From Candidatus Poribacteria bacterium (lineage in GTDB: Bacteria; Poribacteria; WGA-4E; GCA-2687025): a stretch of 64,000 nucleotides of DNA. A program made the translations under genes and the position numbers. The stretch is from positions 1,184,001 to 1,248,000 of the forward strand of contig OY762492.1 of the NCBI GenBank assembly GCA_963665845.2, written 5' to 3'. A model generated the notes under the pieces. The model was not told the DNA's origin, did not search any database, and saw nothing but the letters and a program-made list of their open reading frames with translations. Shown here piece after piece: positions 1 through 64,000 of the stretch. Positions within the stretch are counted from its first letter, which is position 1. Each line of letters begins with the position of its first letter.

Positions 1-559
1 TTTCGATGAGCCTGTCGAAACGCAGGCGGCGCGCGCGGCTCCGTATCTCCTCGGCAAACTTGCGGAAATGGGGGCGGCGCGCCTCCCGCGTCAAACAGCG
101 TTCATACAGCAAGACCGCCGCGCCGCGCCGCCCGGCGTTTTCCAGCGCTTCCGCTGTCAGAAACTCGCAGTCCGCCGCGTCCTCCTCGTTCAGATACCGG
201 CGCAGGTTGAGCGCGCCAACGGGCGTCTTGAGGCGCGTCAGCAGTTTATCGAGCGTCTCCAGCGCTTCTTCGGGCTGCTCCGCTAGAAGAAGCGCGAGGA
301 GGTCGTAGCACAAGGTATGGGGCGTTTCGGGGCGCGGTTTTGTTTCGCGGTCATAGTCGCGCCGTTTCGCTTCATCGGTCAAGGTTTGATACGCTTCTAC
401 GATCTCTTCAAACAGCGCATGGGCGCGCGGATTGCCGCGGTTTTTATCGGGATGCCTCCGCTTCGCCAGCGTCCGAAAAGCGCCGCGTATCTCCTGTTCA
501 GAGGCGTCTCTTGAAACGCCCAGCGCGGCGTAATGATCCTGTGTCGAACGTCGTTTCAA
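1..559 (-). CDS. DnaJ (J-domain) protein, runs off the window start (3' end missing)
   Basis: Not in the ORF track. Manual minus-strand translation from TTG at 559 gives ...QDHYAALGVSRDASEQEIRGAFRTLAKRRHPDKNRGNPRAHALFEEIVEAYQTLTDEAKRRDYD..., a J-domain with HPD motif followed by a helical region; open to base 1. Confidence 0.85.
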   Translation of the reverse strand, partial: MKRRSTQDHYAALGVSRDASEQEIRGAFRTLAKRRHPDKNRGNPRAHALFEEIVEAYQTLTDEAKRRDYDRETKPRPETPHTLCYDLLALLLAEQPEEALETLDKLLTRLKTPVGALNLRRYLNEEDAADCEFLTAEALENAGRRGAAVLLYERCLTREARRPHFRKFAEEIRSRARRLRFDRLIE

Positions 560-620
560 TCTGCAGCTCTCATTCGCTCCGTTTCTTTATGTTAAAGTAA
601 AACCGCCGCTTTGCCAACTG

Positions 621-739
621 CCGCTTCCGCGGGGGCATGCGTTCCCGCCCCTTCGGTGAAACGCGCGGGAATCTAGAGGCGTCGCAGAAACCGCCCGCGT
701 TCGCCCGCCGCCATGTCCCAACTTAAGACGTGAGGTCAG
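621..739. mobile_element. Partial MITE copy (family A), one TIR retained
   Basis: Ends in atgtcccaacttaagacgtgaggtcag; the internal part matches the reverse complement of the elements at 28417 and 31304. Confidence 0.75.
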
Positions 740-747
740 AGGATAGA

Positions 748-775
748 TTGACAATCCAAGCGTATGGAGTATCAT
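748..775 (+). promoter_or_regulatory. sigma70-like promoter of argC
   Basis: TTGACA-16 nt-TATCAT, followed by SD AGGAGG and ATG at 799. Confidence 0.55.
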
Positions 776-798
776 GCGTTAATGATAGGAGGAACGCC

Positions 799-1842
799 AT
801 GAAAATCGCCATTGTCGGAGCGACCAGTTACACCAGCGTCGAATTGATACGCCTGCTCGCCGCGCATCCGGGCGGGATCGATCTTGCCGTTCTCACCTCG
901 CGCACCGAAGCGGGCCGCCCCATCGTCGACTTCGCGCCGAACCTGCGCGGATACTGCGATTTGACGCTGGAGACGACCGCCGTTGAGACGCTGACAGGGC
1001 GCGTTGACGCCGCCGTACTTGCCGTCCCGCACCGCGCCGCGATGGAGTACGCCCCCGCGCTGCTGAACGAAGGCGTCCGCGTCCTGGATTTCAGCGCCGA
1101 CTACCGCCTCAAAGAGGTCTCCACCTATGAACGCTGGTACGACGCCGAGCATACCAGCCCCGAGCTGCTGCCGTCCGCCGTGTACGGTTTGCCGGAACTG
1201 TACCGTCAGAAAATCGCCGGCGCGGACCTTGTCGCCAATCCTGGCTGTTACCCGACGAGCGCCGTTTTTGCGTTACTTCCCGCCGTCGAGGAGCGTATGA
1301 TCGACATGGGCGGGATTGTTGTCGACTCGAAGTCTGGGCTGTCGGGCGCGGGGCGCAAGCTGAATGAAAAGATTCTGTTTTCGTCGCGGCAAGAAAATGT
1401 CGCCGCATACGGTATCGCCTCGCACCGCCACACGCCTGAAATGGAGCAGGAGCTGCAAGCGGCAAGCGGCAACCCTGATCTGCGCGTCGGGTTCACTCCC
1501 CATTATATGCCGATGACGCGCGGCATTCTGACGGCGGCTTATGCCCCCTTGACGCGCCCGCTTTCGCTGGAGGAGATTCATGCATTTTATGAGCGGCGCT
1601 ACGCGAATGAGCCGTTCATACAGACGCTCCCGCCGGGCGAATCCGCCGAAACGAAGGCGGTTTACGGCAGCAACAACGTCCATGTCGGCGTTGCGGTTGA
1701 TGAGCGCGTGAACAGGCTGATTGTCACGTGCGCGCTGGACAACCTCGGCAAAGGAGCCGCCGGCGCCGCGCTGCAGAACCTGAACCTGATGGCAGGGCTG
1801 GACGAGACGGCGGGGCTGCGCTTCCCGGGCGTCATGCCGTAG
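799..1842 (+). CDS. argC: N-acetyl-gamma-glutamyl-phosphate reductase
   Basis: MKIAIVGATSYT Rossmann start, VANPGCYPT catalytic motif, DNLGKGAAG motif; strong SD before 799. Confidence 0.97.
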   Translation: MKIAIVGATSYTSVELIRLLAAHPGGIDLAVLTSRTEAGRPIVDFAPNLRGYCDLTLETTAVETLTGRVDAAVLAVPHRAAMEYAPALLNEGVRVLDFSADYRLKEVSTYERWYDAEHTSPELLPSAVYGLPELYRQKIAGADLVANPGCYPTSAVFALLPAVEERMIDMGGIVVDSKSGLSGAGRKLNEKILFSSRQENVAAYGIASHRHTPEMEQELQAASGNPDLRVGFTPHYMPMTRGILTAAYAPLTRPLSLEEIHAFYERRYANEPFIQTLPPGESAETKAVYGSNNVHVGVAVDERVNRLIVTCALDNLGKGAAGAALQNLNLMAGLDETAGLRFPGVMP

Positions 1843-1853
1843 AAAGACGCAGG

Positions 1854-3056
1854 ATGAACCTGAAAAATCGGACGCTGTTTATCGCGGACAATCTGGACAT
1901 CATGCGCGGGATCGATTCGGAGAGCGTCGACCTGATTTATCTGGACCCGCCTTTCAACAAGAAGAAGCGGTTTAAGGCGCCCATCGGATCCCCTGCTGAA
2001 GGGGCGACATTCAAGGACATTTGGACAGACGAAGACGTCAAAGAGGAATGGCGCGGAGAAATCGCTGCCCAGCATCAAGACCTGTACGGCGCAATCAAAT
2101 TGGTCGGCTCCATCTACGACGAGTCGATGGCGATCTACATGACGGCGATGTCGATCCGTCTTTTTGAAATGCAGCGCATCTTGAAAAAAACGGGCAGCGT
2201 CTATCTCCATTGCGATCCGACAGCGAGCCATTACCTGAAAATCTGCATGGACAGCATCTTCGGAAAATCCAGTTTCCAAAACGAAATCGCATGGGCTTAC
2301 CGCACAGGCGGCGTGAGTAAAAAACGATGGCCTCGAAAGCATGACACGATTCTGTTCTATGCAAGCTCGAACGCTTACCGCCATCAGCCGCCAAAGGAAA
2401 GAATCTATTACGAGAAACCGTTTTTTTCCCAAAACCAAGACGATGAAGGGCGCCATTACGCTGACGTCTATGTTCGAGACGTTTGGGACGACATTAAGCC
2501 GATTATCAACACATCCAAAGAGCGCACCGGCTGGCCGACGCAGAAGCCGCTGACGCTGTTAGAGCGCATTATCAAAGCCTCTTCGAACGAAGGGGATCTT
2601 GTGTTTGACCCGTTCTGCGGCTGCGCGACGGCATGCGTCGCCGCCGAACTTCTAGGGCGGCGTTGGGTCGGCATTGACATATCGGCCAGCGCCGAGGTGA
2701 TCACAAAATACCGCCTGGATGAGGCGCGGCATAATCTGGAAGGGACGCAAACCTTCGACCCTGAAGCGGATGTGATCGTCCTGCGCGAGCCGCCGAAGCG
2801 CACCGACATCCAGATTCCGAAGCCGATTGAACATAAACCGGCTCTCTACGGCAAACAGAACGGAGAATGCGCAGGCTGCAAGATTCATTTTCCGTATCGG
2901 AACATGACAATCGACCATATCCATCCGCGCGCTAGAGGCGGCGCCGACACGCCCGACAACTTGCAGCTGCTGTGCCACGCCTGCAACTCTGCCAAGGGAA
3001 CAGGGACGCAGGAGGAGCTGTTAGCGAAGTTGCGCGATCGGGGCGTTATTGAATAA
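1854..3056 (+). CDS. beta-class N6/N4 DNA methyltransferase fused to C-terminal HNH endonuclease, copy 1
   Basis: LIYLDPPF (motif IV) precedes FDPFCGCAT (motif I); PTQKP motif; C-terminal CxxC...DHIHP...GG...NLQLLCxxCN HNH/Zn fold. Confidence 0.9.
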   Translation: MNLKNRTLFIADNLDIMRGIDSESVDLIYLDPPFNKKKRFKAPIGSPAEGATFKDIWTDEDVKEEWRGEIAAQHQDLYGAIKLVGSIYDESMAIYMTAMSIRLFEMQRILKKTGSVYLHCDPTASHYLKICMDSIFGKSSFQNEIAWAYRTGGVSKKRWPRKHDTILFYASSNAYRHQPPKERIYYEKPFFSQNQDDEGRHYADVYVRDVWDDIKPIINTSKERTGWPTQKPLTLLERIIKASSNEGDLVFDPFCGCATACVAAELLGRRWVGIDISASAEVITKYRLDEARHNLEGTQTFDPEADVIVLREPPKRTDIQIPKPIEHKPALYGKQNGECAGCKIHFPYRNMTIDHIHPRARGGADTPDNLQLLCHACNSAKGTGTQEELLAKLRDRGVIE

Positions 3057-3068
3057 GGGAGAGCGAAC

Positions 3069-4280
3069 ATGAACCTGAAAAATCGGACGCTGTTTATCGC
3101 CGACAATCTGGACATCATGCGCGGGATCGATTCGGAGAGCGTTGACCTGATCTATCTTGACCCGCCCTTCAACACGAAGCGGGAGTATAAAGCTCCGATC
3201 GGATCGCCCGCTGAAGGCGCGACTTTCAAAGACATCTGGACAGACGAAGACGTCAAGGAAGAGTGGCGCGGGGAAATCGCTGCCCAGCATCAAGACCTGT
3301 ATGAAGTCATTAAAGCGGCGGACGCGCTCTACGATCCATCGATGTCGATCTACATGACCGCTATGGCTGTCCGTCTTTTTGAAATGAAGCGCATTTTGAA
3401 AAAAACGGGGTGCGTTTACCTGCATTGCGACCCGACAGCGAGCCACTACCTTAAGATCATTATGGACTCGATCTTCAAGGCAGGGAATTTCCAAAGCGAG
3501 GTGATATGGGGGTATCGGACGCAGGGCGTGAGCAAAGCGAGATGGCCCAGAAAGCATGATGTGCTTTTACATTACGGCGGCGGAAAGAAGCCGACCTTCC
3601 ATCCGCAGATGCAGCGACTCATCTATGAAAAGCCGTTTCGCCATACGAAAATAGACGAGGAGGGGCGGCATTATGCGGATGTGTATGTGCGGGATGTTTG
3701 GGACGACGACCCTGAAACGAAGGCTCTAATCAGCCAGTCTCTAGAGCGCACCGGCTGGCCGACGCAGAAACCGTTGGCGCTGCTGAAGCGCATTATCAAG
3801 GCGTCCTCCAACGAAGGCGATCTTGTGTTTGATCCGTTCTGCGGCTGCGCGACCGCATGCGTCGCCGCGGAGCTTCTAGGGCGGCGATGGGTCGGCATCG
3901 ATATTTCTCCAAGCGCGGAGGTCATCACGAAATACCGGCTGGACGAGGCGCGGCATAACCTGGAAGGAACGCAAACCTTCGACCCAGAAGCGGATGTGAT
4001 CGTTCTGCGCGAACCGCCGAAACGTACCGATATTCAGATTCCAAAGCCGATTGAACATAAACCGGCTCTCTACGGCAAACAGAACGGAGAATGCACAGGC
4101 TGCAAGATTCATTTTCCGTATCGGAACATGACGATCGACCATATCCATCCGCGCGCTAGAGGCGGCGCCGACACGCCCGACAACCTGCAGCTGCTGTGCC
4201 ATGCATGCAACTCGGCTAAAGGAACCGGGACCCAAGAGGAGCTGTTAGTGAAGTTGCGCGAGCGCGGCGTTATCAAATAA
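3069..4280 (+). CDS. DNA methyltransferase-HNH fusion, copy 2
   Basis: Same motifs as copy 1 with a different central segment; preceded by spacer taagggagagcgaacATG. Confidence 0.9.
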   Translation: MNLKNRTLFIADNLDIMRGIDSESVDLIYLDPPFNTKREYKAPIGSPAEGATFKDIWTDEDVKEEWRGEIAAQHQDLYEVIKAADALYDPSMSIYMTAMAVRLFEMKRILKKTGCVYLHCDPTASHYLKIIMDSIFKAGNFQSEVIWGYRTQGVSKARWPRKHDVLLHYGGGKKPTFHPQMQRLIYEKPFRHTKIDEEGRHYADVYVRDVWDDDPETKALISQSLERTGWPTQKPLALLKRIIKASSNEGDLVFDPFCGCATACVAAELLGRRWVGIDISPSAEVITKYRLDEARHNLEGTQTFDPEADVIVLREPPKRTDIQIPKPIEHKPALYGKQNGECTGCKIHFPYRNMTIDHIHPRARGGADTPDNLQLLCHACNSAKGTGTQEELLVKLRERGVIK

Positions 4281-4292
4281 GGGAGAGCGAAC

Positions 4293-5555
4293 ATGAACCT
4301 GAAAAATCGGACGCTGTTTATCGCCGACAATCTGGACATCATGCGCGGGATCGATTCGGAGAGCGTTGACCTGATTTATCTGGACCCGCCTTTCAACAAG
4401 AAAAAGCGGTTTAAGGCGCCCATCGGATCTCCCGCTGAAGGGGCGACATTCAAGGACATTTGGACAGACGAAGACGTCAAAGAAGAGTGGCGCGGGGAAA
4501 TCGCGTCGCGGCATCAAGACCTGTATGACAACATCCAAACGGCGGGAAAGATTTACGATCCGTCAATGGCGATCTACATGACGGCGATGTCGGTGCGCCT
4601 CTTTGAAATGCGGCGGATTTTGAAAAAGACCGGCAGCATCTACCTGCATTGCGACCAGACGGCGAACCATTACCTGAAAGTCTGTATGGACGCCATCTTC
4701 GGCAAAAACAACTTTCGCAACGAGATCATCTGGGCGTATAAGGGTCCGTCCAACGTCCGCCGCTGGTTTCCTAGAAAACATGATGTCGTCCTGTTTTATG
4801 TCAAGTCGAGAGCCGCTGCCTTCAATGCGGACGCTGTCCGCATCCCTTACAGCGAATCGTTCACTGCCAGAAGACAATACGACGAAGGCGAAGCGGGCAT
4901 CACAGCTGGCTATGCTGACGGCAGAACAGAAGAGGAAGTCTCGGAGCTGTTTGGGAATGGAAAAATTATCGAAGACTGGTGGGACGATATACCGAGCGGC
5001 GGACATATCAGCCGAAAAGAGCGCACCGGCTGGCCGACGCAGAAGCCGCTCAAGCTGTTAGACCGCGTCATCAAGGCGTCCTCCAACGAGGGCGATCTTG
5101 TGTTTGATCCGTTCTGCGGCTGCGCGACAGCATGCGTCGCCGCGGAACTTCTGGGCAGGCGTTGGGTCGGCATCGACATATCGGCCAGCGCGGAGGTGAT
5201 CACAAAATACCGCCTGGATGAGGCGCGGCATAACCTGGAAGGGACGCAAACCTTCGATCCTGAAGCGGATGTGATCGTTCTGCGCGAACCGCCGAAGCGT
5301 ACCGATATTCAGATTCCGAAGCCGATTGAACATAAACCGGCGCTCTACGGCAAACAGAACGGAGAATGCGCAGGCTGCAAGATTCATTTTCCGTATCGGA
5401 ATATGACAATTGACCATATACGCCCGCGCGCTAGAGGCGGCGTTGACACCGTCGACAACCTGCAGCTGCTGTGCCACGCCTGCAACTCCGCCAAAGGGAC
5501 CGGGACGCAGGAGGAGCTGATAGCGAAGTTGCGCGAGCGGGGCGTTATTGAATGA
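4293..5555 (+). CDS. DNA methyltransferase-HNH fusion, copy 3
   Basis: Same motifs; longest central segment; identical spacer taagggagagcgaacATG. Confidence 0.9.
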   Translation: MNLKNRTLFIADNLDIMRGIDSESVDLIYLDPPFNKKKRFKAPIGSPAEGATFKDIWTDEDVKEEWRGEIASRHQDLYDNIQTAGKIYDPSMAIYMTAMSVRLFEMRRILKKTGSIYLHCDQTANHYLKVCMDAIFGKNNFRNEIIWAYKGPSNVRRWFPRKHDVVLFYVKSRAAAFNADAVRIPYSESFTARRQYDEGEAGITAGYADGRTEEEVSELFGNGKIIEDWWDDIPSGGHISRKERTGWPTQKPLKLLDRVIKASSNEGDLVFDPFCGCATACVAAELLGRRWVGIDISASAEVITKYRLDEARHNLEGTQTFDPEADVIVLREPPKRTDIQIPKPIEHKPALYGKQNGECAGCKIHFPYRNMTIDHIRPRARGGVDTVDNLQLLCHACNSAKGTGTQEELIAKLRERGVIE

Positions 5556-5627
5556 GCGGCGCTCAATGGACAACTGCGAGCTTTTACGTTATTCTTATGG
5601 TGTCAGGCGAAATAGAAAGGATGCAGC

Positions 5628-5933
5628 ATGGCGACCATTACGCGCGTTTCCGGCGGATTTAAGAACGATGCGCTGTCTTTGAAAATTACAAGCGGATCGT
5701 TGATTGAGTGGACAGACAGCCGCGGCGTCGGAAACTGGATCGTAGTGGAAGCGAACGGAACGCTTGAAGGCCAATGCTCATTCGGCGGCGGTCTTGGCGA
5801 TGTGAAGCTGATTTCTGAAGACAAGGTGTTTGTCGGGCAAGCGCTGATCAAACACGCGCAGATAACGCCGATGTCGACACGATTTGATCTGCTGGGAACG
5901 GACGATCTTGTACGTCAAAGGCTGGAGCCGTGA
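5628..5933 (+). CDS. Hypothetical 101-aa protein inside the MTase-HNH array
   Basis: SD gaaagga upstream; its stop overlaps the GTG start of copy 4 (GTGA coupling). Confidence 0.6.
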   Translation: MATITRVSGGFKNDALSLKITSGSLIEWTDSRGVGNWIVVEANGTLEGQCSFGGGLGDVKLISEDKVFVGQALIKHAQITPMSTRFDLLGTDDLVRQRLEP

Positions 5934-7150
5934 ATCTCAAAAATCGCACGCTGTTTATCGCCGACAATCTGGACATCATGCGCGGGATCGATTCCGAAAG
6001 CGTTGACCTGATTTATCTTGACCCGCCCTTCAACACGAAACGGGAGTATAAAGCCCCCATCGGATCGCCCGCTGAAGGCGCGACTTTCAAAGACATTTGG
6101 ACAGACGAAGACGTCAAAGAAGAATGGCGCGGAGAGATCGCGTCGCGGCATCAGGATTTATACGAAGCCATCAAAGCGACCGAGACGATTTACGACAGGT
6201 CAATGGCGATCTACATGACCTCCATGTCGATCCGTCTTTTTGAGATGCGGCGCATCTTGAAAGATACGGGAAGCATTTACCTGCATTGCGACCCGACAGC
6301 GAGCCACTACCTCAAAACATGCATGGACAGCATTTTTGGAAAATCCAATTTCCGAAATGAGATCGTGTGGTGGTACTACAATGTCGCCGTCACCAGCAAA
6401 AAATTCTACGGCAGAAAGCACGACATCATCTTATTCTACTCAAAGAAATCGAACTGGACATTCAATCCTGACAGCGTCCGCGTTCCTTACGCGGAGGACA
6501 GCAACTGGGTCAAAAATGCGGAAAGCTACGGAGACGAGCGGTATAAGCCAGACGAGAGAGGAAAATTGTCGTCCGACGTTTTTGCGATTCCAACCATAAA
6601 CAACATGGCTAAAGAGCGCACGGGTTGGCCGACTCAAAAGCCGTTGGCTCTTTTGGATCGGATCATCAAAGCGTCCTCCAAAGAAGGCGATTATGTGTTC
6701 GATCCGTTTTGCGGCTGCGCGACAGCATGCGTCGCCGCGGAACTTCTGGGCAGGCGGTGGGTCGGCATCGACATCTCCCCCAGCGCGGAGGTGATCACAA
6801 AATACCGCTTAGACGAAGCCCGCCATACGCTGGAAGGAACGCAGACCTTCGACCCTGAAGCGGATGTCATCGTCCTGCGCGAACCGCCGAAACGAACCGA
6901 CATCAAAGAGCCTCGCCCCGCCGATTTCAAACCGCAGCTCTACAGTAAGCAGAACGGAGAATGCACAGGCTGCAGGATTCATTTTCCGTATCGGAACATG
7001 ACGATAGACCATATCCGCGCAAAGTCGAGGGGCGGGCCGGACACCGTCGACAACCTGCAGCTGCTTTGCCACGCCTGTAACTCCGCCAAAGGGACCGGGA
7101 CGCAGGAGGAGCTGTTAGCGAAGTTGCGAGAGCGCGGCGTTATCGAATAA
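5930..7150 (+). CDS. DNA methyltransferase-HNH fusion, copy 4
   Basis: Same motifs, fourth distinct central segment; GTG start. Confidence 0.9.
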   Translation: MNLKNRTLFIADNLDIMRGIDSESVDLIYLDPPFNTKREYKAPIGSPAEGATFKDIWTDEDVKEEWRGEIASRHQDLYEAIKATETIYDRSMAIYMTSMSIRLFEMRRILKDTGSIYLHCDPTASHYLKTCMDSIFGKSNFRNEIVWWYYNVAVTSKKFYGRKHDIILFYSKKSNWTFNPDSVRVPYAEDSNWVKNAESYGDERYKPDERGKLSSDVFAIPTINNMAKERTGWPTQKPLALLDRIIKASSKEGDYVFDPFCGCATACVAAELLGRRWVGIDISPSAEVITKYRLDEARHTLEGTQTFDPEADVIVLREPPKRTDIKEPRPADFKPQLYSKQNGECTGCRIHFPYRNMTIDHIRAKSRGGPDTVDNLQLLCHACNSAKGTGTQEELLAKLRERGVIE

Positions 7151-7279
7151 ATTTGACACCAAGCTACGAATATGGCATGGTTATGTTCGGTCGTTCAGAT
7201 ACGCTGGGTCGCAAGAAACTTCAAGGTCGCGCGTTGCCTACTGAAGTAAGCTGACGCGCAAACACATAAGGGGTTCAAC

Positions 7280-7744
7280 ATGTGGGTGGTAAAAGAGGAT
7301 AAAGTTCATCTTTACTTTGTGGTATGGAATTCTCATATCCAGATCGCGGAGGACAACAACGCAAAACATGGGCGATCCGACAGCGCATTCGATTACGCCT
7401 TGAGAGAAATTCCAGGCATTGAACATCATGATGGGAGTCATGACGTTACCGCTGCATATCCGTTCTCTGATGGGGAACTCGTTCACGGAGAACGCTTAAA
7501 GGCATGGCTCAAAGCAGAAAGAGACGGCGACGATGTTGGTCCGATCGTTGTCGATATTACGAAGGATGGCAACGAGTGGAAAGCGGAGATTATTAACTTT
7601 GAACCTGACGCGGATGGAAGTCGCAGCAAAATCTATGGCAACAGAAGAAATACAAGCGACGATCCGCAAAGAGGTAGGAATAATTTAATAAGATTTTTGG
7701 AAGAATTAGCGGAAATAAAGCGAAATCAGAATGAACGCAGCTGA
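7280..7744 (+). CDS. Hypothetical protein in an AT-richer segment
   Basis: 154-aa ORF with SD-like aagggg; composition visibly more AT-rich than the flanking housekeeping genes. Confidence 0.6.
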   Translation: MWVVKEDKVHLYFVVWNSHIQIAEDNNAKHGRSDSAFDYALREIPGIEHHDGSHDVTAAYPFSDGELVHGERLKAWLKAERDGDDVGPIVVDITKDGNEWKAEIINFEPDADGSRSKIYGNRRNTSDDPQRGRNNLIRFLEELAEIKRNQNERS

Positions 7745-7855
7745 AGTGCTTTCTTTCAGTTTTTCGCTAGCCAAGGCCTGCATCCACACCGCCAAAAGAT
7801 AGCGCCCTCGCCCTCTTTGCGCTAAAATGCGTTTATCGCAAGTTGAGGGCAAAAC

Positions 7856-8800
7856 GTGAATATCCTCGTCCGCGGCGCATTCTACCGCCAATTTGAACAG
7901 CGGCTCAAAGAGGCGGCGCCGAACGCCCGCTTCATCCTCTTTGAAGACCGCGCGGAGATGCTGGAGCGCCTCCCAAAAGCGGACGCGCTCTACGGCGGCT
8001 CCCCGCGCGAGGACATGCTGGACCGCTGCGCCAAACTGCGCTGGATCCACATGCGCAGCGCCGGCGTCGACCGCTACTTTCCCCAACAGCTCGCCCAACG
8101 CGGCATCGCCCTCACGAACGGAAGCGGCGCCTACGACATCCCCATCGCCGAGCATGTGTTTGCGATGGCGCTGTCCCTCACCCGACAGATCAACCTGCAT
8201 ATACGCAACCAGCTTGAAAAGCGGTGGGAGCGCGGCGATAGACCCGCCGACCTGTACGGCAAAAACCTCGGCGTCTACGGCATGGGTTCCATCGGAACGC
8301 GCGTCGCGCAGATTGGAGCCGCCTTTGGAATGAAAGCGTACGGCGTCGCCCGCCGCGGACGTTCAAAGCCTGACTTTGCCGAAGCGTTATGGACGCCTGA
8401 TCGTTTAGACGACCTGCTGCGCCTGTCCGATCTGTTCGTCGTCTGCCTTCCGCTGACGAACGCGACGCGCAATTGCGTCGGCGCGCGCGAGTTTGGGTTG
8501 ATGAAGCAGACGGCGCTGTTCTTCAATATCGGGCGCGGCGCGACGGTGAACGCCGCCGCCTTGACGCGCGCCTTGACCGAAGGGCAGATTGCAGGCGCAG
8601 GGCTGGATGTAACAAACCCAGAGCCGCTGCCCGTAGAAAGCCCGTTGTGGGACATGCCGAATGTGATCTTGACGCCGCATGTCTCCGGGTCGTCCGCCGT
8701 CTCGGCGGAACGGGGGGAGGAGATCGCCATCGAGAATATACGCCGCTTCGCCGCCGGCGAACCGCTTTTGAATCTTGTCGACCCGCAGCATGGCTATTAA
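7856..8800 (+). CDS. D-2-hydroxyacid dehydrogenase family protein
   Basis: GMGSIG NAD-binding motif, NIGRG, GLDV..PEPLP, LTPHVSG. Confidence 0.93.
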   Translation: MNILVRGAFYRQFEQRLKEAAPNARFILFEDRAEMLERLPKADALYGGSPREDMLDRCAKLRWIHMRSAGVDRYFPQQLAQRGIALTNGSGAYDIPIAEHVFAMALSLTRQINLHIRNQLEKRWERGDRPADLYGKNLGVYGMGSIGTRVAQIGAAFGMKAYGVARRGRSKPDFAEALWTPDRLDDLLRLSDLFVVCLPLTNATRNCVGAREFGLMKQTALFFNIGRGATVNAAALTRALTEGQIAGAGLDVTNPEPLPVESPLWDMPNVILTPHVSGSSAVSAERGEEIAIENIRRFAAGEPLLNLVDPQHGY

Positions 8801-8816
8801 ACAGGAAAGGACGCCT

Positions 8817-9527
8817 ATGGAACCGCGCATCGTGCGGCTTGAACAGCTGACCCGAAAAGAGGCGTGGGAACGCATCCAGTCGGGAGATGTGAAACTCGCC
8901 GTTATACCGACCGGGAGCATTGAGCAGCATCTGACGCATTTGGCGATGATCCATGATATTCAGTCGGCGGCGATGGTCGCTGAAGATGTTGCCCGGCGGG
9001 TTTATCCGTCGGCTCTTGTCGCTGTTCCGATCAACGCCGGCATTTCGGAGCATCATATGGAGTTTCGGTTCGGCTCCATCACGATGAAGCCCGCCGCCTT
9101 TCAAGCGGCGCTCTGGGACGCCTGCGACAGCTTCATCCGCCATGGCATCGAAAACATCCTTATTCTGAACGGACACGGCGGCAACGTCGACCCGATGGAA
9201 GGCTCCGTCAACCAGTTTCGGCGTTATTTTCAAAAAAACATCCATTTCCGCTCCTACTGGGACTTTGTGCCGAAAGAGGCGGCAAACCGCTGGCTCGACA
9301 CAAAGAGCGTCCCGGGACACGCGCAGGAATACGAGACCTCCATGGCGCTCTATATGTTTCCTGAAAACGCGCGCATGGATGAGATCGCCAACTCGGACGA
9401 CGCAGGCGTCCGCGCGGCGACAGCGGAAAAAGGCGAGGCGCTGTATCGCGCCATGATCGAACCGCTGACCGAGTTTGTGAAAGCGATCATCGACGGGCGG
9501 GAGCAGGCAGAACTGACGGGGCTTTGA
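8817..9527 (+). CDS. Creatininase family amidohydrolase
   Basis: PTGSIEQH..HL...HD, SEHH, NGHGGN, GHA.EYETS motifs. Confidence 0.92.
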   Translation: MEPRIVRLEQLTRKEAWERIQSGDVKLAVIPTGSIEQHLTHLAMIHDIQSAAMVAEDVARRVYPSALVAVPINAGISEHHMEFRFGSITMKPAAFQAALWDACDSFIRHGIENILILNGHGGNVDPMEGSVNQFRRYFQKNIHFRSYWDFVPKEAANRWLDTKSVPGHAQEYETSMALYMFPENARMDEIANSDDAGVRAATAEKGEALYRAMIEPLTEFVKAIIDGREQAELTGL

Positions 9528-9528
9528 G

Positions 9529-10281
9529 ATGTTGACAAATAAGCAGGCGGAGCGTTACAGGCGCGAGGGTTATCTGTCCGGCTTGAGGATTGCGCCGCCG
9601 GCGGACGCCGCGCGGTATCAGGCGGAATTTGACCGCATTGAAAAAGCGGAGGGGCGCGAAAAATGCCAGATCGGGATTTTGGACAGGCATTTTGAGGAGC
9701 CGTTTATATGGGAGCTGGCGTCTCATCCGCGCGTTTTGGACTGCGTCGAAGCGCTGATTGGGCGGGATATTCTGCTCATGGCGACGCACGCCTTTTGCAA
9801 GTACGGCGATCCGAACGCCAGCAACTTTGTCGCGTGGCATCAGGACGTTACATACTGGGGCTTAGAGCCGCCCAGCGCTATCACCGCCTGGTACGCCATT
9901 GACGACAGCGGGGTTGAAAACGGGTGCATGCGCGCCGTGCCGAGGTCGCATCTGAACGGCGTTCTGGAGCATGGCGTCTCCAAAGAGAAAGGCAACCTGC
10001 TCAGCGTCAATCAGGAGGTTGCCGTCTCAAAAGAGGAGGAGAGTGGAGCCGTCGATTTTGTGTTAAAAGCGGGCGAAATCTCGCTCCATGACGGGCGGCT
10101 CGTCCACGGCAGCCGACCGAACCGCTCCAACCGCCGGCGGTGCGGCATGACGCTGCGCTACATCTCCCCCGACGTCCGCCAGACGATTCGCAACTCGCAT
10201 GGGCGCGGCTGGAAGGTCGTACTCGTCCGCGGCGACGACCGATACGGCCATTGGGACCTCCAAAACGCCCCTTTTTCGTAG
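9529..10281 (+). CDS. Phytanoyl-CoA dioxygenase (PhyH) family Fe(II)/2OG oxygenase
   Basis: WHQD, ENGCM, HGS.PN.S.RRR motifs. Confidence 0.92.
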   Translation: MLTNKQAERYRREGYLSGLRIAPPADAARYQAEFDRIEKAEGREKCQIGILDRHFEEPFIWELASHPRVLDCVEALIGRDILLMATHAFCKYGDPNASNFVAWHQDVTYWGLEPPSAITAWYAIDDSGVENGCMRAVPRSHLNGVLEHGVSKEKGNLLSVNQEVAVSKEEESGAVDFVLKAGEISLHDGRLVHGSRPNRSNRRRCGMTLRYISPDVRQTIRNSHGRGWKVVLVRGDDRYGHWDLQNAPFS

Positions 10282-10287
10282 ACGGCG

Positions 10288-11043
10288 ATGCGGCTGACAG
10301 CTCAAGAACGCCGAACTCTCGCGGCAACGCTCGGCGACAAGCCGACGACGGTCATTCCCGTTGCCCGGCTGATGCAGGGCAGATGCGCCGCCTACGCCGC
10401 CGGCCGGTTGACGAAGCCGCTTGCCGCGCTGGTCGTGAGCGAATACGCGCCTGAAGAGCCGTTCGCTTACGGAACCGACGCCGGCGCCGTATGGAGCCTC
10501 TTGAAGGCGGTGGACGGATGGGCATGCGTGGACGCGCCGTCTCAACTGGCGGAGCCTATCGGTCGGCTGATAGAGGCGGAGACGGGCGCGCCCGTTCAAT
10601 ATTACGCCGATCTGTACCATGCGCTGCTGAAACCTGTTGAGCGGCATGTTAACGAACACGCGCGCTGTTTGACGCTGTCGGACGCGCCGCTCATCCTGAA
10701 CGCGCCCGCTGAAATACAAGGCGCCGGCTATGAATCGCCCGAAGCGATGCTGACAGACGGCGTCGCCGCTGGAGCCGTTGTGGAGGGGCGGCTGGTTGCC
10801 ATCGCGCACACCTACGCTGAAACGGAACGGCATGCGGACATCGGCGTGTCCACTCTGGAGCCGTGGCGGGGGAGAGGTTTTGCGACCGCGGCGGCGTCGC
10901 TTGCCGCGCAGGAGATACAGGCAAGAGGCAAGACGCCTGTCTGGAGCTGCGGAGCCGACAACGCCGCTTCGTTGAGGGTCGCGCAAAAACTGGGCTTTGA
11001 AAAGGTTGATGAACGAACCTATGCGATCCCGACGCGCCGTTGA
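10288..11043 (+). CDS. GNAT family acetyltransferase
   Basis: WRGRGFA acetyl-CoA motif A; N.AS.RVA.KLGF. Confidence 0.88.
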   Translation: MRLTAQERRTLAATLGDKPTTVIPVARLMQGRCAAYAAGRLTKPLAALVVSEYAPEEPFAYGTDAGAVWSLLKAVDGWACVDAPSQLAEPIGRLIEAETGAPVQYYADLYHALLKPVERHVNEHARCLTLSDAPLILNAPAEIQGAGYESPEAMLTDGVAAGAVVEGRLVAIAHTYAETERHADIGVSTLEPWRGRGFATAAASLAAQEIQARGKTPVWSCGADNAASLRVAQKLGFEKVDERTYAIPTRR

Positions 11044-11122
11044 CATGAAGCCTCATCAACCGACGACTCATTATATAAGGGTTTGGCGCGGGAACGGCAA
11101 ACCCGCCCCCGCGCGCCCTCCT

Positions 11123-11198
11123 GTCATTCCCGCGTAAGCGGGAATCTAGAGACTGACCCGAACCGATCAAATCTCCAACCCCTTTCAAGTGGGGGATC
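11123..11198. repeat. REP-like hairpins (family B GTCATTCCCGCGnAAGCGGGAATC plus degenerate family C) between convergent genes
   Basis: Same palindrome at 44813, 54792, 58728, 60070 and inside the MITEs. Confidence 0.75.
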
Positions 11199-11207
11199 CG
11201 CTATGTC

Positions 11208-14200
11208 CTATTTCAACACAATCATGCGCCGAAGCCCCGTGAACGAACCCGCCTCAATGCGGACATAATAAATGCCGCTGGCGACAGGTTCGCCCAGGCT
11301 GTTCCGTCCGTCCCAATGGGCGGCTTTGGCGCGGCTGCGGTAGGCGCCCGCCGGCAACTGCCCAAGCTCCAACACGCGCACGGTTTGACCTGACGAGTTG
11401 TAGATCGTCACCCTCACGCGGCTTGAATCTGTCAACTCAAACGGGATCCAGGTTTCTGGGTTGAACGGGTTTGGGTAGTTCGGAAGCAGCGCCGGCTCGC
11501 TCGGTATGGCGGTCGCCAGCAGTTTGCCGATGTCCATGCGCCCCGAGGCGACAGACTCCTTGTCCAGAACGACGCGAACCGTTTGAACGCCGCCGAATGT
11601 CCCGCTCGAATCGAACACACGCAGATCAAAAGCGTCGCCGATGGCGTAGCTGTCCCCTGTCAACGCCAGAAGCGGCAGCGAGAAACGGCCAGAAATGGAG
11701 CCGCTGCCCGCCAGGTCAGACGCTGTCTGTCCAGTCTGCAGGTTCGCAATGGAAATCTCTAACCCGTTCAGCGGCGCGAGATTGTCCTCCCGCGCGACGG
11801 AACCCTCCACCACAAGAAGCGGCGTTGAGGACGGGTCGTACGCGACCGCCTCCGCGGACGCAGCGGCAGTCGCCGCGTCGTTTGACCATGCGGAGCCGTC
11901 GAAGGTCAAGACGGTTTCCGCTGCCGCCACGATAAAATAACCGTCGCCGCCCTTCGCCGCGTCGGTCGAGTCGGTGGAGAGCTGAAAAAGGGGGCTGCCG
12001 GCATCGTCATGCTTCAAGGCAATCACGGTCAGCGGAACGGTTGAAAGATCCGCCAAATCCCCGATGGTCTCAACGGCGCCGGCGCGCGTGACGCCGATCA
12101 TATTGATGCCGGCGCGCAGCGGAACTTCAGGCTTCAAAAGGCCGCCCATGAACGTGACCGACTTGGAATTCTTCATACTCACAAGCGCGCCCGCATGATC
12201 CAACAACGCCATTTCGCCAGCGGGGCCTGGAATGCCGGTGTAAGCGGCAAATTGTCCGTCTAGTTTCTGCGTCAGAATGTAGAGAACATCGCCGCTCCCG
12301 CCCAGCTTGTTGTACAGGTCGCCAACATTCTTTAAGCCGTCCACCTTCACAGGAACATGGATCAGATTCAACCCCTTTTTGAGCTGAAGCGTAAAGGAAG
12401 TCGTAGGCGCAAGTTCAACGAAGTAAATTTTTGTGACGCTTTCATTTCCATCAGCGGCGTTGTCCGGAATGATGACAATGACAATGCCTGAGCTGGACGG
12501 CGCAATTGTCGCTGTGTAGGAAGCGCCGGAGCCTGCGAACTCGGTTACGGTCCCGTTGACCACATCAATATCCGACTCTTCGAAGCCCGCGACCGCCTGA
12601 CTGAATTCGATCTCCAATTCAAATGGACCTGTTTGCGCCCCGCTCGGACCGGAGACGGTCACAGTTGGGCGGGCTGCAGGAACTTCAATGTCGCTGATGT
12701 CCCAGATCCGAATCGTGTTGTCGTCGCTGCCGCTGGCAAGCGACTGACCATCCGGTGAATACGCCACGGAACTGACACTACCCGTATGCCCTTGGAGGGT
12801 TCGTATCAGCGCTCCCGTGTTGGCGTTCCAGATGCGTATCTCGTTAAAGCTGCCGCCGGCGATGGTCTGACCATCCGGTGAATACGCCACGGAAGCGATC
12901 AAATGCCCATGTCCTTGGAGGGTTCGTATCAGCGCTCCCGTGTTGGCGTTCCAGATGCGGATCGTGTCGCTGCCGCTGGCGATGGTCTGACCATCCGGTG
13001 AATACGCCACAGAAAAGACCGAAATCGTATGTCGGATGGTTCTGATATGCGCTCCCGTGTTGGCGTTCCAGATCCGAACCGTGTTGTCTCTGCTGCCGCT
13101 GGCGATCGTCTGGCCATCCGGTGAATATGCCACAGAAAAGACATCACCAATACGCTCTGAAAGCCTTCGTATCTGCGCTCCCGTGTTGGCGTTCCAGATA
13201 CGTATCGTGTCGTCATAGTCGCCGCTGGCGATCGTCTGACCATCCGGTGAATACGCCACAGAAAAGACCCAACTCGTATGTCCCTGGAGGGTTCGTATCT
13301 GCGCTCCTGTGTTGGCGTTCCAGATCCGAACCGTGGAGTCGTAGCTGCCGCTGGCGAGCGACTGACCGCCCGGAGAATACGCCACAGAACTGACCCAATA
13401 CGTATGTCCCTGGAGGGTTCGTATCTGCGCTCCTGTGTTGGCGTTCCAGATCCGAATCGTGTTGTCAAGGCTGCCGCTGGCGAGCGACTGACCATCCGGT
13501 GAATACGCCACAGACAAGACTGCAGCCGTATGTCCTGTAAGGACCCGCGGCCCTCCGGTATCAGCGTTGACAGAGTAGGAGTTGGAAGCGGTGTTGTTCC
13601 CCGCGGCGTTGGCGGGGACGCTCACTGTAACGGTTCCGGAGCTGGACGGCTGAATCGTCGCCGTGTAGCTTGCGCCGCTGACGGCAAGGTCGATCACCGA
13701 GCCGTTCGTCACAACGATGTCGGACGACGTGAAACCTGTGACGGCGGAGCTGAACGCGATCGTCACATTGAACGCGCCTGTTTGCGTCCCGCTCGGACCG
13801 GAGACGGTCACAGTTGGGCGGGCTGCAGGAACTTCAATGTCGCTGATGTCCCAGAGGCGTATCGTCCTGTGGCCGTCCCCGCTGGCGAGCGACTGACCAT
13901 CCGGCGCATACGCTACGGAATTGACATCTCCCGCATGACCTGTAAGCGTTCGTATGTGCGCGCCAGTGTTGGCGTTCCAGATGCGTATCTTGGCGTCGTA
14001 GCCGCCGCTGGCGATCGTCTGACCATCCGGTGAATACGCCACAGACCTGACCCCATCCGTATGCCCTGTAAGCGTTCGTATCTGCGCTCCCGTGTTGGTG
14101 TTCCAGATGCGTATGCCTCTCCAGTTGCCGCTGGCGATCGTTTGACCATCCGGTGAATACGCCACAGAATAGACAGCAATCGTATCTCCTGTCAGCGTTC

Positions 14201-17200
14201 GTATCAGCGCTCCCGTGTTGGCGTTCCAGATGCGTATCGCGCCGTCATAGCTGCCGCTGGCGATCGTTTGACCATCCGGTGAATAAGCCACGGAACTGAC
14301 ACCATTCGTATGCCCTGTCAGCGTTCGTATCAGCGCTCCCGTGCTGGCGTTCCAGATGCGCATCGTGTTGTCGCGGCTGCCGCTGGCGATGGTCTGACCA
14401 TCCGGTGAATACGCCACGGAAAGGACCCGATCTGTATGTCCCTGGATGGTTCGTATCTGCGCGCCTGTGCTGGCGTTCCAGATGCGTATCCTGCCTCCCC
14501 AGCTGCCGCTGGCGATCGTCTGGCCGTCCGGTGAATACGCCACGGACGAGACACCAGACGTATGCCCTGTCAGCTCTCGTATCTGCGCTCCCGTGTTGGG
14601 GTTCCATATGCGTATCGAGCTGCTGGAGCTGGCGAGCGACTGACCATCCGGTGAATACGTCACGGAAAAGACACCGCCGTTATGGGCTGTCCAGACTCGC
14701 GGCCCTCCGGTTTCAGCGTTGACAGAGTAGGCGCTGGAGGCGGTGTTGTTCCCCGCGGCGTTGGCGGGAACTCTCACTGTAACGGCTCCGGAGCTGGACG
14801 GCTGAATCGTCGCCGTGTAGGATGCGCCGCTGCCGGTCAAGCTTGTCACGGAGCCGTTCGTCACAACGATGTCGGACGACGTGAAACCTGTGACGGCGGA
14901 GCTGAACGCGATCGTCACATTGAACGCGCCTGTTTGCGTACCGCTCGGACCAGACACGGTTGCCGTTGGGCGGGCTGCAGGAACTTCAATGTCGCTGATG
15001 TCCCAGATCCGAACCGTGTTGTCGTCGCTGCCGCTGGCGAGCGACCGACCGTCCGGTGAATACGCCACGGTACGCGCCACAGCCGTATGCCCTGTAAGCG
15101 TTCGTATCAGCGCGCCAGTATTGGCGTTCCAGATCTGTACTATACCTCCCCCACTGTTGCTGCCCCCGCCGCCGGCGATCGTCTGACCGTCCGGAGAATA
15201 CGTCACAGAAAAGACAGCTCTATGCTGTTGAGTTTGGAGATGCGCTCCCGTGTTGGCGTTCCAGATGCGGATCGGCGGGTTGCCGCCGCTGCCGCTGACG
15301 ATCGTCTGACCATCCGGCGCATACGCCACGGACAAGACATTGCCCGTATGTCCTGAAAGCGTTCGTATCTGCGCGCCAGTGTTGGCGTTCCAGATGCGGA
15401 TCGCGGCGTCGTAGTCGCTGCTGGCGATCGTCTGACCATCCGGCGCATACGCCACGGAACTGACCCAATCCGTATGTCCCTGAAGGGTTCGTATCAGCGC
15501 TCCTGTGTTGGCGTTCCAGATGCGTATCGTGTTGTCCCAGCTGCCGCTGGCGATGGTCTGACCATCCGGAGAATACGCCACGGAACTGATGTGACTTGTA
15601 TGCCCTTGGAGAGTTCGTATCAGCGCTCCTGTGTTGGCGTTCCAGATGCGTATCGTCTTGTCAACGCTGCCGCTGGCGATCGTCTGACCATTCGGAGAAT
15701 ACGCCACTGACATGACATAATGTGTATGCCCTGTCAGAGTTCGTATCAGCGCTCCCGTGTTGGCGTTCCAGATGCGTATCGTGCGGTCGCTGCTGGCGCT
15801 GGCGATCGTCTGACCGTTCGGTGAATACGCCACAGACACGACTCCATCCGTATGCCCTGTCAGGACCCGCGGTCCTCCGGTATCAGCGTTGGCAGAGTAG
15901 GTATTGGAAGCGGTGTTGTTCCCCGCGGCGTTGGCGGGGACGCTCACCGTAACAGTTCCGGAGCTGGACGGTTGAATCGTCGCCGTGTAGCTTGCCCCGC
16001 TGCCGGTAAAGCTTGTCACGGAGCCGTTCGTCACAACGATGTCGGACGATGTGAAATCCGTGACGGCGGAGCTGAATGAGATCGTCACATTGAACGCGCC
16101 TGTTTGCGTCCCGCTCGGACCGGAGACGGTCACAGTTGGGCGGGTTGCAGGAACTTCAATGTCGCTGATGTCCCAGATGCGTATCGTTCTGTCGCGACTG
16201 CAGCTGGCGAGCGACTGACCATTCGGCGCATACGCCACAGAAAGGACCCAATCCGTATGTCCCTGGAGGGTTCTGATATGCGCTCCTGTGTTGGCGTTCC
16301 AGATGCGTATCGTATCGTCAATGCTGCCGCTGGCGATCGTCTGACCATCCGGCGCATACGCCACAGAATTGACCCAATCAGTATGTCCCTGGAGGGTTCG
16401 TATCAGCGCTCCTGTGTTGGCGTTCCAGATGCGTATCGTATCGTCGTCGCTGCCGCTGGCGATCGTCTGACCATCCGGCGCATACGCCACGGAATAGATA
16501 AAACGCCCATGTCCTTGGAGGGTTCTGATATGCGCTCCTGTGTTGGCGTTCCAGATCCGGATCGTGTTGTCAAGGCTGCCGCTGGCGAGCGACTGACCAT
16601 CCGGCGCATACGCCGCGGACCTGACCACACCCGTATGCCCTGTAAGCGTTCGTATCAGCGCGCCAGTGTTGGCGTTCCAGATCCGAACCGTGTTGTCGTA
16701 TCTGCCGCTGGCGATCGTCTGACCATCCGGTGAATACGCCACAGAACTGACCCGAACTGTATGCCCCTGGAGGGTTTGTATATGCGCTCCCGTGTTGGCG
16801 TTCCAGATCCGGATCGTGTTGTCAAGGCTGCCGCTGGCGATCGACTGACCATCCGGCGCATACGCCACAGACAAGACATAATCCGTATGCCCTTGGAGGG
16901 TTCGTATATGCGCGCCAGTGTTGGCGTTCCAGATGCGTATCGTGTTGTCCCAGCCGCTGCTGGCGATCGTCTGACCGTTCGGTGAATACGCCACAGACAC
17001 GACTCCATCCGTATGCCCTGTCAGGACCCGCGGCCCTCCGGTTTCAGCGTTGACAGAGTAGGTATTGGAAGCGGTGTTGTTCCCCGCGGCGTTGGCGGGG
17101 ACGCTCACCGTAACGGCTCCGGAGCTGGATGGCTGAATGGTCGCCGTGTAGCTGGCGCCGCTGCCGGTCAAGCTTGTCACGGAGCCGTTTGTCACAGTGA

Positions 17201-18314
17201 TGTCGGACGACGTGAAACCTGTGACGGCGGAGCTGAACGCGATCGTCACATTGAACGCGCTTGTTTGCGTCCCGCTCGGACCGGACACGGTTGCCGTTGG
17301 GGTGATGTCCCAGAGGCGTATCGTGTTGTCGCCGCCGCCGCTGGCGATCGTCTCACCATCCGGTGAATACGCCACGGAACTGATGTGACTTGTATGTCCT
17401 TGGAGGGTTCTAATATGCGCTCCTGTGCTGGCGTTCCATATCCGAATCGTGTTTTCACTGCCGCCGCTGGCGATCGTTTCACCATCCGGCGCATACGCCA
17501 CGGAATTGACGGTAAAAATCGTAGGTCCTTGGAGGGTTCGTATCAGCGCGCCTGTGTTGGCGTTCCAGAGCCGAACCGTGGAGTCCCAGCTGCCGCTGGC
17601 GAGCGTCTGACCATCCGGAGAATATGCCACGGACCAGACATCATCCCCATGCCCTGTCAGCGTTCGTATCAGCGCTCCCGTGCTGGCGTTCCAGAGCCGA
17701 ACCGTGGTGTCGTAGCCCCCGCTGGCGATTGCCTGACCATCCGGAGAATACGTCAAGGATTGGACCCGATCTGTATGTCCTGTCAGCGTTCTGATATGCG
17801 CTCCTGTGCTGGCGTTCCAGAGCCGAATCTTGGAGTCGAAGCCGCCGCTGGCGAGCGTCTGACCATCCGGTGAATACGCTAAGGACAAGACTCCGTTCGT
17901 ATGTCCTGTCAGCGTTCTGATATGCGCTCCCGTGCTGGCGTTCCAGATACGAATCGTGGATTCGTTGTCGTTGTCGCTGCCGCTGGCGATGGTCTGACCA
18001 TCCGGCGAGTACGCTACGGGTCTGACCGTACTCGTATGCCCTGTCAGCGTTCTGATATGCGCTGCTGTGTTGGCGTTCCAGATGCGAACCGTGTTGTCGT
18101 AGCTGCCGCTGGCGATGGTCTGACCATCCGGCGAATACGCCACGGACACTACAACACCTGTATGCCCTGTCAGGACCTGTTGCGCGCTGCTGTTTTCAGC
18201 AACGAGGCAGACGCTCAGAAGCGCAGCCGCTAGGACAGCGGACCAAGCGGGGGTTACGTCACGTGTGAATTTCATGTGCGCGACACTCTTGATGTTGAAT
18301 CTGTGGAACCTCAT
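11208..18314 (-). CDS. Giant secreted WD40 protein: signal peptide, 5x[7-blade WD40 propeller + Ig-like domain], C-terminal FlgD-Ig/T9SS-type sorting domain
   Basis: 35 GH...[19 protein letters not shown] repeats; Ig spacers [31 protein letters not shown]; tail [19 protein letters not shown]...WDGRN..GE.VASGIY. Confidence 0.93.
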
Positions 18315-18457
18315 TTATGCGGCTCTCCTCTCGAGTTGCCTGTGCGCAAACCAGTGTAACGCCGGCATCAGCCGGAACGATTGCATTAGAGTATAACACA
18401 TGCGGGGGAGGGTATGCATCCAAAACGGCTGGGCAGTTTTAAAGGGAAAGGAAGAAA

Positions 18458-20104
18458 ATGCGCGCCTCATACGCCCATCGAATGCGGCAGCCGAACGCGA
18501 TGAAAACGGAGAGTTATCTGTACGGCGTCGAAACACTGAACGGGCATGACGCATGGAAGCTCATGAAGGCATGCGCCGCCGGCGACGAGAACGCCGTTGA
18601 ACAGCTGCTTCAAAAAGACGCGCGCCTTGTGAACGCGCAGTACTGGTATCAGCATCCGATCCATTTTGCCGTTCGAGAGGGGCATGCCGATCTTGTCCAA
18701 ATGCTGCTGGACGCCGGCGCGGAGCCTGGGCGGTCGCGTTATATGTACCGCGCATGGCGGTATTTATTAGAAGAAGCGGCGCAGCGCGACTACGGCGCCG
18801 TACGCGAATTGCTTGAAGCAGAAATGAAGCGTCGATACGGGTACGACCGCGATTTTGAATCGCTCGCCGAGGCGATTCGAGAGCGCGACCGAACAACCGT
18901 TGAGCGCCTTGTGAACGAGAACCCGCGCCTCCTCCATGCCGCCGACGCGGACGGAAACAACGCGCTCCACTGGGCGGCGCATACGATACAGCTGGAACTG
19001 ATCGACCTGTTCATCGGGCTTGGCGTCGACATGAACGCGCGGCGCGCCGACGGACAAACCCCCGCCATGACCGCCATGAACGGCGACTACTGGCATCGGC
19101 GGTGGAAGTTATTGCCGAAAGGCGCGCTCAAAGATGAACGGCGCGCCGTTGAGCGTCTTCTTCAGCGCGGCGCCGAATATGAGCTGTCCGCCGCAATTCA
19201 TATGAAAGACGCGGCGCGCGTCCATGAGCTGTTGAAGGCGCGCCCTGCGCTTGCGCGTCAGATCGATTCCTCGCATAGAAGCCCGCTGTTTTATGCGGCG
19301 CGCGCCCAGCAAACCGACATCGCCGATACGTTATTAAAAGCGGGCGCCGATCCAAGCGCGCCTGAAACGTTGGCGCCGCGCGGGCGCGCCCTCCATGAAG
19401 CCGCCGCGCAAAGCCGAGTCAAATTGACGCGCCTGCTCCTTGAACACGGCGCCGACCCGAATAGCGATGTCGATTCGTCAGGAAACGCGCTCTTCATCTC
19501 CCAAAACAACAACCCCGACGGACCCGCCGGCGAACAGGTACGGCAACTTCTGATCCAGTACGGCGCTGCGAAGGCTCCATACGATATGTCTCTTGAGGAG
19601 CTGACAGCGGCGCTGCATTCCGACAATCCGCCGCTGCATGATGAGCAGTTTGTCAGCTCCGTCTATGAAACGGACGACGAGGAGGCGGTTCAAACGCTCA
19701 TTGAAAAATATCCTGAAGCGCTGGATATGCTGCCGATCGTCGGGGCGCGTTACCCCTCTTCAACAAACCTAGCGGCGCTCTTAGACGCCGGCGCCGACCC
19801 GAACGCCCCAGACTGGCTCGGCAAAACGGCGCTGCATTTCGCCGCGGAAAAGGGCGATCTCGAAGCCGTTCAACTGCTCATCGAGCGCGGCGCCGACATC
19901 AACGCCGTGGAGGCGGAATACCGCGCAACGCCGCTCGCCGAAGCGGCCGGCGGCGGACGGCTCGACATAGCGCGCTTGCTTTTAGAGAACGGCGCCGATC
20001 CGCATATCCCCAACGACGCCTGGGCAAGACCGATCGCATGGGCGAAGCGGAACGGGCATGCTGAAATGGAGGCGCTGCTGATGGAACGCGCCCCGCCCCG
20101 CTGA
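18458..20104 (+). CDS. Ankyrin-repeat protein
   Basis: Multiple ANK motifs (PIHFAVREGH, GNNALHWAA, GKTALHFAAEKG, TPLAEAA, GADPN); start could be 18500. Confidence 0.92.
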   Translation: MRASYAHRMRQPNAMKTESYLYGVETLNGHDAWKLMKACAAGDENAVEQLLQKDARLVNAQYWYQHPIHFAVREGHADLVQMLLDAGAEPGRSRYMYRAWRYLLEEAAQRDYGAVRELLEAEMKRRYGYDRDFESLAEAIRERDRTTVERLVNENPRLLHAADADGNNALHWAAHTIQLELIDLFIGLGVDMNARRADGQTPAMTAMNGDYWHRRWKLLPKGALKDERRAVERLLQRGAEYELSAAIHMKDAARVHELLKARPALARQIDSSHRSPLFYAARAQQTDIADTLLKAGADPSAPETLAPRGRALHEAAAQSRVKLTRLLLEHGADPNSDVDSSGNALFISQNNNPDGPAGEQVRQLLIQYGAAKAPYDMSLEELTAALHSDNPPLHDEQFVSSVYETDDEEAVQTLIEKYPEALDMLPIVGARYPSSTNLAALLDAGADPNAPDWLGKTALHFAAEKGDLEAVQLLIERGADINAVEAEYRATPLAEAAGGGRLDIARLLLENGADPHIPNDAWARPIAWAKRNGHAEMEALLMERAPPR

Positions 20105-20168
20105 CCTCTTTTTCCCATGAATAAAGACTCGGTTCGTTCAGCTGTCCCGACTTTACGCATGAGGTCAG
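20101..20168. mobile_element. Internally deleted MITE copy (family A)
   Basis: ctgacctc...ttttcccatgaataaag...tgtcccgactttacgcatgaggtcag matches the right arm of the 28417 and 31304 elements. Confidence 0.7.
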
Positions 20169-20243
20169 CCATATACCCTTTCAATTGCGCCTGCGGCGCG
20201 CTATCCTAATTAAGGCAACCGCGCTTTCAAGTGAGAGGATGAC

Positions 20244-21431
20244 ATGCTCCAAGCAGACGAAAACGGGCGTTTCGGCGAGTTTGGCGGACGCTTTGTGCCG
20301 GAAACGCTCATGCCCGCCGTGCTGGGACTGGAAGAGGCGTATCGGGAGATTCAATCGGACCCCGCCTTTGAGGAGGAGTTTCAGTTTTATCTGCGCGAAT
20401 ATGTCGGACGGCCGACGCCGCTTTATTTTGCGGAACGGCTCACCGCCGATCTGGGCGGCGCGAAAATCTATTTCAAACGCGAAGACCTGAACCATACCGG
20501 CGCCCACAAGATCAACAACGCTGTCGGACAGACGCTGCTCGCGCTGCGCATGGGCAAAAAGCGGGTCATCGCCGAGACGGGCGCCGGACAGCACGGCGTC
20601 GCGACGGCAACCGCATGCGCCAAATTCGGCGTCGAATGCGTCGTCTATATGGGCGAGGAGGACATCGAACGGCAAGCGTTGAATGTGTTTCGCATGAAGC
20701 TGCTGGGCGCGGAGGTTGTTCCTGTCTCGTCCGGCGCCGGCACCTTGAAGGACGCCATCAACAGCGCTTTTCGGGACTGGGTGACGAACGTACGTACAAC
20801 GTATTATCTTCTCGGCTCGGCATGCGGGACGCATCCGTATCCGACCATCGTGCGCGACATGCAGGCGGTCATCGGACGGGAGGCGCGCGCGCAGATACTT
20901 GAGAAGGAAGGGCGGCTTCCGGACTGCCTTTTGGCATGCGTCGGCGGCGGCAGCAACTCGATCGGCTTGTTCGCCCCGTTTTATGAAGACTCGGAGGTCG
21001 CCATGGTCGGCATCGAAGCGGGCGGAGAGGGGCTGAACAAGCGGCATGCGGCGCCGCTGACGGCAGGCTCCGTCGGCGTGTTTCACGGGGCGCGCTGCCA
21101 TCTTTTACAAGAAGCGGACGGGCAGATCACCCCTGCGCATTCGATCTCGGCGGGGCTGGATTATCCAGGCGTTGGTCCGGAGCATTCGCATTATCTGGCG
21201 ACGGGGCGCGCGCGGTATGCCGCCGTCACGGACGAGCAGGCGCTGGAGGGCTTTCAGCTGCTTTGCCGAACGGAAGGCATCATCCCTGCATTAGAGACGG
21301 CGCATGCGATCGCTTATCTTCCGCAACTGGCGCGGGAGCTTGGTCAAGGCGCTGTCGTCATCGCGAACCTGTCAGGCAGGGGGGACAAGGACACGAGCGT
21401 CGTCAGCGGCGCGTTAGGAGTCGCATTTTGA
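20244..21431 (+). CDS. trpB: Tryptophan synthase beta chain
   Basis: [18 protein letters not shown] lysine motif, [19 protein letters not shown]. Confidence 0.98.
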
Positions 21432-22228
21432 ACAGAATCGAGGCGCGGTTTGAACGGCTGCGCGCGGAAGGTCAAAAGGCGTTCATGCCGTATATCGCCG
21501 TCGGAGACCCGTCTCTCGCCGCGGCGGAGGAGATAACGCTCGCGCTGGATGAGGCGGGCGTCGATGTGATTGAGCTGGGCATACCGTTTTCCGATCCGAT
21601 TGCGGACGGACCTAGCATACAGCGGGCGTCGGAACGAGCGCTCGCGGCGGGGGCGTCGTTGGAGAAGGGGCTGCGGATGGCGGAGAAGTTAAGCCCCTCC
21701 ATGCAGTCATGCCCCGTCGTCATGTGTTACTACAACCCGATTTATCGATACGGCGTCGAGTCGTTTTGCGAGGCGGCGGCGCAGGCGGGCGTGGACGGCG
21801 TCATTGTTCCCGACCTGCCGCTGGAGGAGTCGGGAGAGCTGTACGAGGCGTCGCTGTCGCGCGGCATTGCGCTCATTTTTTTGACAGCGCCGACCAGTTC
21901 GCCGGAGCGCGCGCGGCGCATCGCGCAAAGATCGCGCGGGTTTGTGTACGCGGTGTCGCTGCTGGGCGTGACAGGCGCGCGCGCCGCGGTCAGCGCCGAC
22001 CTGGCGCCGTTGATGAAAACGCTGCGCGCCGCGACCGACAAGCCTCTCTGCGTCGGCTTCGGCGTCGGCAACGCCGAGCAGGCGAGAGCGGTCGCCCAAA
22101 TCGCAGACGGCGTCATCGTCGGCAGCGCGCTCGTCAATGTGATTGAGGCGCATATCGGCAAACCGAACCTTGTCGAGGCGGCGCAGGCGTTTGCGGTCGA
22201 ATTGAGGCGGGCGGTGAAGTCGGTTTAG
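21428..22228 (+). CDS. trpA: Tryptophan synthase alpha chain
   Basis: [26 protein letters not shown]; TTG start overlapping the trpB stop. Confidence 0.97.
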
Positions 22229-22333
22229 CTGTTCAACTCGTCTTAAATGGGCGCCTCGAAGCGCAATTTCAGCCTCCATGTTGCGTTGAAACAAACGGCG
22301 CTGCGACGCTTTGGACGCATAGGACCGTTTCGG

Positions 22334-23554
22334 TCATTCTGGTTCCTCGTCCATTTGAAGTTCGGGAAACGGGTTCCGGGCTTCTTCCCAGACCGCGCTG
22401 TCGGCGGCGGCGAGGCGTTCGTCAAGCAGGCATGCGTCGAGGCGAGCGCGTATCGCCGCTTCGGGCATCTGCTGCCCGATGAAAACGATCTGCTGCGCGC
22501 GATCGCCGAAGCGGGGATGCCAGTCCGGTTGCCGGTCTGGTCGTTGATCCTCTGGATGCTCCCAGTGTTCGCGAGGTACCGCCGCCCACCACATCCCAAA
22601 AGGTTCCACACTGCTGACGCCGCCAGCTTGCGCCCACTCGTAGACGACCCGATGGTCCGCGGCGACCCAAAAGAAGCCCTTCGAGCGAAGTACGCCGGTC
22701 CAGTTCTCGTCGTCATGCAGGAACTTCCACAGCTTCTCGGCGTCGAAGGGTTGAGACGTCCGATAGGTGAAGCTCGATATTCCGTATTCCTCAGTCTCCG
22801 GCGTGTGCTTACCCTGAAGCTCTCGAATCCAGCCGGCGGAGCTCTCCGCCTTCTCGTAGTCGAACAGGTTCGTATTGAGCACGTTTTCGAGCGGGACCTG
22901 TCCGCGCGTCGTCTTGAGGATCCGGGCGCCGGGGTTGAGCGCTTTCACGATAGCCTCGACCTTGAGCGCCTCATCACGGCTCACGAGATCAAGCTTGTTG
23001 AGCGCGATGACGTCGGCGAACTCGATCTGGTCGATGAGCAGGTCGGTTACCGTCCTGTGATCTTCTTCGCCCAGCGATTCACCGCGCGCCTGGAGCGTGT
23101 CGGCGGCGTTGTAGTCCTGCAGAAAGCTCGCTGTGTCAACGACCGTGACCATCGTGTCGAGACGCGAAACATGACTCAGGCTCACACCGTTCTCGTCCTC
23201 GAAGGTGAAGGTCTGCGCGATCGGAATAGGCTCCGAGATCCCTGTGGACTCAATGAGCAAGTAGTCGAAGCGATCCTCCTGCGCGAGCCGCAAGACCTCG
23301 GCGAGCAGGTCGTCTCGCAGCGTGCAGCAGATGCAGCCGTTCGTCATCTCGACCAGCTTCTCCTCGGTCCGGGAGAGTTCTGCGCCGCCGCGCTCAACGA
23401 GCGCGGCGTCAATGTTGACCTCGCTCATGTCGTTGACGATGACCGCGACGCGCATGCCCTCGCGGTTGTTAAGCGCGTTGTTGAGTAGTGTGGTCTTGCC
23501 TGCGCCGAGAAAGCCGGACAGGACAGTAACGGGAAGTTTCTTGGATAGGGACAT
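22334..23554 (-). CDS. COG0523 (CobW/ZigA-like) G3E metallochaperone GTPase
   Basis: GFLGAGKTT, GCICC, ESTG, NKLD, RSKGFFW, CobW_C domain. Confidence 0.95.
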   Translation of the reverse strand: MSLSKKLPVTVLSGFLGAGKTTLLNNALNNREGMRVAVIVNDMSEVNIDAALVERGGAELSRTEEKLVEMTNGCICCTLRDDLLAEVLRLAQEDRFDYLLIESTGISEPIPIAQTFTFEDENGVSLSHVSRLDTMVTVVDTASFLQDYNAADTLQARGESLGEEDHRTVTDLLIDQIEFADVIALNKLDLVSRDEALKVEAIVKALNPGARILKTTRGQVPLENVLNTNLFDYEKAESSAGWIRELQGKHTPETEEYGISSFTYRTSQPFDAEKLWKFLHDDENWTGVLRSKGFFWVAADHRVVYEWAQAGGVSSVEPFGMWWAAVPREHWEHPEDQRPDRQPDWHPRFGDRAQQIVFIGQQMPEAAIRARLDACLLDERLAAADSAVWEEARNPFPELQMDEEPE

Positions 23555-23630
23555 TTAGTTTCCTCACTAAAATGATGATATACAACAGCGAATCATTCAA
23601 ACCGACGGCGATTCGGTTTGCGATTGCGCT

Positions 23631-24677
23631 TCACCTGTTGCCCGTTCGCCAAACCGTCGCGCCGCCCTGAGCGTCAAGCGCCGCAAGCGCGCGTCCATCT
23701 GGTCGCCAGTACAAGGCGCTGACAGCGTCTGCCACAAGCGCAATTCCTGTCGGATTGCCTTGTCCATCGCGCCTGAGCGACCACACAACTACGCCGCCAT
23801 CCCGAGCTCCCGAAGCCAGGCGCATCCCGCGGCGAGCGAAGGCGAGCGTTGTGACAGGTTGAACATGAAGGTCCAGAACGCCGGGCCGCGCGCCTTCGGG
23901 ACCGCTTCCCCGAAAGCTCCAGACCGTCACCGCCTCGCTTCCGCCGGTGGCCAAAAGGGCTCCCGTGTCATCGAAAGCCAGAGCCGACGGTTTGCCAGGA
24001 TATCCGGACATCATGGAGTCCTGCTTCGTGGAGCGACGCCAGAAATGCACCGAGTTGTCCTGGCTGCCGCAGGCAACGATTTCCCCGTCCGGACTCAGCG
24101 CCATCGACACCAGGGAGCCTTTCCACTCCAGCTTCTGGCGACGTTCCCCCGTGGATGCGTCGAAGAACATCACTTGACCGTAACAGGCCGTTGCCAGCTC
24201 CCCTGCGCTGGACCAGGCGATCGCGCTGACGGTACTGGGATGATCATCAGATCGCCAGACCTCTCCGCCGTCGGCGCCATACGCGCAAACCTGCCGGGAG
24301 CAGGAGGCCGCCAGCCATTGGCCGTCCGGCGACCACGCCACGTTCTCCACCCAATCGCTGCCGACGTCGATAGCCTGTTTTACCTGACCTTCGGCGACAC
24401 TCCAGATAAGGACTCGTCCGTCCTGGCCAGCCGTAGCGAACTCGGTTCCGCTTGGGTGGATCGCCATCGCGAGCATGCCGCCATCATGAGCCCCCTGCCG
24501 GTCCCAGGCGCTTGCGCCGGACTTGCCGTCGAACGCGTAGATGCCGCCCGCGGCGTCGCCGACCGCCAGCGCCTCACCGCGGAGGGTCCAGCCCCCGGCG
24601 ATGGCGTAGTCGCCGACCACGGCAGACCAGCCCCGGCGAAGAACACCCTTTGGGCTGACGAGATTCAAATCAGACAT
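23631..24677 (-). CDS. WD40-repeat protein associated with COG0523
   Basis: WSPDG/LSPDG blades; lies between two COG0523 genes. Confidence 0.88.
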   Translation of the reverse strand: MSDLNLVSPKGVLRRGWSAVVGDYAIAGGWTLRGEALAVGDAAGGIYAFDGKSGASAWDRQGAHDGGMLAMAIHPSGTEFATAGQDGRVLIWSVAEGQVKQAIDVGSDWVENVAWSPDGQWLAASCSRQVCAYGADGGEVWRSDDHPSTVSAIAWSSAGELATACYGQVMFFDASTGERRQKLEWKGSLVSMALSPDGEIVACGSQDNSVHFWRRSTKQDSMMSGYPGKPSALAFDDTGALLATGGSEAVTVWSFRGSGPEGARPGVLDLHVQPVTTLAFARRGMRLASGARDGGVVVWSLRRDGQGNPTGIALVADAVSALYWRPDGRALAALDAQGGATVWRTGNR

Positions 24678-26011
24678 GCCTCGAATCCCTGCCGCATGCT
24701 CTGCTCATCGAGGTTGCGGCCGATGAAGACGAGCTGATTGCGCCGGGGCGAGTTCCCCCATGGACGCTCCGGCTGGCCGTCAAAGAGCATGTGAACCCCC
24801 TGGAAGACGAAGCGACGCGACTCACCCGCGAGGCTGATGAAGCCCTTCATTCGGAAGATGTCCACCCCGCGCTCGCGGAGCAGTTCGCCAAGCCAGACGT
24901 TGAGCCTTTCGGAATCTACGTCGCCGTCCATCTCGATCGCGAATGAGCCCACCTCGTCGTCGTGCTCGTGCTGTGCGACCCATGTGCGCTCAACCTCTTG
25001 CTTGATTGTCGCTCCTTCTGCGTTCATCAGTTGGAGATCGAACTCCTCCGCGGTGTGCTGGGCGTAGAAGCCAACCCGCATCTGCGTGTCGACCTCCAGG
25101 AAGAACGATTTGCGCCCTGCGGAATCGAGTTGGAGGTTCACATGTTTTCCGATAGGAATCTCTTCACCCGGGCGAATGAACTCCGCAGGTTCGGCGTACC
25201 GCCGCACACACCACTCGGCGCCCTCACGGAAGGCAGCGTCATCCGCGCCCTGGTCGGACACGGCAACGAGCGACATCGTCGGATCAGGTCCATCGGCGAG
25301 GCTGAGTTCGCAGCGGCCGATATCAAGCGAATAGACTCCAGTCCATTCGAACGGATACTCCGGCTCAAGGAAGGCGGGACGACGATCTAGCATCAGGTCC
25401 AGGTCGAAGGCGTCGAGGTTGAGTACCTTGTCCAGGGAGACGTTCGCCCGCTCGCTACGCACGACTTGCGCCATTCGGTTCATGCCCTGGATACGAGTCT
25501 CGATTCTGTCAAGCGCCTCGCCGTCAACGAGGTCCGTCTTGTTAAGAACAAGAACATCCGCGAACGCGATCTGTTCCGTGCTCTCGTCGCTTCGTCCGAG
25601 CTGCTGCTCGATGTGTGCTGCGTCAACGAGCGTGACGATCCCGTCAAGCGCGAACTCCGCGCGAATCTCGTCGTCCATGAAGAAGGTTTGAGCGACCGGA
25701 CCGGGATCGGCAAGCCCCGTGGTCTCAACCAACACGTAGTCGAACTTGTCTCGGCGCTTCATGAGGTTGCCTAGCACGCGAATCAGGTCTCCGCGCACCG
25801 TGCAGCAGATGCAGCCGTTCGACATTTCAAAGATCTCCTCGTCAGCATTGATGACGAGCTCATGATCGATGCCGACCTCCCCGTATTCGTTCTCGATCAC
25901 GGCAATGCGCTTGCCATGCTCCTCACTCAATATCCGGTTGAGCAGGGTCGTCTTGCCAGAGCCGAGGAAGCCGGTGAGGATGGAAACAGGTACTTTTCGT
26001 TGTGCGTTCAT
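24665..26011 (-). CDS. COG0523 GTPase with an internal inserted domain
   Basis: GFLGSGKTT, GCICC, ETTG, NKTD; roughly 130-aa insert before HEHDD and CobW_C (RMKG...FQGVH). Confidence 0.93.
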   Translation of the reverse strand: MNAQRKVPVSILTGFLGSGKTTLLNRILSEEHGKRIAVIENEYGEVGIDHELVINADEEIFEMSNGCICCTVRGDLIRVLGNLMKRRDKFDYVLVETTGLADPGPVAQTFFMDDEIRAEFALDGIVTLVDAAHIEQQLGRSDESTEQIAFADVLVLNKTDLVDGEALDRIETRIQGMNRMAQVVRSERANVSLDKVLNLDAFDLDLMLDRRPAFLEPEYPFEWTGVYSLDIGRCELSLADGPDPTMSLVAVSDQGADDAAFREGAEWCVRRYAEPAEFIRPGEEIPIGKHVNLQLDSAGRKSFFLEVDTQMRVGFYAQHTAEEFDLQLMNAEGATIKQEVERTWVAQHEHDDEVGSFAIEMDGDVDSERLNVWLGELLRERGVDIFRMKGFISLAGESRRFVFQGVHMLFDGQPERPWGNSPRRNQLVFIGRNLDEQSMRQGFEACLI

Positions 26012-26317
26012 CTAGTTCTCCTGGAGCAGAGGTACGAGTATTGAAATTTGGACGTCAAATCCCCACGCCGCGCAGACCTGAACCAGATCCTTGGCGTCAA
26101 CGGCGTCCATGGGTTTGTGCATCTTGCACTGAAGCGGCGGCGCATCCGGCCGAAGCAGGCAAATCACGGTTTCGACGGGCGCGCAACCTTCTTCGAGACA
26201 AGCCAGCTCAGTGACCGTGATCGCGATGTCATTGGAAAGGCTCCGCGCTTCGCGCAACGCCTCCTTGATGTATCGAACCCGTTCGCGGTCCGGGCGCCGC
26301 GGCGATGTGTTGATCAA
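26012..26317 (-). CDS. Small hypothetical protein with CxxxGC motif
   Basis: VTELACLEEGCAPVETVI; abuts or overlaps both neighbours. Confidence 0.75.
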   Translation of the reverse strand: MINTSPRRPDRERVRYIKEALREARSLSNDIAITVTELACLEEGCAPVETVICLLRPDAPPLQCKMHKPMDAVDAKDLVQVCAAWGFDVQISILVPLLQEN

Positions 26318-27738
26318 TAGGCGCTCTCCTTTGAAATGGGCGGCTTAACGCGCACGTTCGTCTCTCGGCCGTTGCTGCCAGCGAACTCAATATCGATCGG
26401 CAAGTCCTCTTTGTTGTTGCCGCTAAATTTGACGTTCAAGGCGCCGTTTTCACGCTTGATTTCAACATTCAAGCCGATTTCTTCCAAGAAATGCGTACCC
26501 TCCGAGAGAACGTATTCTTTCTTCTCTCCGCCCTTCGCGGCCGCCGAGAATCGAAACTCGTCCGTACTCAAAACTTCAGACAGGCTTTCTGACCGGCGTT
26601 GAAGGTTTTCCAATTTCTCGCGCCGCTCCTTCGTTTCGCCGTACAGCTCTATCAACAGCTCCTGACAGCGTACCGCCTTTTCATGCGGCAGCGCGCCTTC
26701 CAATTGCCGCTCGCCGTCTAAGCGTATGTATTCTGTCCACGCTTCCGCCTTCCCTTCGTATTGAGGTCCAAGTTCCTGGATCAGCATCTCCAGCTTATCG
26801 GCTGCCGGTTCCGTTTCCTCTTTCAGCGCCGCCATTTCGTCTTTCCACCGCTTCTTGAGACGCAGACGCCCCAGTTCTCTTTTGCAATTGGAGCAGTCGC
26901 AGAAGACCTCGATTCGCAGCTCTTGCCGCCGAATCGACTTCTTCGCTGACAGCTCGTTCAAGGCAAGTTCTCCGTCCAGGCGGATATACTCTGTCCACGC
27001 TTGCTCTTTCTTCTCATCGTATTTAGGACCGAGTTCTTCGACGAGCGCGTCCAGTTTCTTTTCGGCGGCTTTCTTGTCCGTTATCTTTTTCAAGGCGGCG
27101 CGCTCTTTTTTCCAGCGCACTTTGGCGCGCGTCCGTTTCAAATGCCTCCGGCGGTTTTTAGTGGGCCCGTAAAGATCGATTTGCAGTTCCGTCCGCCGAG
27201 CCGACTTTTCAAACTTCAGCCTTCCGTTCAGGGCGAGTTCTCCGTCCAGGCGGATATACTCCGTCCACGCTTGCTCTTTCTCCGCGTCGTATTGGGATCC
27301 GATCTCTTTGATGAGCGCATCCAGTTTCTTTTCGGCGGCGTTCTCATCCTCCATCTTTTTCAGGGCGTCTCTTTCTTTTACCCATCGCAGTTCGACGCGC
27401 GCTCGGTTCAGATCCCTGCGGCGCGTACCGTTTTCAGCGAACAGCTGGATGTCCAGCTCGCGGTAGACCACCAGCTCCTCCGCCGAAAGCCCTGGGATGT
27501 TCGGAAGCGTGTATTTGCCTTTCAGCTTGAGATACTCCGTCCAAACAGGGTCGCCGCCGCGGTATTTTTCGGCGAACTGCTCCGCCATGTCGTTCAGCTT
27601 TTTCTCCGCCTTCTCCCTGTCCGCTATCTTCCGCAGCTCATCCAGCTGGTCGCTGTAATCCCACAGGGCGTACACGACGCGGTGAAAGCCCGCGCGAAGA
27701 CGGCGCCCAAGCCCCCCCTGCGCATTCGATTCCATCAT
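26314..27738 (-). CDS. Hypothetical helical protein with four ~86-92 aa repeats
   Basis: Recurring WTEY(I/L)(R/K)L(D/K)G motif; ATGA coupling to the upstream gene. Confidence 0.75.
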   Translation of the reverse strand: MMESNAQGGLGRRLRAGFHRVVYALWDYSDQLDELRKIADREKAEKKLNDMAEQFAEKYRGGDPVWTEYLKLKGKYTLPNIPGLSAEELVVYRELDIQLFAENGTRRRDLNRARVELRWVKERDALKKMEDENAAEKKLDALIKEIGSQYDAEKEQAWTEYIRLDGELALNGRLKFEKSARRTELQIDLYGPTKNRRRHLKRTRAKVRWKKERAALKKITDKKAAEKKLDALVEELGPKYDEKKEQAWTEYIRLDGELALNELSAKKSIRRQELRIEVFCDCSNCKRELGRLRLKKRWKDEMAALKEETEPAADKLEMLIQELGPQYEGKAEAWTEYIRLDGERQLEGALPHEKAVRCQELLIELYGETKERREKLENLQRRSESLSEVLSTDEFRFSAAAKGGEKKEYVLSEGTHFLEEIGLNVEIKRENGALNVKFSGNNKEDLPIDIEFAGSNGRETNVRVKPPISKESAY

Positions 27739-28343
27739 CGGAACCGTTCCTCCTTCCAAGGATCGCCGTCCATATGGTAGCCGTTGCGTTCCCAGAAGCC
27801 GGGTTCATCGGCGGGCATGAACTCAATGCCGCGAAGCCACTTGGCGCTTTTCCATGCATACCGCTTGGGGACGATGGAGCGGAGCGGCCAGCCATGTTCA
27901 GGGTCGATGTTCTCGCCGTCCAGTTTGTAAGCGAGCAGGACATCGTCGTCCAGCAGAACCTCTAAAGAGACGTTTGTGGTGTATCCGCCGTCGCAGTGAA
28001 ACATGGCGAATCGCGCTTCAGGTTTCAGTTGAACATGTTTCATGATCTCGTGGATCGAGACGCCTTCCCATCGATTTTCCAGACGGCTCCATGTGGTGAC
28101 GCAGTGGAAATCGGCGGTCACTTCGATGGTCGGGAGCTGCATAAACTGCTCATATGTCCAGCGCGCCTGCTCTTCAACAAGCCCCCATACGCGGAAGTCC
28201 CACGTTTCAGGATCGAAGCTGGGCGTCGGTCCGTAAGTGAGGACAGGGAATTTGTCGGTGAGGTATTGTCCAGGGGGCGTTCGTTTGGCGGATTCTTCGA
28301 CCGATAAACCGGTGCGGGGAGACGGTTTTTTTCTGAAAAGCAT
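27735..28343 (-). CDS. Sulfite-oxidase-like molybdopterin oxidoreductase (YuiH/MsrP-like)
   Basis: PPGQ, DFHCVTTWS, EHGWPLR, YAWKSAKW, GFWERNGYH. Confidence 0.93.
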   Translation of the reverse strand: MLFRKKPSPRTGLSVEESAKRTPPGQYLTDKFPVLTYGPTPSFDPETWDFRVWGLVEEQARWTYEQFMQLPTIEVTADFHCVTTWSRLENRWEGVSIHEIMKHVQLKPEARFAMFHCDGGYTTNVSLEVLLDDDVLLAYKLDGENIDPEHGWPLRSIVPKRYAWKSAKWLRGIEFMPADEPGFWERNGYHMDGDPWKEERFR

Positions 28344-28378
28344 GCGTATCTCCTGACCTAATCTGGACTGCTTACTTT

Positions 28379-28407
28379 AGGATACAGCGGCGGCGGCGCA
28401 GGCGCAA
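28379..28407 (-). promoter_or_regulatory. sigma70-like promoter of the minus-strand oxidoreductase/COG0523 operon
   Basis: Minus strand TTGCGC-17 nt-TATCCT, 9 bp from the MITE left end. Confidence 0.45.
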
Positions 28408-28416
28408 CCCTCGCTT

Positions 28417-28606
28417 CTGACCTTACGTCTTTAGTTGGGACATGCCGACGGGCAAACGCGGACGTTGTCTGCGGCGCCTCTAGATTCCCGCTTGCGCGGG
28501 AATGCATGTCCTCGCGGAAGCGGGGAACGGTCTGGTTGGCGGCGCCTTTTTCCCATGAATAGAGCGATCGTCGGTTCAAATGTCCCAACTTTATGCATGA
28601 GGTCAG
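28417..28606. mobile_element. MITE family A, full length (190 bp)
   Basis: 27-bp imperfect TIRs ctgaccttacgtctttagttgggacat / atgtcccaactttatgcatgaggtcag; internal REP hairpin; no coding capacity; flanks do not form a TSD. Confidence 0.85.
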
Positions 28607-28684
28607 GGCGTTCCGCTTGAAAAATGGCGCGGGAGCGGTCATCATACTGATCAAATGTGCGGGCGAGATGAAAGGGCGGCTTGT

Positions 28685-29002
28685 ATGCGTTGGAAGTTAC
28701 TCGGCGCGGCGCTTCTGCTGGGAGCGATGACCCAGTGCGGAGGCGACATGGCAAACAACGGCAAGGCGAACGTGGAGGGGCGGCCGGCGTCGGCGTATGT
28801 GTACGAGTTTCGGACGCCGGAGGAGCTGCGCGAGTTCCGTTTCCCGACCGACGCGGTCGGCGCCGTCGGCTTTCGGTTGACCCGCATTGAAAAAGAGACG
28901 CAGGAGTTTCGCGCCGTTCCGTTTTTCAGCGAAGACGGACACCACGATCTGGACGACGATTTTGTCAACACCGAACTGATCCGCATCATCGTTTTTCGTT
29001 GA
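28685..29002 (+). CDS. Hypothetical protein, possible lipoprotein
   Basis: MRWKLLGAALLLGAMTQC signal-like N-terminus; ends 3 nt before tsaD. Confidence 0.55.
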   Translation: MRWKLLGAALLLGAMTQCGGDMANNGKANVEGRPASAYVYEFRTPEELREFRFPTDAVGAVGFRLTRIEKETQEFRAVPFFSEDGHHDLDDDFVNTELIRIIVFR

Positions 29003-29005
29003 CCG

Positions 29006-30013
29006 ATGGCTCTTCTTCTCGGCATCGACACCTCATGCGACGACACCTCCGCCGCCGTTGTAGAGAACGGGCGGAATATCCTATCGAACGTCGTCTCGTC
29101 GCAGGTTTCAACGCACGCGCAATTCGGCGGCGTGGTGCCGGAGCTTGCCTCCCGCAAGCATGCGGAGAACATCACACGCGTCATTGACGCCGCATTGAAG
29201 ACGGCCGGCGCAGAGCTGAACGATCTGGACGCGGTCGCCGTAACGAACCGCCCTGGTTTGATTGGCGCGCTGCTGGTCGGCGTGGAGGCGGCGAAGGCGC
29301 TCGCGTTTGCCCGTTCCCTTCCGCTCATTGACGTTCATCATATTGAGGGGCATATTTACGCGCCGTCGATGACGACGGATCTGCCGTTTCCGCATCTTTG
29401 CCTGACCGTGTCGGGGGGGCATACGCTTTTGGCGATGGTTGAGGCGGATTGGACGATGACGGAGATCGGCTCCACGCTGGACGACGCGGCGGGCGAAGCG
29501 TTCGACAAGACGGCGAAAATGCTCGGCTTGGGTTTCCCCGGCGGACCTGAAATTGACCGCCTCGCGCAGGAGAATCAGGAGACGCCTGTTACGTTTCCGG
29601 TCCCGATGCGCAATAAACCTGGGTACGATTTCAGTTACAGCGGTTTGAAAACGGCGGTGCGCTACTATCTTGAAAAACAGGGAGGGGCCGATTCCGCGTC
29701 CGCGTCGGCTGTCGCGGCCGGCTTTCAGGAGGCGGCGGTGGAGGCGCTGATCCATAAAACGTTTCGGGCGGCGAAAGAGACGGGCGTTCAGGCGGCGACG
29801 ATCACGGGCGGGGTGGCATGCAATTCGCTGCTGCGCCGGCGGGCCGCGGAGCGCGGAAAAGAGCTCGGCATTTTGACAGCGTATCCGCCCCCGGCGCTCT
29901 GCGTCGACAACGGGGCGATGATCGCCGGCATTGGATATGTCCGTTGGATACAGGGGCGGGAAGCGAGTCTCAACCTGTCCGCGGCGCCGAACGGGGAGCT
30001 GCCGAACCGGTGA
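29006..30013 (+). CDS. tsaD: tRNA N6-adenosine threonylcarbamoyltransferase
   Basis: GIDTSCDDT, GGVVPELASRKH, HHIEGH, SGGHT, DDAAGEAFDK, DNGAMIA. Confidence 0.97.
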   Translation: MALLLGIDTSCDDTSAAVVENGRNILSNVVSSQVSTHAQFGGVVPELASRKHAENITRVIDAALKTAGAELNDLDAVAVTNRPGLIGALLVGVEAAKALAFARSLPLIDVHHIEGHIYAPSMTTDLPFPHLCLTVSGGHTLLAMVEADWTMTEIGSTLDDAAGEAFDKTAKMLGLGFPGGPEIDRLAQENQETPVTFPVPMRNKPGYDFSYSGLKTAVRYYLEKQGGADSASASAVAAGFQEAAVEALIHKTFRAAKETGVQAATITGGVACNSLLRRRAAERGKELGILTAYPPPALCVDNGAMIAGIGYVRWIQGREASLNLSAAPNGELPNR

Positions 30014-30600
30014 ACGATCCTGTTCAAGAAGCGGCGCGGCGGCTGCGCCTCGGCGAGATCGTCGCCATGCCGACCGACACGGTGTACGGCGTCGCGGCGG
30101 ATCCGCGCAACCCCGAAGCGATTCGCAAGCTGTATGAGGCGAAACGGCGCGACTTGTCGAAACCGATACCGCTTCTGCTGTCAGACGTCTCGGCGATGGA
30201 GAACGTATGCGGCGCTCCATCGCGGACAGCGCGCCGTTTGGCGGAGCGTTTTTTCCCCGGTCCGTTGACGCTGGTCATGCGTCTCGCGGCGCCGTTTCCG
30301 CCGATACTGAACGCGGGAGGCGAAACCATCGGCGTCCGCGTCCCCGACCATGAGACGGCGCGCCGTCTCATACGGCAAATGGGCGGAGCGTTGGCGGTCA
30401 CCAGCGCGAATCTGTCCGGCAAAGCGCCCGCTTCTAAGGTTGAGGAGTTGGATCCCGCCTTTGAGAATCTGTTCGTTTTAGACGGCGGTCCGACAGGGGG
30501 CGTTCAGGCGTCGACGGTGGTGGATGCGTCGCGGGAGCCGCCGGTTATTTTGCGGGAGGGCGTTTTGCCGGTTTCTGCGGTCATGGATGCGATTCGATGA
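30010..30600 (+). CDS. tsaC: L-threonylcarbamoyladenylate synthase (TsaC/YrdC)
   Basis: PTDTVYG, K.R...KP, PGPLT, TSANLSG; GTG start overlapping the tsaD stop. Confidence 0.92.
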   Translation: MNDPVQEAARRLRLGEIVAMPTDTVYGVAADPRNPEAIRKLYEAKRRDLSKPIPLLLSDVSAMENVCGAPSRTARRLAERFFPGPLTLVMRLAAPFPPILNAGGETIGVRVPDHETARRLIRQMGGALAVTSANLSGKAPASKVEELDPAFENLFVLDGGPTGGVQASTVVDASREPPVILREGVLPVSAVMDAIR

Positions 30601-30613
30601 GTCGGTCGGTTTT

Positions 30614-30654
30614 AAAATAAAAAGCGCCGCGCAAGCTCGAAGCCGCGCAGCGCT
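30614..30654 (-). terminator. Putative intrinsic terminator of the Hsp20 gene
   Basis: GC-rich imperfect hairpin agcgc.gcgc...gcgc.gcgct followed on the minus strand by a T tract. Confidence 0.45.
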
Positions 30655-30674
30655 GTCGTGTCAGGGCGACTCGG

Positions 30675-31112
30675 TTATCCTTGCGTGACGACGATGTCGC
30701 GGGCGCGCAGACGCTCCAGTTTCGGCAGATGGACGCGCAGGACGCCGTCCTTGAAGGAAGCCTCCGCCGATTCCGCCTGGACGGAGGCGGGCAGCGTCAG
30801 CGAGCGTTTGAATTTGCCGTACTGCCGTTCGGCGTAGTAGACGTTCGCGTTCTCGTCGCCTTCCCGCTCCCATTTCTTTTCGCCGTCGATGTTCAGCGTG
30901 TTGTCCTTGACATTGACGCGCACATCCTCGGCGGCGATGCCGGGCAGCTCAACGGCGACATCCACCGCGTCGGCAGATTCGATCACTTCGACGGCGGGGC
31001 GCCATGCCTTATGCCGCGCCTGCGCGAAGAAGGACGGGAATGGAGCGAAAAAGTCGCCGAAATCGCTGAAGGACGGATGATTCGATTGTCTTACGTTCAG
31101 TTTCACGGGCAT
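30675..31112 (-). CDS. Hsp20/alpha-crystallin small heat shock protein
   Basis: PAVEV.E, ELPGI, ER.YGKF.RSLTLP, A.FKDGVL..LPK; SD aagga before 31112. Confidence 0.93.
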   Translation of the reverse strand: MPVKLNVRQSNHPSFSDFGDFFAPFPSFFAQARHKAWRPAVEVIESADAVDVAVELPGIAAEDVRVNVKDNTLNIDGEKKWEREGDENANVYYAERQYGKFKRSLTLPASVQAESAEASFKDGVLRVHLPKLERLRARDIVVTQG

Positions 31113-31303
31113 GCATGTTCCTTTCATGGTGGATCGCCCTTTCGGGTTTGGCTTTCTATAAGCAAGAACGGCGCCAACCATGACGGGCGGCGAAAGTCCG
31201 CCTACTGCGCGGATTCTGTCAAAAGGCGTTTGAGCGGAACGGCGCCATTTTGACATACAGCAATCAATATGGCGCCGAAACGGCCGTTCCCGACCGCATA
31301 CGG

Positions 31304-31492
31304 CTGACATCAAGTCTTAAGTTGGGACATGTCGGCGGGCGAACGCGGACGGTTTCGGGGTAGACTCTGGATTCCCGCTTGCGCGGGAATGCATGCCCTC
31401 GCGGAAGCGGGGGACGGTCTGGTTTGCGGCGCCTTTTCCCATGAATAGAGCGATGGTCGGTTCAAATGTCCCAACTTTACGCATGAGGTCAG
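31304..31492. mobile_element. MITE family A, full length, with 6-bp target-site duplication ATACGG
   Basis: TIRs ctgacatcaagtcttaagttgggacat / atgtcccaactttacgcatgaggtcag; atacgg at 31298-31303 and 31493-31498. Confidence 0.9.
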
Positions 31493-31501
31493 ATACGGCG
31501 C

Positions 31502-31530
31502 TTGACAGACGCATCGTTCAGCGTTAAACT
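31502..31530 (+). promoter_or_regulatory. sigma70-like promoter of the rpmG-moaB operon
   Basis: TTGACA-17 nt-TAAACT. Confidence 0.65.
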
Positions 31531-31571
31531 TGCATCGCATTCAACCATCGACTGAAAAGAAGGAGCGCACA

Positions 31572-31724
31572 ATGCGTCGACTCATACGCCTCGTGACCGA
31601 AGACGGCAAAAACACCTACGTCATGAAAAAGAAGGTGGACCCTGACAAGGCGAACCAGCGCATGGAGATCAAAAAATACTCCCGCTACCACCGCAAGCAC
31701 ATGATCCACCGAGAAAAGCGGTAA
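31572..31724 (+). CDS. rpmG: 50S ribosomal protein L33, divergent, Cys-free
   Basis: 50 aa MRRLIRLVTE...YVMKK...RMEIKKYSRYHRKHMIHREKR matches the L33 pattern (MR..I.L, Y...K, E.KKY....RKH..H.E.K); SD aaggag. Confidence 0.8.
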   Translation: MRRLIRLVTEDGKNTYVMKKKVDPDKANQRMEIKKYSRYHRKHMIHREKR

Positions 31725-31727
31725 CCC

Positions 31728-32234
31728 ATGAGCTACGAGCAGCATCAAGAGGAGGCGGCGGGGCGCCCCGTCGCCTGCGCGGTCGTCACCGTCTCGGACA
31801 CGCGGACGCCTGAAACGGATGTGAGCGGCGCGTTCATTATGGACGCGCTGAAAGAGGCGGGGCATTCCGTGGCAGGATACGCCGTCATCAAGGACGAACC
31901 TGATCAGATACAGGCGGCGCTGGAGCGTTGGACCGGCAAGGAGGAGCCGCAGGCGGTCATCTTCACCGGCGGAACAGGCATCGGAAAGCGCGACACCACT
32001 TTCGACATCGTGAGCGTTTTTTTAGAGAAAACGCTGCCGGGATTCGGCGAGATTTTTCGTTACTTGAGCTACGAGGAGATCGGCTCCGGCGCGATCATGT
32101 CGCGGGCGACCGCCGGCGTCGCGCGGGACACGATCGTGTTTTCGATACCCGGCTCTCGAAACGCGGTCGGACTCGCCATGGAAGCGCTCATCTTGAAAGA
32201 GCTGCCGCATCTGGTCTGGGAGGTCGCGCGTTAG
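31728..32234 (+). CDS. moaB: Molybdenum cofactor biosynthesis protein B (MoaB/Mog)
   Basis: TVSDTR, TGGTG..RD.T, PGFGE.FR, SRATAG, PGS. Confidence 0.92.
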   Translation: MSYEQHQEEAAGRPVACAVVTVSDTRTPETDVSGAFIMDALKEAGHSVAGYAVIKDEPDQIQAALERWTGKEEPQAVIFTGGTGIGKRDTTFDIVSVFLEKTLPGFGEIFRYLSYEEIGSGAIMSRATAGVARDTIVFSIPGSRNAVGLAMEALILKELPHLVWEVAR

Positions 32235-32268
32235 CCGGCGTTAGCGGAAAGAGCGGGGACAAAGGCGT

Positions 32269-34218
32269 ATGAACCGGGCGGACGAACGCAGCCCCGCGCG
32301 GCAGGTCGGGGTGACATGGCGCGCGGTCGCCCTAGGGGCGGTTCTATGCGTCCCAAATGTGTTCTGGGTGCTGGAAGTGGAGGGGATGTGGCACTCTGGA
32401 CATCCGACCACCATCTCGCTTTTCTGGAACGTCGTTCTCAACATTTTTCTCCTCATTATTTTCAATTTAACCGTACGCCGATTCCGTCCGGCGTGGGCGT
32501 TGAATCAAGGCGAATTGATCACCATCTATGTGATGCTGTCGGTTGCCTCCGGGCTGGCGGGGCATGACGCGCTCGCCCTCACCATACCCGCCATTCCGCA
32601 TGCGTTTCAGTTTGCGACGCCTGAAAATCAGTGGGCGGAAATGTTTTTCAGGTATATCCCTGAGCATCTGGTCGTCTTTGACCCTGAAAAGAAGATCATT
32701 GACGGATTTTATGAGGGCGACTCGCTTGATCAGTTTTATGCGTGGAAGACGCTGCGCCCTTGGCTGCGGGTGACGCTCTGGTGGACAAGCCTGATTGCCG
32801 CGCTGGGGCTGGCGATGGTCAGCATAAACGTCTTTGTCCGCAAGCAGTGGACGGAGCATGAGAAGCTGGCGTATCCGATCATTCAGCTGCCGATGGCGAT
32901 CACGGAGAAAGGCGGCGCGTCCGGCTTTTTCAAAGACAAAATACTCTGGATCGGGTTCGGCGCGGCGGCGGCGCTGGACATCCTGAACGGCTTGAATGCG
33001 CTGTTTCCGTTTGTGCCGGGCTTTGCTGTGCGGCATAACCTGCGCACGCTGCGCTTCACAGAGCGTCCGTGGAGCGCGATGGGAGGCGTTCCCGTTCCGC
33101 TTTATCCGTTTGTGATCGGGCTGGGTTATCTGCTGCCGCTGGATCTGTCGTTTTCGATGTGGTTCTTCTTTGTGTTTAAGAAGCTGCAGCAGGTGTTTGT
33201 GTCGGCGACCGGAATGCGCGTCGCGGGCGCTCCGTTTTTGAGCGAGCAGTCGATAGGCGGATGGCTGGCGGTCTTTTTTGCGGCGGTCTGGTCGACGCGG
33301 CGGCATCTGGCGAAGGTCGGAAAGCATCTGGTCGGCGTACAGAAGATGGACGACAGCAAGGAGCCGATCAGCTACCGCGCGGCGGGCGTCATGCTTCTGG
33401 TCTGCTCGGCGTATATTGTGTATTTCTGTTTGAACGCGGGAATGACGCTTGCGATTATTTTGCCTTTTTTCGCCTTCTTTTTTGCAATATCCATCGGCAT
33501 CACGCGGGTCAGGGCGGAGTTTGGACCGCCGGCGCATGAGATGGCCGGCATGGTGAACGCGCAGCAGTTTTTGATCAACATCCTTGGAACGCGCGGGTTC
33601 GGTTTTCAAAATCTAGGCGTCGTTCCATATTTTTGGTTTTTCAGCGGACGCGGTTATCGGGAGCATATCATGCCGCATCAGCTGGAAGGCTTTAAAATGG
33701 CGGAGCGGGCGAATATGAACACAAAGCGGCTGGTGTTCGCCATCGGCGCCGCTCTCGTCATCGGCTCCCTCGCGTCCTGGTGGGCGGGCGTGAGCGAGAT
33801 GTACCGTCTTGGACATGCGCGCGCCGCCCCGTTCGTCGGGCATATCGGTCAGTTCAACTGGGTCGCCGGCCATTTCAGCAACCCTGTCGACCCGAACCGT
33901 CCGGCGATGGCGGCGATGGCGGGCGGGATGATCTTCACATTCCTGCTGATGCTGATGCGCATGAAGTTCATGTGGTGGCCGTTTCATCCGGCGGGGTATG
34001 CGATTTCGATGACGTTTGGAGTGGAGTATTTTTGGTCATGCTTGGTGATCTCATCGGCGTTGAAACTGATCATTCTCAAATTTGCGGGCATGAAAGCGAA
34101 CCGCCGAGCGACCAAGTTTTTCTTCGGAGTGATTTTAGGCGAGTACTGCGTCGGCGCTTTCTGGAGCGCGCTGAGCGTCATTTTACAGGCGAGGACATAT
34201 GATTTTGCGCCAGGTTAA
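32269..34218 (+). CDS. Polytopic membrane protein (DUF6785/DUF6784-like), paralog 1
   Basis: Many TM segments; R.QW...EKL.YPI, R.RAE.G.P, MP.QLEG.K, WWPFHPAG motifs. Confidence 0.75.
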   Translation: MNRADERSPARQVGVTWRAVALGAVLCVPNVFWVLEVEGMWHSGHPTTISLFWNVVLNIFLLIIFNLTVRRFRPAWALNQGELITIYVMLSVASGLAGHDALALTIPAIPHAFQFATPENQWAEMFFRYIPEHLVVFDPEKKIIDGFYEGDSLDQFYAWKTLRPWLRVTLWWTSLIAALGLAMVSINVFVRKQWTEHEKLAYPIIQLPMAITEKGGASGFFKDKILWIGFGAAAALDILNGLNALFPFVPGFAVRHNLRTLRFTERPWSAMGGVPVPLYPFVIGLGYLLPLDLSFSMWFFFVFKKLQQVFVSATGMRVAGAPFLSEQSIGGWLAVFFAAVWSTRRHLAKVGKHLVGVQKMDDSKEPISYRAAGVMLLVCSAYIVYFCLNAGMTLAIILPFFAFFFAISIGITRVRAEFGPPAHEMAGMVNAQQFLINILGTRGFGFQNLGVVPYFWFFSGRGYREHIMPHQLEGFKMAERANMNTKRLVFAIGAALVIGSLASWWAGVSEMYRLGHARAAPFVGHIGQFNWVAGHFSNPVDPNRPAMAAMAGGMIFTFLLMLMRMKFMWWPFHPAGYAISMTFGVEYFWSCLVISSALKLIILKFAGMKANRRATKFFFGVILGEYCVGAFWSALSVILQARTYDFAPG

Positions 34219-35278
34219 TGCGGGCTGGATGTATCGAATAGCCGCCGTTCTTCTGTGTTGGACAGGCGCGTCGGCAACGTCGTTTGCGCAGACGGAGGAG
34301 AGCGGCGGCGCCTACGCGCTCGATTTCTTGACGATTGGCGTCGGCGCGCGCGCCGCGGGAATGGGCAACGCTCATACCGCCTTGGCGGAGGACGCGACCG
34401 CCGCCTACTGGAACCCGGCGGGGCTGGCGAACATCGAAGAGCGCGCCTTTGCGGCGCAGCATGGCGACATGTTCCAGCAGTCCGGCGGCTTTCCCCTTGG
34501 ACGCGGGCTGGCGCAATACAACTATCTCGGCGCCGCGATGCCGTTTGAGGGCGGCGTCTTATCGATCAGCTGGATGCGCCTCGGCGTGGACGACATACCG
34601 CGCGTCACCTTCATTGATGTGAACGGCGACGGCATACTCGGCACCTTTAGGGACCTGAACCAAAACGGCGTCAAGGACGACGGAGAAGCGTATATCGACG
34701 AGCCGGTCGTCGCGGAAACCTTCAGCAACTCGGACGACGCGTTCTCCGCCTCCTATGCGCGCCGCTTGACGGAGCGTTTGTCAGCGGGCGGCTCGCTCAA
34801 AATTTTCCGCCAAAGCCTTTTAAACTACGCCGGCGCCGGCGCCGGTTTTGATCTCGGCGGTACGTATCGAATCAGCGGCTCTCTTAAAGCGGGCTTGACT
34901 CTCCAGGATATGTTCGGCTCGCGGGTGAAATGGAACACGCCGACGCGCCCGACGTTTGTCAAGAAGATGAACGCGCGGTTAGGTCTGGCGGGGAAATGGC
35001 AGACGGGAAGGCTGTTTGAGACAGCGGCGGCGGCGGATATTCATCTGAACGATTCGTTTCAGCGCAGCGAAGGCGGCGGCTCGCGCCTGCATGTCGGGGC
35101 GGAGCTGACGGTCTTAAAGACGGTCAGTTTTCGCGCCGGTTTGGACGCGGGCGATTTCACCGCGGGGGCGGGCGCGCGCGTCCCGATCGACGGCGCGCTT
35201 CTCTACGCCGATTACGCTTTTATGACGCATCCTGATCTGGGCGACGCGCAGCGCATCTCTTTGAGCGGGACGTTTTGA
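34199..35278 (+). CDS. PorV/PorQ-family outer-membrane beta-barrel protein
   Basis: Signal peptide; FLTIGVGARAAGMG.A..A...DATAAYWNPAGLA; DYAF; C-terminal Phe; start may be 34229. Confidence 0.8.
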   Translation: MILRQVNAGWMYRIAAVLLCWTGASATSFAQTEESGGAYALDFLTIGVGARAAGMGNAHTALAEDATAAYWNPAGLANIEERAFAAQHGDMFQQSGGFPLGRGLAQYNYLGAAMPFEGGVLSISWMRLGVDDIPRVTFIDVNGDGILGTFRDLNQNGVKDDGEAYIDEPVVAETFSNSDDAFSASYARRLTERLSAGGSLKIFRQSLLNYAGAGAGFDLGGTYRISGSLKAGLTLQDMFGSRVKWNTPTRPTFVKKMNARLGLAGKWQTGRLFETAAAADIHLNDSFQRSEGGGSRLHVGAELTVLKTVSFRAGLDAGDFTAGAGARVPIDGALLYADYAFMTHPDLGDAQRISLSGTF

Positions 35279-37206
35279 ACGGCGGCGAATCGAGCCAATC
35301 AGCGGAAAAAGCGCGCGGCGCTACGTCGCGCGGAGTTACATGGCGCGCTGTCGGGCTTGGCGCGGCGCTCATTCCGTTCAACGCCTACTGGATACAGGAC
35401 TCGGCGGGGCAGGGCTATCCGACGACCGTCTCGCTGTTTTTCAACGTCATCTTTTGCCTGTTCTGGATCACGGCGCTGAACGCGGCGCTGGGACGCGCCT
35501 TTCCAAAATACGCGCTCTTGCAGGGCGAACTGCTGACCGTCTACACGATGGTATCGATTGCGTCCGCGCTGGCGGGGCATGACATGCTGCGCGTTCTCAT
35601 TCCGATGATCGCGCATCCGTTCCGCTTTGCGACGCCGGAAAACGAATGGGCGGAGCTGTTCCACCGCTACATACCGGACTGGATCGCCATCAAGGACAAG
35701 GCGGCTCTGGAGGAGCTGTATCAAGGAGAGTCGTCGCTGTACCAATGGAAAAACGCGAAGGTATGGGCGGTTCCCGCGCTGGCGTGGACCGCGTTTTTGA
35801 CGGCGCTGACAACCTTCATGCTGGGAATCAATCTCATCGTTCGCCGGCAGTGGACGGAGAACGAGAAGCTGTCCTATCCGATCATACAGCTCCCGCTGGA
35901 GATGACAGCGGGCGGCGGTTCAAAGGGAGCGCTGCGGTCGGGGGCGTTGTGGGCGGGCTTTGCGCTGGCGGGGGCGGTGGACGCCTTGAACGGGCTGAAT
36001 TTTCTATATCCGTCCATGCCGAGCCTCGGCGGAAAGTTGGTGAACCTTCAGCCGATACTCTTCAACGAAAAACCTTGGAACGCCGCCGGCTGGACGCCGA
36101 TTGGACTCTTTCCGTTTGCGGTCGGGATGGCGTTTTTTATTCCGCTCGATTTAGCGTTTTCCTCCTGGTTTTTCTATCTTTTTTGGAAGGCGGAGCGCAT
36201 CCTCGGCGGCGCGTTGGGATTGCGGAACATTCCGCGTTTTCCGTATGTGGATGAGCAGTCGCTGGGAGCGTATATCGGGCTGTTTTTGATCGCGGCGGTC
36301 GTGTCGCGGCGGCATTTGGCGCATATCGGGCGCGGTCTGCTTCGGCGCGGAGCCGGCCGCGCGGAGGGGGAGCCGTTCACCTATCGGGGCATGCTTTGGC
36401 TGCTGATTCTTTCCGGAGCGGCGCTGTTTGCGTTTTGTAAATTGGCGGGGATGTCGACCTGGGCAATTCTGATGTTTTTCGCCGTCTATTTCATGATCGC
36501 CGTAGCGGTGACCCGCATGCGCGCCGAACTCGGCTCTCCTGTGCATGACCTTCATTTTATTGGTCCGGACGAGATGGGTCCGCGCATCTTTGGAACGCGC
36601 GTCTTGGGTCCGCAGAATCTAACGATGTTCTCCTACTTTTTCTTTTTTAACAGAGCGCACCGCGGACATCCGATGCCGCACCAGCTGGAAGGCTACAAGC
36701 TGGCGGAGCGGGCGGGAAGCGGCAGCCGCCGTTTGACATGGGCGATGCTGCTTGCGGCGGTCGCGGGCATTTTGGCGTCGTTTTGGGCGTATGCGCATCT
36801 TTCGTATGAGGAGGGGGCGCGGTCATGGTTTGCGGGTCATCCGTTCAACAGGCTGCGCGGCTGGCTTGCGTCGCCGAAGGAGCCGGACGCGGGCGCTGTC
36901 GTTGCCGCGGGCGCGGGCTTGGCGCAGACCGTCTTTTTGATGGCGATGCGGATGAAGTATGTATGGTGGCCGTTTCATCCGGCGGGCTTTGCGATCTCAA
37001 GCAGCTGGTCAATCAATGTGTTCTGGTTCTCTATTTTTGTCAGCAACGTACTCAAATGGGTTCTTTTGAAGCAGGGCGGTTTGACGCTGCATCGGCGGGC
37101 GGCGCCGTTTTTCTTGGGGCTGATACTGGGGGAGTTTGTGGTCGGCGGCGTATGGAGCCTTATCGGCGTTCTTTTAAACAGGCCGATGTACCGCTTTTTG
37201 TATTAG
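35275..37206 (+). CDS. Polytopic membrane protein (DUF6785/DUF6784-like), paralog 2
   Basis: Colinear with 32269-34218 (GVTWRAV, FATPEN.WAE, PLDL.FS.WFF, WWPFHPAG). Confidence 0.75.
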   Translation: MNGGESSQSAEKARGATSRGVTWRAVGLGAALIPFNAYWIQDSAGQGYPTTVSLFFNVIFCLFWITALNAALGRAFPKYALLQGELLTVYTMVSIASALAGHDMLRVLIPMIAHPFRFATPENEWAELFHRYIPDWIAIKDKAALEELYQGESSLYQWKNAKVWAVPALAWTAFLTALTTFMLGINLIVRRQWTENEKLSYPIIQLPLEMTAGGGSKGALRSGALWAGFALAGAVDALNGLNFLYPSMPSLGGKLVNLQPILFNEKPWNAAGWTPIGLFPFAVGMAFFIPLDLAFSSWFFYLFWKAERILGGALGLRNIPRFPYVDEQSLGAYIGLFLIAAVVSRRHLAHIGRGLLRRGAGRAEGEPFTYRGMLWLLILSGAALFAFCKLAGMSTWAILMFFAVYFMIAVAVTRMRAELGSPVHDLHFIGPDEMGPRIFGTRVLGPQNLTMFSYFFFFNRAHRGHPMPHQLEGYKLAERAGSGSRRLTWAMLLAAVAGILASFWAYAHLSYEEGARSWFAGHPFNRLRGWLASPKEPDAGAVVAAGAGLAQTVFLMAMRMKYVWWPFHPAGFAISSSWSINVFWFSIFVSNVLKWVLLKQGGLTLHRRAAPFFLGLILGEFVVGGVWSLIGVLLNRPMYRFLY

Positions 37207-37226
37207 CGCCGGCGCTTTCCGCGCCT

Positions 37227-37326
37227 TAAACCCCCCTAGCCCCCCTTTTCAAGGGGGAATCGGACGCCGCGCCCGTCCTCTAAACCCCCCTAGCCCCCTT
37301 TTCAAGGGGGAATCGGACGCCGCGCC
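37227..37326. repeat. Two tandem copies of REP-like family C (TAAACCCCCCTAGCCCCCTTTTCAAGGGGGAATCGGACGCCGCGCC)
   Basis: Direct repeat at 37227 and 37281; further copies at 44979, 54855 (rev), 60124, 61333 (rev, degenerate). Confidence 0.85.
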
Positions 37327-38414
37327 TATTCAATATCCCAGATGTAGATCTCGCCGTTTTCGTCAGCGCCGGCGATCGTTTTTCCGTCCGGCGAATAAGC
37401 CATCATGACGATTTGCTTTGATGAATGAGAGAGCGTATGCAGCAGCTCGCCGCTCGCCGCGTCCCATATCCTAACGGCGTTCGGGATGTTTTGGACGAGA
37501 CTCTTGCCGGTCGGCGAATACGGACTCCCATACAGAAGCCTATGGTGTATCTCCATCTTCTCGTTCAGCGTCTTGATCAAGGCGCCCGTGTCGGCGTCCC
37601 ATATCTTAACATTGCGTTCGCTGACGCTGGAGATCGTTTTGCCGTCCGGGTAATACGCAGGATTCAATATTTTGCTGCGATGTCCGTAGAGCATATGAAC
37701 TAAAGCCCCTGTTTCCGCGTCCCAGACCTGGATTCCGCTTTCATAGCTGGCGGTTACGATGCGCTTGCCGTCCGGCGAATATGAGGCATACGACCTGCCG
37801 CTGTGTCCGCCGAGCGTATGAAGCAGCGCGCCCGTCTCAACATCCCATATCTTCGGGGCGGAATTGGGGCCGGCTGTGGCAATGCGCTTGCTGTCCGGCG
37901 AATACATGAAGGAGAACCCGTCTACGGTATGAATTCGCGCGCCTGTGTCGACATCCCAAATAGAGACCGATTTGCCCGAGCTCGCCGTGGCGACTGTTCG
38001 ACCGTTTGGAGAAAACTTGACATGGCCGAGGCCGCGGGTCGCTTCGAGCGTTTTCAATTCGCCTGTGGAGATATTCCACAGAAAAGCATCCTTGAGAGGG
38101 TTCCCTGCGGCAATCAGCCGCTCATCGGGCGATAGAGACGCAAAGACGCCGGGGACGCTCTCTGCATTGAGAAGCCAGCCCGTTTCGACATCCCAAAGGC
38201 GAACGGCGTTGTCCTCGCCAGCGCTAAGGAGCGTCCTGCTGTCCAAAAAAAAGGCGAGCGATGATACGAAACGCGAAGGCGAATGCCCCGGCAAGATGGT
38301 TCGAGGCGGTACCGCCTCTACTTCGTCGCCTTGGCGCAGCCAAAAGAACGCGCCGACCGCCGCAACCAGCGCAGCCGCTAAACCGATCCATACCCAGCCC
38401 TTAAACTTGTCCAT
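37326..38414 (-). CDS. Membrane-anchored WD40 protein, paralog A
   Basis: N-terminal TM helix; YSPDG...IWD repeats. Confidence 0.9.
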   Translation of the reverse strand: MDKFKGWVWIGLAAALVAAVGAFFWLRQGDEVEAVPPRTILPGHSPSRFVSSLAFFLDSRTLLSAGEDNAVRLWDVETGWLLNAESVPGVFASLSPDERLIAAGNPLKDAFLWNISTGELKTLEATRGLGHVKFSPNGRTVATASSGKSVSIWDVDTGARIHTVDGFSFMYSPDSKRIATAGPNSAPKIWDVETGALLHTLGGHSGRSYASYSPDGKRIVTASYESGIQVWDAETGALVHMLYGHRSKILNPAYYPDGKTISSVSERNVKIWDADTGALIKTLNEKMEIHHRLLYGSPYSPTGKSLVQNIPNAVRIWDAASGELLHTLSHSSKQIVMMAYSPDGKTIAGADENGEIYIWDIE

Positions 38415-38458
38415 GAATATCCCTCATGCGCGTTAGGCTAGCATCAACAAGGATGGCA

Positions 38459-39574
38459 TCAAGGCGCGGGCTTCGCCTGTTCAATACGCCAGATGTAAAT
38501 CTCGCCGTTTTCGTCAGCGCCGGCGATCGTCTTTCCGTCCGGCGAAAAGGCCAGCCTATAAAAATTCTTTGATGAATGGGAGAGCGTGTGCCGAAGCTCG
38601 CCGCTCGCCGCGTCCCATATCCTGACAGCGTTCCGGATGTTTTGGATGAGATATTTGCCAGTCGGCGAATACGGACTCCCGTACATATGCCTGCCGCCCT
38701 TCACCATCTTTTCGTTCAGCGTTTTGATCAAGGCGCCTGTTTCGGCGTCCCAGATCTTAACGTTGCGTTTGCCGACGCTGGAAATCGTTTTCCCGTCCGG
38801 ATAATACGCGGGCATCAATCCCTTTTCGCGATGTCCTTGGAGCGTATGAACGAAATCTCCTGTTTCCGCGTCCCAGACCTGAATCCCGTATTCATGGCTG
38901 GAGGTTACGATGCGCTTGCCGTCCGGCGAATAGGAGCCGTACGACCATATGGTATGTTCGCCGAGCGTGTGAAGCAGCGCGCCTGTTTTGACATCCCACA
39001 CCTTCGGAGCGGAGTCGTTGCCGGCTGCGGAGCCGGCTGTGAGGATGCGCTTGCCGTCCGGCGAGTACATGAAGGAGAACCCGTCTACGGTCTGAAGCAG
39101 CGCGCCCGTCTCAACATCCCATATGCCAATGGAGTCGTACGATTCCAACGAGGAAACCGTTCGACCGTTTGGAGCAAACATGATCGCCTCGGCAATACCG
39201 CGGCTGGCTTCGAGCGGTGTCGATTTGCCTGTGGAGAGATTCCACAGATAGATTTTCTTCGGAGAATTAAATACAGCAATCCGTTGTTCATCGGGCGATA
39301 TGGTCGCAAAGGAGCCAGGCGCTATTCCTGTATTGAGAAGTTTGCCCGTGTCGACATCCCAGAGGCGAACGACATTGTCGTTGCCCGCGCTGAGGAGCGT
39401 CTTGCCGTCCGGAAAAAAGGCGAGCGATGAAACGGCGGGCGAATTTCCCGGCAAGATGATTCGGGGCGGTACCGCCGCTATCTCCGCCTCATCGCCCTGT
39501 CGCAGCCAGAAGAACGCGCCGACCGCCGCCGCAACCGCCAACCCGATCCATATCCAGCGCTTAAACTTGTTCAT
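38459..39574 (-). CDS. Membrane-anchored WD40 protein, paralog B
   Basis: Colinear and highly similar to paralog A; SD gggagg. Confidence 0.9.
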   Translation of the reverse strand: MNKFKRWIWIGLAVAAAVGAFFWLRQGDEAEIAAVPPRIILPGNSPAVSSLAFFPDGKTLLSAGNDNVVRLWDVDTGKLLNTGIAPGSFATISPDEQRIAVFNSPKKIYLWNLSTGKSTPLEASRGIAEAIMFAPNGRTVSSLESYDSIGIWDVETGALLQTVDGFSFMYSPDGKRILTAGSAAGNDSAPKVWDVKTGALLHTLGEHTIWSYGSYSPDGKRIVTSSHEYGIQVWDAETGDFVHTLQGHREKGLMPAYYPDGKTISSVGKRNVKIWDAETGALIKTLNEKMVKGGRHMYGSPYSPTGKYLIQNIRNAVRIWDAASGELRHTLSHSSKNFYRLAFSPDGKTIAGADENGEIYIWRIEQAKPAP

Positions 39575-39656
39575 GGGCATCCTCCCTGTCAAGCATGCTA
39601 GCAGCGGCAAGGATGCGCGTCAAGGAAGGGGATGACAGCGGAAATCGGCGGTACGG

Positions 39657-39685
39657 TTGACGAAAGCGGGGCGTTGACGTACATT
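39657..39685 (+). promoter_or_regulatory. sigma70-like promoter
   Basis: TTGACG-17 nt-TACATT upstream of 39715. Confidence 0.55.
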
Positions 39686-39714
39686 AACCTTAGCAGGCGT
39701 TCGATATTGGCGAC

Positions 39715-40032
39715 ATGGAAAGGATGAGGCGCTTTATGAAAATTTTACTGGCGGCGGTCTGCATTGCCGCATGCGCAATGTATGCCGGATGCGGCGACGA
39801 GACCACCATCATTCACACCACTCAAGAAACGCGCGAGGACGACGAACTCTCATACGGCATGGACTCGGAGCGAACCGCCGAAGAGCCGACAGGCATGGAG
39901 GATGGCGGGTTCGATGCCGACTTTGACAGCGCGCTCGGTCTCTCTCTGGCGGCGCTCCTAGCGGCTGCGGCGGCGGCGGCAGCGCGCATTCGCCGCCGGC
40001 AGATTCGGCTCGCCGCCCCCGCTCTGAAATGA
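39715..40032 (+). CDS. Small lipoprotein with C-terminal hydrophobic helix and Arg cluster
   Basis: Lipobox-like YAGC; acidic linker; LGLSLAALLAAAAAAAARIRRR; ATGA overlap with the next gene. Confidence 0.6.
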   Translation: MERMRRFMKILLAAVCIAACAMYAGCGDETTIIHTTQETREDDELSYGMDSERTAEEPTGMEDGGFDADFDSALGLSLAALLAAAAAAAARIRRRQIRLAAPALK

Positions 40033-42506
40033 ACCGCCTCGCTTACGCCGCATGCGCGCTGTTGACGGCGCTCTTCAGCTGCGCAGGTACGAAAACGGAG
40101 CTGCCGACTCAAACGGCGGCGCCGGCTGAAGTCGCCGGCGGATATGAAGCGCTCGTCCGCGGCGACTATGCTGAAGCGGCGGCGCTGCTGGAAACGGCTC
40201 TCCAAAAACAGCCCGACAACCTGTACGCGCTCGTCCATTTAGGGTTAGCGTATCAGCAGCTCGGCAGAACGGAGGAGGCGGTCGACGCGCTGGAGACGGC
40301 TCATCAGCGCGACCCAGAGCGGACGCAAAACGGAGCGGCGCTGCTGGACTACTACCTCGGCCTTGCGTATGAGGACGCGGGCAGGGACGGCGGCGCCGTC
40401 AACGCTTACGAACGCCATGCCGAACGCGACCCGACCGACCCGCTGCCGCGCGCGCAGCTCGGCGCCCTTTATGAACGGCGGAACGAGCTGGAGAAGGCGC
40501 GGCGGGAATTCGCGCTGGCGGCGCAGCTGGACCCGTCCAACGAAGCGGCGGCGCAAAACCTTGAGCGCGTCTTGCGCAAGATGCTGGACGCCGGCGCCGA
40601 TCCGTTTCCCGACATCGTCCCCGCCGTGCGCGTTCTGGAAACGGACGCCGCCGAGCGCATCGAAAACGCGCCGCATGCTGACGCGTACCCAAACGAGGAC
40701 GCGGTCATACTTTTCAACCGCTTGGAGCATGAGATTTTATCGGACGGGAGAGCGCGTTTCACAACGCATCTGGCGGTGAAGATCTTGCGCCGCCGCGCGA
40801 TTGCCGACTACGGCGAGATCGCCGTTCCATACAACTCCGCCGCGCAGAATATCCGCGTCAACAAGGCGCTGACCCGCCTCCCGGACGGAACCGCCATGCG
40901 CGTTCAGGACGACGCGATTCGGGACGTGACGCCGCGCGCCGCGCTCGCCTTCAACCTGTACTCCGATACGTTATGGAAGGTGATCTCCTTCCCCGCGCTC
41001 ATGCCGGGGGCGGTGGTGGAGTATCAGGTCACCGTCGAGGACGCGCAGCCGAGAGGAAGCGCGCAGAATATCTGGTTCTGGAACGACGTTCTGCTACAGG
41101 CGAAATACCGGACGCTCTCCGTCGAATACGGGCTGCGGACGCCTGAAGAAGTTGAGATCAAATGGAAGGCGTACCGCGCGGACGTTCAGTTTGAACGGCG
41201 GAAAGAGGGCGAAAACGCGGTTTATATCTGGAGTTACGGACCGGTTCCGCCTTATCTCCCTGAACCGAACAGCCCGCCGGCGGAGGAGACGGCGCCGCGC
41301 TTGACGCTCTCGTCCGTCGATTCATGGGACGCGATACACACCTGGTACCGTAGCCTGTTGAACGGGCGGGCGGATATGAGCGGCGCGCTTGCCAAAGCGG
41401 CGGGGGATGTTGCCGTCTCGCGCGGGACGCAGGAGGAGCGCATTCAGGCGTTGTGCGCATACGCGGCGCGGGAGCTGCGTTATGTGGCGATACAGCTCGG
41501 ACAAGGCGCCTATCAACCGCATACGGCGGTCGATTCGTTTGAGCGGCGTTACGGCGACTGCAAGGACAAGACGAATCTTCTCATATCGGCGCTGTCGCTT
41601 ATCGGGGTGGAGGCGCTGCCGGCGATCCTGAACCCAACCGACGGCGGCGCGGATGTCGACAAGGAGCTGCCGTCGTTGAGTCAGTTTAGCCACATGATAC
41701 TGGCGCTTCCGACCGGCGATGGAGAGTACCGCTGGTTCGACCCGACAAACGACGCGCTGCCCGTAGGCAAGCTGCCGGCGCGGAATCAGGGGCGCATGGC
41801 GCTGATACTGGCGCCGTCCGGCCCGGTCTGGCGGCGGACGCCGATCGACAAGGCGGAGGATAATCGACTTGACTGGACGCTGGAGGCGGAGCTGCGCGGC
41901 GACGGATCGCTGGAGGGGGTGGAAACGTTGATCGGGACAGGCTTGCGCGCGGGAGAGCTGCGCCGTCTCTACCGAACCGTGAATCCGAGCCGCATGCGCG
42001 AATATCTAGAGGAGCGGTTGAGCGGATCGTACCCCGGCGCGCAGGCGCTGGAATGGAGCGTGGACGGGTTAGAGGATGTCCAGGCGCCGATGCGCGTCCG
42101 CGTTCATTTTACGGCGAAGGATTATGCGCGGGTCAGCGGGGACGCCCTGATCGCGCCGATACCGGGCGCCGATCTGGACGCGCAGGCGGAAAGCGCGGCG
42201 CTTCAAACGCGAACAACGGCGTACCATCTGGGCGCCCCGATGGTCATGACGCGGCGCGTCCGCCTCAAACTGCCGGACGGGTTCGCCTTGTCCGCGCCTC
42301 CGCCGCGGTCGATTCAAAACGAATACGCCTCTTTCAAACGCGAATACCGCTTCGACGGACAGACGGCGCAATACGATTTTGAGTATGCCGCCCGTCTGCC
42401 GATGATTCCGCCTGAAGCGTATGCGCCGTTCAAGCGTCTTTTGGAATCGCTGGCGCAGGAGGAGAGCGCCGTTTTTCTGTTGGAGCTACGGGGCGGCGTT
42501 CCTTAA
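40029..42506 (+). CDS. TPR + DUF3857 + transglutaminase-like lipoprotein
   Basis: Lipobox LFSC; N-terminal TPRs; YGDCKDK, FSHMI, FDPT (Cys-His-Asp triad). Confidence 0.88.
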   Translation: MNRLAYAACALLTALFSCAGTKTELPTQTAAPAEVAGGYEALVRGDYAEAAALLETALQKQPDNLYALVHLGLAYQQLGRTEEAVDALETAHQRDPERTQNGAALLDYYLGLAYEDAGRDGGAVNAYERHAERDPTDPLPRAQLGALYERRNELEKARREFALAAQLDPSNEAAAQNLERVLRKMLDAGADPFPDIVPAVRVLETDAAERIENAPHADAYPNEDAVILFNRLEHEILSDGRARFTTHLAVKILRRRAIADYGEIAVPYNSAAQNIRVNKALTRLPDGTAMRVQDDAIRDVTPRAALAFNLYSDTLWKVISFPALMPGAVVEYQVTVEDAQPRGSAQNIWFWNDVLLQAKYRTLSVEYGLRTPEEVEIKWKAYRADVQFERRKEGENAVYIWSYGPVPPYLPEPNSPPAEETAPRLTLSSVDSWDAIHTWYRSLLNGRADMSGALAKAAGDVAVSRGTQEERIQALCAYAARELRYVAIQLGQGAYQPHTAVDSFERRYGDCKDKTNLLISALSLIGVEALPAILNPTDGGADVDKELPSLSQFSHMILALPTGDGEYRWFDPTNDALPVGKLPARNQGRMALILAPSGPVWRRTPIDKAEDNRLDWTLEAELRGDGSLEGVETLIGTGLRAGELRRLYRTVNPSRMREYLEERLSGSYPGAQALEWSVDGLEDVQAPMRVRVHFTAKDYARVSGDALIAPIPGADLDAQAESAALQTRTTAYHLGAPMVMTRRVRLKLPDGFALSAPPPRSIQNEYASFKREYRFDGQTAQYDFEYAARLPMIPPEAYAPFKRLLESLAQEESAVFLLELRGGVP

Positions 42507-42527
42507 ACAAAACAAAGAAACCGGACG

Positions 42528-43145
42528 ATGAACGCTGTCAATCCGCCCATGGAACCGTCGGAAGTGGAGCTGGACCTGCTGAAGCTCCCGCGCCTGCTCT
42601 CTTGGGAGGAGGCGTTTGGAAACGGCAATCCTGTTGAGCTGGACATCGGCTGCGGGCGCGGGCGATTCATCATAGAGGCGGCGCAGGCGCGCCCGAATGT
42701 GAACTATCTTGGAATCGATGTGTCGGGGAAGTCGCTGCGTCTCGCAAAGCAACGCATCGCCAAGCGCGGCATCCAAAACGCGAAGACGATATGGGGGGAC
42801 GCGCGCCGTTTCATCGCGGAGCGGGTCGGGGACGGGTCGCTTGACGCGGCGCATCTGCTGTTTCCCGACCCTTGGCCGAAGAGCCGTCACCGAAAGCGGC
42901 GCGTGGCGACCCCTGAATTTGCGGCGGAGCTGCGGCGCGTTTTGGGGCGGGGGCGTCCGTTTCATGTGGCGACCGACATCGCCGATTACTTTGACGAACT
43001 GCTGGAAGCGGTTGCGGCGGGCGGACATTTTGAGATCGTCTCGGAGGGCTTATACGATCCCGAACGTCAGTTTTTGACAAATTATGCGGCAAAATATCTG
43101 GAGCAGGGGCGCGAGATGCATTACGCGCGCCTGCGCAGCGTGTGA
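42528..43145 (+). CDS. trmB: tRNA (guanine-N7)-methyltransferase
   Basis: ELDIGCGRG, FPDPWPK.RHRKRR, ATD..DY, TNY..KY. Confidence 0.93.
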   Translation: MNAVNPPMEPSEVELDLLKLPRLLSWEEAFGNGNPVELDIGCGRGRFIIEAAQARPNVNYLGIDVSGKSLRLAKQRIAKRGIQNAKTIWGDARRFIAERVGDGSLDAAHLLFPDPWPKSRHRKRRVATPEFAAELRRVLGRGRPFHVATDIADYFDELLEAVAAGGHFEIVSEGLYDPERQFLTNYAAKYLEQGREMHYARLRSV

Positions 43146-43162
43146 AACCTGGGGCTGCGCTT

Positions 43163-43191
43163 TTGCGTTTTCTCTCTTGTTTATGTATAAT
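43163..43191 (+). promoter_or_regulatory. sigma70-like promoter of the aroF-like gene
   Basis: TTGCGT-17 nt-TATAAT. Confidence 0.65.
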
Positions 43192-43298
43192 AGAAACGTC
43201 GGGGGTTGCGTCTTTGCGCTCCTTCGGGTTACGATATAGGCTTGTGTGGACGCGGAACCGCGCCGGCGGGGAAAGCGTCAAGAGACAGGAGACAGCCG

Positions 43299-44429
43299 AT
43301 GATTGTCAAAATGCGCAGCGTCGCAACGGATCGTGAAATACACGCCGTTGAGGCGCGGCTAAGCGAACTAGGTTACAACACGGGAAAATTGACCGGCACC
43401 GATCATACGCTGATTGGAGTGTACGGCGACATTTCCCAACTGCCGCATACGGACATTTCCAAAATGTCCGGCGTGGAACAGCTGATTCAGATCTCCCGAA
43501 AATATAAACGGGCGGCTCAAAAAGGGGACCCGCTCAACCTTCACTATTCCTCTTTCAACATCGGCAGCATCCCGATCGGGGACAGCCTCGTCGTCATTGC
43601 CGGTCCGTGTTCGGTTGAAAGCGAGGCGCAGATCATGGAATCCGCGCATATGGCGAAGGAGGCAGGCGCGCACATACTCCGAGGCGGAGTCCACAAATAC
43701 AGGTCTAGCCCCTACAGCGGCTGGGAAGGCATCGGCTCCGAATCGAAACAAGCGCTCAAAGAAGGGCTGGATCTGATTGTCAAGGCGGGCAGAGAGACCG
43801 ATATGCCGACCGCCGTCGAGATACTTGACCATACGACCATCCCGCTGTTTGAAGACTGCGGGGTCGACTGCCTGCAGATCGGAGAGCCGAACAGCCGAAA
43901 CACGGTACTGCTGAACGAGCTGCGCAACACGGAGCTGCCGGTGATCCACAAGCGCGGGCATTCTCTGGACGCCGAAGAGTATCTGCTCTGGGCGGAGCGC
44001 ATGATGGTGCGCGGCAAGGAGAACATCATCCTGTGCGAGCGCGGCATACGCAGCCACACAAAATACACGCGCAACACCCTGGACCTGGGAACGGTCGCGG
44101 CGTTCCATTATCAGCTGACGGGGCTGCCGGTCGCGGTGGATGCCTCGCATGGGTCGGGAATACGCGACCTTGTGCATCCGCTCTCGGTGGCGAGCGTCTT
44201 TTGCGGGGCGAGCGTCCTGATTGCCGAGGCGCATCCGAACCCGATGATCGCCAAGTCGGACGGGTTCCAGGCGCTGTTTCCAGAGCAGCTGCGCAATCTG
44301 ATTCGGGCGGCGACAGACGCTTGGAAGCTGCGCGAGAACATGAAGGACCTGTATATTCCGTCCAGAGCGCTGGAGCAGACCTACGAGAGCCGCGTGGAGA
44401 AGGACGCGGCGCGTTTCTTTGGAGAGTAG
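43299..44429 (+). CDS. aroF: Type I-beta DAHP synthase-like enzyme with N-terminal regulatory domain (divergent motifs)
   Basis: IAGPCSVES, KRG, LCERGIR, RNTLD, DASH, E.HP.P...SDG. Confidence 0.8.
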   Translation: MIVKMRSVATDREIHAVEARLSELGYNTGKLTGTDHTLIGVYGDISQLPHTDISKMSGVEQLIQISRKYKRAAQKGDPLNLHYSSFNIGSIPIGDSLVVIAGPCSVESEAQIMESAHMAKEAGAHILRGGVHKYRSSPYSGWEGIGSESKQALKEGLDLIVKAGRETDMPTAVEILDHTTIPLFEDCGVDCLQIGEPNSRNTVLLNELRNTELPVIHKRGHSLDAEEYLLWAERMMVRGKENIILCERGIRSHTKYTRNTLDLGTVAAFHYQLTGLPVAVDASHGSGIRDLVHPLSVASVFCGASVLIAEAHPNPMIAKSDGFQALFPEQLRNLIRAATDAWKLRENMKDLYIPSRALEQTYESRVEKDAARFFGE

Positions 44430-44432
44430 CGG

Positions 44433-44771
44433 ATGGGCGTCTCGAAGGTGAGCGCGCTGCGGGAGATACGCCCTTTTGAGGGGGTGTCGCTGCGGGTGTT
44501 AGCGGGCGCGCGGGGCATGCTCTCGTTCGTCTATTTTGAGCCGGACGGGGTTGTCCCGCCCCATTCGCATCCGCATGAGCAGATGGGCGTCGCGCTGGAG
44601 GGTTCGTTTGAGTTGACCATCGGGGATGAAACGCGCGTCGTTCAGGAGGGGGACATCTGGCATATCTTGCCGAATGTTGTGCATAGCGCCCGCGCGCTAG
44701 GCGAAAAAGCGGCGGCGCTGGATATTTTTGTGCCGCCGCGGGAGGATTACGCTGTCCTGGCGAAGCAGTAA
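44433..44771 (+). CDS. Cupin domain protein
   Basis: PHSHPHEQ and P.VVH cupin motifs. Confidence 0.88.
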   Translation: MGVSKVSALREIRPFEGVSLRVLAGARGMLSFVYFEPDGVVPPHSHPHEQMGVALEGSFELTIGDETRVVQEGDIWHILPNVVHSARALGEKAAALDIFVPPREDYAVLAKQ

Positions 44772-44792
44772 AACCGCTCTGTTCCCAAATAG

Positions 44793-45012
44793 CCTGCCCC
44801 CGTGAAAACGGGGTCATTCCCGCGCAAGCGGGAATCTTAGACCGTAGCCAGCGCAGTTGTCGTCTGAACTAGGATTGCCAAGATTGAAAAGATTGCCAGG
44901 AGAATTCTTGCAGACCGTTATCTTGGCAATCTTAGCAATCCTTTAATCCTAGTTCAAAACCGACTCCAACCCGCGCGCTAAAACCCCCTAGCCCCTTTTC
45001 AAGGGGAATTGG
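44793..45012. repeat. Stack of palindromic repeats: CCCCGTGAAAACGGGG hairpin, family B, a 92-bp inverted repeat with 9-bp periodicity (44865-44956), family C
   Basis: tgaactaggattgccaagattgaaaagatt...aatcttagcaatcctttaatcctagttca plus recognisable family B and C copies. Confidence 0.8.
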
Positions 45013-45083
45013 ACGCGCTCCTTGCATGAACAGCCTATGCAGGTGTACACTTTCATGCAAACGGCAAAGGAGCCATCGAACGT

Positions 45084-46331
45084 ATGAAAGCGTCCATTCG
45101 GGTTGTTGTCATCGGCGGAGGGGTGATCGGCGCCGCTTCGGCGTTGGAGCTGGCGCGCGGCGGGCGGTTTCATGTGTCGGTCGTTGAACGGCTGCCGCAG
45201 ACCGCCGCCGGTTCCACCGCCGCTTCGACCGCCATCATCCGCCAGTTCTACCGCAGCGGCGAATCGGTCAAGCTGGCGAGGTCGGGGCTGCATGTCTGGC
45301 GCGATTGGCGCGGCTGGCTCGGCGGCGCGCCCGACCCTCCGCTCGCGCAGTTTCACAACGCGGGCGCGCTCTGGATCTTCCCCGAAACAAGCCGCGCCAA
45401 AGAGACGCCGCATATTCAAGAGTGCATGCGCCTCGGCGTTCAGATAGAGCTTCTGACGCTGGAGCGAATGCGGGAGCGTTTCCCCGTCTTCCATTTTTTA
45501 GACGAACCGCGCGTCTTCGGCATGTTGGAAACGGAAGCGGGTTATGTGGACATGCCGTCGCTGGCGGCGCAAAATATGATGGACGCGGCGCTGGCGACAG
45601 GAAACGCGCGTCTCTATCTGAACGCGCAGGCGGTCGATTTTCCGGAGAACGGCGTCGTCATCAACCAGAACGGAGAGCGGAAAACGATAGAAGCGGACGC
45701 TGTCCTGAACGCGGCGGGTCCGCATTCGTACCATGTGAACGCGCTGGCGGGATGTCCGCTCCCGCTGACGACCGCGCCAAACAGACAGCAGTTTATCGAC
45801 GCGCGCGAGACGAACGCGCTGACGCGTCATCCCGACGCGCCGCTCTGCATCGACCTTCTGAACGGCTTTTATATGAAGCCTGACGCGCGGCGGTTTCGCG
45901 TCGGGGCGATTCTTCCTAAAGACGAGCGCGATTTTATCCCCGATCCTGATCGGTTTGACGAACGTCTGTCAGATGCATTTGCCGAGGAAAAAACGCGCGC
46001 GCTGCGTCGGCGCATGCCGGAGGCGCAGCTGGAAGAGGCGGGCGGAGGAGCCGCTTTATATGACGTAACGGCCGCCGACTGGAAGCCTATCATTGACAAA
46101 ATGGACAGAGAAGGGTATTTTGCGGCGGTCGGGACAAGCGGCGCATGGTTCAAGGGCGCGCCGGCGATTGGACGGCTGGCGGAGCGTCTCATCAGCGCCA
46201 ACCTGCTGGACGGTATCGACACGGACGCGGCGCCGTTGACGATTCCGCTGCCGTACACGGAGCAGGAGCTGGACATGCGCGCCTTTTCGCGCCATCGAAC
46301 CCCAGGACATGAAGGCGGAGTCATCGGATGA
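45084..46331 (+). CDS. FAD-dependent oxidoreductase (DAO/sarcosine oxidase beta-like)
   Basis: VIGGGVIG, GSTAAS, NAAGP, YD.T.D..PII, G.SG..FK.AP. Confidence 0.88.
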   Translation: MKASIRVVVIGGGVIGAASALELARGGRFHVSVVERLPQTAAGSTAASTAIIRQFYRSGESVKLARSGLHVWRDWRGWLGGAPDPPLAQFHNAGALWIFPETSRAKETPHIQECMRLGVQIELLTLERMRERFPVFHFLDEPRVFGMLETEAGYVDMPSLAAQNMMDAALATGNARLYLNAQAVDFPENGVVINQNGERKTIEADAVLNAAGPHSYHVNALAGCPLPLTTAPNRQQFIDARETNALTRHPDAPLCIDLLNGFYMKPDARRFRVGAILPKDERDFIPDPDRFDERLSDAFAEEKTRALRRRMPEAQLEEAGGGAALYDVTAADWKPIIDKMDREGYFAAVGTSGAWFKGAPAIGRLAERLISANLLDGIDTDAAPLTIPLPYTEQELDMRAFSRHRTPGHEGGVIG

Positions 46332-46635
46332 AGCGAGGCGCCATACCGTTGGAGCAGTTGACGATTGACAAAATGGACAGAGAAGGGTATTTTGCGGCGG
46401 TCGGGACAAGCGGCGCATGGTTCAAGGGCGCGCCGGCGATTGGACGGCTGGCGGAGCGTCTCATCAGCGCCAACCTGCTGGACGGTATCGACACGGACGC
46501 GGCGCCGTTGACGATTCCGCTGCCGTACACGGAGCAGGAGCTGGACATGCGCGCCTTTTCGCGCCATCGAACCCCAGGACCTGAAGGCGGAGTCATCGGA
46601 TGAAGCGAGGCGCCATACCGTTGGAGCAGTTGACG
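46092..46635 (+). repeat. 272-bp tandem duplication (46092-46363 / 46364-46635)
   Basis: Copies identical by eye except ggacAtgaagg vs ggacCtgaagg; creates the chimeric ORF 46328-46603. Confidence 0.92.
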
Positions 46636-47775
46636 GAGGCGGCGCGCCGCTTCGGTTTTGACGCCGCCGGCGCGGCGCCTGCCGTTCCGTATCCGCGCGC
46701 CGATTTTCTGGACGAGTGGCTGCGCCAAAAACGGCACGGCTCCATGGAATACCTAGCGCGAACGCCTGAACGGCGCAAAGACCCGCGCCGGATTGTTCCA
46801 AACGCCAAGACGGTTGTCTGCGCCGCGAAGCGTTACCGCCCCGACCTTCCCCCGCAGGAAGAAAACGCCGAAACGGACGGCGGCCTGCGCGGAACGGTCG
46901 CCTCCTACGCCTGGGGATACGACTACCATGATGTCATGCGCAAGCCGCTGCTGGAGCTGCAGACCTGGATTCATGAGCGCGCCGGACCCGACACGGAAAG
47001 CCGGCCGTATATCGACACCGGACCGATTCTGGAGCGGCCGGCGGCGTCGCTGGCGGGGCTTGGATGGATCGGCAAGAACACGCTTCTGCTGAACCGCTCG
47101 CTCGGCTCCTACTTTTTCTTGGGTGAAATCATCACGACCGCCGAGATCGAAACGGGCGCGCCGACTCCCGACCATTGCGGCTCATGCGTCCGCTGCCTTG
47201 AAGCATGCCCGACCGACGCCTTCCCAGAGCCGTATGTCATGGACGCTTCCAAATGCGTCTCTTATCTCACCATTGAGCGGCGCGGAGCGATGCCGCTGGA
47301 GCTGCGGGACGGCGTCGGCGATATGGTCTTTGGATGCGACATCTGCCAAGAGGTGTGTCCCTGGAACCGCCCGTCCAACCGCGAGGCGCCCGACGACGCG
47401 GACGAATACGCCCCGCGCGGCGATGTGCTGCCGGATTGGCCGAACCCGAATCTGGAAGATCTGATGCTTTTAGACGACGAAGACTTCCGCGAGCGGTTTC
47501 GCGGAAGCCCCGTCAAACGAACGAAGCGGCGCGGCTTGCTTCGAAACGCGGCGGTCGCCCTCGGCAACGCGCGCGACCCGCGCGCTGTCCCCGCCTTGAG
47601 AGTCGGGTTGAGCGACGAGGAGCCGCTTGTCCGCAGCCACTCCGCCTGGGCGCTTGGAAAGATCGGCGGAGAGGCTGCCGTCAACGCCCTGAACGAACGC
47701 GCCGAGATTGAAACGGACGCGGAGGTTCAGGGCGAGATCGAACGCGCGCTCACTTCGGCGTCAGCTGCGCGCTAG
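46600..47775 (+). CDS. queG: Epoxyqueuosine reductase with C-terminal HEAT repeats
   Basis: YAWG.DYH, DTGPILER, GWIGKN, CGSC..C..ACPT, GCDICQ.VCPWN. Confidence 0.95.
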   Translation: MKRGAIPLEQLTEAARRFGFDAAGAAPAVPYPRADFLDEWLRQKRHGSMEYLARTPERRKDPRRIVPNAKTVVCAAKRYRPDLPPQEENAETDGGLRGTVASYAWGYDYHDVMRKPLLELQTWIHERAGPDTESRPYIDTGPILERPAASLAGLGWIGKNTLLLNRSLGSYFFLGEIITTAEIETGAPTPDHCGSCVRCLEACPTDAFPEPYVMDASKCVSYLTIERRGAMPLELRDGVGDMVFGCDICQEVCPWNRPSNREAPDDADEYAPRGDVLPDWPNPNLEDLMLLDDEDFRERFRGSPVKRTKRRGLLRNAAVALGNARDPRAVPALRVGLSDEEPLVRSHSAWALGKIGGEAAVNALNERAEIETDAEVQGEIERALTSASAAR

Positions 47776-48706
47776 TGGAGTCCAACACCTTCAACGCGAC
47801 CCCCGGAAGCCCGATGTCGTCATCCTCTATCATTTCAAACTCCGCATTTAATACCATCCCGCTTTCGTATTGAACCGCCAGACCGGTCGCCGTATCGACG
47901 ATGTAATAGCCGTTGAGGGTTCCGGTCGCCTCTTCATACGTCGCTTCTTGGTCGACGCCTGGGACGTCGGTCTTGACGTCGATTTCGGCGCTGAGCGTTC
48001 CATCGAACTCCACCCGCGCCAGCGCGCCGTCCACCGACGCAAGCGAGTAGGTCAGGTCAGCCATGACGCCCGGCGACGCTTCCCGTTTGCCTTTCCATGC
48101 GTCGCCGACATACATGTTGCTTGGCGCATGCGGCGCATAGAGGGCGCTGAGCGTCAGCTCCCACTGCTTCGCTATTGACGGATCGATGAACGTATCGGCG
48201 GCGTTTTGCTCATCGCCGGACAGGTCTTGCGCCGCTGCCTCCATCGCCTCAAACATCTCGTCGATGCCGTCCCACTCTCCAGGCTGCCCGTTTTCATCGA
48301 TCCGAGCGCTGAAAACCTTGCCGACCAGCGTCTGATAGATCAGGTTGACGAATGCCATCGGCGGCCCGGGCGACCCGTCCGGGAGATGGACGACAGGCGC
48401 GATGGACGCCTCCTTGACCGCGTACACGGCGGAGGCTCCTCCGCCCTCGCCAACGATAAAATCCACATCCAATTTCAGATTGACCTCATGGTCATATGCA
48501 ATCGGCGCGCCGAAGAAGTCGAGCCGAACATTGGTGTCGATGCGGAGGTTCAGCTCATGGCTGGTTCCCAATACCTGTACCGTGTCGAAGCTGTAGTTGA
48601 TCGGACCGACTCGATTTCCTCCGTTGCCGTTGTCGTCTTCTCCGCATCCGGAGGCGGCAACCAGCAGACAGGCGAGCGCGGCGGTCGTCAACGAGCGAAG
48701 TTTCAC
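47750..48706 (-). CDS. Lipoprotein, beta-rich (DUF6263-like)
   Basis: GTG start with SD aaggag; lipobox ASGC; VGD.W and G....D.ATGL pattern. Confidence 0.65.
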   Translation of the reverse strand: MKLRSLTTAALACLLVAASGCGEDDNGNGGNRVGPINYSFDTVQVLGTSHELNLRIDTNVRLDFFGAPIAYDHEVNLKLDVDFIVGEGGGASAVYAVKEASIAPVVHLPDGSPGPPMAFVNLIYQTLVGKVFSARIDENGQPGEWDGIDEMFEAMEAAAQDLSGDEQNAADTFIDPSIAKQWELTLSALYAPHAPSNMYVGDAWKGKREASPGVMADLTYSLASVDGALARVEFDGTLSAEIDVKTDVPGVDQEATYEEATGTLNGYYIVDTATGLAVQYESGMVLNAEFEMIEDDDIGLPGVALKVLDSTSAQLTPK

Positions 48707-48803
48707 GATGCGGCTCCTTTCAAAGAGCGGGCGGGCGATGTTTCTCGATCTGCATAAAGAACGATAACGGCGCTGGATAGGTTTACCATATTCCAAAACG
48801 CTC

Positions 48804-48826
48804 CCCAACTAAAGACGTGAGGTCGG
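48804..48826. mobile_element. Solo TIR of MITE family A
   Basis: cccaactaaagacgtgaggtcgg. Confidence 0.6.
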
Positions 48827-48837
48827 AGATGGATTCG

Positions 48838-48866
48838 TTGCCAATCCGCCGCTTTCGGCATATCAT
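48838..48866 (+). promoter_or_regulatory. sigma70-like promoter of map, probably leaderless
   Basis: TTGCCA-17 nt-TATCAT, ending 6 nt before ATG 48873. Confidence 0.6.
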
Positions 48867-48872
48867 ATAGGC

Positions 48873-49634
48873 ATGATCAAACGAAAAAAACCGCGCGACA
48901 TACGCATGATGAAACAGGCGGGCAAGATCGCCTCCGAGGCGCTGCTTGCCGTTGAAGACAAAATCGCCCCCGGCGTCTCCACATATGAGCTGGACGCGTC
49001 CGCCCGGGAAACGATTCTCAAAGCGGGCGCCTACCCGGCGTTTCTCGGATATGAGGGATTCCCCGCCTCCATCTGCGCCTCCATCAACGAAGAGGTCGTC
49101 CACGGCATCCCGTCCAAAGAGCGCGTTCTGAACGAAGGCGACATTGTCGGCATCGATGTCGGAGCCGTCTATAAAGGCTACCACGGCGACAACGCCAAAA
49201 CCTACGCTGTCGGAAATGTAAAGCATGACGCCGAACGCCTGCTCAAAACGACGCGCGAATCGCTCTACGCCGGCATCCACGCGCTCAAACCGAACGCCCC
49301 TCTCGGAGCCTACTCCAACGCCGTTCAGACGCATGCGGAAGGCGAAGGCTTCTCCGTCGTGCGCGTCTATGCGGGGCATGGCATCGGAAAAAATCTGCAT
49401 GAGCCGCCGACCGTCCCCAACTACGGACGCCCTCAAGACGGACCGATCCTGCGCCCCGGAACGATTCTCGCCCTTGAGCCGATGATCAACGAAGGCTCCG
49501 CCGATGTCGAATCGCTCTCGGACGGCTGGACGGTCGTCACCGCCGACCGAAAACTTTCCGCCCACTTTGAACATACGGTCGTCCTGCTCTCGGACGGCGT
49601 CGAAATACTCACGACCTGGGATCAAGCCTTATGA
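48873..49634 (+). CDS. map: Methionine aminopeptidase type I
   Basis: SINEEVVHGIP, DVG...GYHGD, GHGIG..LHE.P, EPM, SAHFEHT. Confidence 0.97.
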   Translation: MIKRKKPRDIRMMKQAGKIASEALLAVEDKIAPGVSTYELDASARETILKAGAYPAFLGYEGFPASICASINEEVVHGIPSKERVLNEGDIVGIDVGAVYKGYHGDNAKTYAVGNVKHDAERLLKTTRESLYAGIHALKPNAPLGAYSNAVQTHAEGEGFSVVRVYAGHGIGKNLHEPPTVPNYGRPQDGPILRPGTILALEPMINEGSADVESLSDGWTVVTADRKLSAHFEHTVVLLSDGVEILTTWDQAL

Positions 49635-50764
49635 ACAGCAAACATCTGCCCATACGCGACGAACGCCTGTTACCCATCCACGAAAAGGCGATGGACGAAC
49701 GCCGACTCTCCTTTGAGGACGGCATGACGCTTTACGACACGAACGACTTGAACGGCGTCGGCTACATGGCGAACATCGTCCGCGAACGCAAAAACGGCAA
49801 CAAGGCGTACTGGGTGCGCAATCAGCATATCAATTACACGAATATATGCGATAAATTCTGCAAATTCTGCTCTTTTTATGCCAAAAAGAACGGACCGAAA
49901 GCGTACACGCTCAATATGGAGCAGATACGCGAGCGGCTTTACGCCCACATTGAACAGCCCATCACCGAAATTCATATCGTCGGCGGCATCCATCCGCGCC
50001 TGCCGTATGAGTATTATCTGGAGCTGCTGGAGACGGTGCGGGAGGTTCGCCCCGACGCGCATATCAAGGCGTTCACGATGATTGAGCTGCAGCAGATTCA
50101 GAAGGTCGCGCAAAAGCCGATGGAGGATATCTTGATAGAACTGCGCGAAGCGGGACTCGGCTCGCTGCCCGGCGGCGGCGTGGAGGTGTTGAGCGACCGC
50201 CTCCACGAAGAGCTGTTCGACCGAAAACTGGACGGGGACGAGTGGCTTGAAACGGCGCGGACAGCGCACAACCTCGGCTTCCGCTCCAATGTCACGATGC
50301 TGTACGGGCATGTGGAGCGCCCTGAAGAGCGGGTTGAGCATCTTGTAAAACTGCGGGAGCTGCAGGACGAAACGGGCGGCTTCTTGACCTTCATACCGCT
50401 CTCGTTCCACCCGGAAGGCACCGACCTGACGCATTGCCCGACCGTCACAGGCTTTGACGATCTGCGCAATATCGCGGTCGGGCGGCTCATGTTTGACAAT
50501 GTTCCGCATGTGAAGTCGTTCTGGATCATGAACACGGCGCCCGTGACGCAGGCGGCGCTCTGGTACGGCGCCGACGACACGGACGGCACCATCCATGAGT
50601 ATGAGATCACGCGCGATCCTGAAACGGATACGCGGCAGGTTCTCACAAAGCAGCAGCTGGTCGAGATGATTGTCGAGGCGGGCAGGGAGCCTGTGGAGCG
50701 CGACACCTTATACAACGTCATCTCAACGGAGGAGGCGCCTGCCGCGGCTGTCTCCGCCTTGTAG
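49631..50764 (+). CDS. mqnE: Aminofutalosine synthase (CofH/MqnE radical SAM)
   Basis: HINYTNICDKFCKFC (CxxxCxxC), HIKAFT..E, PGGG.E, MLYGHVE, GADD.DGT. Confidence 0.85.
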   Translation: MNSKHLPIRDERLLPIHEKAMDERRLSFEDGMTLYDTNDLNGVGYMANIVRERKNGNKAYWVRNQHINYTNICDKFCKFCSFYAKKNGPKAYTLNMEQIRERLYAHIEQPITEIHIVGGIHPRLPYEYYLELLETVREVRPDAHIKAFTMIELQQIQKVAQKPMEDILIELREAGLGSLPGGGVEVLSDRLHEELFDRKLDGDEWLETARTAHNLGFRSNVTMLYGHVERPEERVEHLVKLRELQDETGGFLTFIPLSFHPEGTDLTHCPTVTGFDDLRNIAVGRLMFDNVPHVKSFWIMNTAPVTQAALWYGADDTDGTIHEYEITRDPETDTRQVLTKQQLVEMIVEAGREPVERDTLYNVISTEEAPAAAVSAL

Positions 50765-50773
50765 GTTCGGTTC

Positions 50774-51598
50774 ATGATTCCCGCGCTTGAGAGAAACCGC
50801 ATCGTTCACGGCGATTCGTGGAAGCTGACGCCGCTGCTGCCGGACGAATCGGTTGACCTCATTGTGTGCGACGGCCCATACGGCGTCACGCGCCATCCGT
50901 GGGATCAGATCGAGAATATCCAGCAGTACAACCTAGACCTCATCAAGAGCTTTGCGCCGAAACTGAAACAGGGCGGCGCGCTGTATCTGTTCGGGAAGCC
51001 GAACTGCATCGACTTCATCGATTACCGCCCCTATCTCAATCTGAAGTCGCGCATCGTCTGGTATCAGCCGAGCAGGTTGTCTCAAGGCAGAATCCGTTTT
51101 ACGAACAATTACGACATTATCTGCTATTTCATCAAGGGCGACCGGCCGCGGCGGTACAACCTGGACGCCATTCGAGTTCCGCAGCTGGTGGAGCTGGAGC
51201 ATCGCCTTCGGTGCGAACAGGTTCCGTCCGTCCGGAGCGGAAAATTCGGCGGGACAAAATTCAACGAAAAAGGCAAAAATCCCGGCGACGTCTGGGGCGA
51301 CATCAAGCAGCTCACCTACAAATCCAAGGAGCTGGCGCGGCGCGACGCGCTCAACACGATTCAGAAACCTGAAAAGCTGATGGAGCGGATTGTGCTGGCA
51401 AGCTCAGACGAAGGCGATCTGGTGTACGATCCGTTCGCCGGCGTCGGGACATGCCCGCTCGTGTGCCAACGGCACGGCAGAGACTTTATCGCGGTTGAGA
51501 TCAATGCGGAGTATGTGGAGTTGGGGAATGATCGGCTGAATTTAGCAAAACCGCTCTTGCGCGAATCTGATCGCGCCAGTCAAAGCTATTTTGAATAA
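50774..51598 (+). CDS. Orphan beta-class N6/N4 DNA methyltransferase
   Basis: LIVCDGPY (motif IV variant), GKNPGDVW, QKPE.L..RI, DPFAGVGT. Confidence 0.85.
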   Translation: MIPALERNRIVHGDSWKLTPLLPDESVDLIVCDGPYGVTRHPWDQIENIQQYNLDLIKSFAPKLKQGGALYLFGKPNCIDFIDYRPYLNLKSRIVWYQPSRLSQGRIRFTNNYDIICYFIKGDRPRRYNLDAIRVPQLVELEHRLRCEQVPSVRSGKFGGTKFNEKGKNPGDVWGDIKQLTYKSKELARRDALNTIQKPEKLMERIVLASSDEGDLVYDPFAGVGTCPLVCQRHGRDFIAVEINAEYVELGNDRLNLAKPLLRESDRASQSYFE

Positions 51599-51627
51599 AC
51601 GCGCGCCGTTTCTTCAGTCTCAAGGCG

Positions 51628-51793
51628 CTGACATCATGCCTAAAGTTGGGACATTTGAACCGACGATCGCTCTATTCATGGGAAAGGTTCCGCTTACCAG
51701 TCCGTCATTCCCGCGCAAGCGGGAATCCAGAGGCGTCGCAGACGACGTCCGCGTTCGCCTGCCGCCGTGTTCCAACTAGAGACGTAAGGTTAG
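51628..51793. mobile_element. MITE family A (opposite orientation, 166 bp) with 6-bp TSD AAGGCG
   Basis: TIRs ctgacatcatgcctaaagttgggacat / gtgttccaactagagacgtaaggttag; aaggcg at 51622-51627 and 51794-51799. Confidence 0.88.
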
Positions 51794-51871
51794 AAGGCGG
51801 TATGCCGTTCAGGCGCGGCAGGCGCTATAATAGGCTCGTGGGTTTCAGTTCAGCCTGTGAGGAGCCGCGCC

Positions 51872-52549
51872 TTGAAAATTCGTCTCAAAACGCTTATCTT
51901 GCTGTTGACGGCGGCGGGGGCGGTTTTTGCGCTTCTTCAAGAAGGGCGGACGCAAAGGGGAAGGCAGCCCGCGCAAACCTACTCGCCTCCCGCCGAAAAG
52001 ATGACGCCCCAAGGTTACCCAGAGCGGTACAGCATCATCGTTTCTAAAAATCTGTTCAGAAAACTGGGATGGGCGCCGAAGCCGAAACAGGAGTCGATCA
52101 ACCTCACCGGCGTCGTTGTTTCAAGGTCGGGCAACCGCGCGCTGCTCTCCTACAACGGAAAGGCGCTGTATGTGCGGGAAGGCGATTCGGTCGGCTCCGA
52201 CTACAAAGCGGCGTCCATCGCGCGCGGTTCCGTCGTCCTTGAAAAAGAATCGGGCGGGCGGCGCACATTGAAGTTGGATGAAAAGGTGGTGAGCGCCGGC
52301 GCGCCCGCCTCGTCCGTCCCCAAAAGCGTCTCCGCATCGAAGCGAAGCGCTTCCTCCAACAAAAAAAGAACGCGCGACTTCCGCTGGCGTCCGCCCAAAG
52401 GCGCCACCGGAACCGAAATCTTTGAAATGATCATGAAGCGCGAAGGATACACATGGGACGATGTGAAACGCAACCCGCAACTGGGCGGCGAACTGAAGAA
52501 AGAATACAGCTACGTATTTGAAGAGATGTCAGGCGGAGAGAAGAAATAA
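51872..52549 (+). CDS. Membrane-anchored hypothetical protein, GspC/PilP-like domain possible
   Basis: N-terminal TM; KNLF, L.GVV.....ALL......V.EGD.V...Y....I....VVL pattern; TATAAT at 51826. Confidence 0.55.
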   Translation: MKIRLKTLILLLTAAGAVFALLQEGRTQRGRQPAQTYSPPAEKMTPQGYPERYSIIVSKNLFRKLGWAPKPKQESINLTGVVVSRSGNRALLSYNGKALYVREGDSVGSDYKAASIARGSVVLEKESGGRRTLKLDEKVVSAGAPASSVPKSVSASKRSASSNKKRTRDFRWRPPKGATGTEIFEMIMKREGYTWDDVKRNPQLGGELKKEYSYVFEEMSGGEKK

Positions 52550-52563
52550 ACGGCGGAGCGGCG

Positions 52564-53592
52564 GTAAGCATAAGAGAACGCGCCGAGGCGGACGAAGAGA
52601 AGCGTCTGTCCCCGTTTGCGTCTAAAAGCGGGCGTTCCAAGGGGCGCGCCGTTGTTGAAACGCCCTGCCCGATCCGCACCGAGTTTCAGCGCGACCGCGA
52701 CCGCATTCTGCATTGCAAGTCGTTTCGTCGGCTCAAAGGCAAAACGCAGGTGTATCTGAACCCGTCGGGCGACCATTTTCGCACGCGGTTGACGCACACG
52801 CTGGAGGTTGCGCAGATCGCGCGCACCATCGCGCGCAGCCTCCGCCTGAACGAAGACCTGACCGAGGCGGCCGCTCTTGGGCATGACCTCGGACATGCGC
52901 CGTTTGGACATGCGGGCGAAGAGGCGCTGAACAGCGCCGTCCCCTGCGGATTTAAGCATGACGAGCAGTCGCTGCGCATCGTCGAGACGCTGGAAAAGGA
53001 TGGGCGCGGGTTGAACCTAACCTACGAAACGCGGCGCGGCATACAGGAGCATTCTAAGGGCGGCGGCGCCATTTTTGACGGCGGAGCGGACAACACGCTG
53101 GAGGGGGCGGCGGTGCGCGTCGCCGACGCCATCGCGTATCTGAACCATGACATCGAGGACGCGGTTCGGGCTGGCGCCTTGCGCATGGAGGAGCTGCCGA
53201 AGGAGCCGATGGCGGCGCTGGGGTCAAACCGTTCGATGCGCATCGGGCGGATGGTCGGCGCGGTCATCGAATGGAGCGAGGGGAAAGACGCGGTCGGAAT
53301 GCGTCCGGACATACTGGAAGCGACCGAGGCGTTGAAGCGGTTTATGTATGCGCATGTGTATCCGCCCAGCGGCGGCGGGGGAGGCGAGATTGCGAAGGCG
53401 AAGGCGGTTGTGGCGGCGCTGGCGGAGCATTATATGCGTTTCCCTGAGGAGATGCCGGCGCTGTATCGGCGGGCGGCTGAAGCGGAGGGGCGCGGCCGCG
53501 CCGCCGCCGATTATGTTTCAGGGATGACGGATCGGTTCGCGCTGGAGACGCATGACGCGCTCTTTCGCCCGCGCGTTTGGAGTTCGATTTAG
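52564..53592 (+). CDS. dgt: Deoxyguanosinetriphosphate triphosphohydrolase-like HD protein
   Basis: Frame extends upstream of the track's 52750 start: SIRERAEADEEKRLSPFA...RTEFQRDRDRILHCKSFRRLKGKTQV, RTRLTHTLEV, HDLGH.PFGH, DYVSGMTD; start codon non-canonical and uncertain. Confidence 0.88.
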   Translation, partial: VSIRERAEADEEKRLSPFASKSGRSKGRAVVETPCPIRTEFQRDRDRILHCKSFRRLKGKTQVYLNPSGDHFRTRLTHTLEVAQIARTIARSLRLNEDLTEAAALGHDLGHAPFGHAGEEALNSAVPCGFKHDEQSLRIVETLEKDGRGLNLTYETRRGIQEHSKGGGAIFDGGADNTLEGAAVRVADAIAYLNHDIEDAVRAGALRMEELPKEPMAALGSNRSMRIGRMVGAVIEWSEGKDAVGMRPDILEATEALKRFMYAHVYPPSGGGGGEIAKAKAVVAALAEHYMRFPEEMPALYRRAAEAEGRGRAAADYVSGMTDRFALETHDALFRPRVWSSI

Positions 53593-53614
53593 CGCCGTTT
53601 TTAAGAAAGAGATT

Positions 53615-54676
53615 ATGATGTTGAAATGGAACGCGGGAGCGGCGGCGTTTATCATGGCGGCGCTGTGGACGTTCAGCGGATGCGGGGGCGATTCATCGAC
53701 CAAAACGGCGGCTCTTCATCCGCCGACGAAGGTTTTGACGGGGCATACTGCCGCGGTCGCCGCGGTCGCCTATTCGCCGGACGGATCCGTTCTCGCCAGC
53801 GGAGCCGCTCCCATCGACAACTCCGTTCGGCTGTGGGATGCGCAGACAGGCGACTTAAAAAGAACGTTGAAAGGACATCTGAACGGCGTTCGCTCGCTGG
53901 CATTTTCGCCGGACGGGGAGACGCTCGCCAGCGCGGGCGGCGACAACTCCGTTCGGCTGTGGGATGCGCAGACAGTCGACTTAAAAAGAACGCTCAAGTG
54001 CGGTTTCCGATGCTCCGGATCGCTGTCGTTTTCGCCGGACGGGGAGACGCTAGCGGTCGGAATCGCAGAGGGCATACAGCTTTGGAGCGCTGAAACAGGC
54101 GAGCTGAATAGGACGATACCGACCGACGGAGCGGCAATCGTTGAGTTCTCGCCCGACGGCAAAACGGCGGTCGGAGCCTCCAAGTCTGCGGCGCAGCTTT
54201 GGAGCGTCGAAACGGGCGAAAAGACGGGAGAGGCGAAAGCGCAATTAGCCGGCGGAGAAGAGCTGCGGATAAAAGAGAGTTCAAACAGGACCGTACACGC
54301 TGTTGTCAACCAGATTTGGGCGTATCAGGCGGACGGCATGAAACCGATCTTTGGGACATCAAGCGGGCGGCAGCGCCTGGCGCTTTCTCCTGACAGCAAC
54401 CTGGTTGCGCGGGTGGACGACATGGACGGCTCCATCATTCTTTGGGATCTTTATGCGGTTGCGCGGCGCGCAACGTTGAGGGCGCATGAGGAGGCAAAGG
54501 AGCTTTCCTTTGCATTTTCGCCGGACGGCAAGGCGCTTGCCAGCGGCGGCAAGGACCATGCCGTGCGCATCTGGGATATGAACGATCTGCCCCCCGCTGA
54601 AAACGCGCCGCAAACGGCGCGCGAAAATTGGCCGTCCGCAAGCCGCGTTTTTCCGCCGACGCCGCATGGAGATTAA
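53615..54676 (+). CDS. WD40-repeat lipoprotein
   Basis: Lipobox FSGC; GH...FSPDG.TLAS...D..VRLWD repeats. Confidence 0.88.
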   Translation: MMLKWNAGAAAFIMAALWTFSGCGGDSSTKTAALHPPTKVLTGHTAAVAAVAYSPDGSVLASGAAPIDNSVRLWDAQTGDLKRTLKGHLNGVRSLAFSPDGETLASAGGDNSVRLWDAQTVDLKRTLKCGFRCSGSLSFSPDGETLAVGIAEGIQLWSAETGELNRTIPTDGAAIVEFSPDGKTAVGASKSAAQLWSVETGEKTGEAKAQLAGGEELRIKESSNRTVHAVVNQIWAYQADGMKPIFGTSSGRQRLALSPDSNLVARVDDMDGSIILWDLYAVARRATLRAHEEAKELSFAFSPDGKALASGGKDHAVRIWDMNDLPPAENAPQTARENWPSASRVFPPTPHGD

Positions 54677-54717
54677 CGCCGTTTCAGGAAAAAACCCGCC
54701 CGTCGCCGCATATTGTC
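54652..54717 (+). repeat. Left copy of a 66-bp direct repeat (att-like)
   Basis: Matches 55816-55881 with 3 mismatches. Confidence 0.88.
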
Positions 54718-54790
54718 GCTACTTGCGTTAGAGGCGGCTTATGATTTTAGAGAGCCGTTTTGGAATGCGGACGCTTTCTGCGAGAACTCT

Positions 54791-54891
54791 GGATTCCCGC
54801 TTGCGCGGGAATGACAAGGCGGTCAATGACAGCGGGTAGGGCGCGGGTTTCTAGACTCCCCCCTTGAAAAGGGGGGCTGGGGGGGTTTTAG
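54791..54891. repeat. REP-like family B and family C copies (reverse orientation)
   Basis: ggattcccgcttgcgcgggaatgac; cccccttgaaaaggggggctggggggg. Confidence 0.75.
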
Positions 54892-54960
54892 CCGCGCCCA
54901 AAAATAAGGAGACGCCCTATTCAAACAGGGTTTTGTATATCGTCGCCTATAGAGACTGCC

Positions 54961-55740
54961 TTATTGCATGGCTTGGAGGATTGCTCGCGCTTCGTCTTCC
55001 GCCTCTTTAAATGCCGCGTCCGCTTCGGGTCGGCTGAGCAGTTCATCCCAGGCGGCGTCCATGTTTCGTTCCGCAGCCATGATCGGTTCAAACTCCTCTC
55101 TGTAAAGCGAGGCGTTCAGCCGGACCGCTTTGTAGATATTGTTATGGGCTTTATCGGCGTCGCCGCTTTGGTAATGGATCAGCCCTCTTAAAAGGTATGC
55201 GTCCGCGCATCGATGGTCGATTTCGCATGCTTTTTTAAGATTCAAAAGCGCGTCATCGGACTTGCCGTTTTGTAAATGCGCGACGCTCAAGACGATGTAT
55301 GTCTCTGCAAGCGGACGAAGCTCGCATGATTTTTGAAGATCGCCGATTGCGAGATCCAATGGAAATCTGTTGTTGACGCTGACGTTCCACACCAAACCGA
55401 GAACGCCGCGAAACCCGTAAGAGGTTGCCAAATCCGCCGCATTTTCAGTCCCGCCGACGCTTTCTATAAGGCTAATCGCATACCCAAAATGCGCGTAGGC
55501 GTTTTGAAGATCGATCTCCGCGTCCGGCAGATTGTCTTCCGTATGATGCGCCAAGGCTCTCAAATAAGCGGACTTTCCGCTTTTAATTTTCGACTCGATT
55601 TCCTCGTTCCAGTCTACGACCTGCCGATTTATGATCGGTCGGACATGAAAATCAAACAACGGCAAAGACTCTAGTACGGGCAGAGACTCTGCAACCATTC
55701 CTGCGTCCGATCCCGTTTCAAGCGCCCGTATTTCTAACAT
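54961..55740 (-). CDS. TPR-containing hypothetical protein in an AT-richer insert
   Basis: TPR-like helices (AETY..L..AH...G..D.AL..L.KA.EID; ADAYLLRG..HY..G); own promoter TTGCAG-17-TAAAAT. Confidence 0.75.
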   Translation of the reverse strand: MLEIRALETGSDAGMVAESLPVLESLPLFDFHVRPIINRQVVDWNEEIESKIKSGKSAYLRALAHHTEDNLPDAEIDLQNAYAHFGYAISLIESVGGTENAADLATSYGFRGVLGLVWNVSVNNRFPLDLAIGDLQKSCELRPLAETYIVLSVAHLQNGKSDDALLNLKKACEIDHRCADAYLLRGLIHYQSGDADKAHNNIYKAVRLNASLYREEFEPIMAAERNMDAAWDELLSRPEADAAFKEAEDEARAILQAMQ

Positions 55741-55815
55741 CTTTCAAGTTCCAAAGTTGACCGCCATATTAGGCATTTTAACATAGAAACGCTCCGACTG
55801 CAAGGAATAGGCTTG

Positions 55816-55881
55816 TCCGCCGACGCCGCATGGAGATTAACGCCGTTTCAGGAAAAAAGCCGCCCGACGCCGCATATGGTC
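55816..55881 (+). repeat. Right copy of the 66-bp direct repeat (att-like)
   Basis: Matches 54652-54717. Confidence 0.88.
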
Positions 55882-56691
55882 CCGATTCTCTGCCGAGTTC
55901 ACGATTTCCGCCAAAAGATGCTCCCGCGTCTTCCATTCCGCCAGCTCCTGAACGCGAAAACGCTCATCGTCCGACGAGGCGGGGCGGAATAGGACCGCCT
56001 CATACGCCGCCTGCACATATTCCGCGTCCTCTTTCGGGCTGCCGACGCTTTGCCGCGTCCTGTCCATGTTCTCCGCCGAGTTCAACAGCGCTTCAAGCAG
56101 CGTTTCTCTTTCGGTCTGAACGCCCTTGCGCATCTCGTCTTCAGTCGGCGGACGGCGCAGAACGGCGCGGCACAGCGCCTCAACGTTCGCTTCCGCTGAA
56201 TGCTCCTCAAAAAAATCTTCAGGCTCATACGCCAGCTCGCGCAGCGTCTTCAAAAGCGACGCCGCCAGCCACCGCTTCATTGGCGTCGGGTCGCCGAGAG
56301 CCGCAAACGTTTCTTGATATTCGTCCCCTTCGCCCGCCGCCTCCGACTCGTCCAGCCATGCGCGGATCGCCTTCGCATACGCGATAAACCGCTCGCGCCG
56401 CTCCCGTTCAATCTGTTCAAACCGCCATAGGACATCCACCGCGGGCGCGCCTGGATAATCCAACTCGCCGACAGCGTTCAGCAGCAGGGAGAGGTTGTCG
56501 AACGCTTTGTAATGCGCGAGCGACTCAAATCGGCTGATGAGCGCGCGGACTCGCGCCGCCTCGTCTGACGCGCCGCCGAGCGCCTCCTCCATCGCGTTGA
56601 TTCGCTTGATCTCCTTGTCGGGCGCCTCCTCGCATAGAATGTTGCGCCATTGGTCCATATCCGCCTTGAACTCCTGCATTCCGCCCTCCAT
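55837..56691 (-). CDS. Hypothetical protein with two C-terminal DUF4214-like repeats
   Basis: Two copies of (Y/C).AVL.RP.......RE.LL....NSAEN. Confidence 0.7.
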   Translation of the reverse strand: MEGGMQEFKADMDQWRNILCEEAPDKEIKRINAMEEALGGASDEAARVRALISRFESLAHYKAFDNLSLLLNAVGELDYPGAPAVDVLWRFEQIERERRERFIAYAKAIRAWLDESEAAGEGDEYQETFAALGDPTPMKRWLAASLLKTLRELAYEPEDFFEEHSAEANVEALCRAVLRRPPTEDEMRKGVQTERETLLEALLNSAENMDRTRQSVGSPKEDAEYVQAAYEAVLFRPASSDDERFRVQELAEWKTREHLLAEIVNSAENRDHMRRRAAFFLKRR

Positions 56692-56789
56692 TCAACATAT
56701 TTCAACACGTCTCATGACAGCGGCGCGCTGGACGCAGTTACATAAAAACGCGATGCAGGTTAAAATGGAGGCGGGCATGGGAGCCGCTT

Positions 56790-57788
56790 TTGACCGCATA
56801 TATTTTGCGCCGCCTCGGAGCGTTATTGATCTCATTATGGGGCGTGTCGCTGCTTCTGTTTATGATGACGCACCTGATACCGGGCAATCCCGCCCGCGCG
56901 ATGCTGGGCGAGCGCGCCAACGCCGAAGCGGTCGCCAAACTGGAGCGGGAGCTGGGGCTTGACCGTCCGCTTTATGAGCAGTACGGGCGTTTTTTGGCGA
57001 ACGCGGTTCGGCTTGACTTTGGGCGCTCCATCAAAACGAAGCGGCCCGTGGCGCAGGAGCTGTGGGCGCGCTTCCCCGCGACGCTGGAGCTGACCATGTG
57101 CGCGATGGTCTTCGCCGTTGTTTTTGGGCTTCTGCTGGGGTCGTTGGCGGCGGCGCGGCGCGGAGGCGCGTTCGACTTCATCAGCATGACCGCTTCGCTC
57201 GCCGGCGTCTCCATACCGATCTACTGCCTCGGTCTGCTGCTGATTCTTCTCTTTGCGAACGGGCTGGAATGGCTCCCGAACGGCGGACGGCACAGCGAGG
57301 CTTACGCTGTCGCCGGGGCGGGGCTGATCGGGTCCCTGTTGAAGGGCGATCTGGGAGCCTTCTGGGACGCCGCCGTTCACCTGATCCTTCCGACCGTCAC
57401 GCTCGGAGCCGTGCCGTTGGCGATCATCAGCCGAATGACCCGCTCCTCGCTGCTGGAGGCGCTGGGGCAGGATTATGTGCGGACGGCGGAGGCGAAGGGG
57501 CTGCGCCCGTCGGTCGTTCTGTTTAAGCATGCGCTGCGAAACGCGCTCATACCCGTCTTGACGATCACAGGGCTGGAGTTCGGCTATCTCCTGGGCGGCG
57601 CCGTCATGACCGAGTCGATCTTCAGCTGGCCGGGCGTCGGGCGGTGGCTATGGCTGTCGGTTCTGGCGCGCGACCTGCCGGCGATACAGGGCGGCGTTCT
57701 GTTTGTCGCGCTGCTGTTTATGACGATCGTTCTGATCATGGATTTGCTGTACGCCGCCGTGGATCCGCGCATACGGGCGGCCGCATGA
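56790..57788 (+). CDS. dppB: Peptide/nickel ABC transporter permease (DppB-like)
   Basis: YILRRL, PG.PA, GLDRP...QY, DYVRTA.AKGL, H.LRNA, E.IFSWPG.G. Confidence 0.92.
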   Translation: MTAYILRRLGALLISLWGVSLLLFMMTHLIPGNPARAMLGERANAEAVAKLERELGLDRPLYEQYGRFLANAVRLDFGRSIKTKRPVAQELWARFPATLELTMCAMVFAVVFGLLLGSLAAARRGGAFDFISMTASLAGVSIPIYCLGLLLILLFANGLEWLPNGGRHSEAYAVAGAGLIGSLLKGDLGAFWDAAVHLILPTVTLGAVPLAIISRMTRSSLLEALGQDYVRTAEAKGLRPSVVLFKHALRNALIPVLTITGLEFGYLLGGAVMTESIFSWPGVGRWLWLSVLARDLPAIQGGVLFVALLFMTIVLIMDLLYAAVDPRIRAAA

Positions 57789-58642
57789 AAGGGTCCCCCA
57801 TCTGGCGCCGCATGTTGAAACATCCGTTGGCGCTTGTCGGCGCGGCGGCGCTGGCGCTGTTCGTTCTGGCGGCGCTCGTTTCGTTTGTGTACACGCCGCA
57901 TAACCCGCGCGAAGTGGATCTGGACGTTCAACATCAGAAGCCGCGCCTGATCGACTCCGACAGCCGTTACTGGCTCGGAACCGACAATGTCGGTCGGGAT
58001 ATTTTGAGCCGGACGATGGCGGGGGCGCGCATTTCGCTGCGGGTCGGCATTTTAGTGGTGGTCTGCGCGGGGCTGATCGGAAGCCTTCTCGGCGCGGTCG
58101 CGGGCTACGCGGGCGGATGGATCGACAACCTGCTCATGCGCATACTGGACATCATGATGGCGCTGCCGGGCATCTTGCTGGCGATCGTCATCGTGACGAT
58201 TCTCGGACCGAGCCTTCAGAACGCCATGATCGCGGTCACGATCGTCTCGATTCCGTTATACGCGCGGGTGATGCGCGCCGAGACGCTGCGGGTGAAGTCG
58301 CAGGAGTTTGTGGAAGCGGCGCGCGCGCTCGGCGCCTCCGACTTCCGCATCCTTGTCAGGGCAATCTTGCCGAATTGCGCCGCCCCGCTCATCGTTCAGG
58401 TCACGCTGGGTATGGGAACCGCCATTCTGGAAACGGCGGGCCTCTCCTATCTTGGACTCGGCGACGAGCCGAGCGTCCCTGAATGGGGGCGCATGATCGC
58501 CGAGGAGTTCAAGTACATACGCGAGGCTTGGTGGACGGTCATTCCGCCGCTGGCGTCCATCTCCCTGACGACGCTCGGTTTCAATCTGCTGGGCGACGGC
58601 CTCCGCGACATTCTAGATCCCCGTCTGCGGGGCCGTTCATGA
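57785..58642 (+). CDS. dppC: Peptide ABC transporter permease (DppC-like)
   Basis: LGTD..GRDILSR, EFVEAARALGA (EAA motif), FNLLGDGLRD.LDPR. Confidence 0.93.
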   Translation: MKGSPIWRRMLKHPLALVGAAALALFVLAALVSFVYTPHNPREVDLDVQHQKPRLIDSDSRYWLGTDNVGRDILSRTMAGARISLRVGILVVVCAGLIGSLLGAVAGYAGGWIDNLLMRILDIMMALPGILLAIVIVTILGPSLQNAMIAVTIVSIPLYARVMRAETLRVKSQEFVEAARALGASDFRILVRAILPNCAAPLIVQVTLGMGTAILETAGLSYLGLGDEPSVPEWGRMIAEEFKYIREAWWTVIPPLASISLTTLGFNLLGDGLRDILDPRLRGRS

Positions 58643-58727
58643 GTTGACAGGTTTTTAAAGAAGAAAAAAGGGTAGTACATACAGGCAATGATATTTATTT
58701 TGGCGCGAAGGCCCGACGATCCATGCT

Positions 58728-58751
58728 GTCATTCCCGCGCAAGCGGGAATC
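58728..58751. repeat. REP-like family B hairpin
   Basis: gtcattcccgcgcaagcgggaatc. Confidence 0.75.
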
Positions 58752-58843
58752 TTAAAAATAACATCTCCCGCTCAAACGATGTCGCCGCCCGGACGTTTGG
58801 AGAAGAGAAAGAGGCGCTAGCATAACGGAAAAGGAGCAGGTTT

Positions 58844-59152
58844 ATGAACATCACAGCAGACATCTGCGTCGTCCCGATGGGCGTCGGCGCGTCCGTGTCG
58901 GAGCATGTCGCGCAGGCGTACCAGATTCTTGTTGAGGCGGGGCTGGACGCGCGGCTGCATGCGCATGGAACCAATGTTGAGGGAGAGTATGAGGTGGTCA
59001 TGTCGGCGGTGAAGCGGTGCCATGAGCGTATGCATGCGCTCGGCGTTCCGCGCGTCTTGACAACCTTGAAGATCGGATCGCGCATCGACAAACAGCAGAC
59101 GACCGACGACAAGATCGAGGCGGTTCAACGGCTGTCCCAGACAGACGCATGA
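58844..59152 (+). CDS. MTH1187/YkoF-like thiamine-binding family protein
   Basis: VVP.G...SVS..VA, H..GT.VEG, HE......PRV.T.LKI..R.DK. Confidence 0.88.
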   Translation: MNITADICVVPMGVGASVSEHVAQAYQILVEAGLDARLHAHGTNVEGEYEVVMSAVKRCHERMHALGVPRVLTTLKIGSRIDKQQTTDDKIEAVQRLSQTDA

Positions 59153-60033
59153 CGCTGCTGGGCATCGACGGAGGGGGCAGCAGGGTTCGCGCTCTCTTGA
59201 CAAGAAACGGCGCTGAAATCGGACGGGCGGAGAGCGGTCCCGGCAACCCGCTCTCTATCGGCTTTGAAACGGCGGAGGCGAACATAAAACAGGCGGCGGA
59301 GAAAGCCTGTCAAGACGCCGGCGGTCTGCGCGCGGTTGACGCCGCATGCGTCGGGCTGGCGGGAGTCGGGCGTCGGTCCGCCGCCGAGAAGATGCGGGAG
59401 GCTCTGCGCCGCATCGGTTTTCCGTCCAGAACGTTGTTGACGCATGACGCGCGCATTGCGCTCGCCGGCGCGGCGGGACGGGACAGCGGCGTTGTCCTCA
59501 TCGCAGGCTCCGGCTCCATCTGTTATGGACGCGCCGAGTCGGGCGTTGAGACCCGCTGCGGCGGATGGGGCGCGCTTTTAGACGACGCCGGCGGCGGTTA
59601 CGCCATCGGGCTGGCAGGGCTTCGAGCGGCGATGCGGGCGTATGACGGACGGCTCGATTCGCGCGTTCTGTTGGAGTCGGCGCTGGAGTATTGCGGCGTC
59701 GATTCGGCGGAGGAGATTATCATGTGGAAAGGGTTGGTTGAAAAAAGCGCTGTCGCCGAGTTCGCCCCCCGCGTCTTTTCAGCGGCGGAGACGGGATGCC
59801 CCGAAGCGGCGCGCATCGTTCAGGAAGGCGCGAAAGAGCTGGCGAAGATGGCGGCGGTCGCCGCGGACAGATTAGGTTTCGGCGCGTCGGCGCGCGTCTG
59901 GGCGGCGGGCGGACTGGCGACAGCGTACCCGTCCTATGTGGCGGCGGTGGCGGAAGCGTCCAGTTTAAGAGTTTCCCCCGCGCAGAACGACGGCGCTGTC
60001 GGAGCCGTCTTTTTGGCGGGGCGCTTGATTTGA
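59149..60033 (+). CDS. BadF/BadG family N-acetylglucosamine kinase-like ATPase
   Basis: GIDGGGS, GLAG, DA..AL.GA, IAGSGS, GGWG..L.D.GGG. Confidence 0.88.
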   Translation: MTLLGIDGGGSRVRALLTRNGAEIGRAESGPGNPLSIGFETAEANIKQAAEKACQDAGGLRAVDAACVGLAGVGRRSAAEKMREALRRIGFPSRTLLTHDARIALAGAAGRDSGVVLIAGSGSICYGRAESGVETRCGGWGALLDDAGGGYAIGLAGLRAAMRAYDGRLDSRVLLESALEYCGVDSAEEIIMWKGLVEKSAVAEFAPRVFSAAETGCPEAARIVQEGAKELAKMAAVAADRLGFGASARVWAAGGLATAYPSYVAAVAEASSLRVSPAQNDGAVGAVFLAGRLI

Positions 60034-60069
60034 CATCCAACTAAACCGTTATTCCCGCGTCCCCTCCTT

Positions 60070-60168
60070 GTCATTCCCGCGTAAGCGGGAATTTTAAGCT
60101 TCGCAGGCTCCGTCCGCGTCCTTTAAACCCCCCTAGCCCCCTTTTCAAGGGGGAATCGGACGCCACGC
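60070..60168. repeat. REP-like family B and family C copies between convergent genes
   Basis: gtcattcccgcgtaagcgggaat; taaacccccctagcccccttttcaagggggaatcggacgcc. Confidence 0.8.
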
Positions 60169-60203
60169 TCCTTCTAGTTATTCCGTCTTCAGGCGCCGCA
60201 GGG

Positions 60204-61265
60204 TTATCCCGCTCTGCCGCCGAGCATTTCGGCGATCTCCGCCGGCAGCGTCACGCCCGTTTCTTTTTCAAACGCCTCCACGTTTTCGTAATGATTCTTG
60301 AAGAACGCGGCGACTATAAGCCGTCTGTTTTCGTCCTCCGCCAGCTCCGATTTCACCTCATCCCATTTCTGAAGCTCCAGCCGCAGTAAAATGCGCCCGC
60401 AGTATATCGGCATCGGCGCTTCGTTGGGCTTCATCTCGATCAACGCCGTCATGTCCGCCTCCGCCTTTTCAGGCATGCCCTTCTCAACGTATGCGACGGC
60501 GCGGGCGATATATGCCTTGGAAAAGCCAGGGTCGATTTCAATCGCTTTGCCGCACTCCTCAATCGTCTTTTCAAACTCGCCCATTCTGAAGTAAGCGTTA
60601 GCGCGGTTCTGATAAGCCATGACAAGGGTCGGGTCGATTTCAATCGCCTTGCCGCACTGCTCAATTGCCTTTTCAAATGCGCCCATTTTGTAATAAGCGA
60701 CAGCGCGGTTTTGATAGGCGAGGGCAAGGGTCGGGTCGATTTCAATCGCCTTGCCGCACTGCTCAACCGCCCTTTCAGGCGCGCCCATTTCGATGTAAAC
60801 GGCGGCGAGGTTTTGATAGGGGAGGGCAAGGGTCGGGTCGATTTCGATCGCCTTGGCGCAGTCTTGCGCCGCCTTTTCAAACTCGCCCATCTTGCGGTAG
60901 ACGACAGCGCGGTTGACATAGGCGTGGGAAAAGTCGGGGTCGATTTCAATCGCTTTGCCGCACTGCTCAACGGCCTTTTCAAACGCGCCCATGTCAACAT
61001 AAACGGCAGAGAGGTTTCGATACGCTTCTGGTAGGGTCGGGTCGATTTCGATCGCCTTGGCGCAGTCTTGCGCCGCCTTTTCAAACTCGCCCATCTTGCG
61101 GTAGACGACAGCGCGGTTGACATAGGCGTTGGCGCGTTTTGAATTGATCGCAATCGCCTTGTTGAAATCGGTGAGGGCGCGCTCCAGCTCCCCTTCACGC
61201 GCAAACTCGATGCCGCGGTTGATATAACCATCCGCTGACATGAACCATCCGCTTCTGCTTCTCAT
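60204..61265 (-). CDS. TPR protein with about 8 highly similar repeats
   Basis: 34-aa AY.NRA..Y..MG.FEKA...C.KAIEIDP repeats; SD gggagg; promoter TTGACA-16-TACACT. Confidence 0.92.
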   Translation of the reverse strand: MRSRSGWFMSADGYINRGIEFAREGELERALTDFNKAIAINSKRANAYVNRAVVYRKMGEFEKAAQDCAKAIEIDPTLPEAYRNLSAVYVDMGAFEKAVEQCGKAIEIDPDFSHAYVNRAVVYRKMGEFEKAAQDCAKAIEIDPTLALPYQNLAAVYIEMGAPERAVEQCGKAIEIDPTLALAYQNRAVAYYKMGAFEKAIEQCGKAIEIDPTLVMAYQNRANAYFRMGEFEKTIEECGKAIEIDPGFSKAYIARAVAYVEKGMPEKAEADMTALIEMKPNEAPMPIYCGRILLRLELQKWDEVKSELAEDENRRLIVAAFFKNHYENVEAFEKETGVTLPAEIAEMLGGRAG

Positions 61266-61362
61266 GATCGCCTCCCTTTCTATATGCGAGTGTATCGTAC
61301 GCCATTTTGATGTCAAGCGCGCAGGTTCCCTAGACTCCCTTGAAAAAGGGACCGGGGGTTTA

Positions 61363-61431
61363 TTGGCGGCGCTTTTCCCATGAATAAAGCGGTCATTCGT
61401 TCAAATGTCCCAACTTTCGGCGTGAGGTCAG
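61363..61431. mobile_element. Right half of MITE family A
   Basis: ttggcggcgcttttcccatgaataaagc...ttcaaatgtcccaactttcggcgtgaggtcag. Confidence 0.7.
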
Positions 61432-61455
61432 GGAATCTTGACCACATGTCTTTAA

Positions 61456-62799
61456 TTAGGACGCGTCAACGGACAGATGCTGATGGCGCGGCTCCGAGAT
61501 TCTCCATGAAAAGTAGACGCTCAAGAAAAACAGCGCGCCGCATGCGGCAAATACGATCTCATACGCCGACTTTTCATCGGTCAGCGTCTGCAAACCCATT
61601 GCCGCCGCCCCGACGATGACCGGAAAGAGAAGCGTCGCCGCCGGCGCCAAACCGAACAAGCCTACGTATAAGGTCTGCCGTTCGGGCGGGGCGATCTCCA
61701 GGATATAATTCGCCATCACCCGCGCCATGACCGGCAAGCATCCGATCATCCCGTAGAGCGCCGGCAGGAGAAGCAGGCGCGTGCCGTTCGACGGAAACGC
61801 GCCGCCAATCAGAACCGCCGCGATCGGTATGCTGGTCATGGCGGCGCATAATCCGCGCAGAACGACGCGGTTGCCTTTCCAGTCGACAAGCCAGCCGAGA
61901 AGGAGCGACAGCAAGCCGACGACCAGATGCTGCGCCGCCAGCGAATGTCCGAGCGTCCGTCCAAGCGCGGCTTGAAAGGCGGGGTCGGGCGACCACGTTT
62001 TTGCATACGCCGTATAAAACATAAAAAGGTGTATCGACATCGCATGGATCACCGCCGCGCCGAAGAGGCGTCTGAAATCGGCGTCCTCCTTTAAGATGCG
62101 CGCTCCGCTTTTGACAATCTGTTGAAGGGTCAGCCGTTCCAGCGGCTGCGCGCCGGGCGGCTCTTTAAAAAAGGTTTGACCCGTCAACGAGAGCAGAAAG
62201 AACAGAAACGCGCAGCCGAACAGCAGGCTAAAATCGGCGCGGAAGCTGCCGGCGCGGCTCATCAACGCGGCAATCAGCCCCGCGCTGGCGAGAGAGGAGA
62301 ACCGACCGACCGAGTTGCCGATGGCGAAGACGCGCCCCCTGCGTTGAACCGGTATCAGCTTTGCCATCATGACGCGGTTGACGACCCGCTCCACGCCGAA
62401 GCCTGTCCAGCTGACCGCGTAAAGAAGAAAAAAGAGCGCGAGAAGAGCGCCGTCGGAAAGATTATTGCCAAACAGCAGCGCCGCCGCGATGAGTCCCCAT
62501 GCGGCGGTGAAAACAGCGGTGGCGGCAATGAGAAGCGGCGTTTTGCGCGGCGCCCGGTCGACAGCGTCTAGGAACCAGAACTGCGCGAGCGACTGCGGCA
62601 GGCGGGAGAGAATCGGCAGGGCGCTGATGAGCAGCGGGTGGGAGGCGAGGCTTGTAACGAAGCGGGAAACGACAACGCTTTCGGTTTTGAAGACCCAGCC
62701 GATCTGCATGAGCGACTGGTAAAGCGTCATCGCTGCGAAGTTGCGGGGGTAATGCTTCTCCGCTTCTGGAAGCATTCCTTTGTGGAGGTCTTTTTTCAA
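61456..62799 (-). CDS. MFS transporter
   Basis: About 12 hydrophobic segments; IP..RRGR, G.L.D..G.R, E.APP..R..Y.G motifs. Confidence 0.88.
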   Translation of the reverse strand: MKKDLHKGMLPEAEKHYPRNFAAMTLYQSLMQIGWVFKTESVVVSRFVTSLASHPLLISALPILSRLPQSLAQFWFLDAVDRAPRKTPLLIAATAVFTAAWGLIAAALLFGNNLSDGALLALFFLLYAVSWTGFGVERVVNRVMMAKLIPVQRRGRVFAIGNSVGRFSSLASAGLIAALMSRAGSFRADFSLLFGCAFLFFLLSLTGQTFFKEPPGAQPLERLTLQQIVKSGARILKEDADFRRLFGAAVIHAMSIHLFMFYTAYAKTWSPDPAFQAALGRTLGHSLAAQHLVVGLLSLLLGWLVDWKGNRVVLRGLCAAMTSIPIAAVLIGGAFPSNGTRLLLLPALYGMIGCLPVMARVMANYILEIAPPERQTLYVGLFGLAPAATLLFPVIVGAAAMGLQTLTDEKSAYEIVFAACGALFFLSVYFSWRISEPRHQHLSVDAS

Positions 62800-62934
62800 G
62801 CGGCGCGTTTCATGTAGCGGCTGTGTTGCTTGGGCTGCGCGCTCATCATATGCGGTCTAGGCGGGGGGCGCAACTCTTGAAGGCGTTTTAGCGCTGAAGA
62901 CCGTCCTTGCGAAGAACGCCCGAATCAACAAATC

Positions 62935-62963
62935 TAGACAAATTCGAACGCAGGGGGTATGAT
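62935..62963 (+). promoter_or_regulatory. sigma70-like promoter
   Basis: TAGACA-17 nt-TATGAT. Confidence 0.5.
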
Positions 62964-62998
62964 CATACCAGTGAACGCATTATGTGGAATGGAGCTTT

Positions 62999-64000
62999 GT
63001 GAATCAAAGACGTTCGATACTAGGGCCGGAAGCGCCTGAACCGGATCGGTTTCTTGAGATCATCGATACGGCGGGCGAGTTTATTCGTGAGCGCGCCGTT
63101 CCGATCATCTTCGGCGTCGTTGCGCTGATTTTAGCGGTGATTTTAGGCGTTTGGTGGTCGAATCAGCGTCAAAATGCGCGCGTGGATCAGTACGCCGCGC
63201 TGTCTTCGGCGGCAAACGCGATTCAAAATGCGACAGGCTCCGACGATGAGAAGTTGGCGGAGGCGGTCGCGGCTCTGGAAGAGGCGGAGGACGCGCCCGA
63301 AACCGCGTTTCTCAAAGCGAAGGCGAGCATGCTTCAAGAGGATGGCGCGGCGAAAGCGGCGGAGCATTTTCGTCAAACGGCGCAAAAAGGCGCCGCCCCG
63401 CGCGGGCTGTTTGCGCAGGTGAACTACGGCATCGCCCTGGAAAAAGCGGAGCGTCTGGACGAGGCGCTGGCGGCTCTTGAGGATTCGCAGCTGGACAAGT
63501 TCAAAGGCGAGGCGGGTTATGAAAGCGCGTTGACCGAGGCGCAGAAGGCGCGCGCCCGCATTCATGAAACGAAAGGCGACTACGAAGCGGCTTTGACCGC
63601 GCATCAGCGGATCTCGGATCGGTACCTCGCCAACCGCGCCAAGGGGGTTGAGCGGGCGGCGTCTCGGCTGGTTCAGAAAACGCGCTTGCTGTTGAAGACG
63701 CGGGAGGCGGAGTCTTCAGCCGAGAGCGTTGAGGAGGCGTACCGCGATTTGGGCGCATGGGTTTCGCAGGAGGCGCAGAAGCCGGAGACGGATCGGCGGA
63801 GCATGCAGGAGTCGAGCCGCCTTTTGAAAGAGATTGAGGCGCATCGTTCCGCGCTTGCGTCGGCGAAGCGCGAGGAGGCGGAGGGGAAGCATTTGTCCGC
63901 GCTGTATCGGTTGGACTTTACGGCTCGTTCGGGGACGAGAGGATTTTCGCCGCATCTCGAAGATTATCAGCGCGCCTTACATTCCATAGCGGAGATTGAT
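62999..64000 (+). CDS. Membrane-anchored TPR-like protein (YfgM-like architecture), runs off the window end
   Basis: Not in the ORF track. GTG after SD ggag: MNQRRSILGPEAPEPDRFLEIIDTAGEFIRERAVPIIFGVVALILAVILGVWWSNQRQ..., then Ala/Glu-rich helical repeats. Confidence 0.75.
   Translation, partial: MNQRRSILGPEAPEPDRFLEIIDTAGEFIRERAVPIIFGVVALILAVILGVWWSNQRQNARVDQYAALSSAANAIQNATGSDDEKLAEAVAALEEAEDAPETAFLKAKASMLQEDGAAKAAEHFRQTAQKGAAPRGLFAQVNYGIALEKAERLDEALAALEDSQLDKFKGEAGYESALTEAQKARARIHETKGDYEAALTAHQRISDRYLANRAKGVERAASRLVQKTRLLLKTREAESSAESVEEAYRDLGAWVSQEAQKPETDRRSMQESSRLLKEIEAHRSALASAKREEAEGKHLSALYRLDFTARSGTRGFSPHLEDYQRALHSIAEID

Follow-up and report, generated by a model that had tools for sequence, protein, structure and literature searches.

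Single polypeptides that combine a methylase and a nuclease with one specificity module are known among the Type IIC, IIG and IIL restriction-modification (R-M) enzymes (MmeI, BpuSI, Eco57I, DrdV and BtgZI), in which domain exchange changes both activities (PMC4081073, 10.1101/2021.01.06.425610); in Type IIG enzymes it is the shared specificity module that enables such exchange (PMC4081073). As those sources describe them, they are proteins of ~1000 aa with an N-terminal PD-(D/E)xK nuclease, a gamma-class methylase and, at the C-terminus, a target-recognition domain (TRD), and BtgZI, alpha-class with a C-terminal PD-(D/Q)xK variant, is the one exception named. Beta-class methylases are defined by the order motif IV (D/N/S-PP-Y/F/W), TRD, motif I (PMC7544214), and in their dimers the TRD of one subunit is expected to face the catalytic site of the other (PMC7544214, PMC11380664).

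Movement of TRDs between beta-class genes is a described process: in Type III mod genes, recombination within conserved motifs carries the TRD from one gene to another that is not its orthologue, and this movement is recognised by tree incongruence (Furuta and Kobayashi 2012, PMC3467074). Several methylase genes can also occupy one locus, as at Mbo45V, which has a single res alongside three mod genes (10.64898/2026.05.01.722158). A PF01555-nuclease fusion has been noted for Shedu (DUF4263) homologues joined to N6_N4_MTase, with a proposed role as a one-protein equivalent of Type II R-M (10.1101/2023.08.10.552793). Enrichment in R-M genes has been described for sponge symbionts (PMC5649159). 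The locus described here, from a bacterium that is likely a sponge symbiont, shares features with each of these systems.

Results

The window is a 64,000-nucleotide stretch of a Candidatus Poribacteria genome (contig OY762492.1, assembly GCA_963665845.2), and the locus within it consists of four intact beta-class methyltransferase-HNH genes arranged head to tail downstream of argC (Table 1). The genes lie on the same strand and are free of stops, and Pfam finds N6_N4_Mtase (E 3e-39 to 3e-50) and HNH (E 2e-14 to 5e-13) in every one, so that open reading frames, domains and motifs confirm the four intact fusions reported by the first-pass annotation. DPPF comes first and DPFCG later, as the beta-class definition has it, and PF01555 scores over its cut-off. 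In gene 1 these are DPPF at residues 31-34 and DPFCGCAT at 252-259, followed by C339, C342, C374 and C377 and by D354, H355, N369 and N378 of the HNH domain; the AlphaFold model of gene 3 has a mean pLDDT of 92.6.

Table 1. Features of the locus, in positions of the window
Feature	Position	Strand	Remarks
Sigma70-like promoter TTGACA-16-TATCAT	748..775	+	Upstream of argC; 11/12 consensus match only
argC, conserved left flank	799..1842	+	Syntenic in G001
Gene 1, beta-class N6/N4 methyltransferase-HNH fusion, 400 aa	1854..3056	+
Putative specificity cassette 1, 75 aa	2295..2519	+	95% identical to G001 single copy, 73% to P0112
Zn-binding HNH domain of gene 1	2868..3002	+	Same domain at end of each gene
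Gene 1/2 junction, 12 nt	3057..3068	+	Purine-rich, ribosome-binding-like stretch
Gene 2, methyltransferase-HNH fusion, 403 aa	3069..4280	+
Putative specificity cassette 2, 78 aa	3510..3743	+	90% to gene of G084 array, 85% to G025, 55% to cassette 1
Gene 2/3 junction, 12 nt	4281..4292	+	Identical to gene 1/2 junction
Gene 3, methyltransferase-HNH fusion, 420 aa	4293..5555	+
Putative specificity cassette 3, 95 aa	4734..5018	+	61-65% matches in five other genomes; 26-34% within array
101-aa ORF between genes 3 and 4	5628..5933	+	Stop overlaps gene 4 start (GTGA)
Gene 4, methyltransferase-HNH fusion, 406 aa	5930..7150	+	GTG start; most diverged scaffold
Putative specificity cassette 4, 81 aa	6371..6613	+	72% to cassettes in two methylase-Mrr-like fusions; 25-31% within array
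154-aa ORF in variable slot	7280..7744	+	Unrelated 190-aa ORF there in G001
2-hydroxyacid dehydrogenase, conserved right flank	7856..8800	+	Syntenic in G001

The array's neighbours are argC, the dehydrogenase and two short ORFs without a family match. The latter, of 101 and 154 aa, have no match in Pfam, PADLOC or NCBIfam and no homologue in their own genome or in the compared loci; the 101-aa ORF, which the first-pass annotation passed over, is also present in a related strain, and its Atlas matches all fall under 0.9. Sigma70-like consensus sites are as frequent as in shuffles (5 found against 4.8 expected), and the listed promoter, the only one matching at 11 of 12 positions, is likely to drive argC together with the array. 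The one feature that could serve phase variation is the A7 run that genes 1 and 2 contain; a single low-depth contig, from run X4, has an extra base at 3398, which may be an error. By a crude estimate from 20,000 random placements of 39 genes, three or more same-strand copies within 2-kb steps would arise by chance in 0.3% of cases.

Identity among the four proteins is 80-86% in the N-terminal part, 92-96% in the C-terminal part of the methylase and 84-96% in the tail. To call these constant parts near-identical at the DNA level too was an overstatement: pairwise, the copies share uninterrupted identity over 32-83 nt at most, and dS is 0.23-0.86 over codons 2-77 and 0.39-1.38 over codons 223-293, a silent divergence as between species. 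Evidence of mosaicism among the four scaffolds is weak (runs test p 0.12 for the N-terminal part and 0.02 for the C-terminal part). Both catalytic centres look intact and under purifying selection: over 10 pairs, dN/dS is ~0.08-0.21 for the HNH part and, for the methylase's C-terminal part, 0.02-0.09. The HNH residues D-H, N and N and the four cysteines of a Cys4 zinc site are present in all four copies, and H, N and N are kept in 22 of the 23 HNH copies of the genome and in 110 of 125 HNH-bearing database relatives; the site is damaged in the other genome copy, in the other 15 relatives and in one member of the G084 array, so cutting can be dispensable. DPPF, D-P-F-x-G, PTQKP and the acidic residue after strand 2 (GID) are conserved. 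Motif I reads DPFCGCAT, with the second glycine of FxGxG replaced by alanine in all four proteins and in 91 of the 125 relatives, and because of this non-canonical form the use of SAM is not certain; Mrr-like family members have DPFCGCGT.

Between these constant parts lie variable segments of 75, 78, 95 and 81 aa with a mutual identity of 25-55%, at the position where they had been placed before; in gene 1 the segment comprises residues 148-222, between DPPF and DPFCG. By sequence the closest solved structures (E 2e-23 to 4e-15) are M.BceJIV (PDB 8urk/9c3u), M1.MboII (1g60), M.RsrI (1eg2) and CcrM (6pbd), which have the same motif order and base-reading loops that align with the cassette, but no fused nuclease and a canonical FxGxG, whereas the array proteins carry an extra helical insert of ~50 aa after DPPF. 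In the alignment the segment coincides with all three base-reading elements of M.BceJIV (loop-45, TRD and loop-6F; PMC11380664), which supports its earlier reading as the specificity module. The cassettes do differ in sequence and length, as had been claimed, but the first two belong to one family, being 55% identical. Residues 78-147 also vary among the four copies (dN 0.12-0.23).

The scaffold tree joins the four copies and that of the sister genome G001 (support 100, 67 rows), whereas the cassette tree splits them (AU p 1.6e-44), although its 23 rows were chosen as nearest cassette matches, which favours this rejection. The nearest relative of each cassette lies outside the array, sometimes fused to another nuclease, and identity to outside genes is higher in the cassette than in the scaffold (90 vs 74/77%, 73 vs 33/45% and 72 vs 41/58%). 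Because the two trees disagree and the nearest relatives lie outside, the cassettes must have been imported by recombination, and the swapping of TRDs through conserved flanks, suggested earlier as a possibility, has happened. The signs by which TRD movement is recognised are both present, namely a TRD tree incongruent with the rest of the protein and TRD homologues in distant taxa. In this genome, 50 of the 53 paralogue pairs with scaffolds at least 80% identical have cassettes at most 44% identical; none of five arrays compared repeats a cassette (maximum 55%), and strains 3-8% diverged keep the same ones. Recent duplication with divergence of the cassettes in place is rejected, since the scaffold dS of 0.23-1.55 resembles the G000-G001 dS of the flanking genes (argC 0.58, dehydrogenase 0.26) and since the cassettes group with outside genes.

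The array is not unique. The genome, of ~4 Mb, holds 40 such genes, mostly dispersed, which fall into some six scaffold lineages with HNH and several that are Mrr-like, with one member lacking a nuclease tail. It contains a second array of three genes, and comparable arrays, ending in HNH, Mrr-like or GIY-YIG domains, are found in three phyla. The pattern of constant scaffold and variable cassette extends to the dispersed copies. With this pattern, and with TRD movement between beta-class genes already described, the architecture that the first-pass annotation did not recognise has not arisen in isolation. In the main texts of a largely open literature we found no account of beta-class methylases fused to HNH or of arrays like this one; supplements, such as the domain architectures of PMC5714182, may list the fusion.

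Nor is the array an assembly artefact, to the extent that contigs can tell. That it was mis-assembled from strain alleles of one gene is unlikely in the extreme, even though G001 has a single copy at the argC-adjacent site, no record spans the full array, and cassette 3 has about half the flank depth in run X3 (15.5 vs 28-29). Cassette and flank depths are 27-30 and 21-32 in X1, 42-53 and 40-46 in X2, and 16-26 and 28-29 in X3, which puts the cassette contigs listed at about single-copy depth and not at a quarter of flank depth. In run X5, from another study, contigs bridge a stop-12 nt-start junction and the junction of gene 3, ORF and gene 4, and strains of other studies have the same cassettes. 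Run X7 has zero cover at 7225-7706 and low depth at cassette 4, which contigs cannot turn into absence.

Discussion

We think that the array is probably a co-expressed battery of single-chain R-M enzymes, with a logic like that of Type IIC and a beta-class/HNH layout. The proteins would form dimers in the usual beta-class way, and the cassette of each would recognise a single short site. Such sites would carry methyl groups in the host, and the tethered HNH domains would nick or cut incoming DNA that lacks them. Under this proposal one cassette would steer both activities, so that a swap would alter restriction and protection at once and cassettes could be exchanged without danger. No separate restriction subunit adjoins the array among its ORFs or in the domain search. 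The multi-specificity battery of the earlier reading thus stands as the best one, given the intact motifs, purifying selection and cassette import, with enzymatic activities that are predicted only. Points against it are the non-canonical motif I and the damaged HNH sites described above. Moreover, one HNH site cuts one strand, so that cutting of both strands, like protection of the cell's own daughter strand while it is unmethylated, would have to be arranged in some further way, and ~40 active restriction specificities in a cell would surpass the extremes named in PMC4081073 (up to 20).

The Type IIC definition of both domains in one polypeptide (PMC4081073) applies as regards domains only, and membership of Types IIG and IIL is rejected: the array proteins are beta-class in motif order, with an internal cassette, a C-terminal Zn-HNH domain and ~400 aa, in tandem arrays. 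They differ from Type III mod genes, whose mobile TRDs and multi-gene loci they recall, in that each has its own nuclease and the cassettes also move between fusions with different nucleases; the Res subunit (SF2 ATPase-nuclease) of Type III is absent among the neighbours, and no long simple-sequence repeat switch was seen in the array. The Shedu fusions have a different nuclease, and the accessible text of that report (10.1101/2023.08.10.552793) mentions neither arrays nor cassette exchange. Here every member is full-length, on the same strand, with its own start codon and probably expressed. Orphan cassette arrays (CDI/Rhs) and Type I hsdS shufflons are likewise tandem libraries of variable modules between conserved flanks, but the array is set apart from them by its full-length genes: silent truncated cassettes, inverted repeats beside it and a recombinase among the flanking ORFs are all lacking.

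Several other functions are plausible to different degrees. The battery might serve methylation only, marking the genome for protection against neighbours' restriction enzymes or for regulation, with HNH domains that bind DNA or nick it without restricting; the damaged HNH sites in 15 of 125 relatives and the tail-less members fit this, and a genome would bear so many copies more easily if they did not cut. We consider it unlikely, because the catalytic H/N/N is kept in most genome copies and relatives, dN/dS of the HNH part is low, and this methylase occurs in fusions with three nuclease folds unrelated to each other, as would be expected if selection favoured cutting and not one binding fold. 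That active R-M units accumulate selfishly, each copy persisting since its loss exposes unmethylated sites and not for host defence, would agree with the gene-by-gene insertion of 40 copies at unrelated sites, where shared sequence ends within ~100 nt of the coding region, and with a cassette pool common to genera and phyla. It is nonetheless improbable: loss of a fused enzyme removes nuclease and methylase together, which should weaken post-segregational killing, and the cassettes are stable among related strains 3-8% diverged.

It is still more doubtful that the methylase fold serves as a reader with weak catalysis and directs the nuclease to foreign DNA that carries modifications, in the manner of Type IV systems, such as SRA-HNH and EVE-HNH. 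Mrr domains are among those used in modification-dependent nucleases. HNH and GIY-YIG domains are so used too (PMC12707154), and the non-canonical motif I would suit such a reader, yet the conserved methylase residues (DPPF, D-P-F-x-G, GID and PTQKP) are strongly constrained, the best profile matches are methyltransferases, and the Mrr-like members have the glycine of motif I. We give very little credence to a mobility function in which HNH supports homing-like spread or travels as transposon cargo, with the methylase shielding the donor site. Near-identical scaffolds are dispersed at unrelated sites and the HNH domain resembles that of IscB/Cas9, but those matches cover the generic HNH domain only and fall far below cut-off; no transposon-like or shared element ends were seen around 18 dispersed copies, and the nearest of 15 IS1595 (PF12762) matches in the genome is ~72 kb away, so that the array shows no link to IS1595.

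Returning to the R-M battery, its history may have begun with a single gene copy behind argC, whose duplication would have created a head-to-tail junction. Copies could then have been stacked, and cassettes replaced from a pool common to many sponge-associated bacteria, as the conserved flanks recombined unequally, both inside a strain and from one related strain to another. Copies with different cassettes were likely kept because each adds a specificity. The difference at the argC site could reflect either expansion here or collapse in G001.

In a beta-class dimer, as M.BceJIV shows, the site is read by loops from one subunit together with the other subunit's TRD, and hybrid specificities made by heterodimers are structurally conceivable. 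The identical interfaces on which this idea was first based do not exist, since three of five named interface elements (loop-45, beta5 and beta6) fall inside the variable cassette in the M.BceJIV alignment. It is unlikely that the four co-expressed paralogues practise combinatorial restriction, in which mixed dimers on a shared scaffold would offer up to twelve hybrid reading surfaces, each methylating and cutting its own new site, with the same design behind HNH, Mrr-like and GIY-YIG tails across sponge-symbiont phyla. If they did, the repertoire of specificities would outgrow gene number and be self-protecting by construction. If active, the proteins would represent a compact (400 aa) one-protein R-M design outside the described Type IIC layouts, with a plug-in specificity cassette of 75-140 aa naturally swapped between scaffolds, nucleases and phyla, and would identify concretely some of the R-M genes in which sponge symbionts are enriched. 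The array, by placing four cassettes on a common scaffold, amounts to a controlled experiment set up by nature; it lends itself to assigning cassettes to motifs and to cassette-swap engineering, and allows a direct test of new specificities from beta-class heterodimers.

As a separate observation on the genome at large, words typical of restriction sites, which nothing ties to the array, are strongly avoided: GGCC occurs at 0.15, GAGCCC/GGGCAC at 0.05-0.06 and CTCAG at 0.28 of expectation.

A methylase-HNH array behind argC

Downstream of argC lie four intact genes on one strand, as the first-pass annotation proposed, each encoding a methylase with a C-terminal Zn-HNH nuclease and with both Pfam domains (N6_N4_Mtase and HNH) over cut-off. 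Because their motifs run in the order DPPF, variable segment, DPFCG, the methylases belong to class beta, which is defined by motif order (available text of PMC7544214). Gene 1 shares 84%, 82% and 78% identity with genes 2, 3 and 4. The top PADLOC profiles are Type II methyltransferases; PADLOC holds no dedicated profile for the methylase-HNH fusion, and for the two copies tested no NCBIfam model matched at its cut-off. A single identical 12-nt sequence forms junctions 1/2 and 2/3, suggesting unequal crossing-over. Co-transcription with argC is likely, given an 11/12 sigma70 consensus match upstream of argC and gaps of 11–72 nt along the stretch. Since a related strain is present in a run labelled sponge metagenome, the DNA is likely that of a Poribacterium living in association with sponges.

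Features of the array, related arrays and neighbouring reading frames
Feature	Position	Strand	Description
Gene 1	1854-3056	same as genes 2-4	400 aa, stop-free
Gene 2	3069-4280	same as genes 1, 3, 4	403 aa, stop-free
Gene 3	4293-5555	same as genes 1, 2, 4	420 aa, stop-free
101-aa ORF	5628-5933		between genes 3 and 4, overlaps gene 4 start
Gene 4	5930-7150	same as genes 1-3	406 aa, stop-free
Short ORF	7280-7744		behind a methylase-HNH gene
Short ORF	L021:8712-9284		behind a methylase-HNH gene
Second array, same genome	C1:2909152-2913640 (L082:5153-9626)	minus	three methylase-Mrr-like genes
G084 array	L081:5355-9634		three methylase-HNH fusions, independent
G176 array, alphaproteobacterial record	L039:4859-11769 (C1:1225009-1232261)		six tandem methylase-T5orf172/GIY-YIG fusions
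G176 second run	2708468-2712245		three genes
G177 array, spirochaete record	L038:3052-7257		three tandem methylase-T5orf172 fusions
2368-aa protein	11208-18314	minus	translation judged by eye

Mis-assembly of strain alleles is extremely improbable, since single-gene alleles would split the flank depth between them. In three runs from one study, possibly the source, the listed contigs across cassettes and inner spacer have depths of 27–30 against 21–32 for flanks (X1), 42–53 against 40–46 (X2) and 16–26 against 28–29 (X3); cassette 1 is absent among the listed pieces of X1 and X2, and X3 lists all four cassettes, with cassette 3 lowest (15.5). In a run from another study (X5), contigs 92–98% identical span a stop-12 nt-start junction (2882–3131) and the gene 3/ORF/gene 4 junction (5297–5992), and cassettes 3 and 4 are covered at flank depth; two runs of a further study (X7, X8) contain cassettes 1 and 2, and some of cassette 3, at 93–98%. 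Gene order rests on the assembly, because no record covers the whole array. A low-depth strain in X4 differs at 26 of 1230 positions in argC (contigs at 300–1883) and shows no difference from the listed contigs of the array and right flank (3422–8105), which at a depth of about 3 suggests a recombination boundary where the array starts.

Variable cassettes as predicted specificity modules

The segment between NE(I/V)xW and ERTGWPTQKP, which was proposed to lie at the target-recognition domain (TRD) position, does differ in length (75, 78, 95 and 81 aa in genes 1–4) and in sequence, the cassettes being 25–55% identical between copies, with cassettes 1 and 2 forming the pair at 55%. Among solved structures, the nearest are the beta-class M1.MboII, M.BceJIV, M.RsrI and CcrM (16 matches). 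According to the available text of PMC11380664, M.BceJIV reads bases through loop-45 (M136-G138), the TRD (167–194) and loop-6F (R203, H205, Q207). Aligned with chain 8urk (the paper's residue being chain position plus one by our count), gene 3 has these elements at about 149–157, 183–225 and 232–241, all within its cassette (148–242). Because they reach from one end of the cassette to the other, the exchanged unit is the entire predicted specificity module. An AlphaFold model of gene 3 has a mean pLDDT of 92.6 and a pTM of 0.87, dropping in confidence only at residues 191–210, within the cassette, and 311–320, in the linker; its 97-sequence alignment contained 93 database relatives picked by length and both motifs, most relatives with damaged HNH being excluded.

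The same source gives the M.BceJIV dimer interface as helix C, strands 4–6 and loop-45. Of these, helix C and strand 4 correspond to residues 122–147, which are fairly conserved, and strands 5, 6 and loop-45 fall inside the cassette, so that the interfaces are similar and not, as first suggested, identical. Heterodimers with hybrid specificities have a structural basis, because in M.BceJIV two subunits share the reading of one site, one contributing loops and its partner the TRD. They are nevertheless unlikely: the base pairs contacted by the reading elements overlap, and here these elements move together as a single module, so that most hybrid dimers would probably work poorly; the copies also differ in part of the interface.

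Import of cassettes and age of the array

Scaffold tree, cassette tree and direct identities agree that the cassettes are imported, as judged from sequence. In scaffold columns (67 rows, quick tree) the four copies and the gene of G001, a sister genome of the same genus, lie on one side of a branch with support of 100. In cassette columns the copies split four ways, and the AU test rejects a tree uniting them (p 1.6e-44), with the qualification that the 23 of 147 segmentable proteins used were the nearest cassette matches, a choice favouring rejection. Cassette identity to outside genes exceeds scaffold identity; of one set of 14 loci, 10 were segmentable. Cassette 1 matches G001 at 95% and P0112 at 73% (scaffold 33/45%); cassette 2 matches a gene of G084 at 90% (74/77%) and G025 at 85% (76/82%); cassette 3 is 62% identical to an Mrr-like fusion in G087 (43/55%); and cassette 4 is 72% identical to two Mrr-like fusions (41–42/58%) and 64–67% to five HNH fusions. 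G001, which is 91% complete, lacks close counterparts of cassettes 3 and 4, the best matches reaching 46% and 49%. These conflicts bear out the suggested swapping through constant flanks, and TRDs move in the same pattern in Type III mod genes (available text of PMC3467074 and PMC3983042).

Contrary to the first description, the scaffolds are not near-identical at the DNA level. The longest identical stretches between copies are 32–83 nt, and dS among the four is 0.23–0.86 (codons 2–77), 0.84–1.55 (78–147), 0.39–1.38 (223–293) and 0.29–0.64 (HNH part), equalling or topping that between the two species for argC (0.58) and dehydrogenase (0.26). The array therefore did not arise by recent amplification. 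G001 has one copy in the equivalent argC-dehydrogenase slot, with cassette 1, gene 1's 5' flank, gene 4's 3' flank and then a different short ORF. Two histories fit the data: retention of old copies in this genome with collapse in G001, or the stacking here of alleles of related lineages. A runs test gives weak signs of mosaic scaffolds (p 0.12 for the N part and 0.02 for the C part).

Short ORFs of unknown function follow several methylase-HNH genes. After the last gene the two species have unrelated ORFs, though the first ~110 nt past the stop are common to both. Upstream of argC (620–745) is a high-copy repeat of ~100–120 nt, partly an inverted repeat, with 373 blastn segments in the genome; by eye and with no chance test, it also lies shortly upstream of about 7 of 18 dispersed methylase-HNH genes.

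A wider family and recurrent arrays

In this genome, DPFCG and the two halves of the methylase occur together in 40 reading frames, which belong to several scaffold lineages and are mostly dispersed: 23 with HNH, 15 with a PD-(D/E)xK-like tail (Pfam Mrr_cat confirmed in the one tested), one tailless and one that is a frameshifted duplicate located on a small contig. In 50 of 53 pairs with scaffolds at least 80% identical, the cassettes are at most 44% identical (36 segmentable frames). In 18 dispersed copies, common sequence extends no more than about 100 nt beyond the coding region. Across 176 genomes of the phylum, only this one and G001 have a scaffold close to that of the array; a 50% protein library yielded 3,327 proteins at E < 1e-30, with HNH in 125 of the best 150.

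The design recurs with three nuclease types (HNH, Mrr-like and GIY-YIG). In the second array of this genome the tails are 98–99% identical, the cassettes 18–23% and the junctions identical; at a distance of about 2.6 kb, the opposite strand carries an IS1595 transposase. The G084 array has one member with cassette 2 (90%) and another with Arg replacing the catalytic His. Stop and start regions of neighbours overlap in the six-gene G176 array, and a near-identical upstream region of ~155 nt precedes every G177 gene. In a listing of 118 PF01555 matches from four genomes, runs of at least three number two in G176, one in G177, three in G084 and none in G178 (35 further matches fell outside the listing and G001 outside the count, and sequences were examined for three of the six runs). 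The database proteins P0001 and P0045 carry three and two methylase units per chain, each with a different cassette, P0001 also having a long unrelated domain at its start; these are possibly arrays fused into one reading frame.

Proposed function and alternatives

We lean towards the array being an additive battery of single-chain restriction-modification (R-M) enzymes, which would be kept for diversity; no cassette is repeated within any of the five arrays compared (17 of 18 genes segmentable). Each protein would dimerise through its methylase core, with its cassette reading one site, and would methylate host DNA and cut incoming unmethylated DNA, perhaps requiring several sites, as Type IIL enzymes do (available text of 10.1101/2021.01.06.425610). 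Cassette exchange would be safe because one cassette would steer methylation and cutting together, as argued for Type IIG with its single shared specificity module (available part of PMC4081073). What stands of the multi-specificity battery first proposed is its distinct imported cassettes and constrained sites; its activity is a reading of the sequence.

The predicted catalytic sites are intact and constrained: HNH residues D354, H355, N369 and N378 and four cysteines are present in all four copies, H+N+N is kept in 22 of 23 copies in the genome and 110 of 125 relatives, and dN/dS is about 0.08–0.21 in HNH and 0.02–0.09 in the methylase C part. Counting against activity are the Ala replacing the last Gly of FxGxG in motif I (DPFCGCAT also occurs in 91 of 125 HNH-bearing relatives) and the damaged HNH site in 15 of those 125. 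Among the alternatives, a battery that only methylates is improbable, selfish accumulation rather more so, a modification-dependent reader-nuclease decidedly unlikely and a role in mobility very unlikely.

In its proposed working the battery would resemble Type IIC/IIG enzymes with Type III-style TRD movement. It differs from Type IIG/IIL in being beta class with a C-terminal HNH, and from Type III in having no Res. By domain content the proteins fit a broad definition of Type IIC, for which the available part of a review names gamma-class enzymes and BtgZI only (PMC4081073); PF01555-nuclease fusions have been put forward as one-protein R-M equivalents among Shedu homologues (available text of 10.1101/2023.08.10.552793). 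R-M enrichment in sponge symbionts is already known (PMC5649159, in part). A literature search, with supplements outside its scope, found no account of the methylase-HNH fusion or such arrays, nor do the available portions of PMC12707154, PMC5714182, PMC10305163 and 10.64898/2026.05.01.722158 contain one. We regard the array as a putative layout for single-chain R-M that recurs in tandem arrays and whose specificity cassettes were imported.

Other observations

The genome strongly avoids several restriction-like words, at these fractions of Markov expectation: GGCC 0.15, GAGCCC/GGGCAC 0.05–0.06, ACGCGT 0.14, CTCGGG 0.15, GATATC 0.24 and CTCAG 0.28. In the 2368-aa protein, repeated WD40-like blocks alternate by eye with Ig-like spacers, ahead of a C-terminal sorting-like domain.
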